64,000 bases of DNA, from IMG/VR virus record IMGVR_UViG_3300025073_000042, positions 1 through 64,000 of that record. The stretch is one strand, 5' to 3'. This document shows positions 1-64,000 of the stretch, one piece after another (positions within the stretch are counted from its first letter, which is position 1; the number at the start of each line of letters is the position of its first letter). The notes beneath the pieces were generated by a model that had not been told where the DNA came from, did not search any database, and was given only the letters and a program-made list of their open reading frames with translations. The stretch is from a virus. The position numbers were made by a program, and so were the translations under genes.

Positions 1-266
1 CGAGGGACAGAGGACTGTCCGGTTCGGTACTACGGCTTCTGCGCGTTGCAGGAAGGGCCGACCCAGACGGACTGCGAGACGTGCGAGATGAGCGACTGTT
101 TCAAGGGTGGAGGGCCTCCACTCGAAAGCGGCTGCCGGATGTTCTGGGAGTGCGCCTACATGGAGCAGAAGGCGGAGACGCAGACCTGCCCTCTCTTGCT
201 GTCCTGGTTCGCGGAACTGCTGGCAGATGCCAAGGTTCACATCCCGAGCGCGGAGGAGCTGACGAC

Positions 267-614
267 ATGAGCGCCACGAAGCCCGAGGTCATCGTGGTCG
301 AGCGAGCGGAGGGGTGCGACTGCGGAACCATCGACCTCTTCGGCGGCATGTCCCGCCTTGGCCGCTGGAACTTCGGAGACTTCGGAGGAAGGTTCGTCCC
401 ATGCCCCCACGGTTCCGTCGCCCGCGACCTGCGGGCCGAGGACATCCCGGCGGGACTCGTAGCCCTGAAGTTGGAGGCGTTGGCCGACCAGATGAAGCAA
501 CGAGGCGCGACCTACCCGACAACCCTGGACAAGCTCCAAGAGCGCGATGACGCGCGGTTGTTGGTGAAGGCCGCCCGTCGCGTCCGCGAGGCCGAGAAGG
601 GAGCCGCGACATGA
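267..614 (+). CDS. hypothetical phage protein
   Basis: ATG 267 after GGAGGAG; ATGA overlaps with neighbours. Confidence 0.6.
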   Translation: MSATKPEVIVVERAEGCDCGTIDLFGGMSRLGRWNFGDFGGRFVPCPHGSVARDLRAEDIPAGLVALKLEALADQMKQRGATYPTTLDKLQERDDARLLVKAARRVREAEKGAAT

Positions 615-910
615 GCGAGTGCGCCGTTCGCGTCTGCGCCAACCATCCGAAGCACACCGTTGTGCAGCAACAGGACCGCGACGGAACCAGCCCGCGGGTC
701 GAAGTCGAGTGCTTCACGCCACATTTCACAGTGGGGGAGGTGCAGACTGAGTTCGCCGCTGGAGACCACAAGCACCTGTACTGGAGCAGCGCCTGGGCTA
801 CAACCCCACAGGCTATTGTGACCTGCGCGAACTACAAGCGGTGTTCCGGCTGTGAGCGTTGCCAGCCGCTGCCCGAGTGGTTTGCGCGGCAGAAGGGGGT
901 ACCGGAGTGA
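611..910 (+). CDS. Cys/His-rich hypothetical protein, paralog of 22595..22885
   Basis: CxxHPxH...VxCF...CxxYxxCSGCxxCQPLPxW shared with the 22595 ORF. Confidence 0.7.
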   Translation: MSECAVRVCANHPKHTVVQQQDRDGTSPRVEVECFTPHFTVGEVQTEFAAGDHKHLYWSSAWATTPQAIVTCANYKRCSGCERCQPLPEWFARQKGVPE

Positions 911-1572
911 CCCCGCCCCGCGGCATCACCTCCGCCGACCTGGAAGGCCTCGGCTTCGTTCGCGGCGCCGACGGCATTGCCCGGCGCGTCGAGCGCATCG
1001 AAGCGCCGTCGCCGCGCGGGACGTTCGTCGGGATCGACCCCAGCCTCAAGAACCTCGGGCTGGCGGTCGTTTGGTCGGCACAGCAGCTCGCCGCGACGAA
1101 GTACGTCGGCCTGCCCTCCGCGCGCCGCAAGGGCGAGGACGAAGCAGCGTTCCTGACCCGGAGGCTGGGGCTTCTGCTCGAAGCCGTGCGCGCCTGGGTT
1201 GTGGAGGCGCGCGCGGGGATTGGCGGGCCGGTGACGGTGCTCGTCGAGGGCGCGAAGCCGCTCCACGGGCGGCGCGTCTCGCGGGACACGCTCCCGAAGC
1301 TGGGGACAGCGGTCGGGGTCTGCTGGGCGGCGGCCGCGCTCCACGCGGACGAGGCGCTGTGGGTTCCGCCGGACTGGACGTGGGAGGTTCTCTGCCGCCG
1401 GGCGAAGGGCGGAGCCGGGAAGTCCGATCGCTGGGCCATCGCCGAGGCTGTGCTGCGCGAGGCCGGGATCTCCTGGCCGTTGCCGCCTCCGGCGGGGATC
1501 GACGCTCGCGATCCACAATCCCACGAAGCCGACGCGCTGACGTTGTGCGCGGCGAAACTCGCAGTGACCTGA
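907..1572 (+). CDS. RuvC-like Holliday junction resolvase
   Basis: VGIDPSLKNLGLAV, VLVEG and HEADAL acidic motifs; GTG 907 overlaps the upstream stop. Confidence 0.8.
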   Translation: MTPPRGITSADLEGLGFVRGADGIARRVERIEAPSPRGTFVGIDPSLKNLGLAVVWSAQQLAATKYVGLPSARRKGEDEAAFLTRRLGLLLEAVRAWVVEARAGIGGPVTVLVEGAKPLHGRRVSRDTLPKLGTAVGVCWAAAALHADEALWVPPDWTWEVLCRRAKGGAGKSDRWAIAEAVLREAGISWPLPPPAGIDARDPQSHEADALTLCAAKLAVT

Positions 1573-1586
1573 GAGGAGGCTTGACC

Positions 1587-2204
1587 ATGATCGAGCCGAA
1601 GCAGTCGCCCGCCGACCCGCGTCAGAACGCCACGTGCGCCCTCGTCGGGATCGTTGTCCTCGCAGTCCTGTTCTTTGGGCTGCTCCTCGGCCCGTGCTCG
1701 AAGGCGCGCCCGGCTGAGTGGGCCGTAGAGTCGCAGCGCATCCTCGCCGGACCTGACCGGCTGAAGGCCGACCTCGTGCGGCAGGCGCTCGCGCATGAGG
1801 CGAAGCCGAAGGACTGTCGCTTCACGCTGTACCATCCCCGCGAGTCAGTTTGGCAGGGCATCGGGTCCTACCTGAATTGGGTTGGGACCGCGACCGGAAC
1901 GAAGGTCAAGCCGGGAGTCGCGTCCTGCACTGTCGCCAACCGCGACCTCTACATGCGTTTCGACCGCCGCCTCGGATGGCTCCGCGCGTGGATGTGGGTA
2001 GAGGGCTATGGCGTATGTCGCGTCGAGGATGTGTTCCCTGGTTTCTCCGACCCGAGCCTCTTCGACCTCGCCTCTCCAGGCCCACCCTACGGATACCAGG
2101 AGTGGCTTGACTCGACGGAGCGGGCGCGGTACGCCTACGACTTCGGAAGTCGCCGGTCAACGGTGGTCATTATCAAGCCTGTCGGGGGCTGGGAGCAGGA
2201 CTGA
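1587..2204 (+). CDS. Membrane-anchored 3D (MltA-like) domain protein, divergent
   Basis: N-terminal TM; TATGT..PG, VEGYG.CRVED, FDL, DFGSRRSTVVI resemble the 3D domain pattern; RBS GAGGAGG. Confidence 0.55.
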   Translation: MIEPKQSPADPRQNATCALVGIVVLAVLFFGLLLGPCSKARPAEWAVESQRILAGPDRLKADLVRQALAHEAKPKDCRFTLYHPRESVWQGIGSYLNWVGTATGTKVKPGVASCTVANRDLYMRFDRRLGWLRAWMWVEGYGVCRVEDVFPGFSDPSLFDLASPGPPYGYQEWLDSTERARYAYDFGSRRSTVVIIKPVGGWEQD

Positions 2205-2256
2205 CCGCGCACGACCGCCTGCTGTCGGCTTGGTGGGCGAAACTGGAGGGGAGACC

Positions 2257-2463
2257 ATGACGAAGCTGCTCGGTTGTCTCGGATTTGCGGCGGCAGCATC
2301 CCTGTTCTTCGGATGGGTATTCATGCTGCTGTGGAACTGGATCGTAGTCGAGGTATTCCACGCCCCCGTGCTTACGCTATGGCAGGCATGGGGATTGTGG
2401 TTCCTGGTCTGTCTCGTAGGGAGTGTGTTCCGAAGTCATGCTTCGTCGGCGGAGGGAGGCTGA
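2257..2463 (+). CDS. small two-TM membrane protein
   Basis: hydrophobic ORF with RBS GGAGGGG. Confidence 0.65.
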   Translation: MTKLLGCLGFAAAASLFFGWVFMLLWNWIVVEVFHAPVLTLWQAWGLWFLVCLVGSVFRSHASSAEGG

Positions 2464-2479
2464 CCCCCTGATCGACCCC

Positions 2480-2704
2480 ATGCAGGCCTTCGCGACTGGA
2501 CTATCGCTGATCGGCCTCGTGCTCAACGTGTTCAAGCGCAGATCGTGCTTCCTCGTGTGGCTCGCGAGCAACGTGCTCTTGGCAGCATGGGCGGCGGACC
2601 GGGCGGCCTGGGGGATGGTCGCCACGCAGGTCGCGTTCGCAGTCATCAGCGCATGGGGGTTCGTGACGTGGAGAGGCGCGCAACCGAAGGGAGGCCGACC
2701 ATGA
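2480..2704 (+). CDS. PnuC-like small membrane protein
   Basis: three TM segments with LN..K..CF..W..SN and ..GF..W pattern typical of phage PnuC-like proteins. Confidence 0.55.
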   Translation: MQAFATGLSLIGLVLNVFKRRSCFLVWLASNVLLAAWAADRAAWGMVATQVAFAVISAWGFVTWRGAQPKGGRP

Positions 2705-3531
2705 GACCAGACCCGCACGAGCCACAGATGCACATGAGCAAAGCGTCGGTTGCCGAAGCGCACATTCCGCCTTGGCAGCGCGCCGTTGCCGCGTTCCTTG
2801 AATGGTGGCGCGCCCGGTGGCAGGCCGTCCCGGATGGGGAGTGCGCGAACTGCCCGGTGGAGCGCGAGAAGACGCGCATCTGGCAGGAGCGCGCAGAGGA
2901 GTGGGCGATGGACAACCTGCGTCTGGAGGAGCTGCTCGCAACCGAACAGATGAAGAGCACGCCCAGGCTGGGTTGCTGGGACGATGACCCAATCATGGGT
3001 CCGGTGATGCGCGAGGCCTACTTCGACGAGAAGCCCGTCATCGACGCCGACCTCGCGGTAGCGAGCGATACGCCGCTGCTTAGAGCCCCCCTGTGGAAAG
3101 CGTCGCCCAACGAGTGGGCTGCGCCTTCCGCCGCCGACCGCGCAGCCCCGCGCCCTTGTCTTGAATGCGGAACCTACGTTCCCGCCTCGGCTGGTGAGTG
3201 GCCGAGGTGCCCGAAGTGCGGCACCCCGTTGCCAAGTGCGAGGGAGTACCGCGAGAGGCGTATCGTATCCGCCGCTGACCGTTCCGCCGCGAGGCGGGAG
3301 GGACACGCGCTGAAGTGGCCGGAGGAACAGGCGGCCAAGCCTCGCCCGCTACCGCCGATCATGCGGTACGCGACCGCCCGAAGACGCGAGGCGGAGACGG
3401 GCATCCCGGTGGGCAAGTCCGCGATGTTCCGGGGGCCGGGTTGCACGAGGAGAGACGGCAAGCCCGCGATCACGACCGCCGAGATCATGGCGCGGGTCAG
3501 AGGGGAGGTCTCCCGATGCTCCGACGCCTGA
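2701..3531 (+). CDS. hypothetical protein with zinc ribbon
   Basis: CLECG...CPKCG; ATGA overlap. Confidence 0.6.
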   Translation: MRPDPHEPQMHMSKASVAEAHIPPWQRAVAAFLEWWRARWQAVPDGECANCPVEREKTRIWQERAEEWAMDNLRLEELLATEQMKSTPRLGCWDDDPIMGPVMREAYFDEKPVIDADLAVASDTPLLRAPLWKASPNEWAAPSAADRAAPRPCLECGTYVPASAGEWPRCPKCGTPLPSAREYRERRIVSAADRSAARREGHALKWPEEQAAKPRPLPPIMRYATARRREAETGIPVGKSAMFRGPGCTRRDGKPAITTAEIMARVRGEVSRCSDA

Positions 3532-3698
3532 AAGACCTGCTACTGGTCCCGCTGGACTTCCTGGCCTTGCTGGTCCTCTACATCGCCTACCGCGGCGGGG
3601 TACCGGAGGACTACGATGCTTGAGCAACCCGAGGACTACGCGGTTTGCTTGGTCTTCTGGGGCGCGACGGGTTATCTCGCGTGGAGGTGGCTGACGAG

Positions 3699-3950
3699 AT
3701 GACCGACCTCCCCGCCCGCTTCGCCAAGCTCCGCCTGCTCCGCGACACCGCCGCCGCGAATGCGCGGATCGCGCAGGAGGATCACGCCGCCCTGGAGGCT
3801 CGCGCGAAGGCCGGCCACACGGTCCTCGCCTCCGAGTGGACTCAGGTCGCCGAACGCCTCGCGCGGAGGCGCGCGGCGAGGGACGCCTACCAGTTGGCGG
3901 TAGAGGTCGTGGGCGCGGACGAGGAGGGCGCGGATGCCGCCGCAACCTGA
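3699..3950 (+). CDS. hypothetical protein
   Basis: MTDLPARF after GGAGGTG. Confidence 0.5.
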   Translation: MTDLPARFAKLRLLRDTAAANARIAQEDHAALEARAKAGHTVLASEWTQVAERLARRRAARDAYQLAVEVVGADEEGADAAAT

Positions 3951-4488
3951 GAGGGCCACGATGGCTACGGGACACGCGCGAGGGAACACATTGCGGTGGT
4001 CGGAGACAGACCCAGTGTGGCGCTATGACGACGGGACCCCACTGCCGGGTGACCCATCTCGCGAACGGACTTGTGTGCGCTGCGGTCGGTCTCCGACGCC
4101 GGAAGGCCACGATGCCTGCCTTGAGACAATCCGCGGAGTCTCCTCAGCCTGCTGTGGGCATGGGGTAGATGATGCATACGTCGTCTATTCGCCCTCTGCG
4201 CGGGTCTGGATGCGCGACCGTTCCGAGTGCTACCACATGAGTCGATGCTGTGCCGAGTCGTCCTTCGGGTGGGGCGCCGTGGAGGACTGCGACGGGAATC
4301 AGATTTACTCGTGGCGCGAAGTCTCGCTGGGATGGGCTCGGCGGCGCGGAAAGCGGCCATGCGAGCGATGCGGTGCCAGGCTGCCGAAACCATCCGACCC
4401 CGATCTACTCAACCCGACCTTCCGCCCCGCGCGTGCGGGGCTGATGGAACCTGACGAGGCCGAGAGGCCGGAGGGAGAGACCGATTGA
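3934..4488 (+). CDS. Cys-rich hypothetical phage protein
   Basis: CxxCG..PTPEGHDACL...ACCGHG motif. Confidence 0.6.
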   Translation: MPPQPERATMATGHARGNTLRWSETDPVWRYDDGTPLPGDPSRERTCVRCGRSPTPEGHDACLETIRGVSSACCGHGVDDAYVVYSPSARVWMRDRSECYHMSRCCAESSFGWGAVEDCDGNQIYSWREVSLGWARRRGKRPCERCGARLPKPSDPDLLNPTFRPARAGLMEPDEAERPEGETD

Positions 4489-4754
4489 GCAAGATCGCTG
4501 AAAAGCTGTCTGGGCTGGCAGGAGTGTGGGACTTCGTGCTCCCCAAGATCATCGCAGAACTGAAGAAGCAGGCGAAGGACCTCGTGCTGTTCTGGGGCAT
4601 CGCCGATGACCTCGGAGCCGATCTGGACCTCGATGAAGCGGAGGGCTGGAAGGTCGTCCTCGCAGCCATCGAGTGGGTTGCGCTGCACGGGACGCCGACC
4701 GAGGAGAAGGTCGCACCGTTCCTACGGCGGAAGAAGCTGATCCCGGCGGCGTGA
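4485..4754 (+). CDS. hypothetical protein
   Basis: TTG start overlapping upstream stop; RBS GGAGGGAG. Confidence 0.55.
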   Translation: MSKIAEKLSGLAGVWDFVLPKIIAELKKQAKDLVLFWGIADDLGADLDLDEAEGWKVVLAAIEWVALHGTPTEEKVAPFLRRKKLIPAA

Positions 4755-5329
4755 ACGTCTTCCCGGCATGGAGGAGGGAGAGGGACGTTGAGGCCGAGGC
4801 TCCTCGTTGGCCCGAGGTGCGCCAACCGCCAAGAGACGAGCATCCCGCCCTCCTCCGGCCAGCCGGGTAAGTCTTCCGCCCGGCCGGTACGCGCACCTGG
4901 GGTAGGCCATCGGGCGGGCGAGTCCGGCGGAGGTCGTCCCTTGCGCAAGCGGGGGAGAGTGCTGCCTCTTACCGCCGACTACGACGCGAGGGCGGCCTCC
5001 GGGAAGCCGGGAGCGAGCGTAACTGACGGCTCCCCGGCCGTAAACTATCGCGCGGGCGCAGGGACGGCGGCTGGCGGCCATCCGGGCTCAGAAGCGGGTA
5101 ACGAGGCCCTCCGTTGATTCCGAGGGCACAGAATGGCTCAGACGCGGCGACGGACGCAGCTCCACACGCAGACCCTGGCGGCAACACCGATCACGGCAAC
5201 GGACGCGATGGGCCAGGCCCTCCGGGCGGTAGACGGAGGGTCTGGCGATTCCGGGCCCCTCCCAACAAGCCCTGATTCTTGGGGCTTTCCCGGCCTCCAA
5301 AAAAAAGTTGCTCTTCCCTGAAAAAAGGC

Positions 5330-5358
5330 TTGACACTCCGTTGACGTGGTGCTATAAT
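5330..5358 (+). promoter_or_regulatory. consensus sigma70 promoter with extended -10 and upstream A-tracts
   Basis: TTGACA(5330)-17 bp-TATAAT(5353), TG at 5350, A-tracts 5299-5326. Confidence 0.9.
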
Positions 5359-5719
5359 GGGTACAGTAAAACAGACCAGGGAGGCAGATAGATGGCACGC
5401 AAAAAGAAGCAAGCTGAGATGGCGCAGGCGCCAGCGATCCGCAGGACGGAGCTGTACAAGCAGCGGAGCGCATTGGCGAGCGGCAGTGCCGCAAGGTGCG
5501 GGATACGCTCTGCGGCATGAGCGATTGCCAGTGTGGGGGCGGCTACGGGGATGGGCCGGACCGGGATGGGGCGCACCTGGAGGGCGAGGACTGCGGCGAC
5601 CGGATGTGGTTACTCCCCGCGAAGGCCTGACCCGCACGCCCTGTTTCCTGCGCCCGGCGACGGACGCAGGGGAGAGGGAGCCGGTCAGACCCCTCAACCG
5701 CCGAGAGAGGTGATCCGCC

Positions 5720-6007
5720 GTGAGCGCCAATCCAAGCGCGAGAGCCGTCACCCGCTGCAAGCCGAGCTGGGCCCGAGGCCGCCCGAACGCCAAACCGAAG
5801 GCCCGCGACCTCAACCCCCTCCGCCGCCTCAAGCAGCACCTCCAGGGGCTTCCGCTGGAGGAACTCCTGGCCGAGGCCGACGAAGAGGCGTGCTGCATCC
5901 TCGTCCGACCGGCCGAGGGCACGCCCGTGCCGGCCGCTGAGTACGATTGGGCGAAGAACTGGCTGGGCTTGACGGACGAGGCCCGGCGGGCGGAGTGTGC
6001 GGCATGA
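5720..6007 (+). CDS. hypothetical protein
   Basis: GTG after GAGAGGTG. Confidence 0.55.
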   Translation: MSANPSARAVTRCKPSWARGRPNAKPKARDLNPLRRLKQHLQGLPLEELLAEADEEACCILVRPAEGTPVPAAEYDWAKNWLGLTDEARRAECAA

Positions 6008-6243
6008 CTACCTGCGACCGTTGCGGAAGCGAGCGACTCCTGCGGTTCAGTACGAAGTGCTCCGACCAGTGCTGGCTCGACGGAGCCGGGTTCGAGGACT
6101 ACGAGGGCTATGTTCCCGAGGGCGTCCTGCGGGGCGTTGACCCTGAACCGTGGCAAGGCGAAGACTACCTGACAGGGGAACTTTGTCTGGACTGCGGCAA
6201 GCTCCAAGGCGAGTTCCCGGCGCAGATCGAGGTGCCCGCATGA
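6004..6243 (+). CDS. Cys-rich hypothetical protein
   Basis: CDRCG...KCSD.C...CLDCG; ATGA overlaps at both ends. Confidence 0.6.
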   Translation: MTTCDRCGSERLLRFSTKCSDQCWLDGAGFEDYEGYVPEGVLRGVDPEPWQGEDYLTGELCLDCGKLQGEFPAQIEVPA

Positions 6244-7475
6244 CCCCGAAACACGCTGCGAGCCTCGTCCGTCAGGCCGCGAAGTGCACGGGCGGCAAGG
6301 GGAGCCCGGTCCCGCAGACCGGCCTTCTCGTTGAGCTGGACTCCGAGGGGCGAGCCCGGTTCACGGGCTGCGACTACGACACCTGCCTGACGACGTGGGA
6401 GGAGGGGTTCGCGGAACCGACCCCCACGGGCGCGGCCGTCGTGGACCCGCGCCTGCTGTTGGAGGTCCTCAGCAACCTGCCCGCCAAGCATGATGTCCCC
6501 GCTGACGTGATCCTGGGGGTCCCCGTGGACGGTTCCTGTCTCGTCGTGCAGTGGGCAGCCCGCCGGTTTGAGCTGCGCGCACAAGCACCGACCGCGTTCC
6601 AGACCCTACCCGAGGCGACCGGCGCCTTCTGTGCGTTGGAGCCCGAGGATCTCACGACCTTGGAGCGCGTGGCCGCGAGTTGCGGTTCCAGCGAGCTGCC
6701 TGGCCACGGCAACTCCTGCGTCCACCTCCTCCGCTGCGAGGATACGACCCTCGTCGCCGCGACGGACGGGCGCCGCATTGCATTCTGCCGCCGCCCGTTG
6801 AGCTGGGGCGGCGAGCCGCCGGCGACCGTGGCCGTGCCCGCCGACGCCCTGCGGATGCTGCGCGGAGTCAAGCCTGCCGAGGGGCACCCGACGCTACTCG
6901 TGGCCGATCCCCAGCGCATCACGTTCACCAACGGCTGCTTCACCCTCACCACGACCGCCGGGAACGGCGCCTCGGGGAGCGCGATTGAGAAGGTCCTGGC
7001 GAATCTGAAGCCTTACACCGCGACCGCCGGAGCCGACGCCGCCGAGCTGCGCGCCGTCCTCCTTCGGGCGGGAGTCGTGGCGCGCCGCGCCGACAACCGA
7101 GTGGACCTGGAGGAGCTGCCCGGCGGCAAGCTGGCCGTGGCCGCCGAGTGCAACTCAGAGGACACCCACACGCACTCCGTCACTGGCGACCGCTACACCG
7201 TCCTTGTGCAGGCGACCTTCTCCGAGGTCCTGGAGTCGGGCGAGTCCTATGCCGCGAAGCGCCTGCCGGTGGCCGTGGACTTCCGCTACCTGAAGGACTG
7301 CCTGCCGAAGTCCGGGGCCGTGATCCTGGGGTTCCAGGGCGACCTGATAGGTGTTGTGCCGGACGACGAGGACCCCGATCCGCTCTGCTGGATTGTGGCG
7401 CGGATGAAGACCGGGGCCGAGCTGAACGCCGAGAAGGCGGTTGGCGGGATGCGGGTACGCGACGAAGCCGCCTGA
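6240..7475 (+). CDS. DNA polymerase III beta sliding clamp homolog (divergent)
   Basis: FTGCDYD, GAAVVDPRLLLEVLSNLP, LVAATDGRRIA and AVDFRYLKDCL match DnaN blocks; ~410 aa. Confidence 0.8.
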   Translation: MTPKHAASLVRQAAKCTGGKGSPVPQTGLLVELDSEGRARFTGCDYDTCLTTWEEGFAEPTPTGAAVVDPRLLLEVLSNLPAKHDVPADVILGVPVDGSCLVVQWAARRFELRAQAPTAFQTLPEATGAFCALEPEDLTTLERVAASCGSSELPGHGNSCVHLLRCEDTTLVAATDGRRIAFCRRPLSWGGEPPATVAVPADALRMLRGVKPAEGHPTLLVADPQRITFTNGCFTLTTTAGNGASGSAIEKVLANLKPYTATAGADAAELRAVLLRAGVVARRADNRVDLEELPGGKLAVAAECNSEDTHTHSVTGDRYTVLVQATFSEVLESGESYAAKRLPVAVDFRYLKDCLPKSGAVILGFQGDLIGVVPDDEDPDPLCWIVARMKTGAELNAEKAVGGMRVRDEAA

Positions 7476-7528
7476 TGACGACACGGAGGGGCGCGGCTCC
7501 GGGAACAACGCGCAGAGAGGGGACTCCG

Positions 7529-7879
7529 ATGCGAAACCATGTCGCCGTCGAGGGCATCGAGATCGACTACCAGCCGCAGTACACGCAGCGCCCCTGGTTC
7601 GTGTTCGTGGCGCACACCGCCCCCCGCGGGAAGCGAACCCGCAAGACCGACGGCTGCTTCCCGACGCTGGACGAGGCGCGCGCCCGGAAGGGCGAGCTGA
7701 TGGAGCAGCGCCGCTGCCCCGGCTGGAGCACGCTGGCCGCCGCGAAGCGCGCGACGGACGAGGACTCTGTAACCGAACTCATAGCCGACGGCGCGACGCC
7801 CGAGGAGGCCTGGGCGCAGGTGGCCGAGTGGCGGGCAATGGCCGAGGACCCGACCGCCGGGATTGAGGGGGTGGTGTGA
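7529..7879 (+). CDS. hypothetical protein
   Basis: ATG after GAGAGGGG. Confidence 0.55.
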   Translation: MRNHVAVEGIEIDYQPQYTQRPWFVFVAHTAPRGKRTRKTDGCFPTLDEARARKGELMEQRRCPGWSTLAAAKRATDEDSVTELIADGATPEEAWAQVAEWRAMAEDPTAGIEGVV

Positions 7880-8274
7880 TGGAGTTGACCAGGTACGGAG
7901 GAAAGACCCGCGCCGCCTCCCGAACCACGTTGTGGAGGCGAAAGACTGGAAGGCTTCCCGGACGACCATTACCGCCCCCTCCGGACCCGGAGTGGGCAGA
8001 AACAAACCTGCTGCTATTGCAGCAGGCGGCCGAACGAGGCGCGCGGATCGCGCAACGGTTCGCGGTCCGGCGTTGGTCGCAAAGAGAGCAGGACAGCGAT
8101 GAGTTCGATGAACTGATCGCCGTTGCGCTCATGCGGCTTGTTGAGTCATCTGGATGGCCTCAGCGCACCAGTGTGCGTTGGTTGATCGCAGTGGCGCGAA
8201 ACGCGGTGCTATCACACTGGAGACAGCATATCATTGGCCCGGCAAAACGCCGGGCAGAAGGGGACCTAACATGA
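7876..8274 (+). CDS. sigma-70 region-2-like small protein
   Basis: DELIAVALMRLVES...RWLIAVARNAVLSHWR resembles ECF sigma region 2; no region 4. Confidence 0.5.
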   Translation: MMELTRYGGKTRAASRTTLWRRKTGRLPGRPLPPPPDPEWAETNLLLLQQAAERGARIAQRFAVRRWSQREQDSDEFDELIAVALMRLVESSGWPQRTSVRWLIAVARNAVLSHWRQHIIGPAKRRAEGDLT

Positions 8275-8960
8275 TTGCACTAAGGCCGTCCGCCTCTGTC
8301 ATTCAAGAGGCCCAAGACCAAGACATAGACATATCCGCGCTGTTCCCGTCAGCTTGTACGCAGTGCCTCGCCGGTGAACCTGTGATCGGGTTCGCCGGAC
8401 CTATTCCGGCTGCAATACCACGATGGACGCAGATCGGGGAGTGGATAGTGGAGGTATGTTCACTCCCCGCATTGCGGTGGAAGGCCACGACCAACGAGCG
8501 CTTGTATACGGCCCGTTGGTCGTGGGCGGAATATGGTACAGCAGGGGAAGGGAAACTCGACCTCCGCGCCCCTGAGCCCCTGGAAACGGGGCAGGTCTGG
8601 CTGCTGCGTGATGTTATACGCAGTAAGCTCCTCACGACGACCCCAGTGATAAAGGGGTCAGTCTACGGGGAACGTGTCGAACGCATTGTTGCCCCCCGCG
8701 AGAAGGCATCAGGGAGGGCAACGTGGTTGTTTGAACGTCGGCTTGAGTTTTGGCCGACGGAGGAAACTCAAACGCACCACCTCAAGTATGATGTGGTGCG
8801 GTCGAAGACAACCTTCTCGGGAGCAGGGAAGCAGTACGTGCGCCAATTACCTCTCCTGGCGGATGGTACTGCGGAGTGGCGTGTCTGGGGCGGGTATCGT
8901 TCCGGGCGCGCCTGGACGCAAGCGCGGCTGTCGGTTGTCCATCTGCTGGAGGTGGTCTGA
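8271..8960 (+). CDS. hypothetical protein (lower-GC segment)
   Basis: open frame coupled to neighbours. Confidence 0.55.
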   Translation: MIALRPSASVIQEAQDQDIDISALFPSACTQCLAGEPVIGFAGPIPAAIPRWTQIGEWIVEVCSLPALRWKATTNERLYTARWSWAEYGTAGEGKLDLRAPEPLETGQVWLLRDVIRSKLLTTTPVIKGSVYGERVERIVAPREKASGRATWLFERRLEFWPTEETQTHHLKYDVVRSKTTFSGAGKQYVRQLPLLADGTAEWRVWGGYRSGRAWTQARLSVVHLLEVV

Positions 8961-9157
8961 TGGGCCGCCACCGGATGCTGCCCGACGGCGAGCTGATGGT
9001 CGCCCATCGCGTCTACCTCCGCCCCGCCGAGGACCTCGCCCTGCGCGCCGAGGTCGTCCGGCGACGGACGGCCGGCGAGTCTGAGCGGGCGAGCTACTCC
9101 GCCGTCGTGAGGGACCTGATCCGCGCGGCGCTCGTGGCGCCGGAGGCCCAGGCATGA
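8960..9157 (+). CDS. ribbon-helix-helix-like DNA-binding protein
   Basis: beta strand VYL followed by helices, SYSAVVRDLIR. Confidence 0.5.
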   Translation: MGRHRMLPDGELMVAHRVYLRPAEDLALRAEVVRRRTAGESERASYSAVVRDLIRAALVAPEAQA

Positions 9158-9387
9158 GCTTCCTCGTCCGCGTCTCCTGGCCCGAGGACGACGGCCACTT
9201 GGCGCAGATGCCGGATGGTTCCGTGGGGATTGCTCCACGCGGCGACGGGAGGCCGTTGGCTTTCCGCGAAGAGTGGCGCGCCGCGGCGGCTGCCGCGCTC
9301 TGGGCTCCCGGCATTGACGCCGTGCAGCGAGAGCAGGGGATCGAACCGAACCACACGTTCCGCATCGAGAGGAGTGACCCGACATGA
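9154..9387 (+). CDS. hypothetical protein
   Basis: ATGA-coupled small ORF. Confidence 0.5.
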   Translation: MSFLVRVSWPEDDGHLAQMPDGSVGIAPRGDGRPLAFREEWRAAAAAALWAPGIDAVQREQGIEPNHTFRIERSDPT

Positions 9388-9596
9388 GCCCCGCAGAGCA
9401 GGCCCTCACATGGGGGCTGGCGATGCTCGTCCTGATGGGGGCGTGCCTCGGCTGGATCCCGGCCGGACGGGCGCGCCGATCCCTGGTCGTGGCGGTAGCG
9501 CTCGTGGCGCTGCTGTGGTTTGCGGCCCTCGTCGTGTGCGGCGGGCCGATCCTGGACGCGGGCTTCGCGGCCAACGTCCCGCAGGAGGTGAGGTAG
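9384..9596 (+). CDS. small two-TM membrane protein
   Basis: hydrophobic segments, ATGA coupling. Confidence 0.55.
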   Translation: MSPAEQALTWGLAMLVLMGACLGWIPAGRARRSLVVAVALVALLWFAALVVCGGPILDAGFAANVPQEVR

Positions 9597-9598
9597 CC

Positions 9599-10063
9599 AT
9601 GCCGAAGCCTGATGAGAGGCCGTTGAGCGAGAGACTACCGGAACTGCTGGAACCGCCATCGGGGTTGCCTTGCGCCGCAGACGAGGCCGCGCGGGCGGAG
9701 TTGACGGTTCGCGAAGCCGCGCGCATCGTCGCCCGCCAGGAGGCCGCCGAGGCGCAGCCGGAGGTCGCGGAGCTGGAGCGACGGGCCAAAAGGCTCGTAA
9801 CCCACTCCGACTACTGCGGAATCGACTATGAGTTCCTCTGCGAGTATGCCGCCGATCTCCGCACCCACGCCGCCTCCCTCGTGGCGCTGTCTGCCGACAG
9901 GCAGGCCCTGGCCGAGGCGCGGGCGACGATTGAGCGGGTCGAGGGGATAGCCGCCGAGTGGTCTGCGGGCGATGTCCCTACCTCGCTATGCTGTCTCCAC
10001 GGTCGACTGCTCGACGCCGCCATAAGCGGCAAGATGGGTGAGCCCCCATGTCCGCCTTCTTGA
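9599..10063 (+). CDS. hypothetical protein
   Basis: ATG after GGAGGTGAGG. Confidence 0.55.
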   Translation: MPKPDERPLSERLPELLEPPSGLPCAADEAARAELTVREAARIVARQEAAEAQPEVAELERRAKRLVTHSDYCGIDYEFLCEYAADLRTHAASLVALSADRQALAEARATIERVEGIAAEWSAGDVPTSLCCLHGRLLDAAISGKMGEPPCPPS

Positions 10064-10229
10064 TCTGGCGCCCCGGCCGCCGTCCGAGGATCGGCGTCTC
10101 CGCGAGCCGCTCCGTCGGCTGTCTGGTCGTGTTGGGGATCGTGGCGTTCGTGGTCTATGCCGTCGTCAGCTTCGCGCTCAGTCCGGCCACGCCGGCGGAG
10201 TTCCTGAGCGGCGCGGCGCTCCTGTCCCC

Positions 10230-10258
10230 TTGACGCCGCGTTAGCCACGGAGTAGAAT
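10230..10258 (+). promoter_or_regulatory. sigma70 promoter for the ParB/PAPS-reductase module
   Basis: TTGACG-17 bp-TAGAAT. Confidence 0.7.
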
Positions 10259-10372
10259 GCCCGCGTAGGCTCGCACCTCTCTCGTTGGAGCAGCCGCCTG
10301 CCGGGATCGGACTGGATACCCGCCACGGTGGACGGCTGCGACGCTAACAACCTCTCGGAGGTCCCTGATGCG

Positions 10373-10960
10373 ATGGCCGATGACTTCACAGAGACCTTGC
10401 CACTCGCCGACCTTCACGAGCACCCTGGCAACCTCCGGCGTCACGGCGACCGTCAGCTCGCCATCCTCAAAGACCGCTTCCTGAAGCACGGTTGGTATCG
10501 CACCGGGACCGTCGCCCGCTGGCAGGGGATGCTGACCATTCTCTGCGGACACGGCATCACGGCCGCCGCGAAACTGGCCGGCGCGGTTGACGGTCCGTAC
10601 CATGTCCGCGAGATCGACCCCGACTCTCGCGAGGCCCTGGACATCATGCGCGGCGACAACCTTTCCGATGACCTCGCGGAGGACGACGAGACGGCGATGT
10701 TGACTTGGCTCGTCGAGCAGCGCGAGGCGGGCGAACTGGCCGGCTCGGGGATCGACGATGAGGCGTTGGCGGAACTGCTGAGGGCGACGGAGGTGCCGTA
10801 CTCCCCGAACCTCACCCCCGACCTGCAACAGCGCGAGTACAGCGACGAGGACGTGGCGCACGGCCAAGAGAAACTCGACGGGCAGTACACCAAGGGCAAA
10901 GAACTCGAAGCGATCATCTGCCCGAAGTGCGGAGAGGAGTTCTACCTTGACGCCGGATGA
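10373..10960 (+). CDS. ParB/Sulfiredoxin-like N-terminal domain protein with C-terminal zinc knuckle
   Basis: L.EHPGN.R.H...L...GW, ILCGHG..AA..G, DN; C-terminal CPKCG. Confidence 0.75.
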   Translation: MADDFTETLPLADLHEHPGNLRRHGDRQLAILKDRFLKHGWYRTGTVARWQGMLTILCGHGITAAAKLAGAVDGPYHVREIDPDSREALDIMRGDNLSDDLAEDDETAMLTWLVEQREAGELAGSGIDDEALAELLRATEVPYSPNLTPDLQQREYSDEDVAHGQEKLDGQYTKGKELEAIICPKCGEEFYLDAG

Positions 10961-11447
10961 GGCGGCCATCGAGTTGGCCCGGTTGATCCTGGAATGTGCG
11001 GCTGAGGCTGACCGGCTTCCGCCAGAGTATGAGGACCTGCGCCAGAAGCTCACGGCGCTCCGCGAGCGTGTGAAACGGCAGCCGCAGGCCCTCACTCCCG
11101 AACGGGTCTCCGAGGCCCTGAGGCAGCATGAGTGGGTCTTCGCAAAGACGATGGCGAACAACCCACACGAGTACACGCTCCGGGCCGGATGGCGGGATGA
11201 CGCCCTCTTCGACGCGGTGGTGCTGTCGATCCGGCGACTGGGCTACCAGAGCCGCTTCGGGGGCCGCGCGTATACGTACTTTGACTTCGACGGGTACTGC
11301 TGCTGGACGATGGGGAACCCGGTATCAGAGACGACGCTCATCAACCGGAAGAAGCTCGCGGGCTACATGCCGGACGAGGTACAGGCCCTGCTGGAGAAGT
11401 GCAAGCGCCGAGACGCTGAGCGGAAACATGGAGCCTTGCGAGGTTAG
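10947..11447 (+). CDS. conserved hypothetical protein
   Basis: WVFAKTM.NNPHEYT...YFDFDGY.CWTMG.P...T.LINR. Confidence 0.65.
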   Translation: MTPDEAAIELARLILECAAEADRLPPEYEDLRQKLTALRERVKRQPQALTPERVSEALRQHEWVFAKTMANNPHEYTLRAGWRDDALFDAVVLSIRRLGYQSRFGGRAYTYFDFDGYCCWTMGNPVSETTLINRKKLAGYMPDEVQALLEKCKRRDAERKHGALRG

Positions 11448-11910
11448 TCCTGCTAACCTGTCTGAGGTCGCCAGCATCTTGCAACGGGCGCACTGGCCCG
11501 TCGCCGAACGCCTCGGGATGACGCGGGAGACGAACCCGACACACCCGGCCTTTCAGGATACGCAAAGCCTCGCCCGCCTCGTCAAGCGCGAACGCTCAAA
11601 GCTGTTCGTCTTCGTGAAGGCCGGGGAGACGGTAGGCTGTGGGGGGTATGCTCCGGTACAGCGGGACGGGAAGGCGGCGTGGATCAAGCGGGTGGCGGTC
11701 CTACCCGAGCATCAACGGAAGGGGTACGGAGTGCGGATCGTGCGGCTGTTAGAGGGTATGATGCGGGAAGCCGGGTATGAGAAGGCCTCTCTGCTATGCT
11801 TGACCGCCAATCGGCAGATCGCGGGCTTCTACCGCCGCCTGGGTTATGCGGTAGACGGACGCAGTGGACGGGGACTGTATCGCTGGACGCGCATGAGCAA
11901 GGCACTCTGA
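11428..11910 (+). CDS. GNAT family acetyltransferase
   Basis: IKRVAVLPEHQRKGYG acetyl-CoA motif; N...GFYRRLGY. Confidence 0.85.
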   Translation: MEPCEVSPANLSEVASILQRAHWPVAERLGMTRETNPTHPAFQDTQSLARLVKRERSKLFVFVKAGETVGCGGYAPVQRDGKAAWIKRVAVLPEHQRKGYGVRIVRLLEGMMREAGYEKASLLCLTANRQIAGFYRRLGYAVDGRSGRGLYRWTRMSKAL

Positions 11911-13040
11911 TGAAAATCTACCTCCGGCACAACGTCTTCGACGCCGCCCTCGCCCGCATCCGGTGGCTGTTCGACGAGTTCCCGAACGTGATCGTGAACT
12001 TCTCCGGCGGCAAGGACAGCACGGTGATCTTCAACCTCGCATTGATCGTGGCGCGGGAGCGGGGCCGCTTGCCGCTGCCCGTCTTCTTCATCGACCAGGA
12101 GGCGGAGTGGCAGACAGTCGTTGACTATATCCGCACCGTGATGAACCGGCCTGAGGTCAAGCCGCTGTGGCTCCAGGTGCCCTACCGCTACACGCACGCG
12201 ACCTCTAACGCTCAGCAGTACTTCTACCCGTGGGAGCCGGACAAGCAGTGGATACGGGCCAAGGAGCCCAACAGCATCCACGAGAATACCTTCGGCACGG
12301 ACCGCTTCGCGGCGCTGTTCGGCGGCTACCTGAAGACGGAGTTCCCGAAGCAGCGCGTCTCCCGCCTCGCCGGAGTCCGCTGCGAGGAGAGCCCGGCTCG
12401 CCGCGCGGGGCTGACGCGGGGGAACGTCCTGAAAGGCGTCACCTGGGGACGCACCGAAGGCGACCCGAAGCACCACTTCGTCTTCTACCCGATCTACGAT
12501 TGGTCGGTGATGGACGTATGGAAGGCTATCCACGACCACGGATGGGCCTACTGCAGCCTGTACGATGTGATGTACCAGCACGGCATTCCAACGGCCCGGA
12601 TGCGCGTCAGCAGCATCAACCATGAGACGGCTGTCACTACGCTTCGCTATCTGCAGGAGGTAGAGGGCCAGACATGGAACGCCGTCACTAAGCGCCTGTC
12701 AGGCGTGAACGCCGTCAATCAGATGCAGGCCTCCTGGTTCAGGCCGAAGGACCTGCCGTCGATGTTCGTAGACTGGCGGGAGTACCGCGACCACCTGCTC
12801 GTCAACCTCGTGACCGATGACGAGGTGAGGCGACGGTTCAGGAAACAGTTCGAGGCCGGGGAGCGTGCGATAGCAGACCAGTATCATCCTGAACTCTGGA
12901 AGCATCAGGTAGGGTGCATCTTGGTTGACGACTTCGAGGGTGTGAAGTGGTCAACGTGGATAGCGGCTCACCAAGGATGGCAACGGGCGAGGCAGCCCGG
13001 CGGTCACCGTTACCGCGAGAAGCGGAGGGCCGTCGCATGA
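11910..13040 (+). CDS. PAPS-reductase family protein (IbrA/YbdN/DUF3440-like)
   Basis: NFSGGKDS PP-loop, FIDQEAEW, GVRCEES..R, YPIYDW...DVW, MRVSS. Confidence 0.85.
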   Translation: MKIYLRHNVFDAALARIRWLFDEFPNVIVNFSGGKDSTVIFNLALIVARERGRLPLPVFFIDQEAEWQTVVDYIRTVMNRPEVKPLWLQVPYRYTHATSNAQQYFYPWEPDKQWIRAKEPNSIHENTFGTDRFAALFGGYLKTEFPKQRVSRLAGVRCEESPARRAGLTRGNVLKGVTWGRTEGDPKHHFVFYPIYDWSVMDVWKAIHDHGWAYCSLYDVMYQHGIPTARMRVSSINHETAVTTLRYLQEVEGQTWNAVTKRLSGVNAVNQMQASWFRPKDLPSMFVDWREYRDHLLVNLVTDDEVRRRFRKQFEAGERAIADQYHPELWKHQVGCILVDDFEGVKWSTWIAAHQGWQRARQPGGHRYREKRRAVA

Positions 13041-13723
13041 GAGACACGCTGACGAAGTGGATCCAGGCGCAGGCCGATCCGCTCGCCGCCATCGAGCAGG
13101 TCCGCGAGTGGCTGAGCGAGCTACATCCCTGCGCCGCCTCTCCGGTTGACCTTGTGCGGTGGATATCGTTGGAGAAGGTTGAGCCCAACGACTACAACCC
13201 GAACTCCGTCGCGCAGATTGAGTTGGGCCTCCTGCTCACCTCGATCCTGCATGACGGCTATACGCAGCCGGTCGTCACGATCTACGATGAGGAACGGGAC
13301 CGCTACGTGATCGTGGTTGGGTTTCACAGGTACTACGTAATGCTACAGAACCAGCAGGTGCGCGAGTCAACCGGTGGCCTGCTCCCCTGCGTCGTGATCC
13401 GCAAGACCATAGCCGAACGCATGACCTCTACTGTCCGGCACAACCGGGCGCGCGGAAAGCACGGCGTCGCCGGGATGTCCGCGATGGTCTTCCGAATGCT
13501 AGACGAGGGAATGACTGACGCGCAGGTCTGCAACGAGCTTGGCATGGAGCCCGAGGAACTGCTACGGCTGAAGCATATTACCGGCTTCTCGAAGCTGTTT
13601 GCCGACCGGGAGTACAACCGCGCCTGGGTCTCGCGTAGTCAGATCATCGTCAAGCAGAAGGCCGCTGAGGAAGGCCCTGTGTTCGACGAGATAGCCGCAG
13701 TGCAAGAGGCCCTCCGTGGCTGA
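13037..13723 (+). CDS. ParB-like protein (IbrB/YbdM-like)
   Basis: NDYNPNSVA..E..LL..SI..DGYTQPVV, GFHRY, STVRHNRARGKH, C-terminal HTH. Confidence 0.85.
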   Translation: MRDTLTKWIQAQADPLAAIEQVREWLSELHPCAASPVDLVRWISLEKVEPNDYNPNSVAQIELGLLLTSILHDGYTQPVVTIYDEERDRYVIVVGFHRYYVMLQNQQVRESTGGLLPCVVIRKTIAERMTSTVRHNRARGKHGVAGMSAMVFRMLDEGMTDAQVCNELGMEPEELLRLKHITGFSKLFADREYNRAWVSRSQIIVKQKAAEEGPVFDEIAAVQEALRG

Positions 13724-14075
13724 CAACGCGCCGGAGCCGACCTGGGCCGACAAGGCCCGCGCCCTCCACGCCGAGGGCGTCGCCGGCTTCCTCGAAATCG
13801 CGCGCATCGTCGGGGCCTCGGAGGACGAGGTGCGCCTCGCGGTGAACCCCGCCGATGCCGTCGGCCTGCACGTCGCCGGGCTGCGCGCCGATCTCGCGCA
13901 CTACGCCCGCATCGCTATCAAGGCCGAGCAGGCCAATCCGCCGGACGTGAAGACCGCCCTGCGCGCCCGGCAGAAGGCCTCGGAACTGCGCCGCGAGATC
14001 CGGGACGCTCTCGGGGCCTACGACCCGAATGCCCCGCGCGCCAAGATCGCGGCCGCCCAAGCGCCCCCAGCGTGA
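13716..14075 (+). CDS. hypothetical protein, HTH-like N-terminus
   Basis: FLEIARIVGASE; lies upstream of the terminase genes. Confidence 0.5.
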   Translation: MADNAPEPTWADKARALHAEGVAGFLEIARIVGASEDEVRLAVNPADAVGLHVAGLRADLAHYARIAIKAEQANPPDVKTALRARQKASELRREIRDALGAYDPNAPRAKIAAAQAPPA

Positions 14076-14085
14076 GGCCACAGAG

Positions 14086-14655
14086 ATGAGCACCCGCGAC
14101 CTGCTGCCCTCTACCCCGATGCCGCTCGCCCCAACCCTTGACGCCTCCCTCCTGGAGTCCGAGATCGCCGCCTGCGCCTGCGGCTGCGCCGCCCTGGACC
14201 TCGAAGTGGACGAGTGCCAGCCCGACCCCGAACGCGGCCGCCCCTGCCGCCTCGCCGTCTTCCTCGAGTGCCTGTCCACGACGGGACACGACGCCGTGGC
14301 CGCCGAGCGCGCCAGCATCAACCCCGCGACCGTCGAAGCTTGGATCGCCGCCGGCGAAGCCCCCGACGCCCCCGAGCCGCTCGCCGCCTTCGCCTTGGCC
14401 GCCCGCCGCGCCCGCGCCAAGTCCGAGGAGGCCGTCCTGATCGCCGCCAAGGCCCAGAGCCTCGACGACGGACGCCTCGGGCTCGACTACCTGCGGACCA
14501 CGCACCCCGATCGCTACGCCGACCGCCGCGGCAAGGGCGTCGAAGTCAACGTCGCCACAGTCCAGCAGACCTTCGACCCCGCGGCCGTCGTTCGGAACCT
14601 CAAGAACTTCGCCCGGCGAGAGGGGTTGATCGTGGAGGCGGACAGCGATGGGTAG
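14086..14655 (+). CDS. putative terminase small subunit
   Basis: HTH-like AAERASINPATVEAWI; immediately 5' of TerL. Confidence 0.55.
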   Translation: MSTRDLLPSTPMPLAPTLDASLLESEIAACACGCAALDLEVDECQPDPERGRPCRLAVFLECLSTTGHDAVAAERASINPATVEAWIAAGEAPDAPEPLAAFALAARRARAKSEEAVLIAAKAQSLDDGRLGLDYLRTTHPDRYADRRGKGVEVNVATVQQTFDPAAVVRNLKNFARREGLIVEADSDG

Positions 14656-16405
14656 GCTCCGCCCCGCCGTCTACCAGTCCGACGGCTGGGAATCCGCCGT
14701 CGCCAGACTCCTGCGGCCCGACCCCGACTCCCCCACGGGTGTCTGCGACATCCCGAGCGTCGAGCAGTTCATCGCCGACCCCTTCTACTTGGGCGATCTC
14801 GTCGAGCCCGTCCCCGCCCAGGTCGACGTGCTCAAGACCATCTTCGACCCCGCCGCCTTGACCTACAACGAGGTCGGCCTCGCCTGCGGACTCGGCTGGG
14901 GCAAGGGCACCGCCATCTCCATCGCCCTGCCCTACATGGTCTACCGCCTGCTCTGCCTCGCCGATCCATCCGCCTTCTACGGCCTCGCCCCCGGCTCGCG
15001 CATCGGCCTGATGAACTTCTCCGTCACCGCCACCCAGGCCAAGGAAGTCCTGTTCGAGGACGTGGCCGCCCGCATCGACGAGTCGCCAGCCTTTCAACGG
15101 CTCGGCTTTCGACGCGACAAGCGCGTCCGCTCCCGGATCGTCTGGCCCGAAGCCGGTATCGCCATCGTGCCCGGCAACAGCCGCGCCACCTCCGGCCTCG
15201 GACGCAACATCCTCGCCGCCTGCGTGGACGAGTGCTCCTGGTTCCCCCGCGTCCTCTCCCGGCGCATCATCGCCGGCGAAGAGGAAGCCGGCGAGATCGA
15301 CGCCGCCCGCAGCCTCTCGGAAGCGATCCACGAGCGCACCCGCACGCGCGGGAACTCGCGCTGGAAACGCGACTCCATCGTCTTCAACATCTCCTCCCCG
15401 CGCTCGCAGGCCGACTGGATTCAGGAGCTGCGCCGGCAGGCCGAGGCCGGCGCGCCGAACATCCTGTACCTCAACAGCCCGACGTGGGAGGGCTACCCGG
15501 GCTTGATGCTCTGCGGGGAGGTTTTTCAGGACGAGGTGTGCGGCGCGGTCCCCATCGAGTTCCAGGAGGATTTCCGCCGCAACCCCGAACGCGCCCGCCG
15601 CAACTTGGGAGCCATCGCCCCCGAGCGATACAGCGGCTTCTTCGCCGACGCGGCGGCCGTCGAACGCTGCTTCGACCCCACACTCCCGAACTGCCTGGAG
15701 GCCATCGAGACCGACCGCGGAACCGTCCTGCATCGCGTAAAGCTCGACGCCCGCGGCAAGCCGAACGTGCCCTACTACATCCACGTGGACCTTGCCCTGC
15801 GGCGCGACGCCTGTGGTTTCGCCCTCTGCCACGGCGAGGGGAACAACGTCGTCTGCGACGGCTGGGCCCGCATCCGCGCCCGCGACTTCCACGAGAACGA
15901 GATCGACCTGGACGTGCCGGTTCGACTCATCACCGCCCTCAAGGCTCAGGGCTTCCAGGTCGCCGCCAGCTACGACGGCTACCAGTCGGCCCACAGCATT
16001 CAGATGCTGCGCCAAGCGCAGGTGCCCTGCAAGACCTACTCCGTCGATCGCGGCACCCAAGCCTACGACACCCTGCTCGACCTCGTGACCCAGGGCCGCC
16101 TCAAGCTCCCCGAGTGCGACGTGCTGCTCGCCGAGCTGCTGGGTCTGGAGTACGACCAGGCCAAGGGCAAGGTCGATCACAGCCTCTCCGGGAGCAAGGA
16201 TCTCGCAGACGCCCTCGCCGGTGCCGCGTTCCACGTCATCGCCTTGGGGATGCAGCGCGTCGAGACCGGCGCCTCCGCCTCGAAGATCAGCGCCCTGCCC
16301 GGGGGGCTCGACGAGCGTATCTCTGGACGCATGGCCGAGATCGAGCGCAAGGCCCAGGAGGCCTTCGAGCGGATGCAAGAGCGGCTCGGGCAGAAGGCGT
16401 CGTAG
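14648..16405 (+). CDS. terL: terminase large subunit
   Basis: Walker A-like GLGWGKGT, Walker B CVDE, ISSP coupling motif, nuclease motifs IHVDLA..D, YDGYQS, KVDH..GSKDLADA. Confidence 0.9.
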   Translation: MGRLRPAVYQSDGWESAVARLLRPDPDSPTGVCDIPSVEQFIADPFYLGDLVEPVPAQVDVLKTIFDPAALTYNEVGLACGLGWGKGTAISIALPYMVYRLLCLADPSAFYGLAPGSRIGLMNFSVTATQAKEVLFEDVAARIDESPAFQRLGFRRDKRVRSRIVWPEAGIAIVPGNSRATSGLGRNILAACVDECSWFPRVLSRRIIAGEEEAGEIDAARSLSEAIHERTRTRGNSRWKRDSIVFNISSPRSQADWIQELRRQAEAGAPNILYLNSPTWEGYPGLMLCGEVFQDEVCGAVPIEFQEDFRRNPERARRNLGAIAPERYSGFFADAAAVERCFDPTLPNCLEAIETDRGTVLHRVKLDARGKPNVPYYIHVDLALRRDACGFALCHGEGNNVVCDGWARIRARDFHENEIDLDVPVRLITALKAQGFQVAASYDGYQSAHSIQMLRQAQVPCKTYSVDRGTQAYDTLLDLVTQGRLKLPECDVLLAELLGLEYDQAKGKVDHSLSGSKDLADALAGAAFHVIALGMQRVETGASASKISALPGGLDERISGRMAEIERKAQEAFERMQERLGQKAS

Positions 16406-16449
16406 CAGCCGTGCCAGAAAGCCCCAAGAATGCGCGTTTGTTGGGCTTT

Positions 16450-16513
16450 GCAGTCAAGCAGTCAAGCACACAAGCAGTCAAGCACACAAGCAGTCAAGCA
16501 CACAAGCAGTCAA
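16450..16513. repeat. tandem octamer array GCA(GT/CA)CAA x8
   Basis: GCAGTCAA GCAGTCAA then (GCACACAA GCAGTCAA)x3. Confidence 0.95.
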
Positions 16514-16531
16514 CAGAGAGGATCCACCCCC

Positions 16532-16957
16532 ATGCGACCCCTGCACATCTACATCGCCGGCCCCTACACTGCTCCGACTCCCGACGAGGTCGAAGCCAAC
16601 GTCATGGCTGCCGACCTCATCGCCCGTGAGTTGGCGGCCAAAGGGCACTTCCCGTTCTGCCCACATCGGCAATCGCACGGCTGGGAGCGCGACGGCCGCT
16701 TCGGCTACGAGGACTACCTGCGGATCGACCTCGCGTGGCTTGGACGCTGCGATGCGCTGTTCCTGGTGGGCCGGTCGCCAGGCGCAGATCGCGAGGTTAC
16801 GGAAGCCGAACGCCTTGGGCTGGCTGTCTGGACCCGGATCGAGGACGTGCCGCCGGCAGACGAAGAGCATGAGCCGTTGTTCGACTTGATGGAGGCAACG
16901 GCCAGCCGAATGCTGGCCTACGACGATGCTATGGCTCGTGAACATATCTTAGACTGA
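16532..16957 (+). CDS. DUF4406 / nucleoside 2-deoxyribosyltransferase-like protein
   Basis: IYIAGPY, GH.P.CPH, DL.WL.RCDA.F, SPGA.RE. Confidence 0.75.
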   Translation: MRPLHIYIAGPYTAPTPDEVEANVMAADLIARELAAKGHFPFCPHRQSHGWERDGRFGYEDYLRIDLAWLGRCDALFLVGRSPGADREVTEAERLGLAVWTRIEDVPPADEEHEPLFDLMEATASRMLAYDDAMAREHILD

Positions 16958-17074
16958 CCATGCGCGAGGCGTCTGTGATGCCGCCAGCGGGTTCGCTGAA
17001 GCCTCATTGAGCCTTGAAGTGGGGCAAGGAGGCCAAGGCGAGGTTCCAGGCCCGTAGAATGCCCCACAGACGCC

Positions 17075-17103
17075 TTGACGCGCGGGGCGGGATGTGGTAG
17101 GGT
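17075..17103 (+). promoter_or_regulatory. putative sigma70 promoter
   Basis: TTGACG-17 bp-TAGGGT with TG extension. Confidence 0.45.
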
Positions 17104-17562
17104 GATGGGCGATGGTCGGCGCAGCACGGACGGACCCCCGCAGAGCCTGAAAGGACGCTCCAGACACTTCGCGAAAACCCCATAAAGCCCCAAACGACAG
17201 CCTTTCCTGAAGCAGAGGAAAAGCGAGGAAACCTCGCGGAAACCTCATTTTGCCCGTAGGATAGCCTGCCTGCCGCACAGCGCAGGCATTCCTCGGCTCT
17301 TTAGGCGGGCGCGCGGGCGCGCGATCACGCGCGACCCCCACACTTAGCGGAAACCTATCTGCCAACCAACCGCGAATACCCCAAAAGCCCGTCGTTGCAA
17401 CGAAAATGGCCTATATACATGAGGCGATTTTTGCGAAAACCAAGTTTTCTAGTTTGCCGCTACTGGTGTGGAATGCCGAGATTTGAACGCGGATCGGGTT
17501 TTCGTCATGGCGCCCGACTGTGGAGCCGTGCCACCAGCGCCCATCGGGGGTCATCGAACCGC

Positions 17563-17591
17563 TTGACGGCGCGTTGCCAGTGTGGTAGGAT
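17563..17591 (+). promoter_or_regulatory. putative sigma70 promoter
   Basis: TTGACG-17 bp-TAGGAT with TG extension. Confidence 0.65.
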
Positions 17592-17780
17592 GGTCGGCGA
17601 ACCCTCGCACGGGTCACACGCAGTACGTCGCTCGCGTCGTTGCCGGAGAATCGATGAAGCTGTTCGTAGCCACCCAGCCGCGGCGCGGTGGTTTTCGATC
17701 TTCGGATGAGTCGTTCCCCGGCCGTGGCTCCATGCCACGCGCCGGGGAGCGGCGGGCGACGAACAGGGAGGAGCCTTGCC

Positions 17781-17978
17781 ATGATCGACGCGCGGCTGTT
17801 GCCGGCTGACGTGATAGCGCAGATGCAGGCGACGGTTAGTGCCTGCGGGATCGCCTTTTCCGGGTCGGACGAGGAGCCGAACTCGGTGGAGGTTGTGTGC
17901 AACGCGGCGACCGAGGCGGCGGCCGAGGTGTTGAAGCTCTACGCGCAGGCGTGGCTCGATCACCTGCGGGGTGAGTGA
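17781..17978 (+). CDS. hypothetical protein
   Basis: ATG after GGGAGGAG. Confidence 0.55.
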   Translation: MIDARLLPADVIAQMQATVSACGIAFSGSDEEPNSVEVVCNAATEAAAEVLKLYAQAWLDHLRGE

Positions 17979-18418
17979 TGATCCGCCCCCTCCTCGCCGC
18001 GCTCGACCGCCTGATCTTCGTGCAGCCGCTCCTGGCCCGCGATGCCGAGGGCCGCTACGTCTCCCCCGCTGGCCGGGCGTACCGCGTGACCGTCGAGCCC
18101 CAGCCTGGCGCGGAGGCCGTGATCCTGGTTATGCTGCACGGCGCTCCCTGCGTGCCGAATACGTTTATCAACCACTTGCAGGTCCGTGTGGAGGCGAAGC
18201 CCGCCGCGATCGATGCGGCAATCCGCGAACTGCTGTCGCGGGCCGACGCGGCTGAGGCGCGGTTCACGGCGGTGAAGGCGCAGTTCGACTGGGAGGCGTT
18301 GACGACGCCGCCGCCCGAAGAAGAGCCTTTGCCCGCGGGTCTGCGCGAGGCGGTCCTATCTGGCTCGCCGTGGTCGGAGGAGCCGGCCGACTTCGAGACG
18401 GAAGCGAGAGAGGAGTGA
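17975..18418 (+). CDS. hypothetical protein
   Basis: coupled ORF. Confidence 0.6.
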   Translation: MMIRPLLAALDRLIFVQPLLARDAEGRYVSPAGRAYRVTVEPQPGAEAVILVMLHGAPCVPNTFINHLQVRVEAKPAAIDAAIRELLSRADAAEARFTAVKAQFDWEALTTPPPEEEPLPAGLREAVLSGSPWSEEPADFETEAREE

Positions 18419-18424
18419 TTCCAG

Positions 18425-19138
18425 ATGGCGATGGAAGTCTGGTTCGAGGTCGCGTCCGGCGAAGTGCAGCAGCAGGCGCAGGCGCTCATCGCCGAGCACT
18501 ACGCGCACGCCTACGGCGAGCAGCACGTCACAGCCGTTTTCCGGCACGCCGCCTACAGCGATAAGGGCGTCTGCCAGGACTGGCAGGCGGGAGGCGTCCG
18601 GACCCTCGGCAAGTGGGTGAAGGTCTCCGAGCAGTGGAAATGCCTAATGGTCGAGCCTGCGCCGGACATCGTGATCCTGCTCAACTACGAGGCGTGGGAA
18701 GAACTGACCTCAGCCCAGCGCACGGCGCTGCTCGATCACGAGTTGTACCACGGCGTCCAGCGCGCCCACGACATCGGGGAGTTCGGGGAGATCCTCGAAC
18801 GGCGCGGCGACTACCTGAGCCACATCGCGCTACACTTGCCGGCCGACGCTGACCTGCCGCTGAGCGACCCGGAGACCGGCGAGCCTCTCGCGCACGACGA
18901 AGTCGCGGCGGAGCGGGCGCGTGCCGCAGAGCGCCTCGCCGCCGATCCGGCCTTCCGCCGGGCGGCCCGTGACCTCTGCCCGCAGGACGGGGACGGCATC
19001 GAGTCGGTGACGCTCAGCTCGCCGGGGCACGAGCCCGTCGTGCTGACCGGCGAGACGCGGAAGAAGCTCGATCCGATCTTCGACCGTCCAGACTTGGTGG
19101 CTGACGCCAAGCGCAAACTTGGACGGGGGGTCGCGTGA
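18425..19138 (+). CDS. putative phage metallopeptidase
   Basis: ALLDHELYH (HExxH) then HDIGEF..I..R.G. Confidence 0.75.
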   Translation: MAMEVWFEVASGEVQQQAQALIAEHYAHAYGEQHVTAVFRHAAYSDKGVCQDWQAGGVRTLGKWVKVSEQWKCLMVEPAPDIVILLNYEAWEELTSAQRTALLDHELYHGVQRAHDIGEFGEILERRGDYLSHIALHLPADADLPLSDPETGEPLAHDEVAAERARAAERLAADPAFRRAARDLCPQDGDGIESVTLSSPGHEPVVLTGETRKKLDPIFDRPDLVADAKRKLGRGVA

Positions 19139-19153
19139 ATAGCGAGTGATCTC

Positions 19154-19182
19154 TTGACAATCCGCGCCCTGCGTAGCACAAT
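19154..19182 (+). promoter_or_regulatory. putative promoter upstream of portal
   Basis: TTGACA-17 bp-CACAAT. Confidence 0.55.
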
Positions 19183-19213
19183 CCTCGCCGATCCCTCCCT
19201 GAGGTGACGGCCC

Positions 19214-21058
19214 GTGAAGACCGCCTTGCCGATCCCCCGCTCGCACACGCCGACCGTCGAGCTGCTGTCCAAGGCCGCGCCGAGGCGCCGGGCCTTCCCA
19301 AGCGACCAGCGCATCTCCGGCAGCCGTCAGGCGCGCGCGCCCTCTGAACTCTCGCACCTCGCGCAGACTGGCAACGCGATGGTGCAGAGCCGCTTGTTCA
19401 GGACGCGGCGCAACGATCCGGATGTGTACGGGATGCTGAGCCGGCTGCGCTCGCGGGTCCCCGAGCACCGCATCGTGGAGTCCGAGGGCTTCGAGGGAAA
19501 GGGCGACGATGCGACGCGCGAGGGGCTGCTGCGGCTGTTCCACCGGCCTGACGGACAGCATTCGTACCGCCAGCTTCTGTCGGTGAGCGTTGACCGGCTG
19601 AAGTGCATCGGTTCGGCGCACTGGTTGCTGCGCCGGGCCGAGGAGGTGCGCGAGCAGCTTGGGCAGCGGGTGGACGTGCTGGCGAAGGACCTGTTGGCCG
19701 AGTATCCCGGCCTGCCGACCGGCGTGCTGAGCGCGCTGTGCAACAGCTTTGCGCGGGAGCTGAGCAAGCAGGTCGAGACGCGCGGCGACTCGGACGTGGT
19801 GGGCTTCGAGGTCATGTACGGGTACGTCTGCCAGCATCCCAAGGACGAGACGAAGTACGTGCAGACCGTCGGGAGCGGGATGCGCGGCACGCAGGAGTTC
19901 GAGGCGCGCGACGTAGTGGAGTTCATCCGGCTGGACCCGGAGACAGGTCGGCCGCTGGGGGCGCTCGCGACGCTGGAGGCCTGGAGCGACGCTTCGATCT
20001 GGGCGTTCTTGCTGAATCGCGACTCCGCGCGGACCGGGGCGATGGCTGATCGCATGATCGCCATCGAGGGTTTGAGCGACGCAGAGCGTTCGCGCATCGA
20101 GGGTCTCATGCTGTACCGCGCGGACCCGACGCAGACGGACAAGGGTTTCATCCCGATGCTCTTGTCGCTGCAGGCGTCGTTCGAGGGGCGGGCCCCGGTG
20201 ATCCACGATGTCGAGCTGTCGAACAAGTCTCGTGATGCGGGTTGGATCGAGTGGGACCGAGACGTTCTCAAGAAGCGCAAGGGCGCGGTGACGGGGGTGC
20301 CCCTGCCGCTCGTGGACGAGTGGCAGACGGTGAACCGGGCGTCGCTCGACGCTTACTACCAGCTCTTGATCGACTTCGAGTGGTGGCCGCTGTTCTGCGA
20401 CCTGAACGACCCGATCAACGACCGCATCCTGCAGGACGAACTCGGCGTGCAGGACTGGATACACGAGTTCGTGGAGCCCGACCTACGGAGCAGCGAGGAG
20501 CGGTTTCGGCAGGACATGGAGCAGATGGGCGCGGGGCTGCGGACGCCCTACGCGATGATCGCCGACGAGGAGGGAGCGCCCGAAGCAGACCGGATTATCG
20601 CCGACCTCGATGCCCGTGGTCTGGACGGCGGCGTTTTGAAGCTCCCGTGGTTCAAGACCGGCAAGGGCTGGCAGCCGATCACGGAGGTCGTTGGCCGCAA
20701 GGGCGAGCCGCCGCCGACGGTCGGGGCGCAGGACCTCGCGCGACAGATGCAGGGGAAGCCGGGCCCGTCGCTCAACGATCCGAACGCCGAGCCCGACGAA
20801 GAGCAACCTCCGCCCGAACTTGAGAAGCAACTCGCGGCGCTTGACGCCTGGCAGACGGCGTGCAACGAAGCTCTGAGCAAGGGCCTTGATCCGGGCACGG
20901 CGTGGCCGGACGAGGTGAGCGTGTATGACATCGAGGAGCGCCACCTGCGTGATGTGGATGCACGGTTGACGGGCGCAGAAACGAAGCCCGAGGTGTCGGA
21001 CGCCTTCGCGCCGGCGCGGCGGGCGCTGCGCGACGGGCTGAAGGCGGTGACGGCATGA
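19214..21058 (+). CDS. portal protein
   Basis: L..LFHRPDG..SY, DRLKCIGSAHW, F...DVV.F, G.P...V; size and position between TerL and head genes. Confidence 0.75.
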   Translation: MKTALPIPRSHTPTVELLSKAAPRRRAFPSDQRISGSRQARAPSELSHLAQTGNAMVQSRLFRTRRNDPDVYGMLSRLRSRVPEHRIVESEGFEGKGDDATREGLLRLFHRPDGQHSYRQLLSVSVDRLKCIGSAHWLLRRAEEVREQLGQRVDVLAKDLLAEYPGLPTGVLSALCNSFARELSKQVETRGDSDVVGFEVMYGYVCQHPKDETKYVQTVGSGMRGTQEFEARDVVEFIRLDPETGRPLGALATLEAWSDASIWAFLLNRDSARTGAMADRMIAIEGLSDAERSRIEGLMLYRADPTQTDKGFIPMLLSLQASFEGRAPVIHDVELSNKSRDAGWIEWDRDVLKKRKGAVTGVPLPLVDEWQTVNRASLDAYYQLLIDFEWWPLFCDLNDPINDRILQDELGVQDWIHEFVEPDLRSSEERFRQDMEQMGAGLRTPYAMIADEEGAPEADRIIADLDARGLDGGVLKLPWFKTGKGWQPITEVVGRKGEPPPTVGAQDLARQMQGKPGPSLNDPNAEPDEEQPPPELEKQLAALDAWQTACNEALSKGLDPGTAWPDEVSVYDIEERHLRDVDARLTGAETKPEVSDAFAPARRALRDGLKAVTA

Positions 21059-21252
21059 TGCTCAAACGCCGCCCAGGCGAGACGCGCGAAGCCTGGCAGG
21101 CGCGGGTCGCACGGCAGCGCGCGGACGACGTGAAGCCGGGGGACCTGGCGCAGGGCTACTACGACCTGACGACGCGCGTCGCAGCGCGGATGGTGCGCTT
21201 CGCGCGGCGGTTGGACCGCGAGCTACCGGCGCTGAAGCAGCCGGGGTCGTGA
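21055..21252 (+). CDS. hypothetical protein
   Basis: ATGA-coupled to portal. Confidence 0.5.
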   Translation: MMLKRRPGETREAWQARVARQRADDVKPGDLAQGYYDLTTRVAARMVRFARRLDRELPALKQPGS

Positions 21253-21276
21253 ACGACGGATCACAGAGAGGAGCAC

Positions 21277-21657
21277 ATGACACCCCAACCCGACCCCGAC
21301 CCTCCCGAATTACTCGGCTCGATCACCGACCTTCGCGCCTCACGCGATCCGCTAACGCCCGAGGAACTGGAACTCCACGAGCTGCGCGAGTTGATCCGGC
21401 AGGCGTGCGCGAAGGGCCACGCGCAGACGGAGGCGATCCTGCAAGCCCTCGCTGAGGCGACGAACGCCTCGGTGCTGGTGGTGCGGCCGGTGGACTTCCA
21501 GGACGCCGAAGCCGCGACTCGCCTGCGCGACATGCTGGCGAAGGCGCTGGGCTGCGGGATCGTGCTGTTCCCCTCGCGGATGAACGAGGTCTTCATGCGG
21601 GCCGTAGAAGTGGCGCGCGCCGAGGTGCGCGAGGCAGCAGCCTCGAAAGTGAACTGA
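21277..21657 (+). CDS. hypothetical protein
   Basis: ATG after GAGAGGAG. Confidence 0.55.
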   Translation: MTPQPDPDPPELLGSITDLRASRDPLTPEELELHELRELIRQACAKGHAQTEAILQALAEATNASVLVVRPVDFQDAEAATRLRDMLAKALGCGIVLFPSRMNEVFMRAVEVARAEVREAAASKVN

Positions 21658-21658
21658 C

Positions 21659-22576
21659 ATGCCCCGCGCCGTCCCCCTCCCCGGCCAGGGAACGCGCCGC
21701 GCCCTCGGCGCGGTGCAGCAGCGCGAGTTCCCCTGGCTGAACGCGGCGACCGAGAAGAAGCTGCGCGGGGCGACGACCCGCGAGCAGTGGATCGACCGGG
21801 TGGCGAACGCCACGAGCTACAACCAGCGGGACAGCGACGAGCTGGCCGAGCGCATCTTCAAGACCCGACTGCGCTGCTACGAGGATCGGGTGACGACCGA
21901 GCTGCGTCGGACGGGGGTCCTGAAGCCCGGCGACCGCTGGCGGCTCTCGCCGGATGCGAAGCTGCGCACGGAGCTGCTCGACGAGTCACATCAGCAGGTC
22001 GAGCGAATCTCGGCGACCTACGATCGCGACCGCGGCGCTTGGGCGAAGCGCATGAAGGGCCAGCGCGTCCGTCAGAACCGCTACGGCGTGGCGAAGGACT
22101 TCGACGAGTGGAACGAGAGGCGGGCGGCGTGGAAGGCGAAGCAGATCGAGGACACGGAGTCGATGCTCGCGGACATGCGGGCGGGCGATGACCTGTACTC
22201 GAAGAGCGGGATCGCGGACCCGAAGCGGGACAAGTCCTGGTACTGGCAGACGACGGCCAGCCGGGCGGGGGGCCTCGTGCGCAAGACGCGAGCGAGAGGC
22301 GCGGGGAGAGGCCGGAAGTCCGGCAAGACGAAGGCGGCGGAGGGCCCCTGCGCGAGGTGCCTGCGCGTCCAGGCAGGCAACCCGTATACCCGGAAGGCGC
22401 TGATCCAGCGGGCGAAGGACCTCGGCGCCATCGACCCCAAGCACTTCGTGATGCACCCGAACGAACGCTGCACGGTCCTCTTCAAGCCGGGCGGCCAGGC
22501 GCTGCGGACGAAGGCCAACCGGGCAAAGGCAGAGAAGTGGGCGGCGCGGTACGGCGAGATCGAGAGGGCGGCCTAA
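21659..22576 (+). CDS. MuF-like minor head (head morphogenesis) protein
   Basis: C-terminal CARC...HPNERC resembles MuF CxxC...HPNCRC; lies after portal. Confidence 0.6.
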   Translation: MPRAVPLPGQGTRRALGAVQQREFPWLNAATEKKLRGATTREQWIDRVANATSYNQRDSDELAERIFKTRLRCYEDRVTTELRRTGVLKPGDRWRLSPDAKLRTELLDESHQQVERISATYDRDRGAWAKRMKGQRVRQNRYGVAKDFDEWNERRAAWKAKQIEDTESMLADMRAGDDLYSKSGIADPKRDKSWYWQTTASRAGGLVRKTRARGAGRGRKSGKTKAAEGPCARCLRVQAGNPYTRKALIQRAKDLGAIDPKHFVMHPNERCTVLFKPGGQALRTKANRAKAEKWAARYGEIERAA

Positions 22577-22594
22577 CAGAGAGGAGCATCGAGC

Positions 22595-22885
22595 ATGTAC
22601 TGCCACTGCCTGGCCTGTCGCAAGCATCCGCGACACGGGGGCCTCAACAGCAAAGACGAAGACGAAGCGGTAGCGATGTACGTTCAGTGCTTTGATCGAA
22701 GCGAACATCCCGTCAAGCTCAGCGATGACGTCCGCAACCTTGTGTGCTATGGGGAAAGTGGCCCCCTGGTACACGGTCCTCGTGTGGATGCAGAGTTCAC
22801 CTGCGCTGCCTACGACGAATGCTCCGGCTGCCCGGTTTGCCAGCCGTTGCCGACGTGGGCGAAGGAGAGGTACGGGGAGCCATGA
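22595..22885 (+). CDS. Cys/His-rich hypothetical protein, paralog of 611..910
   Basis: shared CxxHPxH and CSGCxxCQPLPxW. Confidence 0.7.
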   Translation: MYCHCLACRKHPRHGGLNSKDEDEAVAMYVQCFDRSEHPVKLSDDVRNLVCYGESGPLVHGPRVDAEFTCAAYDECSGCPVCQPLPTWAKERYGEP

Positions 22886-23054
22886 CCCGCGAGCAGGCTG
22901 ACCAAAACATGCGTCGGATGATCCATCGGTCCCTTACGAATCCCGAGCGGCGTCCGCTCGTTATCGGACCAACAGCCGCCCGCGAGTTCGCTCGGCAATT
23001 CGGGAAGCTGCCGAGTGGGATAGTCGTTGCGCAGAGGGTACGGGAGGCGGCCCC

Positions 23055-23399
23055 ATGACCCGCATCCTCGTCCCCGACACCAAGCTCGCCGAGGCCGACC
23101 TCGCGCACATCGCCGACTGGCCGGCGGACCTCATCGACATCGACGCGACGGCGACCGTCCGGCGCGCTGACGGCGAACTGCGGACGGGGGTCGTCTGGTT
23201 CTACTCGGAGGACCGCGAGTGGTGCGTGGCTTTCACCTTAGAGCAGGTGCAGGCGCATCGCCTCCACGACCGCGGCTCGCCGCTCAACTTCCGCCGCCTC
23301 GTCGAAGCCGAGATCGAATCTTCCCGCCGCTCGCACATGCAGGGCGGCGCATGGGTGAGGCCGGGATGCAGCCCCAGGTCCACGATCCTCCAGCCGTGA
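23055..23399 (+). CDS. hypothetical protein
   Basis: ATG after GGGAGG. Confidence 0.6.
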   Translation: MTRILVPDTKLAEADLAHIADWPADLIDIDATATVRRADGELRTGVVWFYSEDREWCVAFTLEQVQAHRLHDRGSPLNFRRLVEAEIESSRRSHMQGGAWVRPGCSPRSTILQP

Positions 23400-23599
23400 C
23401 CGCCGAACTGCTTCCGCGCGGCGGGGACGAGGTGTGCGTCGTCTGTGGGGCCTCGGGCTGCGCGGGGCGGCCCTACGCGCGCCCCCGGGTGCTGGCGCTC
23501 ACGCGCGTCGAGCGGCTGTTGGGGGGCGAGTTGCAGCGGGCGGCGGGCCGTGCGTTCGAGGCGACGTGCCCGAGGTGCGGGGCGACGAATCAGCTGTGA
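23396..23599 (+). CDS. small zinc-ribbon protein (Mu Com-like)
   Basis: CVVCG...EATCPRCGATN. Confidence 0.5.
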   Translation: MTAELLPRGGDEVCVVCGASGCAGRPYARPRVLALTRVERLLGGELQRAAGRAFEATCPRCGATNQL

Positions 23600-23603
23600 T
23601 GGC

Positions 23604-23632
23604 TTGACGCGATAGGGTGTTCGCAGTATGCT
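23604..23632 (+). promoter_or_regulatory. sigma70 promoter of candidate ncRNA
   Basis: TTGACG-17 bp-TATGCT. Confidence 0.75.
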
Positions 23633-23638
23633 GACCTC

Positions 23639-23858
23639 GCTCGTCCCAGGTAATGACCTCGCGAGGGGTCAGGTGAGCAGCCGCGGTGGGGAATCCGCCC
23701 CGTCCCGGAGCGGCACCCCCGGTCCCGTTTGAGGAGCGTGTACCCGGACTCAATCCCGTGGCCACGGGGAGTTCGGGGGCGCCGGCCATAACCTGGCTAA
23801 ACCCGCCCATGTCTTCACATGGGCTGAAGGCCGCTCCGCGAGGGGCGGCCTTCGCTTT
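23639..23858 (+). ncRNA. candidate structured non-coding RNA (~220 nt), family unrecognised
   Basis: own promoter and terminator; hairpins 23654-23671, 23755-23768, 23781-23797, 23805-23824; no credible ORF. Confidence 0.6.
23826..23858 (+). terminator. intrinsic terminator
   Basis: GAAGGCCGCTCC-GCGA-GGGGCGGCCTTC followed by GCTTT. Confidence 0.7.
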
Positions 23859-23863
23859 GGGGG

Positions 23864-23892
23864 TTGACATCATCGACGGCTCTAGGTATACT
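23864..23892 (+). promoter_or_regulatory. strong sigma70 promoter for the pentamer array and RAMP-like gene
   Basis: TTGACA-17 bp-TATACT. Confidence 0.85.
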
Positions 23893-24011
23893 GAAAGCAC
23901 TTCGAGAGCTGTGCGGGTTTTGCGTTTTCGGACAACCTCTTCGGCCCCGGCAGCCCGCGCAGCTCTCGAAGGCAGCGCAAGCAGTCGGGGCCGATTTGTG
24001 TTTCAATGAGA

Positions 24012-24386
24012 GGCGAGGCGTGGTACGGTACGGCGGGCTCGGGTTTGGTTGGGCGGGGCAAGGCAGGGCGAGGGTCGTTTGCTATCATCCGCTTCCATTG
24101 GCGTGGTGTGGCCGGGTGATGTGTGTTTTGGTGGGTCCTGGCGGGGTGAGGTTGGGCGAGGCGAGGCGAGGGCTGTAACCGCCATTCTACCTCTTCACGA
24201 GGTGAGGCGCGGTCCGGCTTGGTCCGGCTTGGTAAGGTAGGGTAGGGGTCGTTCGCCATCATCCATCTTCTCACGGTGAGGCAAGGTCAGGTGCGGCAAG
24301 GTCAGGTGAGGTGCGGTCTGGTCTGGTGCGGCAAGGTTTGGTCCGGCGAGGCGAGGCAGGGCGAGGGTCGTACCAATCACATCCCA
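24012..24386 (+). repeat. array of four GGY-NN pentamer tracts (12, 14, 9 and 18 units) with conserved linkers; candidate guide RNAs
   Basis: tracts 24012-24071, 24100-24169, 24201-24245, 24275-24364; each followed by GGGTCGT/GGGCTGT and a C/T-rich linker. Confidence 0.9.
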
Positions 24387-24400
24387 AGGAGGGAGCAGAC

Positions 24401-24958
24401 ATGCAGACGTTCAGGGCAAGGATCGAGGGACTGTCGCCGCTGTTGATGCACCGCTTCAGCGAGGAAGCGGAGAAGGCCGTTGAGGAGCAGATCAAGACGA
24501 AGAAGGCCGATCACGGGACACCGGAGGAGGAGGCCGAACGCGCCGCATATCGGATCGACGGCCTGAACAGCGAGCTGTACCTGCCGGGCGAGGCGGTCTA
24601 CCAGTCGCTCGTGAAGGCTGGTGTCGGCTTCGCCGTCCCTGGCGCGCGGGGGAAGACCTACAAGGATTCTGTGAAGGGCATGGTCGTCATCCAGCCGGAG
24701 TGCATTCCGCTCGGCACTGATGAGTACGTCCTCGACTCGCGCCGGGTACGCATCCAGCGCGGAACGTGCATGAGGAAGCGCCCTCGCCTCGATCAGTGGG
24801 CGGCGGAGTTCGAGGTTATGATCTTGGACGAGGAGGCGTTGCCACCTGCGACGCTACTCGCCATCCTGCAGCGCGCCGGTCAGATGGTCGGGGTGCTCGA
24901 CTATCGTCCGCGCTTCGGGCGCTTCCAGGTGACGCTGTGGGAGCAGGTCGCGTCGTAG
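24401..24958 (+). CDS. stand-alone RAMP/Cas7-like RNA-binding protein (185 aa)
   Basis: FRARIEGLSPLLMH (beta1-SPL), LYLPGEAV (cf. IPGSS), RPR...W..EF, Gly-rich C-terminal loop AGQMVGVLDYRPRFGRFQV; RBS AAGGAGG. Confidence 0.7.
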   Translation: MQTFRARIEGLSPLLMHRFSEEAEKAVEEQIKTKKADHGTPEEEAERAAYRIDGLNSELYLPGEAVYQSLVKAGVGFAVPGARGKTYKDSVKGMVVIQPECIPLGTDEYVLDSRRVRIQRGTCMRKRPRLDQWAAEFEVMILDEEALPPATLLAILQRAGQMVGVLDYRPRFGRFQVTLWEQVAS

Positions 24959-25245
24959 GTGTTCGATGGTTGCGGCCAAAGCACGGTCGGACGAGACCCG
25001 CATTCGTGCGGGTCTTTCGTCGTCTGGCCCTTGACAAGCCTCGCCCGCCTGTGCTAAGAGAAGACCGTCGCACCACAACAGAAGCTCGACGGTCCATCGT
25101 GTGTCGTGCCTGAAACGTTGCCCTCAGCGGGGGCAGCGTCTCGTCGGAGGCCCCGGAGGATCGCCGCGTCAAGCGCGTAGGGCTCAACCCCCTGCGCCTC
25201 GACGTTCGGCGACCCCGGGGCCGCCGTCATTTCAGGAGGCACGCA

Positions 25246-25746
25246 ATGGACAGCACGGCGCTCCGCCCGAAGATCGCCCCGGTCGGCTTGTTCCGCACCG
25301 TTACCACCGACGACGACACCCAGAACCTGCCCGCCGTGAACACGTTCGCGCGCAACCCCGATGGTGCCTACGACTGGTGCCGGGTCTTCGCGCGCGTCTA
25401 CTTCCACGGCGACGCGGATGCGACGGTCAATCTGCGCTTCGCGACCGGCGTGCAGGACGGGGTGAACGGCGTCTCCTCGTCCGTGGAGCTGAAGGGTTGG
25501 CTCGTCGAGCCCATCGGCGCGTTCGGCGTCGCAGCGGACCTCACGCCGGATACGCCGGTTGTGGCCGACGGCAGCCACCAGCACCAGACGCCCTCGCTGA
25601 CCGAGGGCTGCTACGCGATCGACGTGCCGGTGTACGGCATGGACCTGTGGGTCGCGGTGAGCGGGTTCGCGGGCTACCCGACGGCCTACGATCCCGACTC
25701 GCAGGTAGAGTTGGCCGGGTGCTTCTTCAACAAGGCTGGTACCTGA
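25246..25746 (+). CDS. hypothetical (possibly virion) protein
   Basis: beta-rich ORF with RBS AGGAGG. Confidence 0.65.
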   Translation: MDSTALRPKIAPVGLFRTVTTDDDTQNLPAVNTFARNPDGAYDWCRVFARVYFHGDADATVNLRFATGVQDGVNGVSSSVELKGWLVEPIGAFGVAADLTPDTPVVADGSHQHQTPSLTEGCYAIDVPVYGMDLWVAVSGFAGYPTAYDPDSQVELAGCFFNKAGT

Positions 25747-25868
25747 TAGGCTCGCGGGTCTATCGGCAGGGCCGACCCACCGGCCCATAGAGATGGCCTC
25801 ATGCGATAGAGGCATGATCGGCCTACTCAACTCGTGCGAATGCGCGAGGAGTGGGGGAGCGGTGAACG

Positions 25869-27863
25869 ATGCCCTGGGCGAGCTACGCAGAAGCGAAGCA
25901 GGCGGCACCGGGCTTGGTCTCGGTGCGCCCGAATGCACAGAGCAAACCGCAGCCCGTCAAGAACAAGGCGGCGCTCGACGCGCTGGCCGCGATGTACGAC
26001 GCGGTGCAGGCGCGGGGCGGAGTGGACAATCCGGCGGCCGTCGCGAAGGCGACGTTCGTCAAGGCCTGGCGGCACAATGGCAAGGGCGTTTGGGCGAAGC
26101 ACGTCCCGCTGAGCAAGGAGGTCGCCGTGAGCGAGGTACAGGTTCCGTTCGAGAGTTACGGCCCACTCGTCAAGGCCTACGAAGAGGGCGGCAAGCGGTA
26201 CGTGGTCATCTCTTGCGCGGACGACGGGCCGGACCTACAGAAGGGCGAGGTGCGCGGGCAGCGGACCATCGCCGACGTGATCGATCTGACGTTCCTCGAG
26301 AAGATGGCGCAGGAGAACGTCGCGAAGGCCGTGCCCCTCGTCGCCACGCACGAGGACCCGTTCCAGAACGAGTGCCCGTTGGGCAAGGCGGTGGAGTCCT
26401 GGGTCGAGCCCGCCGGTTCGACGCGCTTCGGGAAGAAGCTGGCGCACAACACCCTCCTGACGAAGTTCGAGCTGACGGACGGCGACCCCCGCACTGAGGT
26501 CCTGTGGAAACAGGGTGCGACGGGTAGCGACGCGCGAGGCACGAGCGTCCACGGCGGCATTACGCGGATCGCCGTCGAGCTGGCGAAGAATGCGGCGGGC
26601 TACGTGCGTCGCATTCTGGACGGGCACGTCGATCACCACGCCGTCCTCGTCCCGGGGCGCGCGGCGAATCCACGCATGGGCATGGTGGCTGCCATGAGCA
26701 AGGCGCTGCAGGAGTCGGGCGCGGAGATCGCCGTGCCGGACGGGCTAGACAAGGCCGAGGTGAAGCTCTGGGGGGGCGATGAGTGCATGACTGGCTACGT
26801 CAAGACCGAAGATGATGCCTACACGGACCCCTGGCCGGTCGGCTCGAGCTTCAACGAGACGATAGCGGCCATTCGGATCAAGGTCGAGGCCCCGCGCCTG
26901 GCCGGCGTCTTCCGGGCCGTCGTGGATCGTATCATCGCGGCTGACGCGGACGACGTGCCGAACAAGGGCGCGGCGCTGGCGAAGGCCGCCGACGAGTACC
27001 AGGCGGCGCTCGACCGGCTGATGGCGCAGGGCGACCTGAGCAAGGCGCAGGCCGACGAACTTGCGGACGAAGCGGCGGCGCTCGTCGAGACCGCCGAGCC
27101 GACGACAGAGACCGACGCACAGACCGCGACGGGCTCGCTCGTCGCAGAAGACGGCGGCACGGCCGCCAAGGAGGCTACACCGATGGCCGAGCAGACGCTG
27201 GAGAAGGCCCTCGACCCGAAGGCGGTTGGGGCCGTGTTCGCGAAGTTCGCCCGAGCGGTCAACCCGCTGCTGAAGTTGATGGGGGGCGGCGACGAAGACG
27301 CGCTGCCCGAGGGGGACGGCGAGGCGACCGTCGAGACGGTCGAGAAGTCGCTGCAGGAGATGGACGCGGGAGCGGGCCGCTTCGCTCTGCTGTCGAAGGG
27401 CTTCATGGCGCAGATGTCGATGGACCCGGCGAGCAAGGCCAAGGCCGACGCGGAATGCCGGATGAACGAAACGGGTCAGACGCCGCACAAGGGTGCGATG
27501 GGCATGGCTCCCGGGGCGATGAGCAAGGAGCAGATCGACGAGTTCGCCGAGGCGCTCAAGGCGCAGGGCTACGTGCTTGCGAAGGCCGAGGCGCCACCGG
27601 TCGTCGCGCCGGTTGTCGCCGATCCCCCCGCCGACGAGATCGAGCGGGTGGCGAAGCTCCTGGCGAACGAGGGGCTGGTCAAGGCGGCCCTCGGCAAGCT
27701 GGATGGCGCGACTCGCGAGGCGCTGAACAAGGCGCTGGGCCCGCAGTCCGCGCAGCCGCCGGCGGATGCCGGGGCCGAGGACCCGTTCGCCGCGCTGAAG
27801 GCGTCGCCCAGGTCGGACGCGGACTTCTACGCGCAGTTCCTGCGGAGCAAGCAGCCGCAGTAG
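25869..27863 (+). CDS. prohead protease-scaffold fusion with ChaB-like N-terminus
   Basis: LVATHE (His), GTSVHG (Ser), AANP; long Ala/Glu-rich C-terminus; directly upstream of capsid. Confidence 0.7.
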   Translation: MPWASYAEAKQAAPGLVSVRPNAQSKPQPVKNKAALDALAAMYDAVQARGGVDNPAAVAKATFVKAWRHNGKGVWAKHVPLSKEVAVSEVQVPFESYGPLVKAYEEGGKRYVVISCADDGPDLQKGEVRGQRTIADVIDLTFLEKMAQENVAKAVPLVATHEDPFQNECPLGKAVESWVEPAGSTRFGKKLAHNTLLTKFELTDGDPRTEVLWKQGATGSDARGTSVHGGITRIAVELAKNAAGYVRRILDGHVDHHAVLVPGRAANPRMGMVAAMSKALQESGAEIAVPDGLDKAEVKLWGGDECMTGYVKTEDDAYTDPWPVGSSFNETIAAIRIKVEAPRLAGVFRAVVDRIIAADADDVPNKGAALAKAADEYQAALDRLMAQGDLSKAQADELADEAAALVETAEPTTETDAQTATGSLVAEDGGTAAKEATPMAEQTLEKALDPKAVGAVFAKFARAVNPLLKLMGGGDEDALPEGDGEATVETVEKSLQEMDAGAGRFALLSKGFMAQMSMDPASKAKADAECRMNETGQTPHKGAMGMAPGAMSKEQIDEFAEALKAQGYVLAKAEAPPVVAPVVADPPADEIERVAKLLANEGLVKAALGKLDGATREALNKALGPQSAQPPADAGAEDPFAALKASPRSDADFYAQFLRSKQPQ

Positions 27864-27975
27864 CCGTACAGCGGGTCGGACTCACCCTTCGCGGCAACGA
27901 CGCAGCCTGCGACGCAGCAACGACGGTCCCGCGCGGCGGGACGACCCGACACTCGACGCACCTGGAGGGAGACCC

Positions 27976-29382
27976 GTGGACGCAGGCCTCTATGATGCAC
28001 TGCTGAACAAGGCGCTGACCAGCGCCTCCGACTCGGGTGGAGCGTGGCAGGACCACATCTTCAACCCGATCTTGACGGACGCGGCCAAGAAGAAGCGGCC
28101 GATCCTGGAGTACCTCAACATCCGCCCGGCGAACGGCAACCCGCACGTCTTCCGGCGGCGCGACTCGATGCCCTACATGCACTGGCAGGGCGCGGCTGGC
28201 ACGCCGGTCGCGACGCAGAGCGGCGTCTCCGGCCCGTCGGTCAACCTGAAGGTCTGCACGGGCAGTGGCGCCGTGGAGAGCTTCCTCATCTCCACCATCG
28301 GTCCCGACAACTTCGACGTGGCTTTGGCCGAGGTCATGGGCTTCATCGAGGGGACCGCGATGCAGGTGTCGGCCTCGGTGCTGTGGGGCGACGCGGGGCT
28401 GAGTGCCACGGGCGTTGAGACCTCCGGCAACGGGAACATCTACATGCCCCCCGGCCTCGATGCGGACACCGGCATCATGCGGATCAACGGGGCCGGGGCG
28501 GCGCTCACGGATGCGCTGTTCCAGAAGCTGCTGGACACGACCAACGTTGCGGGCATGACCGGCAAGCGGTTCGCGATCATGTCCTCGATGATGGCCTCGC
28601 GCCTGGAGGCTGTCACGCAGTCGCTCGGCGCGCGGTACATGGTCGATGAGGAGGGCCTCTACGGCCGCCGGATCAAGAAGTACCGGGACTGCTACATCCT
28701 GGAGAGCGACCAGACCCGCCCGCGGGCGGTCATGGGCGCGATCTCCTGCGCGGGCAGCGACGGAAGCGGCACGCTCTCGAATGGCACGTACTACTACTAC
28801 GTGGCGCCCGTCACCGCCGAGGGCGAGCAGCTTCGCCAGGCCGCTGAGGCGGACGTCACCCTCGCCGCCGGCACGGCGACGCAGAAGGTGACGATCACCA
28901 TCACCGCCTTCCAGTTCTCCGACACCAACGCGTTGTATGCCGATGCCGTGTACTACAAGATCTATCGCGGCACGGGTACTGGCGCGGAGGTGCTCGTCGC
29001 GACGGTTCCGGCGCTGTCCTACAGCTCGGGCACCGTGAGCGGCGCAGACACGACGCTTGTGGATGACGGCACCGCTGACACGCGCGGCGGCGTGACGGGT
29101 TCGCTGCCGGGCGGTGTGTCCTCGGCCGACGACGAGCTGACTGGTACGGTGACGGCGCCCGAGGAGTGCATCTTCCTCGTGAACGCCGATCCGGCCGACG
29201 GCATCGAGATCGCGGCCAGCGCCAACAAGTCGGCGCAGGCCATCGGCGACAACGACCTGTTCGGCCTCGTGCGCCTGGGCAAGTCGGCGCTCAACGAGCC
29301 GTTCGCGGTGGGGTCGTTCGTCGCTCCGGTCATCAAGCGCGGCGCGTGCCACGGTGTCCTGCGGCGCGTGCTCGCGGCGTAG
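27976..29382 (+). CDS. major capsid protein with inserted beta-sandwich domain
   Basis: follows scaffold; KALT...GGA, LWGDA, GLDA and Y.D..I.ESD resemble HK97-fold blocks. Confidence 0.75.
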   Translation: MDAGLYDALLNKALTSASDSGGAWQDHIFNPILTDAAKKKRPILEYLNIRPANGNPHVFRRRDSMPYMHWQGAAGTPVATQSGVSGPSVNLKVCTGSGAVESFLISTIGPDNFDVALAEVMGFIEGTAMQVSASVLWGDAGLSATGVETSGNGNIYMPPGLDADTGIMRINGAGAALTDALFQKLLDTTNVAGMTGKRFAIMSSMMASRLEAVTQSLGARYMVDEEGLYGRRIKKYRDCYILESDQTRPRAVMGAISCAGSDGSGTLSNGTYYYYVAPVTAEGEQLRQAAEADVTLAAGTATQKVTITITAFQFSDTNALYADAVYYKIYRGTGTGAEVLVATVPALSYSSGTVSGADTTLVDDGTADTRGGVTGSLPGGVSSADDELTGTVTAPEECIFLVNADPADGIEIAASANKSAQAIGDNDLFGLVRLGKSALNEPFAVGSFVAPVIKRGACHGVLRRVLAA

Positions 29383-29478
29383 GGTTTCCGGTCCCCCCGA
29401 CCGGCGCCAGCCAGGGCCAGGCCCGGAGCCGAGATGTCGGTCTCGGCTCCGGGCACACATAACAGAGAGGGGCATGAC

Positions 29479-29838
29479 ATGGAACTCGTGTGGCTGCGCA
29501 ACAAGCAAGGCGAGATGAGCGGCACCGTCGCCGTCGGCTTCACCGAAGAGGACCCCATCGGTCAGCCCGGCGGCGGGCTGGCTTATCGGAACTACCAGAT
29601 CAAGTACGACTTCAACGGGACCGACGGAGTAGCGATCATCGGCGTGCCGAAGGAGGCCGTTCCGATGGTCCTCATGATCGGCCCGACCTCGGTTGACATG
29701 AAAGCGCGGTCGCTGCGCACGGCGGGCCGCGCCCCTGACTGCGGGAGCATCTGGGCGGTGTGCGAGAACCAGGCCCCGCCGGCAGCGGTACGCAAGCGCA
29801 GCTTCGTGGAGATCGACGGCGTGAGGCAGACGCTCTGA
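29479..29838 (+). CDS. hypothetical protein
   Basis: ATG after GAGAGGGG. Confidence 0.6.
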   Translation: MELVWLRNKQGEMSGTVAVGFTEEDPIGQPGGGLAYRNYQIKYDFNGTDGVAIIGVPKEAVPMVLMIGPTSVDMKARSLRTAGRAPDCGSIWAVCENQAPPAAVRKRSFVEIDGVRQTL

Positions 29839-30530
29839 TGGGCAACCTCTGCTCTGAGGCCGACGTGAGGCAGCGTGTCCAACGGTGGGTCCTCGCCGCC
29901 TTCCTGGCGACAGACCTGCAGGACAATGCCGCCTACCTCGTCGGCGCGGGGGGAAGCACGGGACTCGGCCTCATCGTGCGCTGGTCGGCGCAATTCGAGT
30001 TCGATTGTGGGCGCACCATAGACGACGCCAGCGAGACGATCACGCTAGACGGCACGGGGACCAACGAGATCATCCTGCCGAAGAAGTACACGCCCATCAT
30101 CTCCATCTCGGGGATCGTGTACTCCGGAATCGGGACGGCGGTCACGAACTACGGCTACGACGCGGCATCGGGGCGCATCTGGCTGAAGGAGGACATCTTC
30201 ACCCAGTTGACCGACGCCACGCAGTTCGGCGTGCTGCGTCCGGACTTGCCGCGCTGGCCGGCGGGCCGTAGTAACATCACGATCACGCTCAGCTACGGGC
30301 ACGCCTCTATCCCGGTCGTCGTGCGGGGAGCCGTGGCGGATCGTGTCGCGGCGGACGTCCTGATCGAGGATCGGGCTCGCCGCGACCGTGGCTTGACGAG
30401 CAAGGCCCTTGGGGACCGCTCCGAGTCCTACGGGAAGGGCCGCTGGAACGACGAGGTGGACAAGCTGGTGCGGAACTACGAGCAGGCCGTGCGCGGTTAC
30501 ATGAGTCTCGTAACGGCGGGGGTGGCCTAA
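29838..30530 (+). CDS. head-tail adaptor
   Basis: CSEADV, FEFDCGRT, LDGTG...L...PI.SI, NITITLSYGH..IP, LGD.SESY. Confidence 0.7.
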   Translation: MGNLCSEADVRQRVQRWVLAAFLATDLQDNAAYLVGAGGSTGLGLIVRWSAQFEFDCGRTIDDASETITLDGTGTNEIILPKKYTPIISISGIVYSGIGTAVTNYGYDAASGRIWLKEDIFTQLTDATQFGVLRPDLPRWPAGRSNITITLSYGHASIPVVVRGAVADRVAADVLIEDRARRDRGLTSKALGDRSESYGKGRWNDEVDKLVRNYEQAVRGYMSLVTAGVA

Positions 30531-30531
30531 C

Positions 30532-30927
30532 GTGGCGACTGACTGGAGCGGCTACTCGGGCGACTGGCAGTTCGCCGACTGGGAGAACGAGGTCTTGGCG
30601 GTCAGCGCCCGGCCAGCGACGGGCCACACGCTCACGTCGCTGGCGACGGGCGTCGCCGCGAAGGCGGACGGAGAGAAGCAGGGCCTGGGGCTCAGCGGGG
30701 CGGGGACGGCGTTCGGGGCCTATGAGCGGAAGTTCTTCTTCGCGGCGGCGTACCGCAACGCGGCGGGATCGACGCTCAACCCGCGCAGCGATTCGGGAAA
30801 CGACCTGCTGGCGCTGGGCAACGTCCTCACCGACGCGGACGGGCGCGAGTGGGGGATCACGTCGGTCGTCGATCCGGGCGGGGCGGCGGAGCACTACGAA
30901 GTCACGGCCACGAGGCGCATGAGCTGA
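30532..30927 (+). CDS. putative head closure protein
   Basis: position; G.VLTD.DG.EW.I.SV beta-barrel pattern. Confidence 0.55.
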   Translation: MATDWSGYSGDWQFADWENEVLAVSARPATGHTLTSLATGVAAKADGEKQGLGLSGAGTAFGAYERKFFFAAAYRNAAGSTLNPRSDSGNDLLALGNVLTDADGREWGITSVVDPGGAAEHYEVTATRRMS

Positions 30928-31508
30928 TGCCCTACACGCCGACGCGACAACTGTTGAGCGGGGGAAGCGGGCTGGCGGGGAGCCGTTGGGGCTACCTCGC
31001 GCGGCGCGGCTTCGAGCTGCGGGTGGCGAGTAACCTGCGCAGCATCGAAAGCAAGCAGCGCGTCGTGAGTAAGGTCGCCGCCGACCTGCCGAAGGACGTG
31101 CTCAACGAGGTCGCCGACTGGGAACTGCAGCGCGCGATTCAGTATAGCAGCGGCGGACGGACCTACGCCGAACTGCGCCAGTACCGCCCGGGGCTTTACT
31201 CGGTGCGGCGGCCGGCGCGGCGGGATGACCACATTATCAACACCCACACGGGCACGTTCCGCGCGGGATGGCGCAAGCGCCCGGTGCGACGAACCGGGGA
31301 CACCTTCACGATCAGCCTGTTCAATGTCGGCATGAAGGTCGCGGCGTGGCTCTTGCTGGGGACGCGCAAGATGCGCGAGCGGCCGTTGCTGCGCAAGGTC
31401 GCCGACGAGGCGCGGCCTCAGATCAACAAGGCGATGACCCGCGCGCGGATGCGCCTGCTGCGCGCGGCGCGCAGGTCGGGCTTCGGCTACATGGAGCGGT
31501 TCAACTGA
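30927..31508 (+). CDS. putative tail completion (HK97 gp10-like) protein
   Basis: basic; TGTFRAGW, LLLGTRKM.ERP. Confidence 0.6.
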   Translation: MPYTPTRQLLSGGSGLAGSRWGYLARRGFELRVASNLRSIESKQRVVSKVAADLPKDVLNEVADWELQRAIQYSSGGRTYAELRQYRPGLYSVRRPARRDDHIINTHTGTFRAGWRKRPVRRTGDTFTISLFNVGMKVAAWLLLGTRKMRERPLLRKVADEARPQINKAMTRARMRLLRAARRSGFGYMERFN

Positions 31509-31972
31509 TGGCACGTCGCTGGGCGCCGGTCCCCATCGGGACGTATCTGGAGAACCTGCAGTCGATCCTGCAGGCTCAGATGCCGGGGCGGCTGGTGACG
31601 GCGGGACTACCGGCGGTCGTGACCTGGACGTACCAGGACGTGATGTTCGATTCGGACGACAAGCTGCCCCAGGTCTGCGTAGGCGCGAAGTGGGTGCATC
31701 GCCCGAAGGGCGGCGGGGGCAGCTTCGAGCCCATCTACTCGACGGAGATCATCTGCGCGTTCCCTTGGCTGGGGACGGGCGACGGCTACAAGGACGGGGC
31801 GGCGATGGCGTCGATTGCCGAGGCGCTCGTATACTACAACATCGGCAACGGCTACGAGGACGTGGTGGAGCGCACGGGGGTCGGCATGGCGGCGGGCTGG
31901 CGCGAGAGTCCTCCGCTGTGGCAGGGCGGGGTGTGGCGCGGCGAAGTGGTCGGCAGCCTGCTGTACTTCTGA
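31508..31972 (+). CDS. putative tail terminator
   Basis: position before tail tube; LPQVCV motif. Confidence 0.5.
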   Translation: MARRWAPVPIGTYLENLQSILQAQMPGRLVTAGLPAVVTWTYQDVMFDSDDKLPQVCVGAKWVHRPKGGGGSFEPIYSTEIICAFPWLGTGDGYKDGAAMASIAEALVYYNIGNGYEDVVERTGVGMAAGWRESPPLWQGGVWRGEVVGSLLYF

Positions 31973-31981
31973 GAGGGCATC

Positions 31982-32434
31982 ATGCGGAAGTACAAGACGG
32001 TCGAGGAACCGGAAACGCTGATGGCCGATGAGGACGCGCTCGCCGAAGAGCCCGTCTCCGAAGCGCCGTCGTCCGTCGCGTCTGAAGCGCCGGTCGAGGT
32101 TGTCCCGGATCTCCCGCAGCCCGACCTGCGCCCGAAGCCGCGACTCGACTTGGCCTTCGTGGCGGCCGAGATCGCGGCGGGTCGCACGCCGTACTGCCCC
32201 CAGTGCGGCGAGGCGCTCACGACGGTTCCGATCCCCGGGGCGCTGTTGGCGCGCGGCTTCGAGCGGCCTGACCCGGAGGACCATCGCTGCGACCCGGCGC
32301 GTCTCGCGCGGTTGACGCGGGCGAGGTCATTCCAGACGCGGCCCGGCGAGACGTCGCTGGAAGCTCGTCGGCGGAAAGCGGCGGCTACAGAGACCTACAC
32401 CCGGCCGGCCCCTGAAGAGGCCGAGCTGTTCTAA
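31982..32434 (+). CDS. hypothetical protein with zinc ribbon
   Basis: YCPQCG. Confidence 0.55.
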   Translation: MRKYKTVEEPETLMADEDALAEEPVSEAPSSVASEAPVEVVPDLPQPDLRPKPRLDLAFVAAEIAAGRTPYCPQCGEALTTVPIPGALLARGFERPDPEDHRCDPARLARLTRARSFQTRPGETSLEARRRKAAATETYTRPAPEEAELF

Positions 32435-32450
32435 ACCGGAGGCCTGAGAC

Positions 32451-33323
32451 ATGGCACACGAACGCGGGCACAAGGGGCTGCTGTACTACGCGACGCAGAG
32501 CGGGAAGGGCACTCCGACCGCTCCGACGCTGCCCGTCGGGGTGTGGGAGAACCTCCGCGCCCGAACCATCGGCGGGCTGCGGGCGGTGCGCAGCGCCGGC
32601 GCGCGCCGGATCGTGGACTTGGTGGAGGACATGACGGGCGTCGAACTGTCCTTCGACATTCCGAACGTCCAGGCGTCCACCGAGCAGGCGGCGCTGCTCA
32701 ACCTTGGGATCGCGCTGGGCAGCGGCGGGACCACGGCGCTGACCTACCTGACCGTGGGCTTCGGAACGGCGACCGCCGACAAGCATGTCGAGGACACGAA
32801 GATCGACTCCATCAGCCTGTCCGGCGACAACGAGGGCGCGTTCAGCGCCTCGGTTACGGCGATGGGCGGAAAGGTCGGGGAGCCGACGTTGACCTCGCCG
32901 CAGACGTACCTGAGCGACGCCTTCCTACAGATGCACGAGGCGGTCTACTCACGCTTCGAGCTGGCGTCGTTCCGCTGTGAGCTGCGCAACAACCTCGTGA
33001 TGAAGCCGGTCATCGCCGGACCGGCCACGACCCGCGACCCGGGGAGAGTCTGGGACTACCTCACCGAGGGGCCCGAGGACATCAGCGGCAGCTACGGCGT
33101 CTACAACACCTCGGGCGAGGATCTGCAGGCGAACGAGATTACGGCGGTCTCGCCGACGCTGCGCTTTGTGGACAAGGGCGCGGCGGTCGATGAGCTGCTC
33201 ATCACGATCACCACGCAGAAGTCGGGCGACGAGACGGAGACCATCCCCGGCGCCGACGGCGACGTGGAGCGCGAGGTGACGTGGATCGGGACGAGCCTGG
33301 CAATCGCGGCGACCGAGTATTGA
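32451..33323 (+). CDS. major tail (tube) protein
   Basis: 290 aa, beta-rich; KIDSISLS, F.CELRNNL and ISGS blocks; position. Confidence 0.7.
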   Translation: MAHERGHKGLLYYATQSGKGTPTAPTLPVGVWENLRARTIGGLRAVRSAGARRIVDLVEDMTGVELSFDIPNVQASTEQAALLNLGIALGSGGTTALTYLTVGFGTATADKHVEDTKIDSISLSGDNEGAFSASVTAMGGKVGEPTLTSPQTYLSDAFLQMHEAVYSRFELASFRCELRNNLVMKPVIAGPATTRDPGRVWDYLTEGPEDISGSYGVYNTSGEDLQANEITAVSPTLRFVDKGAAVDELLITITTQKSGDETETIPGADGDVEREVTWIGTSLAIAATEY

Positions 33324-33388
33324 GTCTCCTGACGACCTGCCTGCCGGCAGGCAGGCGGGCGGCGCACACAGAGAGGAGCATCGACATC

Positions 33389-33688
33389 ATGGCTGAGAAC
33401 AACGGACGCGGCAAGCGTTGGAGCACGAACGACGCAGGCCGCGTCGTCTTTCTTCTGGACGAGGGCTTTCTGCCCCTCGAATGGGAGATCACGGGGAAGG
33501 GGCGGGGGCTGCGGGCGACGGCGGTTTACGAGAACACGTCGGAGCTGCAGGCGGCGCTCGACCGCTACTTCGACACCGACAACTGCTGCCGAGTGTTCGT
33601 GGAACGCTATCGCAAGACGCTGTACCAGATGCAGAATGCGGCCGACACGGGCGACGCGCGCTGCATCGACCTTCAGCCGACGCGCTGA
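33389..33688 (+). CDS. hypothetical protein
   Basis: ATG after GAGAGGAG. Confidence 0.55.
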   Translation: MAENNGRGKRWSTNDAGRVVFLLDEGFLPLEWEITGKGRGLRATAVYENTSELQAALDRYFDTDNCCRVFVERYRKTLYQMQNAADTGDARCIDLQPTR

Positions 33689-33716
33689 GGCGCGAAACAG
33701 AAAGAGAGGTCCTACT

Positions 33717-34325
33717 GTGGGAGACCCCGAGACCGTAGATGAGGTTCGCGACGACCGAGACCCGCAGCCGACGCCGTATGCCTTCATCGCCGGGCTGTCG
33801 GAGCGCGAGGCTGAGAAGCTGGCGGAGTTGGAGCAGGCGGCGGCCCTGGAGCCGCTGTTCGCAGCGGAGGTCGAGAAGCCGCGGGTCGCATTCCCCGGGC
33901 ACCCGGATGAGTACGTGATCCTGCGGAGGCTGGACGCCTTCCAGGCTCGCAAGTGGCGGAACATTTCCTCGAGGATGAGCGCGGAGTTCCCCGACGAGGA
34001 GAGCGGCAAGCCGGCCGAGGGTCACATGCGAGCGGACCTGGGCGAGGCGTACCTGTACCTGTGCATGGTCGGGATCGAGGAGTACAAGCTAACCCGGCCC
34101 GGCGAGGCGCAGGCGTCGCGCGGCGGGTGGAGCCGGAAGTTCGAGGGGCAGGCGGAGCGCGGGGAGATCGCCAAGGAGACGCGGGCGACGTTCGGCGCGC
34201 TGAGCCCGAAGGCCTCCGATTGGCTGGAGCGGGTGCTGATGGGCTTCAACGGCCTGACGCCGGAGCAGCGCCGCGCAAAAGCGCCTGCGTCCGACTTCTC
34301 GGCGAGTGGGGAGCCGGACGCCTGA
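33717..34325 (+). CDS. tail assembly chaperone (G)
   Basis: between tail tube and tape measure; overlapping -1 frame extends to 34642. Confidence 0.65.
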   Translation: MGDPETVDEVRDDRDPQPTPYAFIAGLSEREAEKLAELEQAAALEPLFAAEVEKPRVAFPGHPDEYVILRRLDAFQARKWRNISSRMSAEFPDEESGKPAEGHMRADLGEAYLYLCMVGIEEYKLTRPGEAQASRGGWSRKFEGQAERGEIAKETRATFGALSPKASDWLERVLMGFNGLTPEQRRAKAPASDFSASGEPDA

Positions 34326-34642
34326 AGGACGTTCCGGCGCGTCGGCTGCCGGGCTGGTGGGAGGACGTGGCGTTGGCGGGGGCGGCGTGGGAGCAGGGGG
34401 TGCCGCCGGTCGGCACGAGCGTCGCCGACCAGAACCCGGACTTCCTGGAGGCGTTGTTCGCCTATCGGCGCGGGGTGAACGAGCGGTCGCTGCCGAAGGA
34501 CCCGGACGGTAAGGCGATGCCGGAGCCTCCGCGAGACGCTGACCCGCTGGCGCAGCTCGACGAGATACAGAGAGCGCAGGAAGCCCAGGCCGCGCCCGTG
34601 AAGATCGCTCGGGCGACGGGCCGCAGGCGGAAGCCGAAGTGA
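34275..34642 (+). CDS. frameshift extension of tail assembly chaperone (GT)
   Basis: -1 frame open from GCA-AAA-G at 34275 with no clear independent start; GVPPVG..VADQNPDFLEA. Confidence 0.55.
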
Positions 34643-37600
34643 ACCCCGAAGAGTCCATGCAGATCATGTTGGAGGCCGTCGATCGCTTTGGGCCGACCTT
34701 CAACGAGTTCCAGCGCGGGATGCGACAGTTGCAGACCGGGATGCGGGCCATGAGCGGCGGCGCCCAGCAGTCGGGTGCCGCCGTCTCGTCGTCGATGGCG
34801 CGGAGCGCGGCGGCAACGGACCGGGCGCGGGATGCGCTGGGGAAGTTCGTCTCAGGTGGGGCCAAGGCGCAGTCTACGTGGACGGCCTTTGCGGCGGGAG
34901 CCAAGAAGGGAGAACAGGCCGCCGACGCCTTTCGCGCTAAGATGTCGGGGGTACAGGAACTGGCGACCGGGCTTGATCAAGTCGCCAACAAGATGCTGAT
35001 GGTCGGCGCGGCGGGCGTTGCGGGCGCGGGGCTGGCGGTAAAGTCGTTTCAGTCGTTCGACACCCCCATGCGCAACGTGAACTCCCTCGCGCAGTTGAGC
35101 GAGTCGGCGTTCGCTGACCTGGAGGAGCAGGTCCTCAAGATCGCCCAGGACCCCCGGATCAAGGATGGGCCAGCGAGTCTAGCCGAGGGCCTGTACCAGA
35201 TTCAGTCCTCAGGGTTGTCGGGGCAGGTCGCGCTGGACACGTTGCGGATTTCGTCGATGGGCGCTTCGGCAGGGCTGAGTGATACGTTCACCTCTGCCTC
35301 AGCCCTCGTCGGAATCATGAACGCCTACAACACGAAGACCGGCCCCGACGCGCAGCACATCATGGACGTGCTGTTCAAGACGGTCGATCAGGGTGTCATC
35401 ACCTTCGAGCAGTTGGCCTCCTCCATCGGGCCCCTCACGTCGATGTCGGCGCAGTTGGAGATGCCGTTGGAACAGGTCGCCGCGGCCATCGTGACGTTGA
35501 CGAGGGTCGGCATTCCGGTCGAGCAGGTGATGATCTCGCTGCAGGCGCTGCTCCGCGCGTTCATGTCGGCGACGCCCGACTCGGGACTCGGCAAGGCGAT
35601 TGAGAACCTCACCGGGCAATCCGCCTCGGCGCTCATCAAGACGCAGGGGCTGGCCGGGGCAATCAAGGCGCTGGCGACCATCGCGGATCAACAGGGCGAG
35701 GAAGCCCTGGCGCAGATGGGTCTCGACGTGCGGACGCTGCGCGCGGTGTTCCCGCTGGCGGGGAAGTCGCTCGCCGACTTCAACGCGCAGTTGGAGGGCA
35801 TGGGCGTCACGGCCGGCTGGACGGAGCGCGCCCTGTCGCAGCAGATGCAGGCTTCGTCCTGGCAGACGGCGCAGTTCAAGAAGCAGATGGAGATTCTCGG
35901 GGTGCAGTTTGGGAAGTTCATCGACGAGGGGCTCATGCCCCTCATCAAGGGCGTCAACAACCTGTTGGCTGTCTTCATCGGTTTGCCGGATTGGGCGAAG
36001 AAGCTCATCGCCCGGCTCGCGGGGACCGGCGGGTTGATCTTCCTGTTCGCCGCGTTGGCCGTGAAGCTCGTCGCAACCGCGATCAACACCGGGCTTGCCA
36101 TCGTTGCCGGCTGGAAGTACATCGCAACCCTGAAGACCGAGGCAATGGCGGCGCTCAAGACGGCGGCGGCCAACAAGGCCCTCGCAGCGGCCCGTGCTCA
36201 GGCAGCTCAGGCCGCTGCAGCGCACGCGGGATCATCGGCAGCGGCGACAACCTCCAAAACCGGGGGCGCCGGGCTGGGAGCCGGCATGGGCTTTGGGGGA
36301 GTAGCGACCATCGGCTTGACAGCCTTCGCGGTGAGCATGGCAGGGATGTGGGAGGCGACGGTTGGGAAGGACATCGAGCAGCTCGACAAGTCGATCCAGA
36401 ATCTCGATAGTGCTATCAGTGAGGCCTCCGCTCGCGGGTTGCAGACAAGTGGAATTGAGGCTGGGGAAAACGCCTCGCCCAACTTCTGGAATACGCTGTT
36501 CGGTCCCTGGACAGATGTCTGGCGGCGCGGCCCGTTCCGAGAAAGTGAGACTTCGAGCACCGGCCCCATCACGCGGGGCGCTGCTCCGGAAACTGCGAAG
36601 GACATGCGCGAACGGGTGAAGGCCGCCTCGGAGAAGGCGACCCAGCAGGAGATGGCGCTCCTGCAAGCACAGGTGCGAGCGGGCGCCGTAGACGCGCTGA
36701 AGATCGACGAGAAGCGCGCGCAGATGCTCGAATCCATGCGCACACAGTGGGTGGCGATGACCGACGAGCAGCGCAAGTCGGAAGATGGCATGAAGCTCCA
36801 GATCGACGCCTGGGGGTTGTACGGCGACAACCTCGAGGCGACGAAGAAGCGGACGGAGGCGCTCGCCGCGGCAGAGCAAAAGCGCCACGAAGAGGCCGTC
36901 AAGGCCCTGAACGACGAACTCGCCCTGATGTCCGGGCGGATCAACGTCATGTCGGCATACACGGATATGCTGGAGGCCGCCGGGGCCTCGAAGACGACCA
37001 TTGGCCAGGCGAAGGCCGGGATCGAGCGCGGTTACTGGCAGCAGGCCCAGCAGTTGCAGGCCGCCGCGCGTTCGCCGTTGCTGAGCCCCGTCGAGCGGCT
37101 CGAAAAGCAGTCTGGCGCGTGGCAGGCCGTGACGAACGCGATCAACGTCTTCAAGCAGGAGCGCGAGGCCCTGCAAGACGCCGAAGAGAAGCTGATGGAG
37201 CAGGTCTCCGACCCGACCTTCTATCTGGGGGAGCAACTCGAAGCCTCCCGCCGGTCGATCGACGCGCTGACGCAAGCAGACCAAGATCAGACGGCGGCGA
37301 TGAACGAGAGCATCGACGCCTACCAGCAGGCGATGGATGTCTGGTTCGGCAAGCAACCCATCATGGGCAACGTCATGCAGATGGCGCAGGCGCAGCAGGC
37401 GCGGAACATCGCTGGCGGGATGGACGTGTCGCAGCTTCGAGCCTACGGAGCCAATCCACAGATGCAGTCCACCGAGCAGATGATCCAGACCGCCTCGGAG
37501 CATCCTGGTATTCGGGCACGAGCGCAGGGCAGCATGTACGGGATGTCGGTTACTGACATCGACCGTCTCGCGCGTCAGCGGATGCAAGAGGGAATCGTCG

Positions 37601-37962
37601 CCCCCAACGTGCAGGCCGCCCAGGAGCGCCAGAAGACCTTCGAGTCCTGGGCGCAGGCCCGCGAGGCGGAGGCGGCGCAAAGCGCCAACCTCATCCAGGC
37701 CAAGATCGATGAGGCGAACGCAAGCAAGGCCCTGGCTGCGTACCTGATGCAGCTTCAGGACTACATGACTGCTCGCACCGGGCTCGCCGCCGCGGGCAAG
37801 CCTGCCGGGCCTCAGCCGCCGGGCATGACCGAGGGGGCGCAGGCGATGGCGTGGGCGCTGATGCAGGGCGTCTACGCAGCGCAGCAGGCGCGTGCTTACG
37901 AGGAGTCCCGCACCGGCGCCCTGGCCGGCGTCGGCCAGCCGTCGAGCATGGGGCGGCAGTGA
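34639..37962 (+). CDS. tape measure protein (TP901-type core)
   Basis: 1107 aa helical; FDTPMRNV.SL, LAEGLYQIQSSG, DVLFKTVDQGVITFEQLASSIG. Confidence 0.92.
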   Translation: MNPEESMQIMLEAVDRFGPTFNEFQRGMRQLQTGMRAMSGGAQQSGAAVSSSMARSAAATDRARDALGKFVSGGAKAQSTWTAFAAGAKKGEQAADAFRAKMSGVQELATGLDQVANKMLMVGAAGVAGAGLAVKSFQSFDTPMRNVNSLAQLSESAFADLEEQVLKIAQDPRIKDGPASLAEGLYQIQSSGLSGQVALDTLRISSMGASAGLSDTFTSASALVGIMNAYNTKTGPDAQHIMDVLFKTVDQGVITFEQLASSIGPLTSMSAQLEMPLEQVAAAIVTLTRVGIPVEQVMISLQALLRAFMSATPDSGLGKAIENLTGQSASALIKTQGLAGAIKALATIADQQGEEALAQMGLDVRTLRAVFPLAGKSLADFNAQLEGMGVTAGWTERALSQQMQASSWQTAQFKKQMEILGVQFGKFIDEGLMPLIKGVNNLLAVFIGLPDWAKKLIARLAGTGGLIFLFAALAVKLVATAINTGLAIVAGWKYIATLKTEAMAALKTAAANKALAAARAQAAQAAAAHAGSSAAATTSKTGGAGLGAGMGFGGVATIGLTAFAVSMAGMWEATVGKDIEQLDKSIQNLDSAISEASARGLQTSGIEAGENASPNFWNTLFGPWTDVWRRGPFRESETSSTGPITRGAAPETAKDMRERVKAASEKATQQEMALLQAQVRAGAVDALKIDEKRAQMLESMRTQWVAMTDEQRKSEDGMKLQIDAWGLYGDNLEATKKRTEALAAAEQKRHEEAVKALNDELALMSGRINVMSAYTDMLEAAGASKTTIGQAKAGIERGYWQQAQQLQAAARSPLLSPVERLEKQSGAWQAVTNAINVFKQEREALQDAEEKLMEQVSDPTFYLGEQLEASRRSIDALTQADQDQTAAMNESIDAYQQAMDVWFGKQPIMGNVMQMAQAQQARNIAGGMDVSQLRAYGANPQMQSTEQMIQTASEHPGIRARAQGSMYGMSVTDIDRLARQRMQEGIVAPNVQAAQERQKTFESWAQAREAEAAQSANLIQAKIDEANASKALAAYLMQLQDYMTARTGLAAAGKPAGPQPPGMTEGAQAMAWALMQGVYAAQQARAYEESRTGALAGVGQPSSMGRQ

Positions 37963-38108
37963 GCGGGGCAGGTCCTCGGGACCTTCATAACCGCCTCGGG
38001 CCTGTGGGCGCTGCTGATCCACAAGAGTACGTCGGCGGCGAACGAGGCTGCGAAGCCGCAACCGGAGTAGCCGCCCGGCTGCACGGGCGGGATGGAGGAG
38101 GGAGTAGT

Positions 38109-38459
38109 ATGGCACAGTGGCACACAGCGGAAGCGACGCGGGCGGGGCTCAACGTGGTCATCCACTTCCTCGTGCCCGCCGGGAACAATGCGGTCGGCGT
38201 CTCGTGGAAGACGGCGGCCCTGAAGGCCGGGCTGTCGGGCGGAACGCCGTCGAAGTGGGCCGACGCGGGGGAGGCGGCGGCTATCGCGGACGGGTCGGTG
38301 ATCGAGCTGCGGATCGAGGTGCAGCTTGATCGCAGCCAGACGATGGCGGTGCAGAAGGCAGCGGTCCAGGCAGCCGTGACCCGCGCGATTGCTGCGCGGA
38401 AGGCCGAGTGGACGGAGACGCTGAAGCACGCTGGTTTCGCAGAAGGGACGGTGGTCTAG
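38109..38459 (+). CDS. hypothetical virion-associated protein
   Basis: ATG after GGAGGAGGGAG. Confidence 0.6.
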   Translation: MAQWHTAEATRAGLNVVIHFLVPAGNNAVGVSWKTAALKAGLSGGTPSKWADAGEAAAIADGSVIELRIEVQLDRSQTMAVQKAAVQAAVTRAIAARKAEWTETLKHAGFAEGTVV

Positions 38460-39059
38460 GTGGCAAAGACGACCACGACGACGCTGCTGCAGGAGTGGAC
38501 GCAAGTCGCCGCGCAGGCCATTGTGCACAGCGGCGAGGCGGCAATCGATGCCGCCTACGATAACTGGCTGCACTTGCAGGTGGGTCTCGACTCCGCAACC
38601 CCCCATGCCGGCACGAAGTTTGTCGTGCAGGTCTCCAGCGCAGCCGAAGGTGATGAGGACTGGCATGAATTGTTCCCACTCCCCATCCTGTGCGTCGGCA
38701 CGGCGGCGGCCGAGGCGTTGGCGGCAACAGAGCCACAGGGCGAGACCGTCATCGCGGTCGCGGACACGACGGGCTTCACGACCTACGGCATCTTCCTGTT
38801 CCTCAAGGACAACGTGATCGCCGACTCGGAGATTGTGGAGCAGAAGTCGCACGTCGCCAACACCAGCATTACGCTCCTGGACGGGCTGACCAACGAGCAC
38901 ACGGCGGCGGATGCGCTTTGGAACATCGCCGACTCGCGGGCTTGGCTGATCGGCGGCGGGTGCGGGAAGCGCGTGCGCGTCGTCGTGGACAACAACTACG
39001 ACTCGGGCGCGAGCACGTTCTGCTACCGCGCTCAACTCGTGCAGGTGCCGACACTGTGA
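38460..39059 (+). CDS. hypothetical virion-associated protein
   Basis: beta-rich; in tail region. Confidence 0.6.
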   Translation: MAKTTTTTLLQEWTQVAAQAIVHSGEAAIDAAYDNWLHLQVGLDSATPHAGTKFVVQVSSAAEGDEDWHELFPLPILCVGTAAAEALAATEPQGETVIAVADTTGFTTYGIFLFLKDNVIADSEIVEQKSHVANTSITLLDGLTNEHTAADALWNIADSRAWLIGGGCGKRVRVVVDNNYDSGASTFCYRAQLVQVPTL

Positions 39060-39856
39060 TCTATCGCCCCTGGACCGGCCAGAACAAGCCGCCGCGAGGC
39101 GCGCGCCCGATACCGGGGCACGCGCTGACGCCTACGGCTGCGTGGCTGTGCAATGAGAGGTCAGGGCCTCTCGTCGCGGATGCGATGCGGACTGGTAGCG
39201 ATGGGGCGGCTACGGCGGGGTATTCATGGGATGCCGATAGTCTCTACCTGAACCAAAAGTACGTCGATGTCGGAAATGGGTGGCCGTTTGCCTGGACAGG
39301 TAGCATCTCGTTGGTGCTGTTTGCCCAGCGTCAATGGGACTCCTCGAGGTGGCTGTTCGGGAAATGCGGCACGATCGGGGAGAGATCGTTTGGCCTGTTA
39401 AACGCATCAGCCACAAGCGTCGCAATGTACGTGGCTCCCAACGCCACTGCACTTACATTTCGCACATCGGGGACGGGCGGGTCGCTTGGCGCATGGGAGC
39501 ACATCGTAGGAGTTTACAATGCAGTGGCGCGGACGTTGGACGTTTACCGGAATGGGGTGCTGGACAACGGTAGTCTGTCGGGTACAGTCCCGGCTGCTCA
39601 GTACGTTGCCAATGGGCGCAACGTATGCCTCGGAGCCGGGGGATCGGGATATAGCCCGAGCGTGATGTATTTGGGCCACGCGGCGTATGTCCAAAGAGCC
39701 CTGTCGGCGACCGAAATTGCTGCTATGGCCGCCCAACCCTACTCCTGGCTCGGCGTCCCTGACCTCGCGAGCATGGGGAAGGCGATACCGGCGGCAGCAG
39801 GCGTCTACCCGATCTTCGGCGGAGAACATGTCATTCAAGGAGCGTGGCAGCTATGA
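39056..39856 (+). CDS. LamG/concanavalin-A-like jelly-roll domain protein
   Basis: GAWEHIVGVYN...LDVYRNGVLD, RALSATEI. Confidence 0.8.
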   Translation: MIYRPWTGQNKPPRGARPIPGHALTPTAAWLCNERSGPLVADAMRTGSDGAATAGYSWDADSLYLNQKYVDVGNGWPFAWTGSISLVLFAQRQWDSSRWLFGKCGTIGERSFGLLNASATSVAMYVAPNATALTFRTSGTGGSLGAWEHIVGVYNAVARTLDVYRNGVLDNGSLSGTVPAAQYVANGRNVCLGAGGSGYSPSVMYLGHAAYVQRALSATEIAAMAAQPYSWLGVPDLASMGKAIPAAAGVYPIFGGEHVIQGAWQL

Positions 39857-40182
39857 ACGGTGTGCCGAAACTAGGGAACACGCTCTACTTCTCATTCACG
39901 ACGCGCCACCCGGACACGGGGGCAATGAGAGACTCCGATCCCCCGCCGACGTGCAAAGTCTACGAGGGCACAACCAACATTGCGATCTTGAACCCAACCG
40001 TTGTCAGGGTGGCTGCGGGTCACTACTGTGTTCCAGTCGAAGCGACAGCAGACAACGGGTTCGGTGTCGGGAGGTCCTACAACGTGCTGGCGGAGGCGGC
40101 GGTCAAGCTCACCGCGCGAGGAATTGTGGGGCAGTTCGCGCTGGTAGCGGATGGAGCGTCTACCGCGCAAGGAGCGTGTTAA
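39853..40182 (+). CDS. single-domain paralog of the N-terminus of 40185..41339
   Basis: MNG.PKLGNTLY..F.T..P.TGA..D.D..PTC.VYE shared. Confidence 0.7.
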   Translation: MNGVPKLGNTLYFSFTTRHPDTGAMRDSDPPPTCKVYEGTTNIAILNPTVVRVAAGHYCVPVEATADNGFGVGRSYNVLAEAAVKLTARGIVGQFALVADGASTAQGAC

Positions 40183-40184
40183 CC

Positions 40185-41339
40185 ATGAACGGGATACCAA
40201 AGCTAGGGAACACGCTCTATCTCTTCTTCGCCACGCACAATCCGAGTACGGGTGCGGTGAGCGACGCTGACTCCACACCGACCTGCGATGTCTACGAGGA
40301 CGCGACTGACGTTGCGATTCTGAGCCCAACGGTAGTCAAGGTGGCTACGGGCCGCTACCGTGTTCCGATTGCAGCGACGGAGGGAAACGGGTTCGAGGCC
40401 GAGAAGTCCTACAACGCGGTCGCGGCGGCGACGGTCAACAGCATCACTGCGAATGCGGTTGTGGGGCAGTTCACGTTGGCGGCGGCGGATACGGATGACA
40501 TTGTGACGCAGGGAGACGCGGCGTGGATCACGGCTACCGGGTTCGAGCCTGCGGGTGCGGCGGCAGCAGCGGTCGCGACGTTGAACAATCTCTCATCTCA
40601 GGGAGCCCGCGACGCCATGAAGCTCGCCCCGACCGCAGGCGACCCCGAGGCAGGCAGCGTGGACAAGCACCTGGATGACATCCTGGAAGACACCAGCACT
40701 ACCCTCCCCGCACTCATCAACGCCCTCGGCCCCGGCACCGGCGACAAGACGGTCAACGTGACGGTGACTGCCGGAGCCCTGGCCGCGGGCGCCACGGTCT
40801 CGATCTCAGCTACAGCCACAGGTGCTGTGATCGCACGCGCCACGGCCAACAGCCTTGGCGTCGCGACTCTGCACCTCAACGCCGGCTCCTACTTCTACCA
40901 CGCGCACGGCGTCGTGGGCTACACGCACACTCCTGCGGCGTTCACGGTCGCGGCGAGCCCGACCGTGCAAGCCTTCGCGATCACAATGACGGAGTTCGTG
41001 GTCGCCGCGGCGACGGACCCGTCGCTCCGCCGCGTGTGGATGCGTATCTGGCGAGCGGATGGCGAGTACGTCACGGGAACTCCGGCGTTCACGGTTCACC
41101 TGGACGTAGCGTGCAAGTACGAGGACGGTCGGCTCGGCGATCGACGAACGGTCGGATCGACCGACGCGGCGGATCACTCCTATGCCTACGCGGACCTGCT
41201 GCCCACGGACGCGCTGACGCCGGTCACTGCCGGGGACACGGTGGTGTATCGCGTGCAGATTCACGAGACGGGCGAGGAGGAGACGTTCGCCTTGCCGACG
41301 GGCGACCTGTCATCCGTCGAGTTGGCCTCGCTGATCTGA
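40185..41339 (+). CDS. virion-associated Ig/prealbumin-like multidomain protein
   Basis: GATVSI...TANSLGVATLHLNAGSY prealbumin-like block. Confidence 0.6.
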   Translation: MNGIPKLGNTLYLFFATHNPSTGAVSDADSTPTCDVYEDATDVAILSPTVVKVATGRYRVPIAATEGNGFEAEKSYNAVAAATVNSITANAVVGQFTLAAADTDDIVTQGDAAWITATGFEPAGAAAAAVATLNNLSSQGARDAMKLAPTAGDPEAGSVDKHLDDILEDTSTTLPALINALGPGTGDKTVNVTVTAGALAAGATVSISATATGAVIARATANSLGVATLHLNAGSYFYHAHGVVGYTHTPAAFTVAASPTVQAFAITMTEFVVAAATDPSLRRVWMRIWRADGEYVTGTPAFTVHLDVACKYEDGRLGDRRTVGSTDAADHSYAYADLLPTDALTPVTAGDTVVYRVQIHETGEEETFALPTGDLSSVELASLI

Positions 41340-41452
41340 GCGCGCGGAAGCCGCGCACAGCCATTCTACGGGGCGTTTCTGAGCCGAGGGCGTCCTTGGG
41401 CCACTTAGGGGCCGGAAGCGGCGCGGCAGGGCTCCCGGGCCGAACCAGATAG

Positions 41453-41480
41453 TTTACAGGGAGAGGATGCGGGGTATACT
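41453..41480 (+). promoter_or_regulatory. putative promoter
   Basis: TTTACA-16 bp-TATACT. Confidence 0.5.
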
Positions 41481-41592
41481 ATGGATGCCCTGGCAGGCGC
41501 GCCTCAGAATCGTACAACCGGCCCCATCCCTCCGCGGCGCGCCTGCCAGGGCCGCCGAGCGGGGATGGGGCCTGCCGATTCTGAGGAGGTGT

Positions 41593-41955
41593 ATGATGCA
41601 GACGCGCGGACGTTCGTCCTACGTGACGCTGAACGTGGTGTGGCTGTTGGCGGTGGTGTTCGCGGGGTTCCTGGCGGGGATGGCGTTCCAGTCGTTCGGG
41701 GACTCGCGGGCGGCGGCTGACGATGAGGTCTTCACCTGCGTGAAGTGCGGCGAGGTCGTCACGGAGCAGGCGGTGGTACTGCACACGAAGTGCCGTTCCG
41801 ACGAAAAGCGCGCACTTGGGATGAGCGAAGCTGGTAAGCAACTAACGAAGACACTGCGAGCTCAGATGGATCAGGAGTTGAGCCGTGGCGGCCAGAACAG
41901 CAATCACGCTGGGGGGCGCATGGAGCGCGACTCTGGAGGTCCTAAACCAGAGTGA
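41593..41955 (+). CDS. membrane-anchored protein with Zn-finger-like motif (moron-like)
   Basis: TM segment; CVKCG...HTKC; RBS GAGGAGGT. Confidence 0.55.
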   Translation: MMQTRGRSSYVTLNVVWLLAVVFAGFLAGMAFQSFGDSRAAADDEVFTCVKCGEVVTEQAVVLHTKCRSDEKRALGMSEAGKQLTKTLRAQMDQELSRGGQNSNHAGGRMERDSGGPKPE

Positions 41956-44900
41956 CGCGGCGGCAGTAGCACCCCCTCCAGCACAATCAGTAGGTCTTGC
42001 AGCGGTTGGGTGCGCTGCTGCGATTACCGCCAACTCGACGCCCGTTGGTGTTTATGCTCCGCTCACATCGGCCCCTGGTTCCGAGTACCCCGGGCACTAC
42101 TGGGGATCGTACTGGTATACCTTCAGGGTTTCGGCTTCTGCCCCGTCTGACGGTCCATACACGGTAGACTATCAAGTGTGGCTGGGTGACGGTTGGGTCG
42201 TACTCGGCTCCCCTCCGACTGGTTCCCCTCCGAATCCGATCACCGGAGACCTCGCTGTCACCGTCGCCATCACCCTCACCGGCGTCTACCCCAAGGCCTG
42301 GGCCACCGACGCAGCCCCCGCCGCCCGGGGCTTCCTCTGGTTCGGCGATAGGTCCTCGGGCTACTCCTGGTACGCCGATGCGGACTCGGTCGTCACCATC
42401 ACCGCAACCGGCCCCGACTCCACGGTCCTGACCGCCTCGGGCGCGCTCGCGGGCGCGGGAGGAGAACTCAACCTCGGCATCGCCCCGTGGCTGCTCTCTT
42501 GTACCCTCGCCTGCAACCGCTTCCCGTCGGGCGATACCACCTACGCGCGGGTCTCGGACCTGAAGTGGGGGACGCACTCGCTGCAGGCCATCGCCGACCT
42601 CTACAACCCCGGCAGCGGAGACGAACCCAACCCCGTCAACAACCCTGACTGGACACGGGCCGGCAGCGCGGGCACGGACTTCCGCGTCGGCCCCGACGGG
42701 AGCATGGGGATGTGGTGTGAGGCGGCTTCGGCGAGCCCCTCGTCCTGCCTGTGGATTCTCGGCCCGCCGAGGCGCGTGACTTTCAAGCCTGCGACGGGCT
42801 TCTTCGATGACAACGTGGCCGCCGAACCGCCCATCGAAGTGAGTGGAACGCCCGTCGCGTGGGCGGGTAGCCCACCCGCCGCCTCGCCCGATCCGTTCAC
42901 CGGGACTGAGACCTTCGAGGAGACGGGCGGGGATACGTCTAGATTCTTGTTCGAGTGGTCCAGGTTCAGTGGCCCGACGATGGCCCTCTCCGTCACCGAC
43001 GCTTGGCGCACGGACAACGGGGAGGACGTTGACCGGGGGGACCCTGATGACCCGGACAATCCAACCACTGACCAGGACGACAAGAAGTGCGCCCTCTACC
43101 TGCACCCCATCGACGTGACGAACCTCAACGGCATCCCCTGGGACGAGTGGGGGACGTTCCTCACGATCACGCCCGAGGGGAACCTCGGCGTCGTCAAGCC
43201 CGCCGGAGTGAGCCGTCCCGCGAACTGGGTTGGCAGTGGAGGCCTGACGCCAGACGAGACGACCAACGATCTCTGGCATGTGGCTGCCGCGTCCTCCGCG
43301 CCGAAGGCGACGCTGACCATCGCCGAACGCTTCACCAGCCGCATGACCCGCATGTTCGATCACGCCGACGACGACCCGTGGCCGTACCACTGGGAGTGGG
43401 GGTTCCAGTACAACCGCGCCAACCCTCCGACGGCCATCGAGGAACTGCTCGACCCCGAGGCGTACCGCTTCCCTGAGAACATCTGGCACTGGAAGAATCG
43501 CGGCGCAGGTCGCCTGGACATCACGGCCCCTCGCGCGGGGACCGTCGTCCTGACCGTGAACTACAAGATTCCGGTCTTCGACTTCCCGTTCTACGCGGGC
43601 GGCGAGTGGAACTGGGGGCCGGACAGCCCTTCGTCGCTGAGTTGGGTGACGGGCACGGTCTCGTGGAACGTGGCCGTCGAGGTAGGCGCGAACACCGTCA
43701 CTTTCGACCTCGCGCTGCCGAACACGGGAGACTACGACCCGCAGCTCCACGTTGTCACGAGCATCGAGGTGCTGTTGCCCGCCGCGACCGAGGCCGAAGA
43801 CTGGACCCTCTCTGAAATCACGCTGCTCCCTCGCGACCCGAACGCGCTCTCGCGCAACGAGGGCGAGAACTACCACCACGTCTGGTCGATGTTCGACCCC
43901 TACAACTGGGCGGCGGACTTCACGGGATTCAGGGGCCTACTCTCCGGCAGGCGCATCCTGGCGATACCGTCGGGGCAGGATGGTATGGTCGGCGTCGAGA
44001 CCGCGCTGATGATCCGGCAGAAGCGGAGACATGACCCGGACTCCGAGGCGACCGGCGTCCTTGACTACGCGAAGGCGGCCAGCACGACGGCTGCTGAGAT
44101 CGGCTACCAGGAAGGTCTGCTCTGCGAATACGCGGACCCGACGCCGGAAGTCGGGGCGCACAACCGGGACGCCGACTTGAACCAGTTCGTGGCCTCGTTC
44201 CGCGCCTTCGACCTGCGGCACACGCACGAGTTCCAGGGCGACGGCGCGGTGAACATCACGGGCTGCCCCAAGGTCGTGAGCATCGCCGTACCCTACGGGC
44301 TCTGCGGGCTCGACGGGGACGATGCGGACGAAGGCGTGGTCGTCTACTACGACAAGTACCCACGCGGGCGCGAACAGGGGTTGGGGTTCAGCGGACGGTC
44401 GGGGCGGGCTCGACGAACGGGGACAGTCTACCTCTGGAAACGCCCTCTCGCGGGCGGCGCATGGGAACTCACGACATTCTCTGCCGTGCCTGACAGGTTT
44501 GGTCGCTGGAACCTCGGGCCGGACAAGGAGAAGGGCTGGGAGTACGGGGTCACGGACAGTTCAACCACGTCCCCGGACTCGGGAAGCGAGTTCCGCAACC
44601 GCGAGTACGTCTGGTTCACGATCACCCTCGCCGGCGCCAAGTCCCTCGACCACCTCCGTGATCTCGAGGGTCGCATCCAGGTGTACTACGAGAATACGGA
44701 CGGGCAGCTCGTGCGCCGCTGGTACACGCCGACCGAGGACGCCTACGCCGAGACCATCCTCTGGCCGGCGCAGACCACGGACAGCCATCCGAACATCATG
44801 CGGACGGCCGGCAGCTCGGCGCTCACGCTGCTGTTCATTCGCGACGCGGATGCGGTGCTGGTCGTAGAGAGCCTTGACAACGGGCGGACTTGGGGTGATC

Positions 44901-45202
44901 CTCTGAGCATCGCAACCGGCTACACCATCGCCGAGGCCGAGATCGACGGGCCGCGCAACTTGATCTGCGCCCTGCTCTACGACGGGACGGACTGGAAGCG
45001 CGCGGTGCTGGAGTGGGTGCCCGCGACGGCGCAGTGGCAGGTTCACGGGAGCGTCGCGCAGCTCGTGGCGGGCGCCGAACAGCGGGGGTCGCTGCGCCGC
45101 GAGTCGGACGGTTCCTTTAGCTTTGTCTACGTGGACGCGGACGACGCGGTTCAGCTTATTCGAGGGATGCTGGACCAAGGCAACACGCTGGCTTGGAGTT
45201 GA
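41885..45202 (+). CDS. large minor tail/structural protein
   Basis: 1105 aa, Trp/Gly/Thr-rich; C-terminal Asp-box SLDNGRTW. Confidence 0.65.
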   Translation: MAARTAITLGGAWSATLEVLNQSDAAAVAPPPAQSVGLAAVGCAAAITANSTPVGVYAPLTSAPGSEYPGHYWGSYWYTFRVSASAPSDGPYTVDYQVWLGDGWVVLGSPPTGSPPNPITGDLAVTVAITLTGVYPKAWATDAAPAARGFLWFGDRSSGYSWYADADSVVTITATGPDSTVLTASGALAGAGGELNLGIAPWLLSCTLACNRFPSGDTTYARVSDLKWGTHSLQAIADLYNPGSGDEPNPVNNPDWTRAGSAGTDFRVGPDGSMGMWCEAASASPSSCLWILGPPRRVTFKPATGFFDDNVAAEPPIEVSGTPVAWAGSPPAASPDPFTGTETFEETGGDTSRFLFEWSRFSGPTMALSVTDAWRTDNGEDVDRGDPDDPDNPTTDQDDKKCALYLHPIDVTNLNGIPWDEWGTFLTITPEGNLGVVKPAGVSRPANWVGSGGLTPDETTNDLWHVAAASSAPKATLTIAERFTSRMTRMFDHADDDPWPYHWEWGFQYNRANPPTAIEELLDPEAYRFPENIWHWKNRGAGRLDITAPRAGTVVLTVNYKIPVFDFPFYAGGEWNWGPDSPSSLSWVTGTVSWNVAVEVGANTVTFDLALPNTGDYDPQLHVVTSIEVLLPAATEAEDWTLSEITLLPRDPNALSRNEGENYHHVWSMFDPYNWAADFTGFRGLLSGRRILAIPSGQDGMVGVETALMIRQKRRHDPDSEATGVLDYAKAASTTAAEIGYQEGLLCEYADPTPEVGAHNRDADLNQFVASFRAFDLRHTHEFQGDGAVNITGCPKVVSIAVPYGLCGLDGDDADEGVVVYYDKYPRGREQGLGFSGRSGRARRTGTVYLWKRPLAGGAWELTTFSAVPDRFGRWNLGPDKEKGWEYGVTDSSTTSPDSGSEFRNREYVWFTITLAGAKSLDHLRDLEGRIQVYYENTDGQLVRRWYTPTEDAYAETILWPAQTTDSHPNIMRTAGSSALTLLFIRDADAVLVVESLDNGRTWGDPLSIATGYTIAEAEIDGPRNLICALLYDGTDWKRAVLEWVPATAQWQVHGSVAQLVAGAEQRGSLRRESDGSFSFVYVDADDAVQLIRGMLDQGNTLAWS

Positions 45203-45206
45203 TGGC

Positions 45207-45458
45207 ATGGAGATCGACCCGAGATCGACGGTCTATTCGGGGGGGGAAGTCGAGTTGCCGCGTACCCTGCTTGGCTACGTTGCGCGCGCCCTCCTGTGGT
45301 TGGCTCGCTGGTCGCCGTGGCTGGAGCGGTACGCTTGGCGTGTCGTATTGCGAGCGGCACTCCCCAATGCGAGCATCGAGTGGAAGACGATGCAGGTTGA
45401 TGATTCGGCCTTGACGGATAAGCAGAAGGCCCTCCTGAAATCTATCAGCATGGACTAA
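45207..45458 (+). CDS. hypothetical protein
   Basis: short ORF filling the gap. Confidence 0.45.
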   Translation: MEIDPRSTVYSGGEVELPRTLLGYVARALLWLARWSPWLERYAWRVVLRAALPNASIEWKTMQVDDSALTDKQKALLKSISMD

Positions 45459-45462
45459 GCCC

Positions 45463-47673
45463 GTGGCCTCCACGCGCCTCCATCCGCTGTCCTCTGTCCG
45501 GCTCTTCGACGCCGGTGCCGATGGCTACGCGAGCGACCGCGGCTTCTACGTCCACGACATTCTCTCGCAGTCCTGGCCCTCGTGCCGACCGACCTGGGCG
45601 GTCGGCGAGGACAGCTACCAGTACCCGACGACCTTCCTGCTCGCCGAGCTGGGCGTCGTACTGCCCGCCTTCGAGATTGTGCCCCGCGACGCGAGCCTCG
45701 ATCACTGGTCGGGGTGGACGAACGTCATCGGCGGGGGTACCTGGGAGACCTCGTTGGCGCAGGCCGCCGGCGGCAAGCTCTTCATCTACCACATCTACAC
45801 GACGCCCGGCGCTACCTACGCGCTGACCTCGGACTTCGATCTGCCGGACGACCCCTGGTTCTGCTTCAGCCTCGCCGTCGAGACGCCGCTGCGGACCAAC
45901 GCCTCCGGCAACACCGAGGCCGCGTTCGTGGACGTGGTGTTCGGCGGGGGAGGCTGGGCGATTCAGTTCCGGCCGCAGGGGAGCCCCGCGCTCTTCAAAG
46001 CGGACGGCGGGGAGTGGGTGCAGGTCGCGGAGCTGCCCAGCCCCGAGACGCGCCCGTGGCGCCCCTTCGGGAGCAACGACTTCCCGGCGGTCTTCGATGT
46101 CGTGGTGGGCGTCGTGCGCGGCGCGCTCGCCATCAGCTTCGACCGCGGCGCGTCGTGGGCGACCTACACCGAGCCCGGAGGGATCATCGTGCAACAGGGG
46201 CCCGTGGTCGTCGGGGGCTACGGACAGGGCTGCTTCTGGTGGTGGCACGAGGTTCGGCCGCTGCTCCATGAGAACGCCCCCTCGCCCGCCTTCGCGTCGA
46301 TGCTACACCCGATCTTCGATGATCGGCCCTCGGAGACGGACCCGGCCACGCTGCTCGTGACGGCGGGCTATCACGCCTTCGTACCCGAAGGCACGGCAGT
46401 CGCCGTCGAGCAGAACGAGACGGACGCCGGAGATCCCGGCGTCTTTTCATACACGGCGACGTTCATGACGGCGCAGGCGACGATGGGCGGCGCGCCCTTC
46501 GACTCCTGGCGCTTCCCCGCCCTCTGCGCGGTGGACGCCTACTGGACGCCGACGCTCGTCGCGCCCGCCCCGGGGGCCTACGCGGAACTGACCGTGCCCG
46601 GCGGGGCGTCGTTCGGCGTGGACGGCATCCACGTCGAGCTTCCGCAGGACCTCGCGGCCAACTCGGCGACCCTCGAACTGAGCCTGCGCCCCAACATCAC
46701 CTTCACCGGCGAGTACCGCTGGCGGTACGTCGAGATCGACCTCGGCTTCCGGCACGAGGATGACAGCTACGCCATGTGGCCGGTCTTCGCGGGCTACGTG
46801 CAGGAGTGCGAGACCCGTCAGACGCCGGAGTGGAACCAGGGCCACAAGCTGACCCTGCGCCTCGCCGACGCGACGTGGCGCTTCAAGACCTCCGAGGTAG
46901 ACGAAGGCTTCCCCTGCCTGGACTTCGCCAACGGCAACGAGGCCCTGCTGTCCGTCGCGGCGCGCGCGGGATGGAGCCCGACGCGCTGCTCGTTCGTGGC
47001 GACGACCATCGCCCTATCCGGCGGCACGGCGGATGCGCCGGTCTGGCATTGGGCGGGCTCGCGCGCGGAGTTGCGCCTGGGGCAGGGCCTGTGGGAGGTC
47101 ATGGCACGGATCGCCGACTACCTCGGCGTCGAGTTGTTCATCGGCGGCGACGGCGTGCTGTACACGCGCGTCCGGAACGTCGTGCTGCCGGCCTTGCACA
47201 CCTTCGACGGAAGCCAGTCCTCGGACCTGGACGACGCCATTGAGTCCATCGAGTACGCGGCCCGGTCTTCGGACCTCGGGACGGCGGTCATCGTGCGCGG
47301 CGAGGACGACTCCTCCCGCGGCGTCGCCGTCTACGCCATCGACTTCAGCCGGGAACGGGTGCCGGGCAACGACCCCTTCATCTCCTGGCGACAGACGCGG
47401 CGCGTGGACGGGCGCGAGTACACGGAGATCGACGAGTGCGCGCGCGTGGCGCTGCTGGAGTACGCGCAGATGCACGAGTCGGGCTTCACCTTGGGCTTCG
47501 AGTCGCACGGGAACCCCGAGGTAGACCGGCGCGAGCAGGTGCAGATCACGAACGTCGCCGTGGGGACGGGGGTAGCCCAGCGGTTTATCGTGATGGAAGT
47601 GGGCCACGACTGGGGGGCGGTGCTCTCGAACTGCAGAAGCGAGTTCGTTTGCCGGAGGATTGAGGACGCATGA
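45463..47673 (+). CDS. minor tail / baseplate hub-like protein
   Basis: VFAGYV, WEVMARIADYLG.ELFI..DGVL and GNPEVD...V.I hub pattern. Confidence 0.65.
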   Translation: MASTRLHPLSSVRLFDAGADGYASDRGFYVHDILSQSWPSCRPTWAVGEDSYQYPTTFLLAELGVVLPAFEIVPRDASLDHWSGWTNVIGGGTWETSLAQAAGGKLFIYHIYTTPGATYALTSDFDLPDDPWFCFSLAVETPLRTNASGNTEAAFVDVVFGGGGWAIQFRPQGSPALFKADGGEWVQVAELPSPETRPWRPFGSNDFPAVFDVVVGVVRGALAISFDRGASWATYTEPGGIIVQQGPVVVGGYGQGCFWWWHEVRPLLHENAPSPAFASMLHPIFDDRPSETDPATLLVTAGYHAFVPEGTAVAVEQNETDAGDPGVFSYTATFMTAQATMGGAPFDSWRFPALCAVDAYWTPTLVAPAPGAYAELTVPGGASFGVDGIHVELPQDLAANSATLELSLRPNITFTGEYRWRYVEIDLGFRHEDDSYAMWPVFAGYVQECETRQTPEWNQGHKLTLRLADATWRFKTSEVDEGFPCLDFANGNEALLSVAARAGWSPTRCSFVATTIALSGGTADAPVWHWAGSRAELRLGQGLWEVMARIADYLGVELFIGGDGVLYTRVRNVVLPALHTFDGSQSSDLDDAIESIEYAARSSDLGTAVIVRGEDDSSRGVAVYAIDFSRERVPGNDPFISWRQTRRVDGREYTEIDECARVALLEYAQMHESGFTLGFESHGNPEVDRREQVQITNVAVGTGVAQRFIVMEVGHDWGAVLSNCRSEFVCRRIEDA

Positions 47674-47900
47674 AGATCATCGGTCGCCACGCCTCACAGG
47701 TCCGCGCCGCCGTCCGCGAAGCGGTGCGCGTCACGAGCCGACGGAACCCCGGCCTCAGCGAACGGATGCTGGGGGCCATGCACTCCTCCGGCGGAATCTG
47801 CCTGACGTTCGCCGACGGCACGGCGACGCGGACGAAGTTCACGCTGGGGGCTCCGCTGCAGGACTTCCCTTACGTGGGAGCCTCGCCCACGCTACGCTAA
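47670..47900 (+). CDS. hypothetical protein
   Basis: ATGA-coupled. Confidence 0.5.
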   Translation: MKIIGRHASQVRAAVREAVRVTSRRNPGLSERMLGAMHSSGGICLTFADGTATRTKFTLGAPLQDFPYVGASPTLR

Positions 47901-47954
47901 GACGCCTTGACGCTATGACGCTACAGCGTTATGCTGTCAGGAAGGCAAAACGCC

Positions 47955-48725
47955 ATGCTCCGACAACCCTTCTCCCAGCTCCCCGATGATGTCGGCTACG
48001 CAGACTCCTTCCCGATCTCGAACTGGGAGCGCCTCTTCGACGGGCTCGACCTGCAACTCTCCGCCGCCCTGAAGTACGCCTGCGGAGAGGGGGTCATCGC
48101 CGGCGGCACGATTCAGACCGACAAGACCGTGACGCCCATCGAGTGCGTCACCGGCGGCGGCGCGCAGGGGACCTGGTACGGCAAGACCACGGCCAACACC
48201 GACCTCTCGGCCCTGCTCACCAACAGCCTCGAGAACGTCGTCTGGGTCTGCCTGGTCCGAATGCCGACGACCGGCGCGGATGCGTGGCCGGGGTACAGCT
48301 CGACGTTCAACGCCGGGACCCTCCAGTTCAAGGTACAGCCGACCGCGCCGCCGAACTCCTTCAAGCTGGGATCGATCACGCTCGACGGCGCGGGCGCCGT
48401 GACCGCCGTGGACAACAGCCCCATCGAGCGGCCGGAGATCTACGCGCCGAGCTTCCGCCCTTGGACGGGCAGCGTGACCTTCACGCCAGCGGGGGCGGAC
48501 GCTGAGTGGGTGGAGTGCGATCACTCCGCCGACATTCAGTTCGCCGTGCCGGGACAGGTGACGTACTGGAACCCGAAGGCCGGCGGCTTCGAGGTGGGGC
48601 CGATCGCGAACGGCGAGCCCGGCGGCGTGTGGCTCCTGGTGACGCCCCCAGCGTCTGGTGATCCGTACTACGGCAGCGCCAGCGTGCGGCTGTACGTGAC
48701 GCGCATCGGCATCCAGCAGAAGTGA
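47955..48725 (+). CDS. hypothetical tail-associated protein
   Basis: GEGVIAGG...KLGSITLDGAG.VT.VDN pattern of tail/baseplate proteins. Confidence 0.55.
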   Translation: MLRQPFSQLPDDVGYADSFPISNWERLFDGLDLQLSAALKYACGEGVIAGGTIQTDKTVTPIECVTGGGAQGTWYGKTTANTDLSALLTNSLENVVWVCLVRMPTTGADAWPGYSSTFNAGTLQFKVQPTAPPNSFKLGSITLDGAGAVTAVDNSPIERPEIYAPSFRPWTGSVTFTPAGADAEWVECDHSADIQFAVPGQVTYWNPKAGGFEVGPIANGEPGGVWLLVTPPASGDPYYGSASVRLYVTRIGIQQK

Positions 48726-48881
48726 GCCCGCCACATGGCCGTCCATCGTGGGCACGCCGTCACGCGCAACGCACAGCACGTCGTCGTCGGGGCCAGCCAG
48801 ACGACCCCCGCCGGCCGTAAAGGCGGAGGGCACGCGAAGCGGCGTCCGGCGAAGCTCGCCTGGCGGGAGGCGGTCGAGGAC

Positions 48882-50378
48882 ATGCCCCTGACGATCTCGG
48901 TGGTGATCCCCACTCGCAACCTGCCGGACTCCCACGTTCGGCGTTGCGTCGCCGCGCTGCCCGAGGACGTGGAGGCCGTGCTGGTCCTCACCGACGCCGG
49001 GCACACGGATGTCTCCTGGCTCGCCGGACGCCCCCACACGAAGGTCGCCCAGGACTTCGCGCCCTTCGTCTTCGCCCGCGCCTCGAACCTCGGCGCCCGA
49101 GCGGCAAGCGGCGAGGCGCTGCTGTTCCTGAACGATGACTGCTTCTTCCGCGACCCGAGCGACGTTCACGCGCTCTGCTCCGCGCTCAACGATCCCTCGT
49201 GCGGCGCCGTTGCGCCGCTCGCCACCTACGCGGGGAACCCCGACATGCGCGGGCAGTCTGCGACCGGAGAGGTGCGGCGCACCTTCCGACCGCTCAACGG
49301 TTTCTGCGTCGCCCTGCGTCGGGGCACGTTCTACGGGGTCGGCGGCTGGGACGAACGTTACCGCGGCTACGGCACCGACGACGACGACCTCGCCACGCAG
49401 CTCATGCAGCGACACTACCGGCTCCGGGTGAACGGCGCGGTCTGTGTGGATCACGTCGGTCACGCCAGCTTCGGGCGCGATTGGGAGCACATCCATTCCG
49501 AGATCGAGAAGTGGGGCGCGGTCTTCGCCGAGAAGTGGGGCTTCCCGCGCGAGGGCCTGGCGTCACGGTTCACCGATCCGGAGGTCTCGGTCGTCATCCC
49601 CTGCTACAACGCCGAGGAGTGGATCGCCGAGTGCGTCGCGTCGTGCTTTGCGCAGGAGAGCGCGCCGAGCTTGGAGGTCGTGGTCGTCAACGACGGTTCC
49701 ACGGATGGCAGCCTCGAAGTGCTGCGGGCGCTGAAGGCGCGGTATGGCGAATCGCTGATCGTGATGACTCAGCCGAACGCCGGTCCCTCCGCCGCGCGCA
49801 ACAAGGGCGTCCGACGGTCCCTCGGGCAGACCATCGTGTTCCAGGACGCCGATGACCTCATGCCGCCGACGCGGGTCCGAGACTCGGTGGCGGCGCTCGC
49901 CGACCTCGATCTCGTGTACGGGCAGTGCTGGTACTTCGAGCCCGGCCAGCCGGTCGAGTCGGGCTACCTCATCGAAGGGATCGTCAGCCCACATCCCGAC
50001 CTCATTGCCCAGGGCAACGGCTTCCGCATCGGGGCCTCCGCTGCACGGCGGAGCCTCTTCGAGGAGCACGGCGTCTGGCTCGACGAGGCGATGGCCGGCG
50101 CGGAGGACTGGGAACTCATGGTTCACGCCGTCGCGAAGGGTTTGCGGGTCGCCGCCCACGGAGTCGGCGCGGCGCAGGCGCACTTCGCGGCTGGGAAGCA
50201 GGGCGACGTTCCGGTGATGCTCTGGCGCCGGATGGTCAAGGGCTCGCTGCGTTGGCGTGTGGACTACGAGCAGCTTCGTGCCCACGGTTGCCGGAAGCAC
50301 GCGCGGTTCTTCGGGTACGTGCAGGAGCACGGCGCGCTGCCCCCACGCGGAGAGGATTGGACGGGCGGGATTTCGTGA
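48882..50378 (+). CDS. double-domain glycosyltransferase family 2
   Basis: ISVVIPT..LLFLNDD..GGWDERY; second VSVVIPCYN..VVNDGSTD..FQDADD..EDWE. Confidence 0.9.
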   Translation: MPLTISVVIPTRNLPDSHVRRCVAALPEDVEAVLVLTDAGHTDVSWLAGRPHTKVAQDFAPFVFARASNLGARAASGEALLFLNDDCFFRDPSDVHALCSALNDPSCGAVAPLATYAGNPDMRGQSATGEVRRTFRPLNGFCVALRRGTFYGVGGWDERYRGYGTDDDDLATQLMQRHYRLRVNGAVCVDHVGHASFGRDWEHIHSEIEKWGAVFAEKWGFPREGLASRFTDPEVSVVIPCYNAEEWIAECVASCFAQESAPSLEVVVVNDGSTDGSLEVLRALKARYGESLIVMTQPNAGPSAARNKGVRRSLGQTIVFQDADDLMPPTRVRDSVAALADLDLVYGQCWYFEPGQPVESGYLIEGIVSPHPDLIAQGNGFRIGASAARRSLFEEHGVWLDEAMAGAEDWELMVHAVAKGLRVAAHGVGAAQAHFAAGKQGDVPVMLWRRMVKGSLRWRVDYEQLRAHGCRKHARFFGYVQEHGALPPRGEDWTGGIS

Positions 50379-50472
50379 TTTCCTTGTGTCACGTGCGTGC
50401 GCCTGCGCGCCCTCGTGCGCGCGAGGTTTGCGGAAACCACATTCGCCAACCAACCGCGCAACGGCAAAAGGC

Positions 50473-50501
50473 TTGACGTTCTGGCAGTTTTGGCTTATAT
50501 A
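50473..50501 (+). promoter_or_regulatory. putative promoter upstream of the IS/prepilin cassette
   Basis: TTGACG-17 bp-TATATA. Confidence 0.5.
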
Positions 50502-50629
50502 TAGGAGGTGATTCCTCGGGAATCGGTTAGCGGAAACCAGCCCCGAGAGGAGTTGTGTGGACCATAAGAAAAGCGGCAGGGGACCGTCGTCTTTAGGCGA
50601 CGGTGGAATGCCGCAACCTCCCTCCTGGT

Positions 50630-50658
50630 TTGACTTGCTCTGCCCTATATGGTATGAT
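50630..50658 (+). promoter_or_regulatory. tnpB promoter (leaderless transcript likely)
   Basis: TTGACT-17 bp-TATGAT, GTG start 7 nt downstream. Confidence 0.7.
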
Positions 50659-50664
50659 ACCAAC

Positions 50665-51834
50665 GTGAACCGAACGGTGCGTCTCATGCTCCAACCTACC
50701 CCTGAGCAGGCCTCTGCGCTGGCTGAGACCTCTCGCCAGTTCACGGAGGTCTTCAACGTTGTCTGCGCCTGGGGTTGGGCCAACACCGAACGCAACGGCG
50801 TCCGACTGCATCATGCTACCTACCGGGACCTGAAGACGCGCCTCCCCGCCCTGGTCTCCGACCTCCACTGCCAAGCCAGAGTCAAGGCGACCGAGGCCCT
50901 GAAGTCTGCCTTCGCCCTGCGGCTGAAAGGGCAGAAGGTCAACGCCCCTCATTCCGACGCTTGTCCATCTCGCCTGAACATCCACACCTTCAAACTGGAT
51001 TGGTCGGCCTCCGCCGTTCGCCTCTCGACGACGGATGGCCGGATGACCGTGCCCTTCTCGGCCCCGCAGTTCTCCGAGAAGTGGACGGGCGAAACTCCGC
51101 TGACCGCCGACCTCATCGAACGCAACGGTCGTTGGTGGTTGCACGTCGCGGTTGACGTACCCGCGCCGGTTGTCATGCCCTCGGCAGAGGTCGTCGGCGT
51201 TGACCTTGGGATCGCTCGGCCCGCCGTCATCTCCAACAACTGCTTCCTCGGGAAGCGCGGTTGGCGCAAGATCGAAGACCGCAACCTCCGTCTTCGTCGT
51301 GCCCTTCAGACGGCGGGCACCAAGTCCGCCAAACGGCATCTGAAGAAGATGCGCCGCCGACAGGCCCGATTTCGAAGAGACTGTGATCACGTCCTCTCGA
51401 AGCAGATCGTGGCCGCCGTCCAACCCGGCGGGACCGTCGTCCTCGAAGACCTGAAGAACATCCGCTCCTGCGCCCGTCAACGACGCGGAGGGCAGTCCCG
51501 TCGCCTGCACGGATGGTCGTTCGCGCAACTGAAGTCCTTCGTCCAGTACAAGGCCGAGGAGGTTGGGGTAACGGTGGCGCTGGTCAATCCGGCGCATACC
51601 TCTCAGACCTGCTCCTCCTGTGGACACAAAGCCCGCAACAATCGCCGGTCGCAGTCGGCGTTCGTCTGTCGTCAGTGCGGCTTCACGCTGAATGCCGACC
51701 TCAACGCGGCCCGCAACATCGCGGCCAAGTACCTCACCGCCTCCGGCATGACCGGAGCGGATGGGCTGTCTATCAAGCAGCCTGATGTGGGGAGTCATGC
51801 TCTGCATGGTTCACTCACAAGCCGTCTGCTTTAG
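50665..51834 (+). CDS. tnpB: RNA-guided endonuclease TnpB
   Basis: RuvC-I VGVDLG, RuvC-II VLEDL, zinc finger CSSCG/CRQCG, RuvC-III NADLNAARNI all intact. Confidence 0.95.
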   Translation: MNRTVRLMLQPTPEQASALAETSRQFTEVFNVVCAWGWANTERNGVRLHHATYRDLKTRLPALVSDLHCQARVKATEALKSAFALRLKGQKVNAPHSDACPSRLNIHTFKLDWSASAVRLSTTDGRMTVPFSAPQFSEKWTGETPLTADLIERNGRWWLHVAVDVPAPVVMPSAEVVGVDLGIARPAVISNNCFLGKRGWRKIEDRNLRLRRALQTAGTKSAKRHLKKMRRRQARFRRDCDHVLSKQIVAAVQPGGTVVLEDLKNIRSCARQRRGGQSRRLHGWSFAQLKSFVQYKAEEVGVTVALVNPAHTSQTCSSCGHKARNNRRSQSAFVCRQCGFTLNADLNAARNIAAKYLTASGMTGADGLSIKQPDVGSHALHGSLTSRLL

Positions 51835-51915
51835 CTGGCGGTACTTGACATATAGAAGGCGATTCTTCAGGAATCGGTTAGCGCAAACCAGACCCCGAGA
51901 GGAGCCGTGGAGACC

Positions 51916-52593
51916 ATGAGACGAGGCGCACGAGGCTTCACCCTGATCGAGCTGTTGGTGGTCATTGCGATCATCGCCATCCTGGCGGCGATCCTGTTCC
52001 CTGTCTTCGCCCGCGCTCGTGAGAAGGCGAAGTCGGCAAGCTGTCTGAGCAACGTCAAGCAACTTACGCTTGGTCTGATGATGTACGTCGGTGACTACAA
52101 CGACACGATTCCGATGACCGGCGCGGGCTTCTGGGATGGCGGCGGGAACTGGACAGGCTGTTGTAACCTGCGGTGGTATACGAGCATCTTCCCCTATCTG
52201 AAGAACCAGGAAATCCTCGCCTGCCCCTCCGTGCGCGGACAGTTGGGCTATGTGGCCGTCTGTCGCACGCAGGCCTCCATCCTCAGCGAGCTATCATCGC
52301 CAGCCACGACCGGGATCATCACCGACGCATACCGCCCGCAGCCCAGACTGGACTCGGGACAGGACTATGCGGACGGTAGTCCGGTGTACGCTCCGGCGAA
52401 GCTCCAACAGCCCACCAACGCGCCGTGGGGCGGTCCCCCGCCCTGCTCGGGAGGCCTGGCGAATGCGCTGCCCGCCGACCGGCACAATCGAGGGGTCAAC
52501 GTGGGGTATCTCGACGGACATGCTAAATGGCAGGGAGTGGTGGTCTTCTCTGGTGATCGAGCCATCATCCCGGCCTCCAAGTGGGACCCGTAA
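51916..52593 (+). CDS. prepilin-type N-terminal cleavage/methylation protein with H-X9-DG C-terminus (DUF1559-like)
   Basis: [39 protein letters not shown]; [17 protein letters not shown]. Confidence 0.92.
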
Positions 52594-52604
52594 GGGGATT
52601 GGTT

Positions 52605-54260
52605 ATGAGACGCACCCTGACGATAGTCCTGCTGGCCGTGTTGGCATCGGTTGGCGTGTGCCAAGACTTCACCTTGGCCGCCCTGCGAATGAGCGACAAA
52701 CTGACCAATCACTCGCGTCCCCGCGCCCCTCTTCGAGGGCTGAGTCTCGCGGGGGCTCGCGGGGAGACGGTCGCGGCACAGTTCGCGGTCATCGCAGGAC
52801 CCGGTTGCGAGTCCGTCAACCTCAGCACCCTTTGGTTCCAGGGCCTCATGCCAGCCGCTCACCCGATACAGTTCCTGACGCTCAAAGATGGGGAGTTGCG
52901 GGCCGAGGTCATCAGCAATAGCTGGACTGCCAGTTTTACGCCCGAGCGGAGAGTCGTGCCTATCTGGGTGACGGTGCGGATACCGGATGGCACGGCTGCG
53001 GGGCAGTATCGGGGAACGGTCACGGTCACTGGTTCGGAGCAGAAGGAGCGCATTCCGGTAGCGGTGCGTGTCTACGACTTCGACCTTCCGAAGCAGCAGC
53101 ACCTCCCCACGGACTTCGCCTTTCGGCCGGGGAAGGTCTGGGCCTACTTCAACGATACCCCCGGCAACGACGACCGCTGGTGGGAGCACATGACCTTCGA
53201 GCGGTACTCCCGCTGGCGGGCGAAGCTGATGGAGTATCGCATCACTCCGCAGCCCTACATGGATTCCCCGCCGGCGAAGGGCCTGGATTCAATGGCCTAT
53301 CAGTGCTGGCTCGATGGGTCGTGGGATGGCGAAACCTCGATGCCGGACTGGGGTCTGTTCGACCAGCAGGTAGAGGACCAGTTTGCGAATGGGGCAGCGA
53401 TGGCGCGGCTCGGGTATACGAGCGCGCCGGACCCCGACTCCGACCGTTGGCGCTTCTGGCGAACGTGGTTGCCTCAGTTGGAGCGGCACGTTCGAGACGA
53501 GGGCTGGGAGCGGCGCTGCTTCATCTATCAGACGGACGAGGTGGTGCCCGATCAGTTCCCCGGCTTCATGCAGCGCGGGGAAGCCATCGGACGCCTCGCT
53601 CCTTCGGTGAAGAGGCTGACGGTCATTCAGCATCCATACCCCGAGGAGATCAACGCCGTCACCGACATCTGGGTGACGACGATGGGCGTCTTCAGCAGCA
53701 ACCAACAGCGGGCGCACGACCTCCAGGCGCAGGGGGATGAAGTTTGGGTCTACGTGTGCTGCTCGGGAGCCCCGCCCTTCAGCGAACTCTACATCCATGA
53801 GGACGGCCTCAACCATCGGCTGCTCCCGTGGATTATCCGCAAGCATGGACTCCAGGGGTTGCTCTACTATGGGTGCTGCTTCTGGACGGATCAATACCGG
53901 GCGCGTTTGGCCGATGTGGAGGAGGATGGGACCCTCTCGCCTGTCTGGGGGCTGACGAACGGGCAGTATGATGGCGGGGGCGTCCTGCTCTACCCCGGCG
54001 GCAAGCGCATCGAGGACGAACCGCAGGTCAGCCTGCGCCTCGCGCTCCTCGGGCAGGGCCTGCAGGACTGGGAGTACTTCTGGCTGCTGGACGACCTTGT
54101 GAGGCGGGGGCGCGGGACTGAGCGGCAGAGGATGCAGGCGCGGGCACTGCTGGAGGTGCCCAATTCAGTAGTCAAGGGTTGCGGGGAGTTCACAACCGAT
54201 GAGAGGCGGCTTGACGGGCATAAGGCGAAGCTGGCGCGGCTGATCGAAGCGATGGACTGA
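52605..54260 (+). CDS. secreted glycoside hydrolase, GH123/DUF4091-like
   Basis: signal peptide; ARGET..AQ, PIWVTVRIP...AGQYRG, DE pair, VWVYVCC, GLLYY, G.LLYPG, SLRL...QGLQDWEY. Confidence 0.8.
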   Translation: MRRTLTIVLLAVLASVGVCQDFTLAALRMSDKLTNHSRPRAPLRGLSLAGARGETVAAQFAVIAGPGCESVNLSTLWFQGLMPAAHPIQFLTLKDGELRAEVISNSWTASFTPERRVVPIWVTVRIPDGTAAGQYRGTVTVTGSEQKERIPVAVRVYDFDLPKQQHLPTDFAFRPGKVWAYFNDTPGNDDRWWEHMTFERYSRWRAKLMEYRITPQPYMDSPPAKGLDSMAYQCWLDGSWDGETSMPDWGLFDQQVEDQFANGAAMARLGYTSAPDPDSDRWRFWRTWLPQLERHVRDEGWERRCFIYQTDEVVPDQFPGFMQRGEAIGRLAPSVKRLTVIQHPYPEEINAVTDIWVTTMGVFSSNQQRAHDLQAQGDEVWVYVCCSGAPPFSELYIHEDGLNHRLLPWIIRKHGLQGLLYYGCCFWTDQYRARLADVEEDGTLSPVWGLTNGQYDGGGVLLYPGGKRIEDEPQVSLRLALLGQGLQDWEYFWLLDDLVRRGRGTERQRMQARALLEVPNSVVKGCGEFTTDERRLDGHKAKLARLIEAMD

Positions 54261-54271
54261 GAAGGGTTGCC

Positions 54272-55054
54272 ATGTACTCTCGTGCCCGCGTCGCTCTCAC
54301 CCTGTCGCATGTGTTCCCCACGTTGGGGATGCCGGACGCGGTGAACCTCACCCCTATTCATGTTGGGCACGCGCGGACGTTACTGCTGGGCAGCCTCGTG
54401 GCGCAGCACTACGGTTGCCCCTTCCACATTCGGCTCGACGGGCCTTACCGTGATCCGAACCAAGTTCCTCCGCTGATCGTCGATCGCGGCGATGCGATCC
54501 TGGAACTGCTCGGCTGCCTGCGCGCTATGGGGGTGTCGTGGGATCAACTCTACTGGTGCCCACAGGAGCCGACATCGCTCTTGTTGGCGAAGCGCGAGGG
54601 TCTGGCGCGGATCAAGGCCGGCTGGGCGATGGGAGACATTCACCTCGCACAGATCCTCGATGATGCAGTGGACCACGCGCCATCGCTGATCGTGCGTGGC
54701 GGGGAGTTCGCGCTTGACGGCGACACCACATTCGCGGGTGTCGCGCACCTCGGGCAATTCGTGGCGACCGAGGAGATGGTGTACTGCGCCCTCGGCGAGC
54801 AGAAGCATGAGTTCACGGCGCCGATGGTCTTCCTCGGGCCGGGCAAGATGTCGAAGTCAAAGCTGACCGTTGTCCCCTGGCAAGTTCTCACCTCGCTCCC
54901 ACCTGAAGGAGTGAGGCGCTTCCTACTGGCGACAGCTATGCGACCCGACGATCCGTTAGCCGCATTCGATGATCCGTTCAGCCTCGACCATCTTGATCCA
55001 CGTCCCTATCGTTGGGACTGGAAGCAGTGGGCGCAGGCAGTGAAAAGGGGCTGA
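54272..55054 (+). CDS. class I aminoacyl-tRNA synthetase catalytic-domain homolog (GluRS/GluQ-like, no anticodon domain)
   Basis: HVGH (HIGH), FHIRLD, LDD...LIVRG.E, KMSKS; only 260 aa. Confidence 0.8.
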   Translation: MYSRARVALTLSHVFPTLGMPDAVNLTPIHVGHARTLLLGSLVAQHYGCPFHIRLDGPYRDPNQVPPLIVDRGDAILELLGCLRAMGVSWDQLYWCPQEPTSLLLAKREGLARIKAGWAMGDIHLAQILDDAVDHAPSLIVRGGEFALDGDTTFAGVAHLGQFVATEEMVYCALGEQKHEFTAPMVFLGPGKMSKSKLTVVPWQVLTSLPPEGVRRFLLATAMRPDDPLAAFDDPFSLDHLDPRPYRWDWKQWAQAVKRG

Positions 55055-55055
55055 C

Positions 55056-55961
55056 ATGCCGCTCGTGCGACACGATCCTGACTTGAGGTTCGGGCCGTCT
55101 CGCGAGGAGAGGATACCCGACGAGCCTTGCATTCTGACCGATGCAGATTACGAAACCGTCATCGGTCGAAAGCCGGCTCTGCCGTTGTACTTCTCACCGA
55201 CTGAGCTATTGACGACGGACTCAACCGTCGGCTACCTGCCGGGGCGCGTCGTGCTACAAAGCATGAGCGGCGAGGAGCATCTATTCAGGTCCGACCTCTT
55301 CGACTTGGTCTGTCCGCAGGATGTGCTGTTCTCCTTCCTCTTCCAGCCCTGCGAGTCGGCAGACCCCGTGCCGCTCGTGCCCATGTGGAAACGTCTGCGA
55401 CGGGCGATCCGTGACGTTGGGCCGCAGGTGTACGCTGTGCTTGTCGGCAATGTCCATGCTGAGACCCGCTTCGACCGGATGCTCCGCGCCGAGACCGACG
55501 AGTGTCGCACGGAGTCCGTCCGGCGCCTCGTCGAGTTCGTGAAGCGCGCGGGTGGGATGCTGCGCGACTGGGGCGCGCGGCCGGCCTTTGGGATCGTCTC
55601 GCCGCAGATCATCCTGCACGCCTACTGGGCCGACCAACACCTGCCGGGCGGGGATCCGCTCCTGCCGGTGTTGCGGGACATGGGCGCGCTGGTGATCTCC
55701 TTCTCGGGCTGCCCCGAGTGGTGGGCCAGCCGCGAGGAGTTCTGGCCGCAGCACGGCAAGCAGCGGACGTATCAGTGGTACGCGCAGAACGAGGACCTCG
55801 ACGAGTGGCCGTTCCAGCGAATCATCAACTGGGTGAGCGCCGTCGAGTGTTGGGCAGGGGTGGAGTACCTCGCCGGGCTGCAGGCGGGCAACGACCTCAA
55901 GCTCGCGGCCGGAGGTTTCCGAGCTGGGGTCATCGGCGAGCTGCCGGACGGCTCGCGATGA
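55056..55961 (+). CDS. hypothetical protein
   Basis: 301-aa ORF in operon. Confidence 0.65.
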   Translation: MPLVRHDPDLRFGPSREERIPDEPCILTDADYETVIGRKPALPLYFSPTELLTTDSTVGYLPGRVVLQSMSGEEHLFRSDLFDLVCPQDVLFSFLFQPCESADPVPLVPMWKRLRRAIRDVGPQVYAVLVGNVHAETRFDRMLRAETDECRTESVRRLVEFVKRAGGMLRDWGARPAFGIVSPQIILHAYWADQHLPGGDPLLPVLRDMGALVISFSGCPEWWASREEFWPQHGKQRTYQWYAQNEDLDEWPFQRIINWVSAVECWAGVEYLAGLQAGNDLKLAAGGFRAGVIGELPDGSR

Positions 55962-55977
55962 GAGAGAGGAGCACAAG

Positions 55978-56808
55978 ATGAGTCAACCGAAGGTGGCCGT
56001 GATTTGCCGGTTCTGGAACGGCGAGGACCTCGTTGGCGATTGGTTGGCGGCGATTGAGCCGTGGGCCGTCAACGTGTTCCTTCTGGACGCGGGCTCCTCG
56101 GACGACACCTGGCGGTCTCTGCAGGAGATGACGGAACTCCACTGGCTGAACTTCCCCGGCGGCCTGTACCGCCTCCCGCCCTCGGCGCCGATGCTCAGCG
56201 GTTTCTACACGAACCTGCTCTTGCGGATGCTCGACGACGCGCAGCCGGAGCTGGTCGTCCATCTGGACCAGGACGAGTTCCTCGAGCCGGAGATCGTGGA
56301 CTGGTTCCCGCGCATGGTCGCCGACCCGGAGCACGACGCATGGAGCATCGTCCGCCGCAACTTCGTCTTCGGGCGGGAGCGGTACGAGACGACCGCGAAG
56401 GTCATGCGGTTCCGCGAGCACTTCTGTTACCGCTGGGCGCCGGGCCTCCGGCACCCGTCGCCGCTGCCGAACGGCAAGCCTCGCCAGCAGGGCATTCACC
56501 ACCTGGAGCGCATCCCGCTCGGGCACCCCGCGCGCGAGGACACCGAGCCCGACGGCGCGAACGGCTACGTGCCTCAGCTCAACGCGCGCCTCGGGGCCTT
56601 GCCCAACGCGGGGCCGTGGATGCTGCACTACAACTTCCGCAACGAGGCCCGCAACCGTCTGCACTACAACCGCCTGAGGTCGCAGGCGCATGAGGACCGC
56701 CCAAACCTGCTCGCGACCCGGGAGACGCTGAACTGCCCGACGGAGCAGTACGTGCCGTTTGCGGAGCGGCTGACCGCCGCGCAGCGAGAGGAGTTGACCC
56801 TCGCATGA
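55978..56808 (+). CDS. glycosyltransferase family 2
   Basis: LLDAGSSDDT, HLDQDE (DxD), MLHY. Confidence 0.8.
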   Translation: MSQPKVAVICRFWNGEDLVGDWLAAIEPWAVNVFLLDAGSSDDTWRSLQEMTELHWLNFPGGLYRLPPSAPMLSGFYTNLLLRMLDDAQPELVVHLDQDEFLEPEIVDWFPRMVADPEHDAWSIVRRNFVFGRERYETTAKVMRFREHFCYRWAPGLRHPSPLPNGKPRQQGIHHLERIPLGHPAREDTEPDGANGYVPQLNARLGALPNAGPWMLHYNFRNEARNRLHYNRLRSQAHEDRPNLLATRETLNCPTEQYVPFAERLTAAQREELTLA

Positions 56809-57608
56809 TCGCTCCCCAGACCGTCGTGGTCGGCTGCGGCTGTGTGGGCGAGGCGACGGCGCGTGTGTTGGAGGCGTCGGGCATTGAGGTGGGGCGCCAT
56901 GACCCCGCGCGGAAGCTCGATCTCTCGGCTGTCTCCGGACCGCGCACGCAGGACGTCATTATCTGCCTACCCACACCGGGCACGACCGACGCGACGCCCG
57001 CGGCGTTGGACTGCTCCTTGGTCGAGGCGGCGCTGCGCGAGTGGGCGGAGCGTTGTCCCGAGGCGCGGATCGTCGTGCGCAGCACGGTCCCGCCGGACTT
57101 CTGGGCGGGGCTCCCCTGGCCCCTGCGCGCCCGCTGTGTGCACTGGCCCTGCTTCGCGGAGCACTGGCGGCTGGAGGAGTTCGAGACGCGGCCGCCGTTC
57201 GTGGTCTTCGGTGTGGATCAACCTGAAGTGGTCGCCCGGATGGGTTGGGATGAGGTGGCTCCGTACCTGCCCGACGGTCAGATTCTTGCCTGTTCCCTGG
57301 AGTGCGCCTCGTGGATCAAGCTCTCCACTAACGCCCTCTACGCGGCGAACGTCGTGCTCGCCAACGAACTCGCCGCGTTGGGCGCATCCTACGGCGTAGA
57401 GTGGGACGAGGTGCGAAAGGCCCTTGACGCGAATCCACGTTTGGGGGATACTTTCGCCGTCAGCCTGGTCGGCGGCTACGGGGGCGCGTGCCTGACGAAG
57501 GATGTGGGGCACATCGCCCGGCTCGCCGACGAGCACGCAGCCGGCCGGGTCGGTCTGTTGCGGTTCCTGGGGCTCGCCAACGAGGAGTGCCGACGCCATG
57601 CCGGGTGA
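56805..57608 (+). CDS. UDP-glucose/GDP-mannose dehydrogenase family (short form)
   Basis: GCGCVG, ICLPTP, RSTVPP, KLSTN, GYGGACLTKD; C-terminal domain absent. Confidence 0.88.
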   Translation: MIAPQTVVVGCGCVGEATARVLEASGIEVGRHDPARKLDLSAVSGPRTQDVIICLPTPGTTDATPAALDCSLVEAALREWAERCPEARIVVRSTVPPDFWAGLPWPLRARCVHWPCFAEHWRLEEFETRPPFVVFGVDQPEVVARMGWDEVAPYLPDGQILACSLECASWIKLSTNALYAANVVLANELAALGASYGVEWDEVRKALDANPRLGDTFAVSLVGGYGGACLTKDVGHIARLADEHAAGRVGLLRFLGLANEECRRHAG

Positions 57609-58443
57609 AGCGATCGTCGTCGCCGGCGTCCGCGCGAAGAACGAGGCCTCGATCCTCGGCGAGACCTTGCCCCTTTTGCTTCGCCACTGCGATGCGGTCG
57701 TCGTGCTGGATAACGGCTCCACGGACGACACGGCGGCCGTCGCCGCGCAGTGTGGATGTCACGTCCTCTGCTACCGTCCGCCCTTCTACCACGAGGCGCT
57801 GGAGCGAACGATCCTCAACCACCTCTGTCAGTTCGTCGCCGCGGGACTTGCCGAGGGCGACCTCTCCCGCTGTTACGAACTGTCCGCCGACGCCGACGAG
57901 GTGTGGGACGGCGACCTGCGGGCGGAGGTCGAGGCAGTCCACGCGGGGCATGATTCCGGCGCGTTCGCCTGGAGCTTCCCGCTCTACGACCTGCGGCTGT
58001 GCAGCGCGGCGCCCGAGGAGCATCTGGTCGTTTCGCCGCTCTACCCGCATCGGTGCTGGGCGGAGCCCTTCTTCCGGCGCATCCCGCGCTTGTGGCGACT
58101 CGACGGTCCGCTGGTGGTTTTCCCGTTCCGCGAGCACCACACGACGCTGCCGAACTTCCCGGCGGGTTCCGTCCGGCAAGCGACGACGCCGGTGCGGCAT
58201 TACGGCCTGTGCCGGTCAGTCGCCGACTTCGAGGCGAAGCGCGAACGCTACTCGACGGGGCAGCACGCTGGTCAGGCGTACTCCCGCGAGTGGGAGTTGG
58301 CGCACGCCGTGATCGACAGGGAGCACCTCGTGCGCTGGGAGCCGGGCGCTCCGCCGCCGGCGGGGGTTGAGTGTCACCTCGGCAGCAACGTCGCCAAGCG
58401 CGACCCCGACAACAGAGACCGCATCATCAGCGCCGTCTGGTAG
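57598..58443 (+). CDS. glycosyltransferase family 2
   Basis: RAKNEA, VVVLDNGSTDDT, DADE, VRHYG. Confidence 0.82.
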   Translation: MPGEAIVVAGVRAKNEASILGETLPLLLRHCDAVVVLDNGSTDDTAAVAAQCGCHVLCYRPPFYHEALERTILNHLCQFVAAGLAEGDLSRCYELSADADEVWDGDLRAEVEAVHAGHDSGAFAWSFPLYDLRLCSAAPEEHLVVSPLYPHRCWAEPFFRRIPRLWRLDGPLVVFPFREHHTTLPNFPAGSVRQATTPVRHYGLCRSVADFEAKRERYSTGQHAGQAYSREWELAHAVIDREHLVRWEPGAPPPAGVECHLGSNVAKRDPDNRDRIISAVW

Positions 58444-58452
58444 GTGGCGACA

Positions 58453-58881
58453 ATGGCGAGCTTCAACGAGACGGACCCGACCCTTGGCCGGGGCATGGCC
58501 GACTCCCTGCGCGCCGGGGACTTCGCGCCGAGCCACTACGCGCGGATGCGCGTGATCGCCGTCACGGCGACGCCGACGCGGCTCAACGACCTCCTCGGAT
58601 TGGCGGAGGCGGGCGCCGATCCCGGCCCCTCGCGCGGCGTGACGAAGGTTCGCCTGTGGCCGCGCGGGGAGAAGTTCTGGTTGAAGCGGGACCCGGCGGA
58701 GACGTTGACGCACGGCGAGTTCGAGGCCGACGGCGAGTACCTGATCGTGGGCGAGGACGCGGACCTCGGGGCGACGGACGTGGCGGTGGCGGTGCTGATC
58801 CTGCCCGACAACCCGTGGCTGATGCTGGCGCAAGGCTACGGCTATGGGGCGGATTCGACGGTGCTGGTCGAGGAGCTGTGA
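58453..58881 (+). CDS. hypothetical protein
   Basis: ORF with RBS AGGTGG. Confidence 0.6.
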   Translation: MASFNETDPTLGRGMADSLRAGDFAPSHYARMRVIAVTATPTRLNDLLGLAEAGADPGPSRGVTKVRLWPRGEKFWLKRDPAETLTHGEFEADGEYLIVGEDADLGATDVAVAVLILPDNPWLMLAQGYGYGADSTVLVEEL

Positions 58882-58932
58882 GCCGCGCCGAACCCGATCC
58901 CAAGGCGGAGTAGCGCCGGGTGGAGCTTTGCG

Positions 58933-59358
58933 ATGACCTTCGACTCGACCGTGACTCTCGGCAACCTGCTGACGATTCTCACCCTCGCGCTGGGCCTCCT
59001 GGCGGCTATCATCAGTTCGCGGGTTGAGCAGGCCAAGGCCGGAGCCCGCATCGATGCGTTGGAGAAGGGCAAGGTCGCGACGGTTGACTGTCTTCGGAGC
59101 CACGGAGAGACCGTCACCACAGGCTTCTGCCGGCAACAGCACGAGCGGTCCAACTCCGTCATCGAGAGGCTATCTGAGGAGTTCGGTGGGCTGGGGTTGC
59201 AGGTCCGGGAGTTGGTGACGAACCAACACTGGGTGATGGACTCGCTGAAGCTGATGAACGCGCATGGGGTCAAGACCGCGAACCCGCGACCGGCGGAGTT
59301 ACCGCCGGACCCGCGCGACCGCCCGCAGGACGGGTGGGACCCGAAGGAGGCCGAGTAG
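58933..59358 (+). CDS. single-TM coiled-coil protein (holin/lysis accessory-like)
   Basis: TLGNLLTI TM then coiled coil; precedes endolysin. Confidence 0.55.
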   Translation: MTFDSTVTLGNLLTILTLALGLLAAIISSRVEQAKAGARIDALEKGKVATVDCLRSHGETVTTGFCRQQHERSNSVIERLSEEFGGLGLQVRELVTNQHWVMDSLKLMNAHGVKTANPRPAELPPDPRDRPQDGWDPKEAE

Positions 59359-59360
59359 CC

Positions 59361-60155
59361 ATGAGCGAGTGGAATGAGCTACATCCCGCCGACCAGCAGG
59401 TGTACACGTCGTTGGGCGTGACGCCAGGCGATATGACGCAGGTCGTTGGAACCGCCACTGCCTCGGCGGGCTATCACCTCGCTGAGGGCTACATCGACGG
59501 GCGGCCCTACACATCCTGTGCCGACCTCGCGGCGCACGACAGGTTTCTGACCCGCGCCTGGGCCTCGCGCGCCTATGCGGCGAAGCGCATCGCCTTCTTC
59601 CGCGACTACCAGGATCACATGAGCCAGCATATCCATGTGGTCTCCGTCGGCCTTCGCGACCAGTGGGGTCGGACGCGCATCCAGCCCGGTCCCCGAATGC
59701 AGATCATCGACTTCATCCGAGGGCTGAACGGGCTGGTCAACCATCGGGCAATCCGCCAACCGTTCACGCCGACCGTCGCCGAGTGCGCCGCCGTCTCCGC
59801 CGCCTACAACGTGTGGGCCCCGGGGGTGCGGACGAAGGTCTACGCCGAGGACGGGCGCTGGATTCCCTGCTACGCGTTCGGCGAGAACGGCACGACGCGC
59901 TGCGAGGTCCGCGCCCTCGTGGAGGGCATCGAGCCGGGGCGCTTCGCGGTCGGTTTCGAGGAGGGCCATGTAGTCGTGCGCGATACGCAGTCCGGCGACA
60001 CCCTCCCCCTCGTCAACGCCCGCCCGGTGCTGGAGGGCGGCTTCACGCGCGCCAACGTGCGGGGGATCGTGGAAGCACTACCCGGTTGGGGGATCAAGAG
60101 CTTCGAGTTGTTCGACGACGGGGAGTGGGCGAAGATCGTGGTAGCCCACGCCTGA
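59361..60155 (+). CDS. putative endolysin (M15-like Zn peptidase plus C-terminal binding domain)
   Basis: TQ..G...ASAGYH...D...HIH...QI.DF..GLNGL pattern of phage peptidase lysins. Confidence 0.65.
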   Translation: MSEWNELHPADQQVYTSLGVTPGDMTQVVGTATASAGYHLAEGYIDGRPYTSCADLAAHDRFLTRAWASRAYAAKRIAFFRDYQDHMSQHIHVVSVGLRDQWGRTRIQPGPRMQIIDFIRGLNGLVNHRAIRQPFTPTVAECAAVSAAYNVWAPGVRTKVYAEDGRWIPCYAFGENGTTRCEVRALVEGIEPGRFAVGFEEGHVVVRDTQSGDTLPLVNARPVLEGGFTRANVRGIVEALPGWGIKSFELFDDGEWAKIVVAHA

Positions 60156-60262
60156 CGCATCCCACGGCCCTCCGCCGCCGCGAGGGCCGCCTTACCCACA
60201 AACTCGCCGGAAGGCCGCCGGGGCGCGCGAGGGGCGGCCTACTGAACGGAGGAACGGAACCG

Positions 60263-60571
60263 ATGGATGCACTGCTCAAGGAGTTCGTCGCGAACGCCGC
60301 GCTCCAGGCGGCCGTGATCGGCGCGGTCGTCTGGGTCGTCATCGCCGGCCTGAAGAAGGGCGGCATCCTGCCGGCCGAAGGCGCCGATCTCACGAAGCGA
60401 ATCACGGCGGCGGTCGGCTGCGTCCTGCTGGGTGCCGCGCAGACCTGGCTGACGTGGCAGGCGTCGGGGCTCCCGCCGGACTGGGGCAAGCTCGTCGCGG
60501 CCGTGATCGTCGCCTGGTTCGCGGCGGCCGGCGCGCACACCGTCACCAAGAAGAAAGGAGCCACCCCATGA
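60263..60571 (+). CDS. holin
   Basis: three TM segments, basic C-terminus TKKKG, next to endolysin. Confidence 0.7.
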   Translation: MDALLKEFVANAALQAAVIGAVVWVVIAGLKKGGILPAEGADLTKRITAAVGCVLLGAAQTWLTWQASGLPPDWGKLVAAVIVAWFAAAGAHTVTKKKGATP

Positions 60572-60918
60572 AGCGAGTCCTGTTGCCGTTCGTGCTGTTC
60601 GCCCTGGCCGCGGCGGCCGTCGCCGACGGGGCGATTGAGGTGTCCGTCGTTCAGTCCACGTTCGTCGGTAGGCCATTCGTCGGGACGGTCGGGAGCATCC
60701 GGCTCTGTACGCTGGAGGCCCCGAACCCGTTCGGCGAGCTTGCCTGCTACGCGGACGGTGGCGTGCGTCTCAGCGAGACGACTGAGAACAGCATTGCGGG
60801 TTTCCTCGTCGGCGCATCGGTAGGCCAACGCGGGAGTGCACTAAGGTTCGGAGCGGGGTACATTTACCCAGACTCCAGCCTGACGGTATACACAAGGGCA
60901 GTTCTCATGCGGTGGTGA
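60568..60918 (+). CDS. exported beta-strand-rich protein
   Basis: signal peptide, amphipathic strands, C-terminal aromatic residue. Confidence 0.6.
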   Translation: MKRVLLPFVLFALAAAAVADGAIEVSVVQSTFVGRPFVGTVGSIRLCTLEAPNPFGELACYADGGVRLSETTENSIAGFLVGASVGQRGSALRFGAGYIYPDSSLTVYTRAVLMRW

Positions 60919-60921
60919 TTG

Positions 60922-60950
60922 TTGACTTCGCGGTCTCGACATGGTACTAT
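60922..60950 (+). promoter_or_regulatory. sigma70 promoter upstream of structured leader and HNH gene
   Basis: TTGACT-17 bp-TACTAT with TG extension. Confidence 0.7.
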
Positions 60951-61156
60951 GTAAAGGCCTGCGGAGGCTACCACAACTGACCTAAGATCACCTCGCCCGA
61001 CTTCGACCCGCCTCCGCAGGCACGGTCGGAGTCGGGCGTTGTGTTTCCGGCGAGGGTGGGGCGGGATCGAGACCTGCCAGTTCTGGCGTTGGCCCGCCAG
61101 ACCGCCTTAGGACATAGGGGAGGCTCACCCTCGGCCAGCCGGATGGGAGGAATTGG

Positions 61157-61834
61157 ATGACGGGACAATCTGGGGCAGGGATGGTAGCTTGCGCCTGCGG
61201 CTGCGGGAAGATGCGATCAGCATTCGATAAGAAGGGAAGACCACGCGCCTACATCAAAGGGCATGGACAGCAGGAGCATTACCCGCTGGCATCGGAGGAA
61301 CTCCCGGACTTACCAAACGAAGTCTGGAAATCCTGCCGTGACTTTCCGCGATATGAGGTTTCTTCGCTTGGCCGCGTTCGGCGCCGGCCCCCTGTCAGGT
61401 CTTCGCATGGTCCTGTCATCATGGACTCGCACCCAGACCCATGCGGATACCCTCTGGTGAATATCTACGCGGACGGCACCGCTGCAAACAAGAAGGTACA
61501 TCAGCTTGTCGCCGCTGCGTTCATCGGGAAGGTCCCCGAGGGATTGGAATGCCACCACCTCAACGGGGTAAAAACCGACAACCGCGCGCGGAACCTAGGG
61601 TACATATCCCACGCAGCCAACGTCGCTCACGCATTCCAGACCGGACTCGCCGACGGTGAGCATTGTCGCGGCAGTAAGCAACACCTGTCGAAGTTGACGG
61701 AAAGCGAAGTACTCCGTATCCGTGAACTGCTATCAAACGGAAAGCGCGTCTACGAGGTAGCCGAACTGTTCGGAGTGAATTGGAGTACCATCGACCGCAT
61801 TCTAAAGCGGGAGACGTGGGGATGGCTTGACTAG
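61157..61834 (+). CDS. NUMOD4-HNH homing-type endonuclease
   Basis: EVWK...YEVSSLGRVR, VHQLVA.AF, HHLNG.KTDNRA.NL, C-terminal HTH. Confidence 0.9.
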   Translation: MTGQSGAGMVACACGCGKMRSAFDKKGRPRAYIKGHGQQEHYPLASEELPDLPNEVWKSCRDFPRYEVSSLGRVRRRPPVRSSHGPVIMDSHPDPCGYPLVNIYADGTAANKKVHQLVAAAFIGKVPEGLECHHLNGVKTDNRARNLGYISHAANVAHAFQTGLADGEHCRGSKQHLSKLTESEVLRIRELLSNGKRVYEVAELFGVNWSTIDRILKRETWGWLD

Positions 61835-62014
61835 AGCAACCCGCCCGCGCAATGGCGCGGGCTGGAGGCCGGTGCGCAACGGCCTCCGCTTCTACCACGG
61901 GGCAGTGGGTGCCCGACCCTCAACGCGCGCCTCCGGGAGGCTTCCGGAGGCGCGCTGCGATTCTGGATTGGCGGTACGGGGACGGCAGGGGACTCTATAG
62001 CCGAAAAATACTTC

Positions 62015-62043
62015 TTGACAGAAGGCTTTATCTCCTGTATGAT
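62015..62043 (+). promoter_or_regulatory. strong sigma70 promoter
   Basis: TTGACA-17 bp-TATGAT with upstream A-tract. Confidence 0.85.
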
Positions 62044-62082
62044 ACCCTACAGTAGACCGAACAACAGACCAGGAGGCCCGAG

Positions 62083-62301
62083 ATGACCCGCAACGAACAG
62101 ACGACGCCGATCAAGTACCGGGCGACGATCAAGCAGGATGGCCGCGAATGCGTTGTCCTCCCGCGGAGCAAGAAGACCGGGCTCTTCCGCACCGTCCAGG
62201 CCGCATTCAATGCGCTGGAGAAGGCGGGCCGCAACCTGACGCACGACGCGCAGGGCTGGGTCAGGGGCACGGACGGAAGCTCCAACACTATTGCGCTGTG
62301 A
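62083..62301 (+). CDS. hypothetical protein
   Basis: RBS AGGAGG. Confidence 0.65.
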   Translation: MTRNEQTTPIKYRATIKQDGRECVVLPRSKKTGLFRTVQAAFNALEKAGRNLTHDAQGWVRGTDGSSNTIAL

Positions 62302-62388
62302 AGCCTCACCGGGGCGCCCGCCCCGTCTGCCGACTGAGAGGGCAGACCGGATGGACGAGCCGAACACACAGAGAGAGGAACCAATCCG

Positions 62389-62694
62389 ATGACCCAGACC
62401 ACCGAGCAGATCCTCCAGCAGGAAGAGACGGAGCGCCAGGAGTGGGAGGCGCAGACCGAGGCCTTCCGTCTGCACGACGGACAGTCCCTCACAGTGGCCG
62501 ACGCGCGCAAGCTCTTTGACGCCGTGGCCGACCCTCAGAACTGGAAGGCGCCCTGCGCCGCGTTCGTTCCCGCTCCCGCCGCGGAGGCCGTCTGCAAGGC
62601 CATTGAGTTCTACCACGGCGCGCGGGCGACGGTGGCCGGCATCCAGCCGCTCACCGGCAAGGTCCTCGTTGAGAGTACGGGATACGCCTGCTGA
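62389..62694 (+). CDS. hypothetical protein
   Basis: FDAVADPQNWKAP...AIEFYHG...GY. Confidence 0.65.
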   Translation: MTQTTEQILQQEETERQEWEAQTEAFRLHDGQSLTVADARKLFDAVADPQNWKAPCAAFVPAPAAEAVCKAIEFYHGARATVAGIQPLTGKVLVESTGYAC

Positions 62695-62742
62695 AGCTTC
62701 ACCGGGGCGCGCATGGTACACGCGCAGGAAGCGAGGCCCATC

Positions 62743-62949
62743 ATGCCGAAGCCTAAGACCCTGACCTACCCCGAAGCCGCCGAGGCCCTGGGCGTGACGC
62801 CTACCCGCGTGGGGCAGCTCGTGCGAGCCGGTCGCCTGCCGGGCGCGGGGTACGACGCTGAGACGGGCCGCCGCCTCGTGGAGCGGGCTGCGGTCCTCCG
62901 CCGCAAGCGCCGCCCGCCGAAGGCCGGCCGCCCGCCGAAACGCGCTTGA
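62743..62949 (+). CDS. excisionase-like helix-turn-helix protein
   Basis: LTYPEAAEALGVTPTRVGQLVRAGRLPG; C-terminal GRP. Confidence 0.8.
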   Translation: MPKPKTLTYPEAAEALGVTPTRVGQLVRAGRLPGAGYDAETGRRLVERAAVLRRKRRPPKAGRPPKRA

Positions 62950-62974
62950 CAGGCCGTCAATGCCATGCTATATA
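62946..62974 (+). promoter_or_regulatory. promoter containing palindrome TTGAC-N5-GTCAA
   Basis: TTGACA-17 bp-TATATA with TG extension. Confidence 0.6.
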
Positions 62975-63071
62975 GTACTCGCTGTACGGATTCCCTTGGC
63001 AGACCAAGAGCCTATGTAATAGGAGACGCGCCTCCAGTGCGGGGCGCGTCATTGTTTTTGATCCGGCCCGC

Positions 63072-63100
63072 TTGACAGGCCGTTGACGCCGTGCTATAGT
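63072..63100 (+). promoter_or_regulatory. sigma70 promoter
   Basis: TTGACA-17 bp-TATAGT with TG extension. Confidence 0.8.
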
Positions 63101-63134
63101 GACTGCCGACGGACCTGATAGAGAGGAGCGGAGA

Positions 63135-63770
63135 ATGCTGATTGACACTGGTGGGCTGTGGATCAACCCGCAGTACATCATAGCGGTTGAGGATGCGGGA
63201 GAAGCAGCGCGGCTTCTCGGCCTTCGCACTCGTTTCTGGACGAGCAAGCCGTTTGGCCCGCAGGATAGCTGTGGTGCGTTTGAGAGTGAGTTGGAGCCTC
63301 GGGAGTTCGTGGCGCGCATGGAACGACGAGGAAAGGAGCGATCCTGTGGAACATCCGAAGCCGGTCCCCCTGACCCTCGCCCCTCGAGTCCGTGGGCTTG
63401 GTTGTGCGAGTTCTGCTTCCGCGTGATCGCTGAGGGGCCGCTTCCCTCCAGTTGGGAACTGGTTTGGCAATCGGCGGTCTGTCCCGAGTGTCAGAAGCGC
63501 GTAGCAGAGCGGGGAGGGTACGCGGTAGTGCCCGGTGGCGCCTTCGCACAGGGGCCTGATCCGCGCGAGAACAACTACATGGCGCGGTTCCTCGATCTAC
63601 GGGCACAGGCGCCCGCCGAACCCCGCCTCACCCTCGCCCTCTCCCGCGACGGCGACTCCTGGTGCGCGCTTCTGGGGACGAATCTCCAGGAGGGCACGGC
63701 CGGGTTCGGCGCGACGCGGGGCGAGGCCCTGCGGGCGTTGGCGCAGGCGCTGGAGGGTGAGTCGGCATGA
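63135..63770 (+). CDS. hypothetical protein, C-terminal HicB-like segment
   Basis: DGDSWCAL.G.NLQEG.AGFGAT..EAL. Confidence 0.6.
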   Translation: MLIDTGGLWINPQYIIAVEDAGEAARLLGLRTRFWTSKPFGPQDSCGAFESELEPREFVARMERRGKERSCGTSEAGPPDPRPSSPWAWLCEFCFRVIAEGPLPSSWELVWQSAVCPECQKRVAERGGYAVVPGGAFAQGPDPRENNYMARFLDLRAQAPAEPRLTLALSRDGDSWCALLGTNLQEGTAGFGATRGEALRALAQALEGESA

Positions 63771-64000
63771 TCGTCGCCCACACCGCCTCGGCGAGCACCG
63801 TCCACCTCTACGGGTGCGACCGCCGCGAGCCGATCTACCATCCGCGCCTGCCGAACTTCGTGCGGCGATACGCGCTCCAGGTGCGCGGCGGCAACTACCA
63901 GGCTGCCGGCGGCGACCTGCTGATCGCACTGGCGTGGGCGCGGCGCATCGCGGAGGGCGAGGGGTTGAGCCTGACCGTGACGCGCCCGGTAGCAGACGAG

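Follow-up and report, generated by a model that had tools for sequence, protein, structure and literature searches.

A tandem array of GGY-NN pentamers in the genome of an uncultured phage raises the question of whether its variable NN dinucleotides act as a guide that reads a target discontinuously, and of the system to which such a guide would belong. The window analyzed here is a stretch of 64,000 nt taken from an IMG/VR virus record of 79,951 bp, which is estimated to be 96% complete. An earlier note on this DNA had suggested that every NN pairs with two bases of the target and skips the third (NNx), and that such a wobble-skipping code would resist synonymous escape. This proposal coincides with the published mechanism of VIPR (Viral Interference Programmable Repeat; 10.64898/2026.04.26.720920), and the locus carries features of this family.

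VIPR is a CRISPR-like phage weapon described in three bioRxiv preprints of 2026 from the Doudna lab (10.64898/2026.04.26.720920, 10.64898/2026.04.26.720927, 10.64898/2026.10.15.759431). Its experimental exemplar is the type II VIPR of Escherichia phage SUSP1. According to the first of these works, the Vipr protein is an early-branching RAMP, and the vrRNA consists of 9–16 YNNGG units followed by a 3′ tail; it is the NN bases that recognize dsDNA, following a “1-nt skip” rule, which was derived from target searches with 0–3 skipped bases and confirmed by in-vitro competitive binding and GFP repression, the skip bases lying overwhelmingly at codon wobble positions. The targets belong for the most part to rival phages, prophages and satellites, and self-targeting is absent. 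Seven VIPR types were distinguished, all of them sharing one code or a related consensus and some having a variant repeat consensus; internal degeneracy is common in vrRNAs, and a vap gene is typical, if not universal (10.64898/2026.04.26.720920). Cryo-EM revealed a gapped duplex with one protomer per unit and one extruded target base, in which the GGY bases are flipped out and held by the SUSP1 residues H17, R138, D177, W178 and R179 (10.64898/2026.04.26.720927). VIPR decides the outcome of phage-satellite competition, and decoy vrRNAs exist (10.64898/2026.10.15.759431).

We consider it highly probable (about 0.9) that the locus is a VIPR of an uncultured phage, in which one promoter drives the leader, four vrRNAs and vipr. 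A Vipr homologue, the RAMP fold, the GGY-contact residues, the GGY/NN tracts and a viral origin were all found, major head and head-tail adaptor genes being located just downstream of the locus. What the present work establishes is the anatomy of the cassette, the homology and fold of its protein, the conservation of its GGY contacts, the lack of self-targets and an NN composition that is codon-like across the family.

Anatomy of the repeat cassette

The GGY-NN pentamers fall into four tracts at positions 24012-24367 of the + strand, and together these contain 53 NN dinucleotides. Their parsing reproduced the array location and the number of dinucleotides given in the earlier note, and the periodicity is far beyond chance, as 24 matches to a five-unit GGYNN pattern fall inside the array and a single one in the rest of the window, with 0.02 matches expected in shuffled sequences. 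The GGY triplet is perfect in 49 of the 53 units, and 13 different NN are used (TA, AT and TC being absent). Within the 79,951-bp phage record, such an array was found only once.

All elements of the cassette lie on the + strand, in the order promoter, leader, four repeat RNAs, vipr and hairpin. The putative sigma-70-type promoter (23864..23892; TTGACA, 17 nt, TATACT) agrees with the consensus in 11 of 12 positions, 0.2 such sites being expected in shuffles. It is followed by a leader of 119 nt (23893..24011) with a predicted long hairpin (MFE -55.5 kcal/mol, z = -3.4), a stability attained by none of 200 shuffles. The first repeat RNA, vrRNA 1 (24012..24099; tract T1, 24012-24074), comprises 12 units, 11 of which are perfect and one has GCT, with the NN series GA GT AC AC GG CG TT TG GG AA AG GA; GGG and a tail of 25 nt follow the tract. 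In vrRNA 2 (24100..24200; tract T2, 24100-24172), 11 of the 14 units are perfect, the degenerate ones being TGT, GTT and GTC, and GGG is followed by a 28-nt tail. Both remaining tracts are perfect throughout: vrRNA 3 (24201..24274; tract T3, 24201-24248) has 9 units, GGG and a 26-nt tail, while vrRNA 4 (24275..24400; tract T4, 24275-24367) has 18 units, GGG and a 33-nt tail, which holds the ribosome-binding site of vipr (AAGGAGG). With unit counts of 12, 14, 9 and 18, T4 alone exceeds the published range of 9-16.

The vipr gene itself (24401..24958) encodes 185 aa, has a GC3 of 0.85 and possesses its own ribosome-binding site and ATG. Downstream of it, a hairpin with an 8-bp G+C-rich stem and a TTCG loop, followed by TTTCGTCGTC, was read from the sequence (24995..25024); together they are likely to form the end of the cassette transcript. 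This hairpin, the T run of which is short, was not called by the automated terminator scan. A new promoter-like site comes after the hairpin, and the next gene after vipr (25246-25746, 166 aa) matched neither Pfam nor PHROG.

The four tails, 25–33 nt in length, share one plan: GGG, then TCGT or CTGT, then a pyrimidine-rich stretch. Over the first 19 nt counted from GGG, T1 and T3 are identical except for two pyrimidine positions (T or C). Pseudoknot-free folding gave z values from -0.33 to +0.29, none of the tails exceeding its shuffles, and a scan for relatives with the T1/T3 tail motif returned a single chance match with no array beside it. Ahead of GGG, the final three NN of each tract are composed of purines only (AA/GA, AG/GA, GA/AG; 24055-24074, 24155-24172, 24231-24248 and 24350-24367), and these positions may be part of a conserved 3′ handle rather than of the guide.

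Two further peculiarities of the tracts should be mentioned. Internal repeats of 10 nt in T3 (24211-24233) and of 15 nt in T4 (24275-24331), in which NN doublets and triplets recur, suggest either guide growth by slippage or targets built of short tandem repeats with a unit of 6 or 9 bp. As to the GGY pyrimidine, T and C are about equally frequent in this window, whereas in the pooled IMG/VR arrays (among the loci listed) C occupies this position in 84% of units (1648 C vs 325 T).

Several features were noticed around the cassette. The region 23604-23859 forms a unit of its own: it has a promoter-like site (TTGACG, 17 nt, TATGCT) and, near its end, a G+C-rich hairpin, shows no convincing ORF, and may encode a structured RNA just upstream of the VIPR cassette. 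The Rfam search over 20000-28000 yielded no significant match, the only sub-threshold one being P26 at 23790-23851 (E = 0.85); since Rfam was empty over this region, no hammerhead ribozyme is interspersed there. A small ORF just upstream of the cassette (23219-23599), for which neither Pfam nor PHROG gave a family, has a zinc-ribbon-like motif, CxxC ... CxxC, at its end. Finally, the leader (23893-24011) bears weak similarity to the region 60915-61060, both containing a hairpin and then the same TTGTGTTTC; the hairpin with TTGTGTTTC may represent a shared regulatory signal in this phage.

The Vipr protein and its relatives

The product of vipr belongs to phrog_4652 (E = 1e-22) and has no Pfam family. 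By tblastn it matched Escherichia phages phiSUSP1 and SUSP2 (E = 2e-9, 97% query coverage), and the full-length alignment with SUSP1 Vipr gave 26% identity. Residues that hold the GGY bases in SUSP1 have their counterparts here: H17 corresponds to H17, R127 to R138, D167 to D177, Y168 to W178 and R169 to R179, so that an aromatic residue, Y168, stands in place of W178; in addition, SUSP1 K33 aligns to K25 of this protein. R127 and R169 are invariant among 45 homologues, and the G-loop motif G-x-L-D-Y-R-P-R-F-G is nearly so. When the AlphaFold2 model (pLDDT 93.5, pTM 0.88) was compared with the PDB by Foldseek, the top matches came from three kinds of effector complex, namely chains of type VII, type III-A Csm and type IV-A (probability 1.00 with a TM of about 0.55). 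The vipr product is a minimal RAMP/Cas7-like Vipr protein. An identical protein occurs on 14 contigs; a protein look-up in the genome contigs collection found no close relative.

The association of such proteins with pentameric arrays extends well beyond this phage. Scanning of IMG/VR with an eight-unit GGYNN pattern detected at least 120 loci, many of them with a multi-tract layout beside a vipr-like gene. Among the matches listed, a profile built from the 45 homologues detected a Vipr-type protein in the fetched flank of 82 of 120 loci, and 78 of these 82 have their arrays on the vipr strand, either upstream or downstream of the gene. Two loci, L065 and L091 (IMGVR_UViG_3300042516_001671, 3910-4170), gave the top-scoring Vipr-profile matches in the IMG/VR sample. 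The Vipr of L091 shares 32% identity with that of the window, and its tracts are only about 7 nt apart (GGTACAT or GGTACGC), forming a compact array with no long tails.

These data bear on the reading in which the repeats are no guide at all, being instead a G-rich structural or protein-sponge RNA (with two-tetrad G-quadruplexes, or bound by a repeat binder of the TRAP/CsrA type), a DNA-level site or a coding repeat of pentapeptide period. GG recurring every 5 nt could in principle build G-quadruplexes, TRAP binds triplets spaced 2–3 nt apart, and one reading frame passes through T4 open into vipr. No frame, however, is open over the whole array, and vipr starts from its own ribosome-binding site and ATG; moreover, the NN are variable while GGY is fixed, and from phage to phage such arrays stay closely associated with Vipr genes. 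Published pull-downs and structures also show Vipr binding such RNAs (10.64898/2026.04.26.720920, 10.64898/2026.04.26.720927). We therefore regard a non-guide role as extremely improbable.

Codon-like composition of the guides and the search for targets

If the NN of VIPR guides are read with one skipped base, their composition should be considered in terms of codon positions. The earlier note had translated the tracts by the NNx scheme into plausible peptides. The same peptides were obtained here; their plausibility, however, is no test of the code, because only TA and TG can yield a stop and almost any NN string translates. The absence of TA among the 53 NN, also pointed out there, is real but carries no information: TA makes up 1.5% of the window dinucleotides, so that the chance of drawing none in 53 is 0.44, AT and TC are absent too, and among 1,615 NN pooled from other phage arrays (among the loci listed) TA is found at the background level (3.2% vs 3.0%).

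The wobble proposal was tested indirectly. Long ORFs of the fetched loci served to build dinucleotide models of the three codon phases for either strand, and a mixture of these models was fitted to 166 unique IMG/VR guides. Codon positions 1-2 received 93% of the weight (bootstrap 72-100%), 67% being sense and 26% antisense, as compared with 20% for control strings taken from genes at a 5-nt period, i.e., out of phase. The commonest NN in other phage arrays (GC, GA, AA, AT, GG and GT) are the first two codon bases of Ala, Asp/Glu, Lys/Asn, Ile/Met, Gly and Val, respectively. Among the guides of the window, T4 and T2 scored 2–7 log units better under sense positions 1-2 (or under antisense positions 2-3, which are similar in composition) than under the other models, and T1 and T3 were uninformative for codon phase. 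The NN composition thus fits codon positions 1-2, although other constraints on the RNA could explain compositional evidence of this kind.

The same composition weighs on the reading in which the locus encodes a guide for Vipr in a different register (with a 0-, 2- or 3-nt skip) or one directed at RNA instead of DNA. The tails and the missing vap do set this locus apart from the tested type II systems, and some VIPR types have a variant repeat consensus (10.64898/2026.04.26.720920). Against this, the fit of the 166 guides to codon positions 1-2 is sensible only with a 3-nt target period, the GGY-holding and skip-adjacent backbone residues, including K33/K25, are conserved with SUSP1, and the code, or a consensus related to it, is common to all seven types (10.64898/2026.04.26.720920). 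A different register or an RNA target is, in our opinion, very improbable.

As for the targets, the earlier note, having seen no matching peptide in the window, had placed them outside it. At skips of 0–3 nt, nothing in the 79,951-bp genome matched better than shuffled guides, except for the array itself, which matches at skip 3. This is in line with the published VIPR, for which the phage genome likewise contains no self-target.

External targets were sought with exact seeds or with ≤3 mismatches in partial collections, which covered part of a full gapped search, and no target for the four guides was recovered in the collections and seeds used (the large collections being searched at skip 1). 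In IMG/VR, the exact 1-nt-skip seeds T4 NN1-11, T2 NN1-11, T1 NN1-10, T4 NN9-18 and T3 NN1-9 produced 0 matches each. Against 401 Armatimonadota genomes, T4 (14 NN, ≤3 mismatches) also produced 0 matches. Two matches of the T4 NN3-12 seed in metagenome contigs, one of which is situated in a phosphoglucose isomerase gene, were rejected, as they agreed at 25 and 26 of 36 bases, with the remainder at about the chance level. Similarly, T1 (12 NN, ≤3 mismatches) had one match in 301 Armatimonadota genomes (21 of 24 bases), which was rejected at a chance expectation of about 0.5; the in-frame ORF at this site looks spurious, and the likely real gene puts the skip base on codon position 2, so that the match is out of codon phase. 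For 166 guides of other phages searched against 1.1 Mb of fetched loci and this genome, no skip length rose above shuffles, because a database of 1.1 Mb is too small.

The lack of a target in any of the searches run is what would be expected if the VIPR locus were decaying, orphaned or a decoy, its guides having no living target or serving to divert a rival's Vipr. The three degenerate GGY units in T2 and the slippage-like 10- and 15-nt repeats inside T3 and T4 point in the same direction, and decoy vrRNAs have been described (10.64898/2026.10.15.759431). On the other hand, vipr is intact, with a strong ribosome-binding site, high GC3 and all key residues kept, and the T3 and T4 arrays are perfect. 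The negative result of the target searches is itself weak evidence, because exact seeds or ≤3 mismatches were applied to partial collections, and the host lineage is poorly sampled. Considering both sides, we find a decaying or decoy locus rather unlikely and retain the reading of the locus as a VIPR with a guide role for its RNAs.

The host of this phage presumably belongs to a lineage that is poorly sampled and probably unusual. For a prepilin-like phage gene (51907-52593), the best-matching relatives over the full length come from Armatimonadota MAGs, with an identity of 36-38%, which is a weak clue to a host within Armatimonadota.

Proposed mechanism and place of the locus in the VIPR family

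By analogy with SUSP1, one Vipr protomer would bind each GGY-NN unit with GGY flipped out, and the NN dinucleotides would be presented for pairing with dsDNA, one target base being skipped between pairs (NNx). The skipped base would usually be the wobble position of a codon, and synonymous mutations would for this reason give no escape. Through its binding, Vipr would shut down transcription at the target; the most likely targets are genes of rival phages, prophages or satellites, or genes of the host. RNP formation, the 1-nt skip rule and silencing at this locus are carried over from the preprints and should be read as such; the code at this locus is supported by membership in the family and by the NN composition, and we infer that this particular locus is active.

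Compared with SUSP1 VIPR, the locus is alike in having a small phage-encoded RAMP of about 20 kDa, tracts adjoining vipr on the same strand, GGG with a tail, conserved GGY contacts and no self-target; one vrRNA lies upstream of vipr in SUSP1 as well. Unlike in SUSP1, all four vrRNAs are here located upstream of vipr in a single unit from promoter to hairpin, one guide has 18 units, T2 contains three degenerate GGY units, the ribosome-binding site of vipr falls within the last tail, and the protein identity is only 26%. The SUSP1 tail forms a pseudoknot, whereas the tails found here are short, pyrimidine-rich and without predicted structure. Also in distinction to SUSP1, no vap accessory gene is present in the transcription unit, and no homologue of vap1 (phrog_5926) was found in the phage genome. 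The host here is probably outside Proteobacteria.

The backbone subunits of class 1 CRISPR-Cas complexes (Csm3 of type III-A, Cas7 of type VII and Csf2 of type IV-A) share with Vipr the overall fold, and those complexes also have one protomer per RNA segment and periodic base flipping (10.64898/2026.04.26.720927). They differ in the arrangement of the guide, which in class 1 complexes has five paired bases and one flipped, while the VIPR guide is non-contiguous, two of every five RNA bases being read and two of every three DNA bases recognized. Only one RAMP gene is present at the locus, and no CRISPR repeat-spacer array, cas1, cas2 or other cas genes were detected nearby; the repeats have periods of 5, 10 or 15 nt only, and the neighboring ORFs scanned had no Pfam match, to Cas families or to any other.

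It is possible, although we put this forward tentatively and with considerable doubt, that the locus represents a minimal, vap-less VIPR subtype, in which the guides are co-transcribed ahead of vipr and have short unstructured tails. As the tail of vrRNA 4 contains the vipr ribosome-binding site, a Vipr filament on vrRNA 4 could throttle its own translation in such a subtype. Under the same tentative proposal, VIPR would also occur in phages of a phylum that has been poorly sampled (possibly Armatimonadota), and the guides would have targets that still await sequencing.

Taken together, these results place the locus as a divergent member of the VIPR family; its mechanism is already published, and the locus adds no new principle. 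What deserves attention is that the central idea of VIPR, i.e., a non-contiguous guide for which codon positions 1-2 count and the wobble base does not, was arrived at from raw sequence alone. As an example of the family it is a divergent one, given 26% identity, no accessory gene, short unstructured tails, an 18-unit guide and, probably, an unusual host lineage. Such examples help to map the dispensable parts of VIPR, which is useful for compact programmable DNA binders, and the targets of this locus, once known, would reveal competitors or host genes that are silenced by phages of this lineage.
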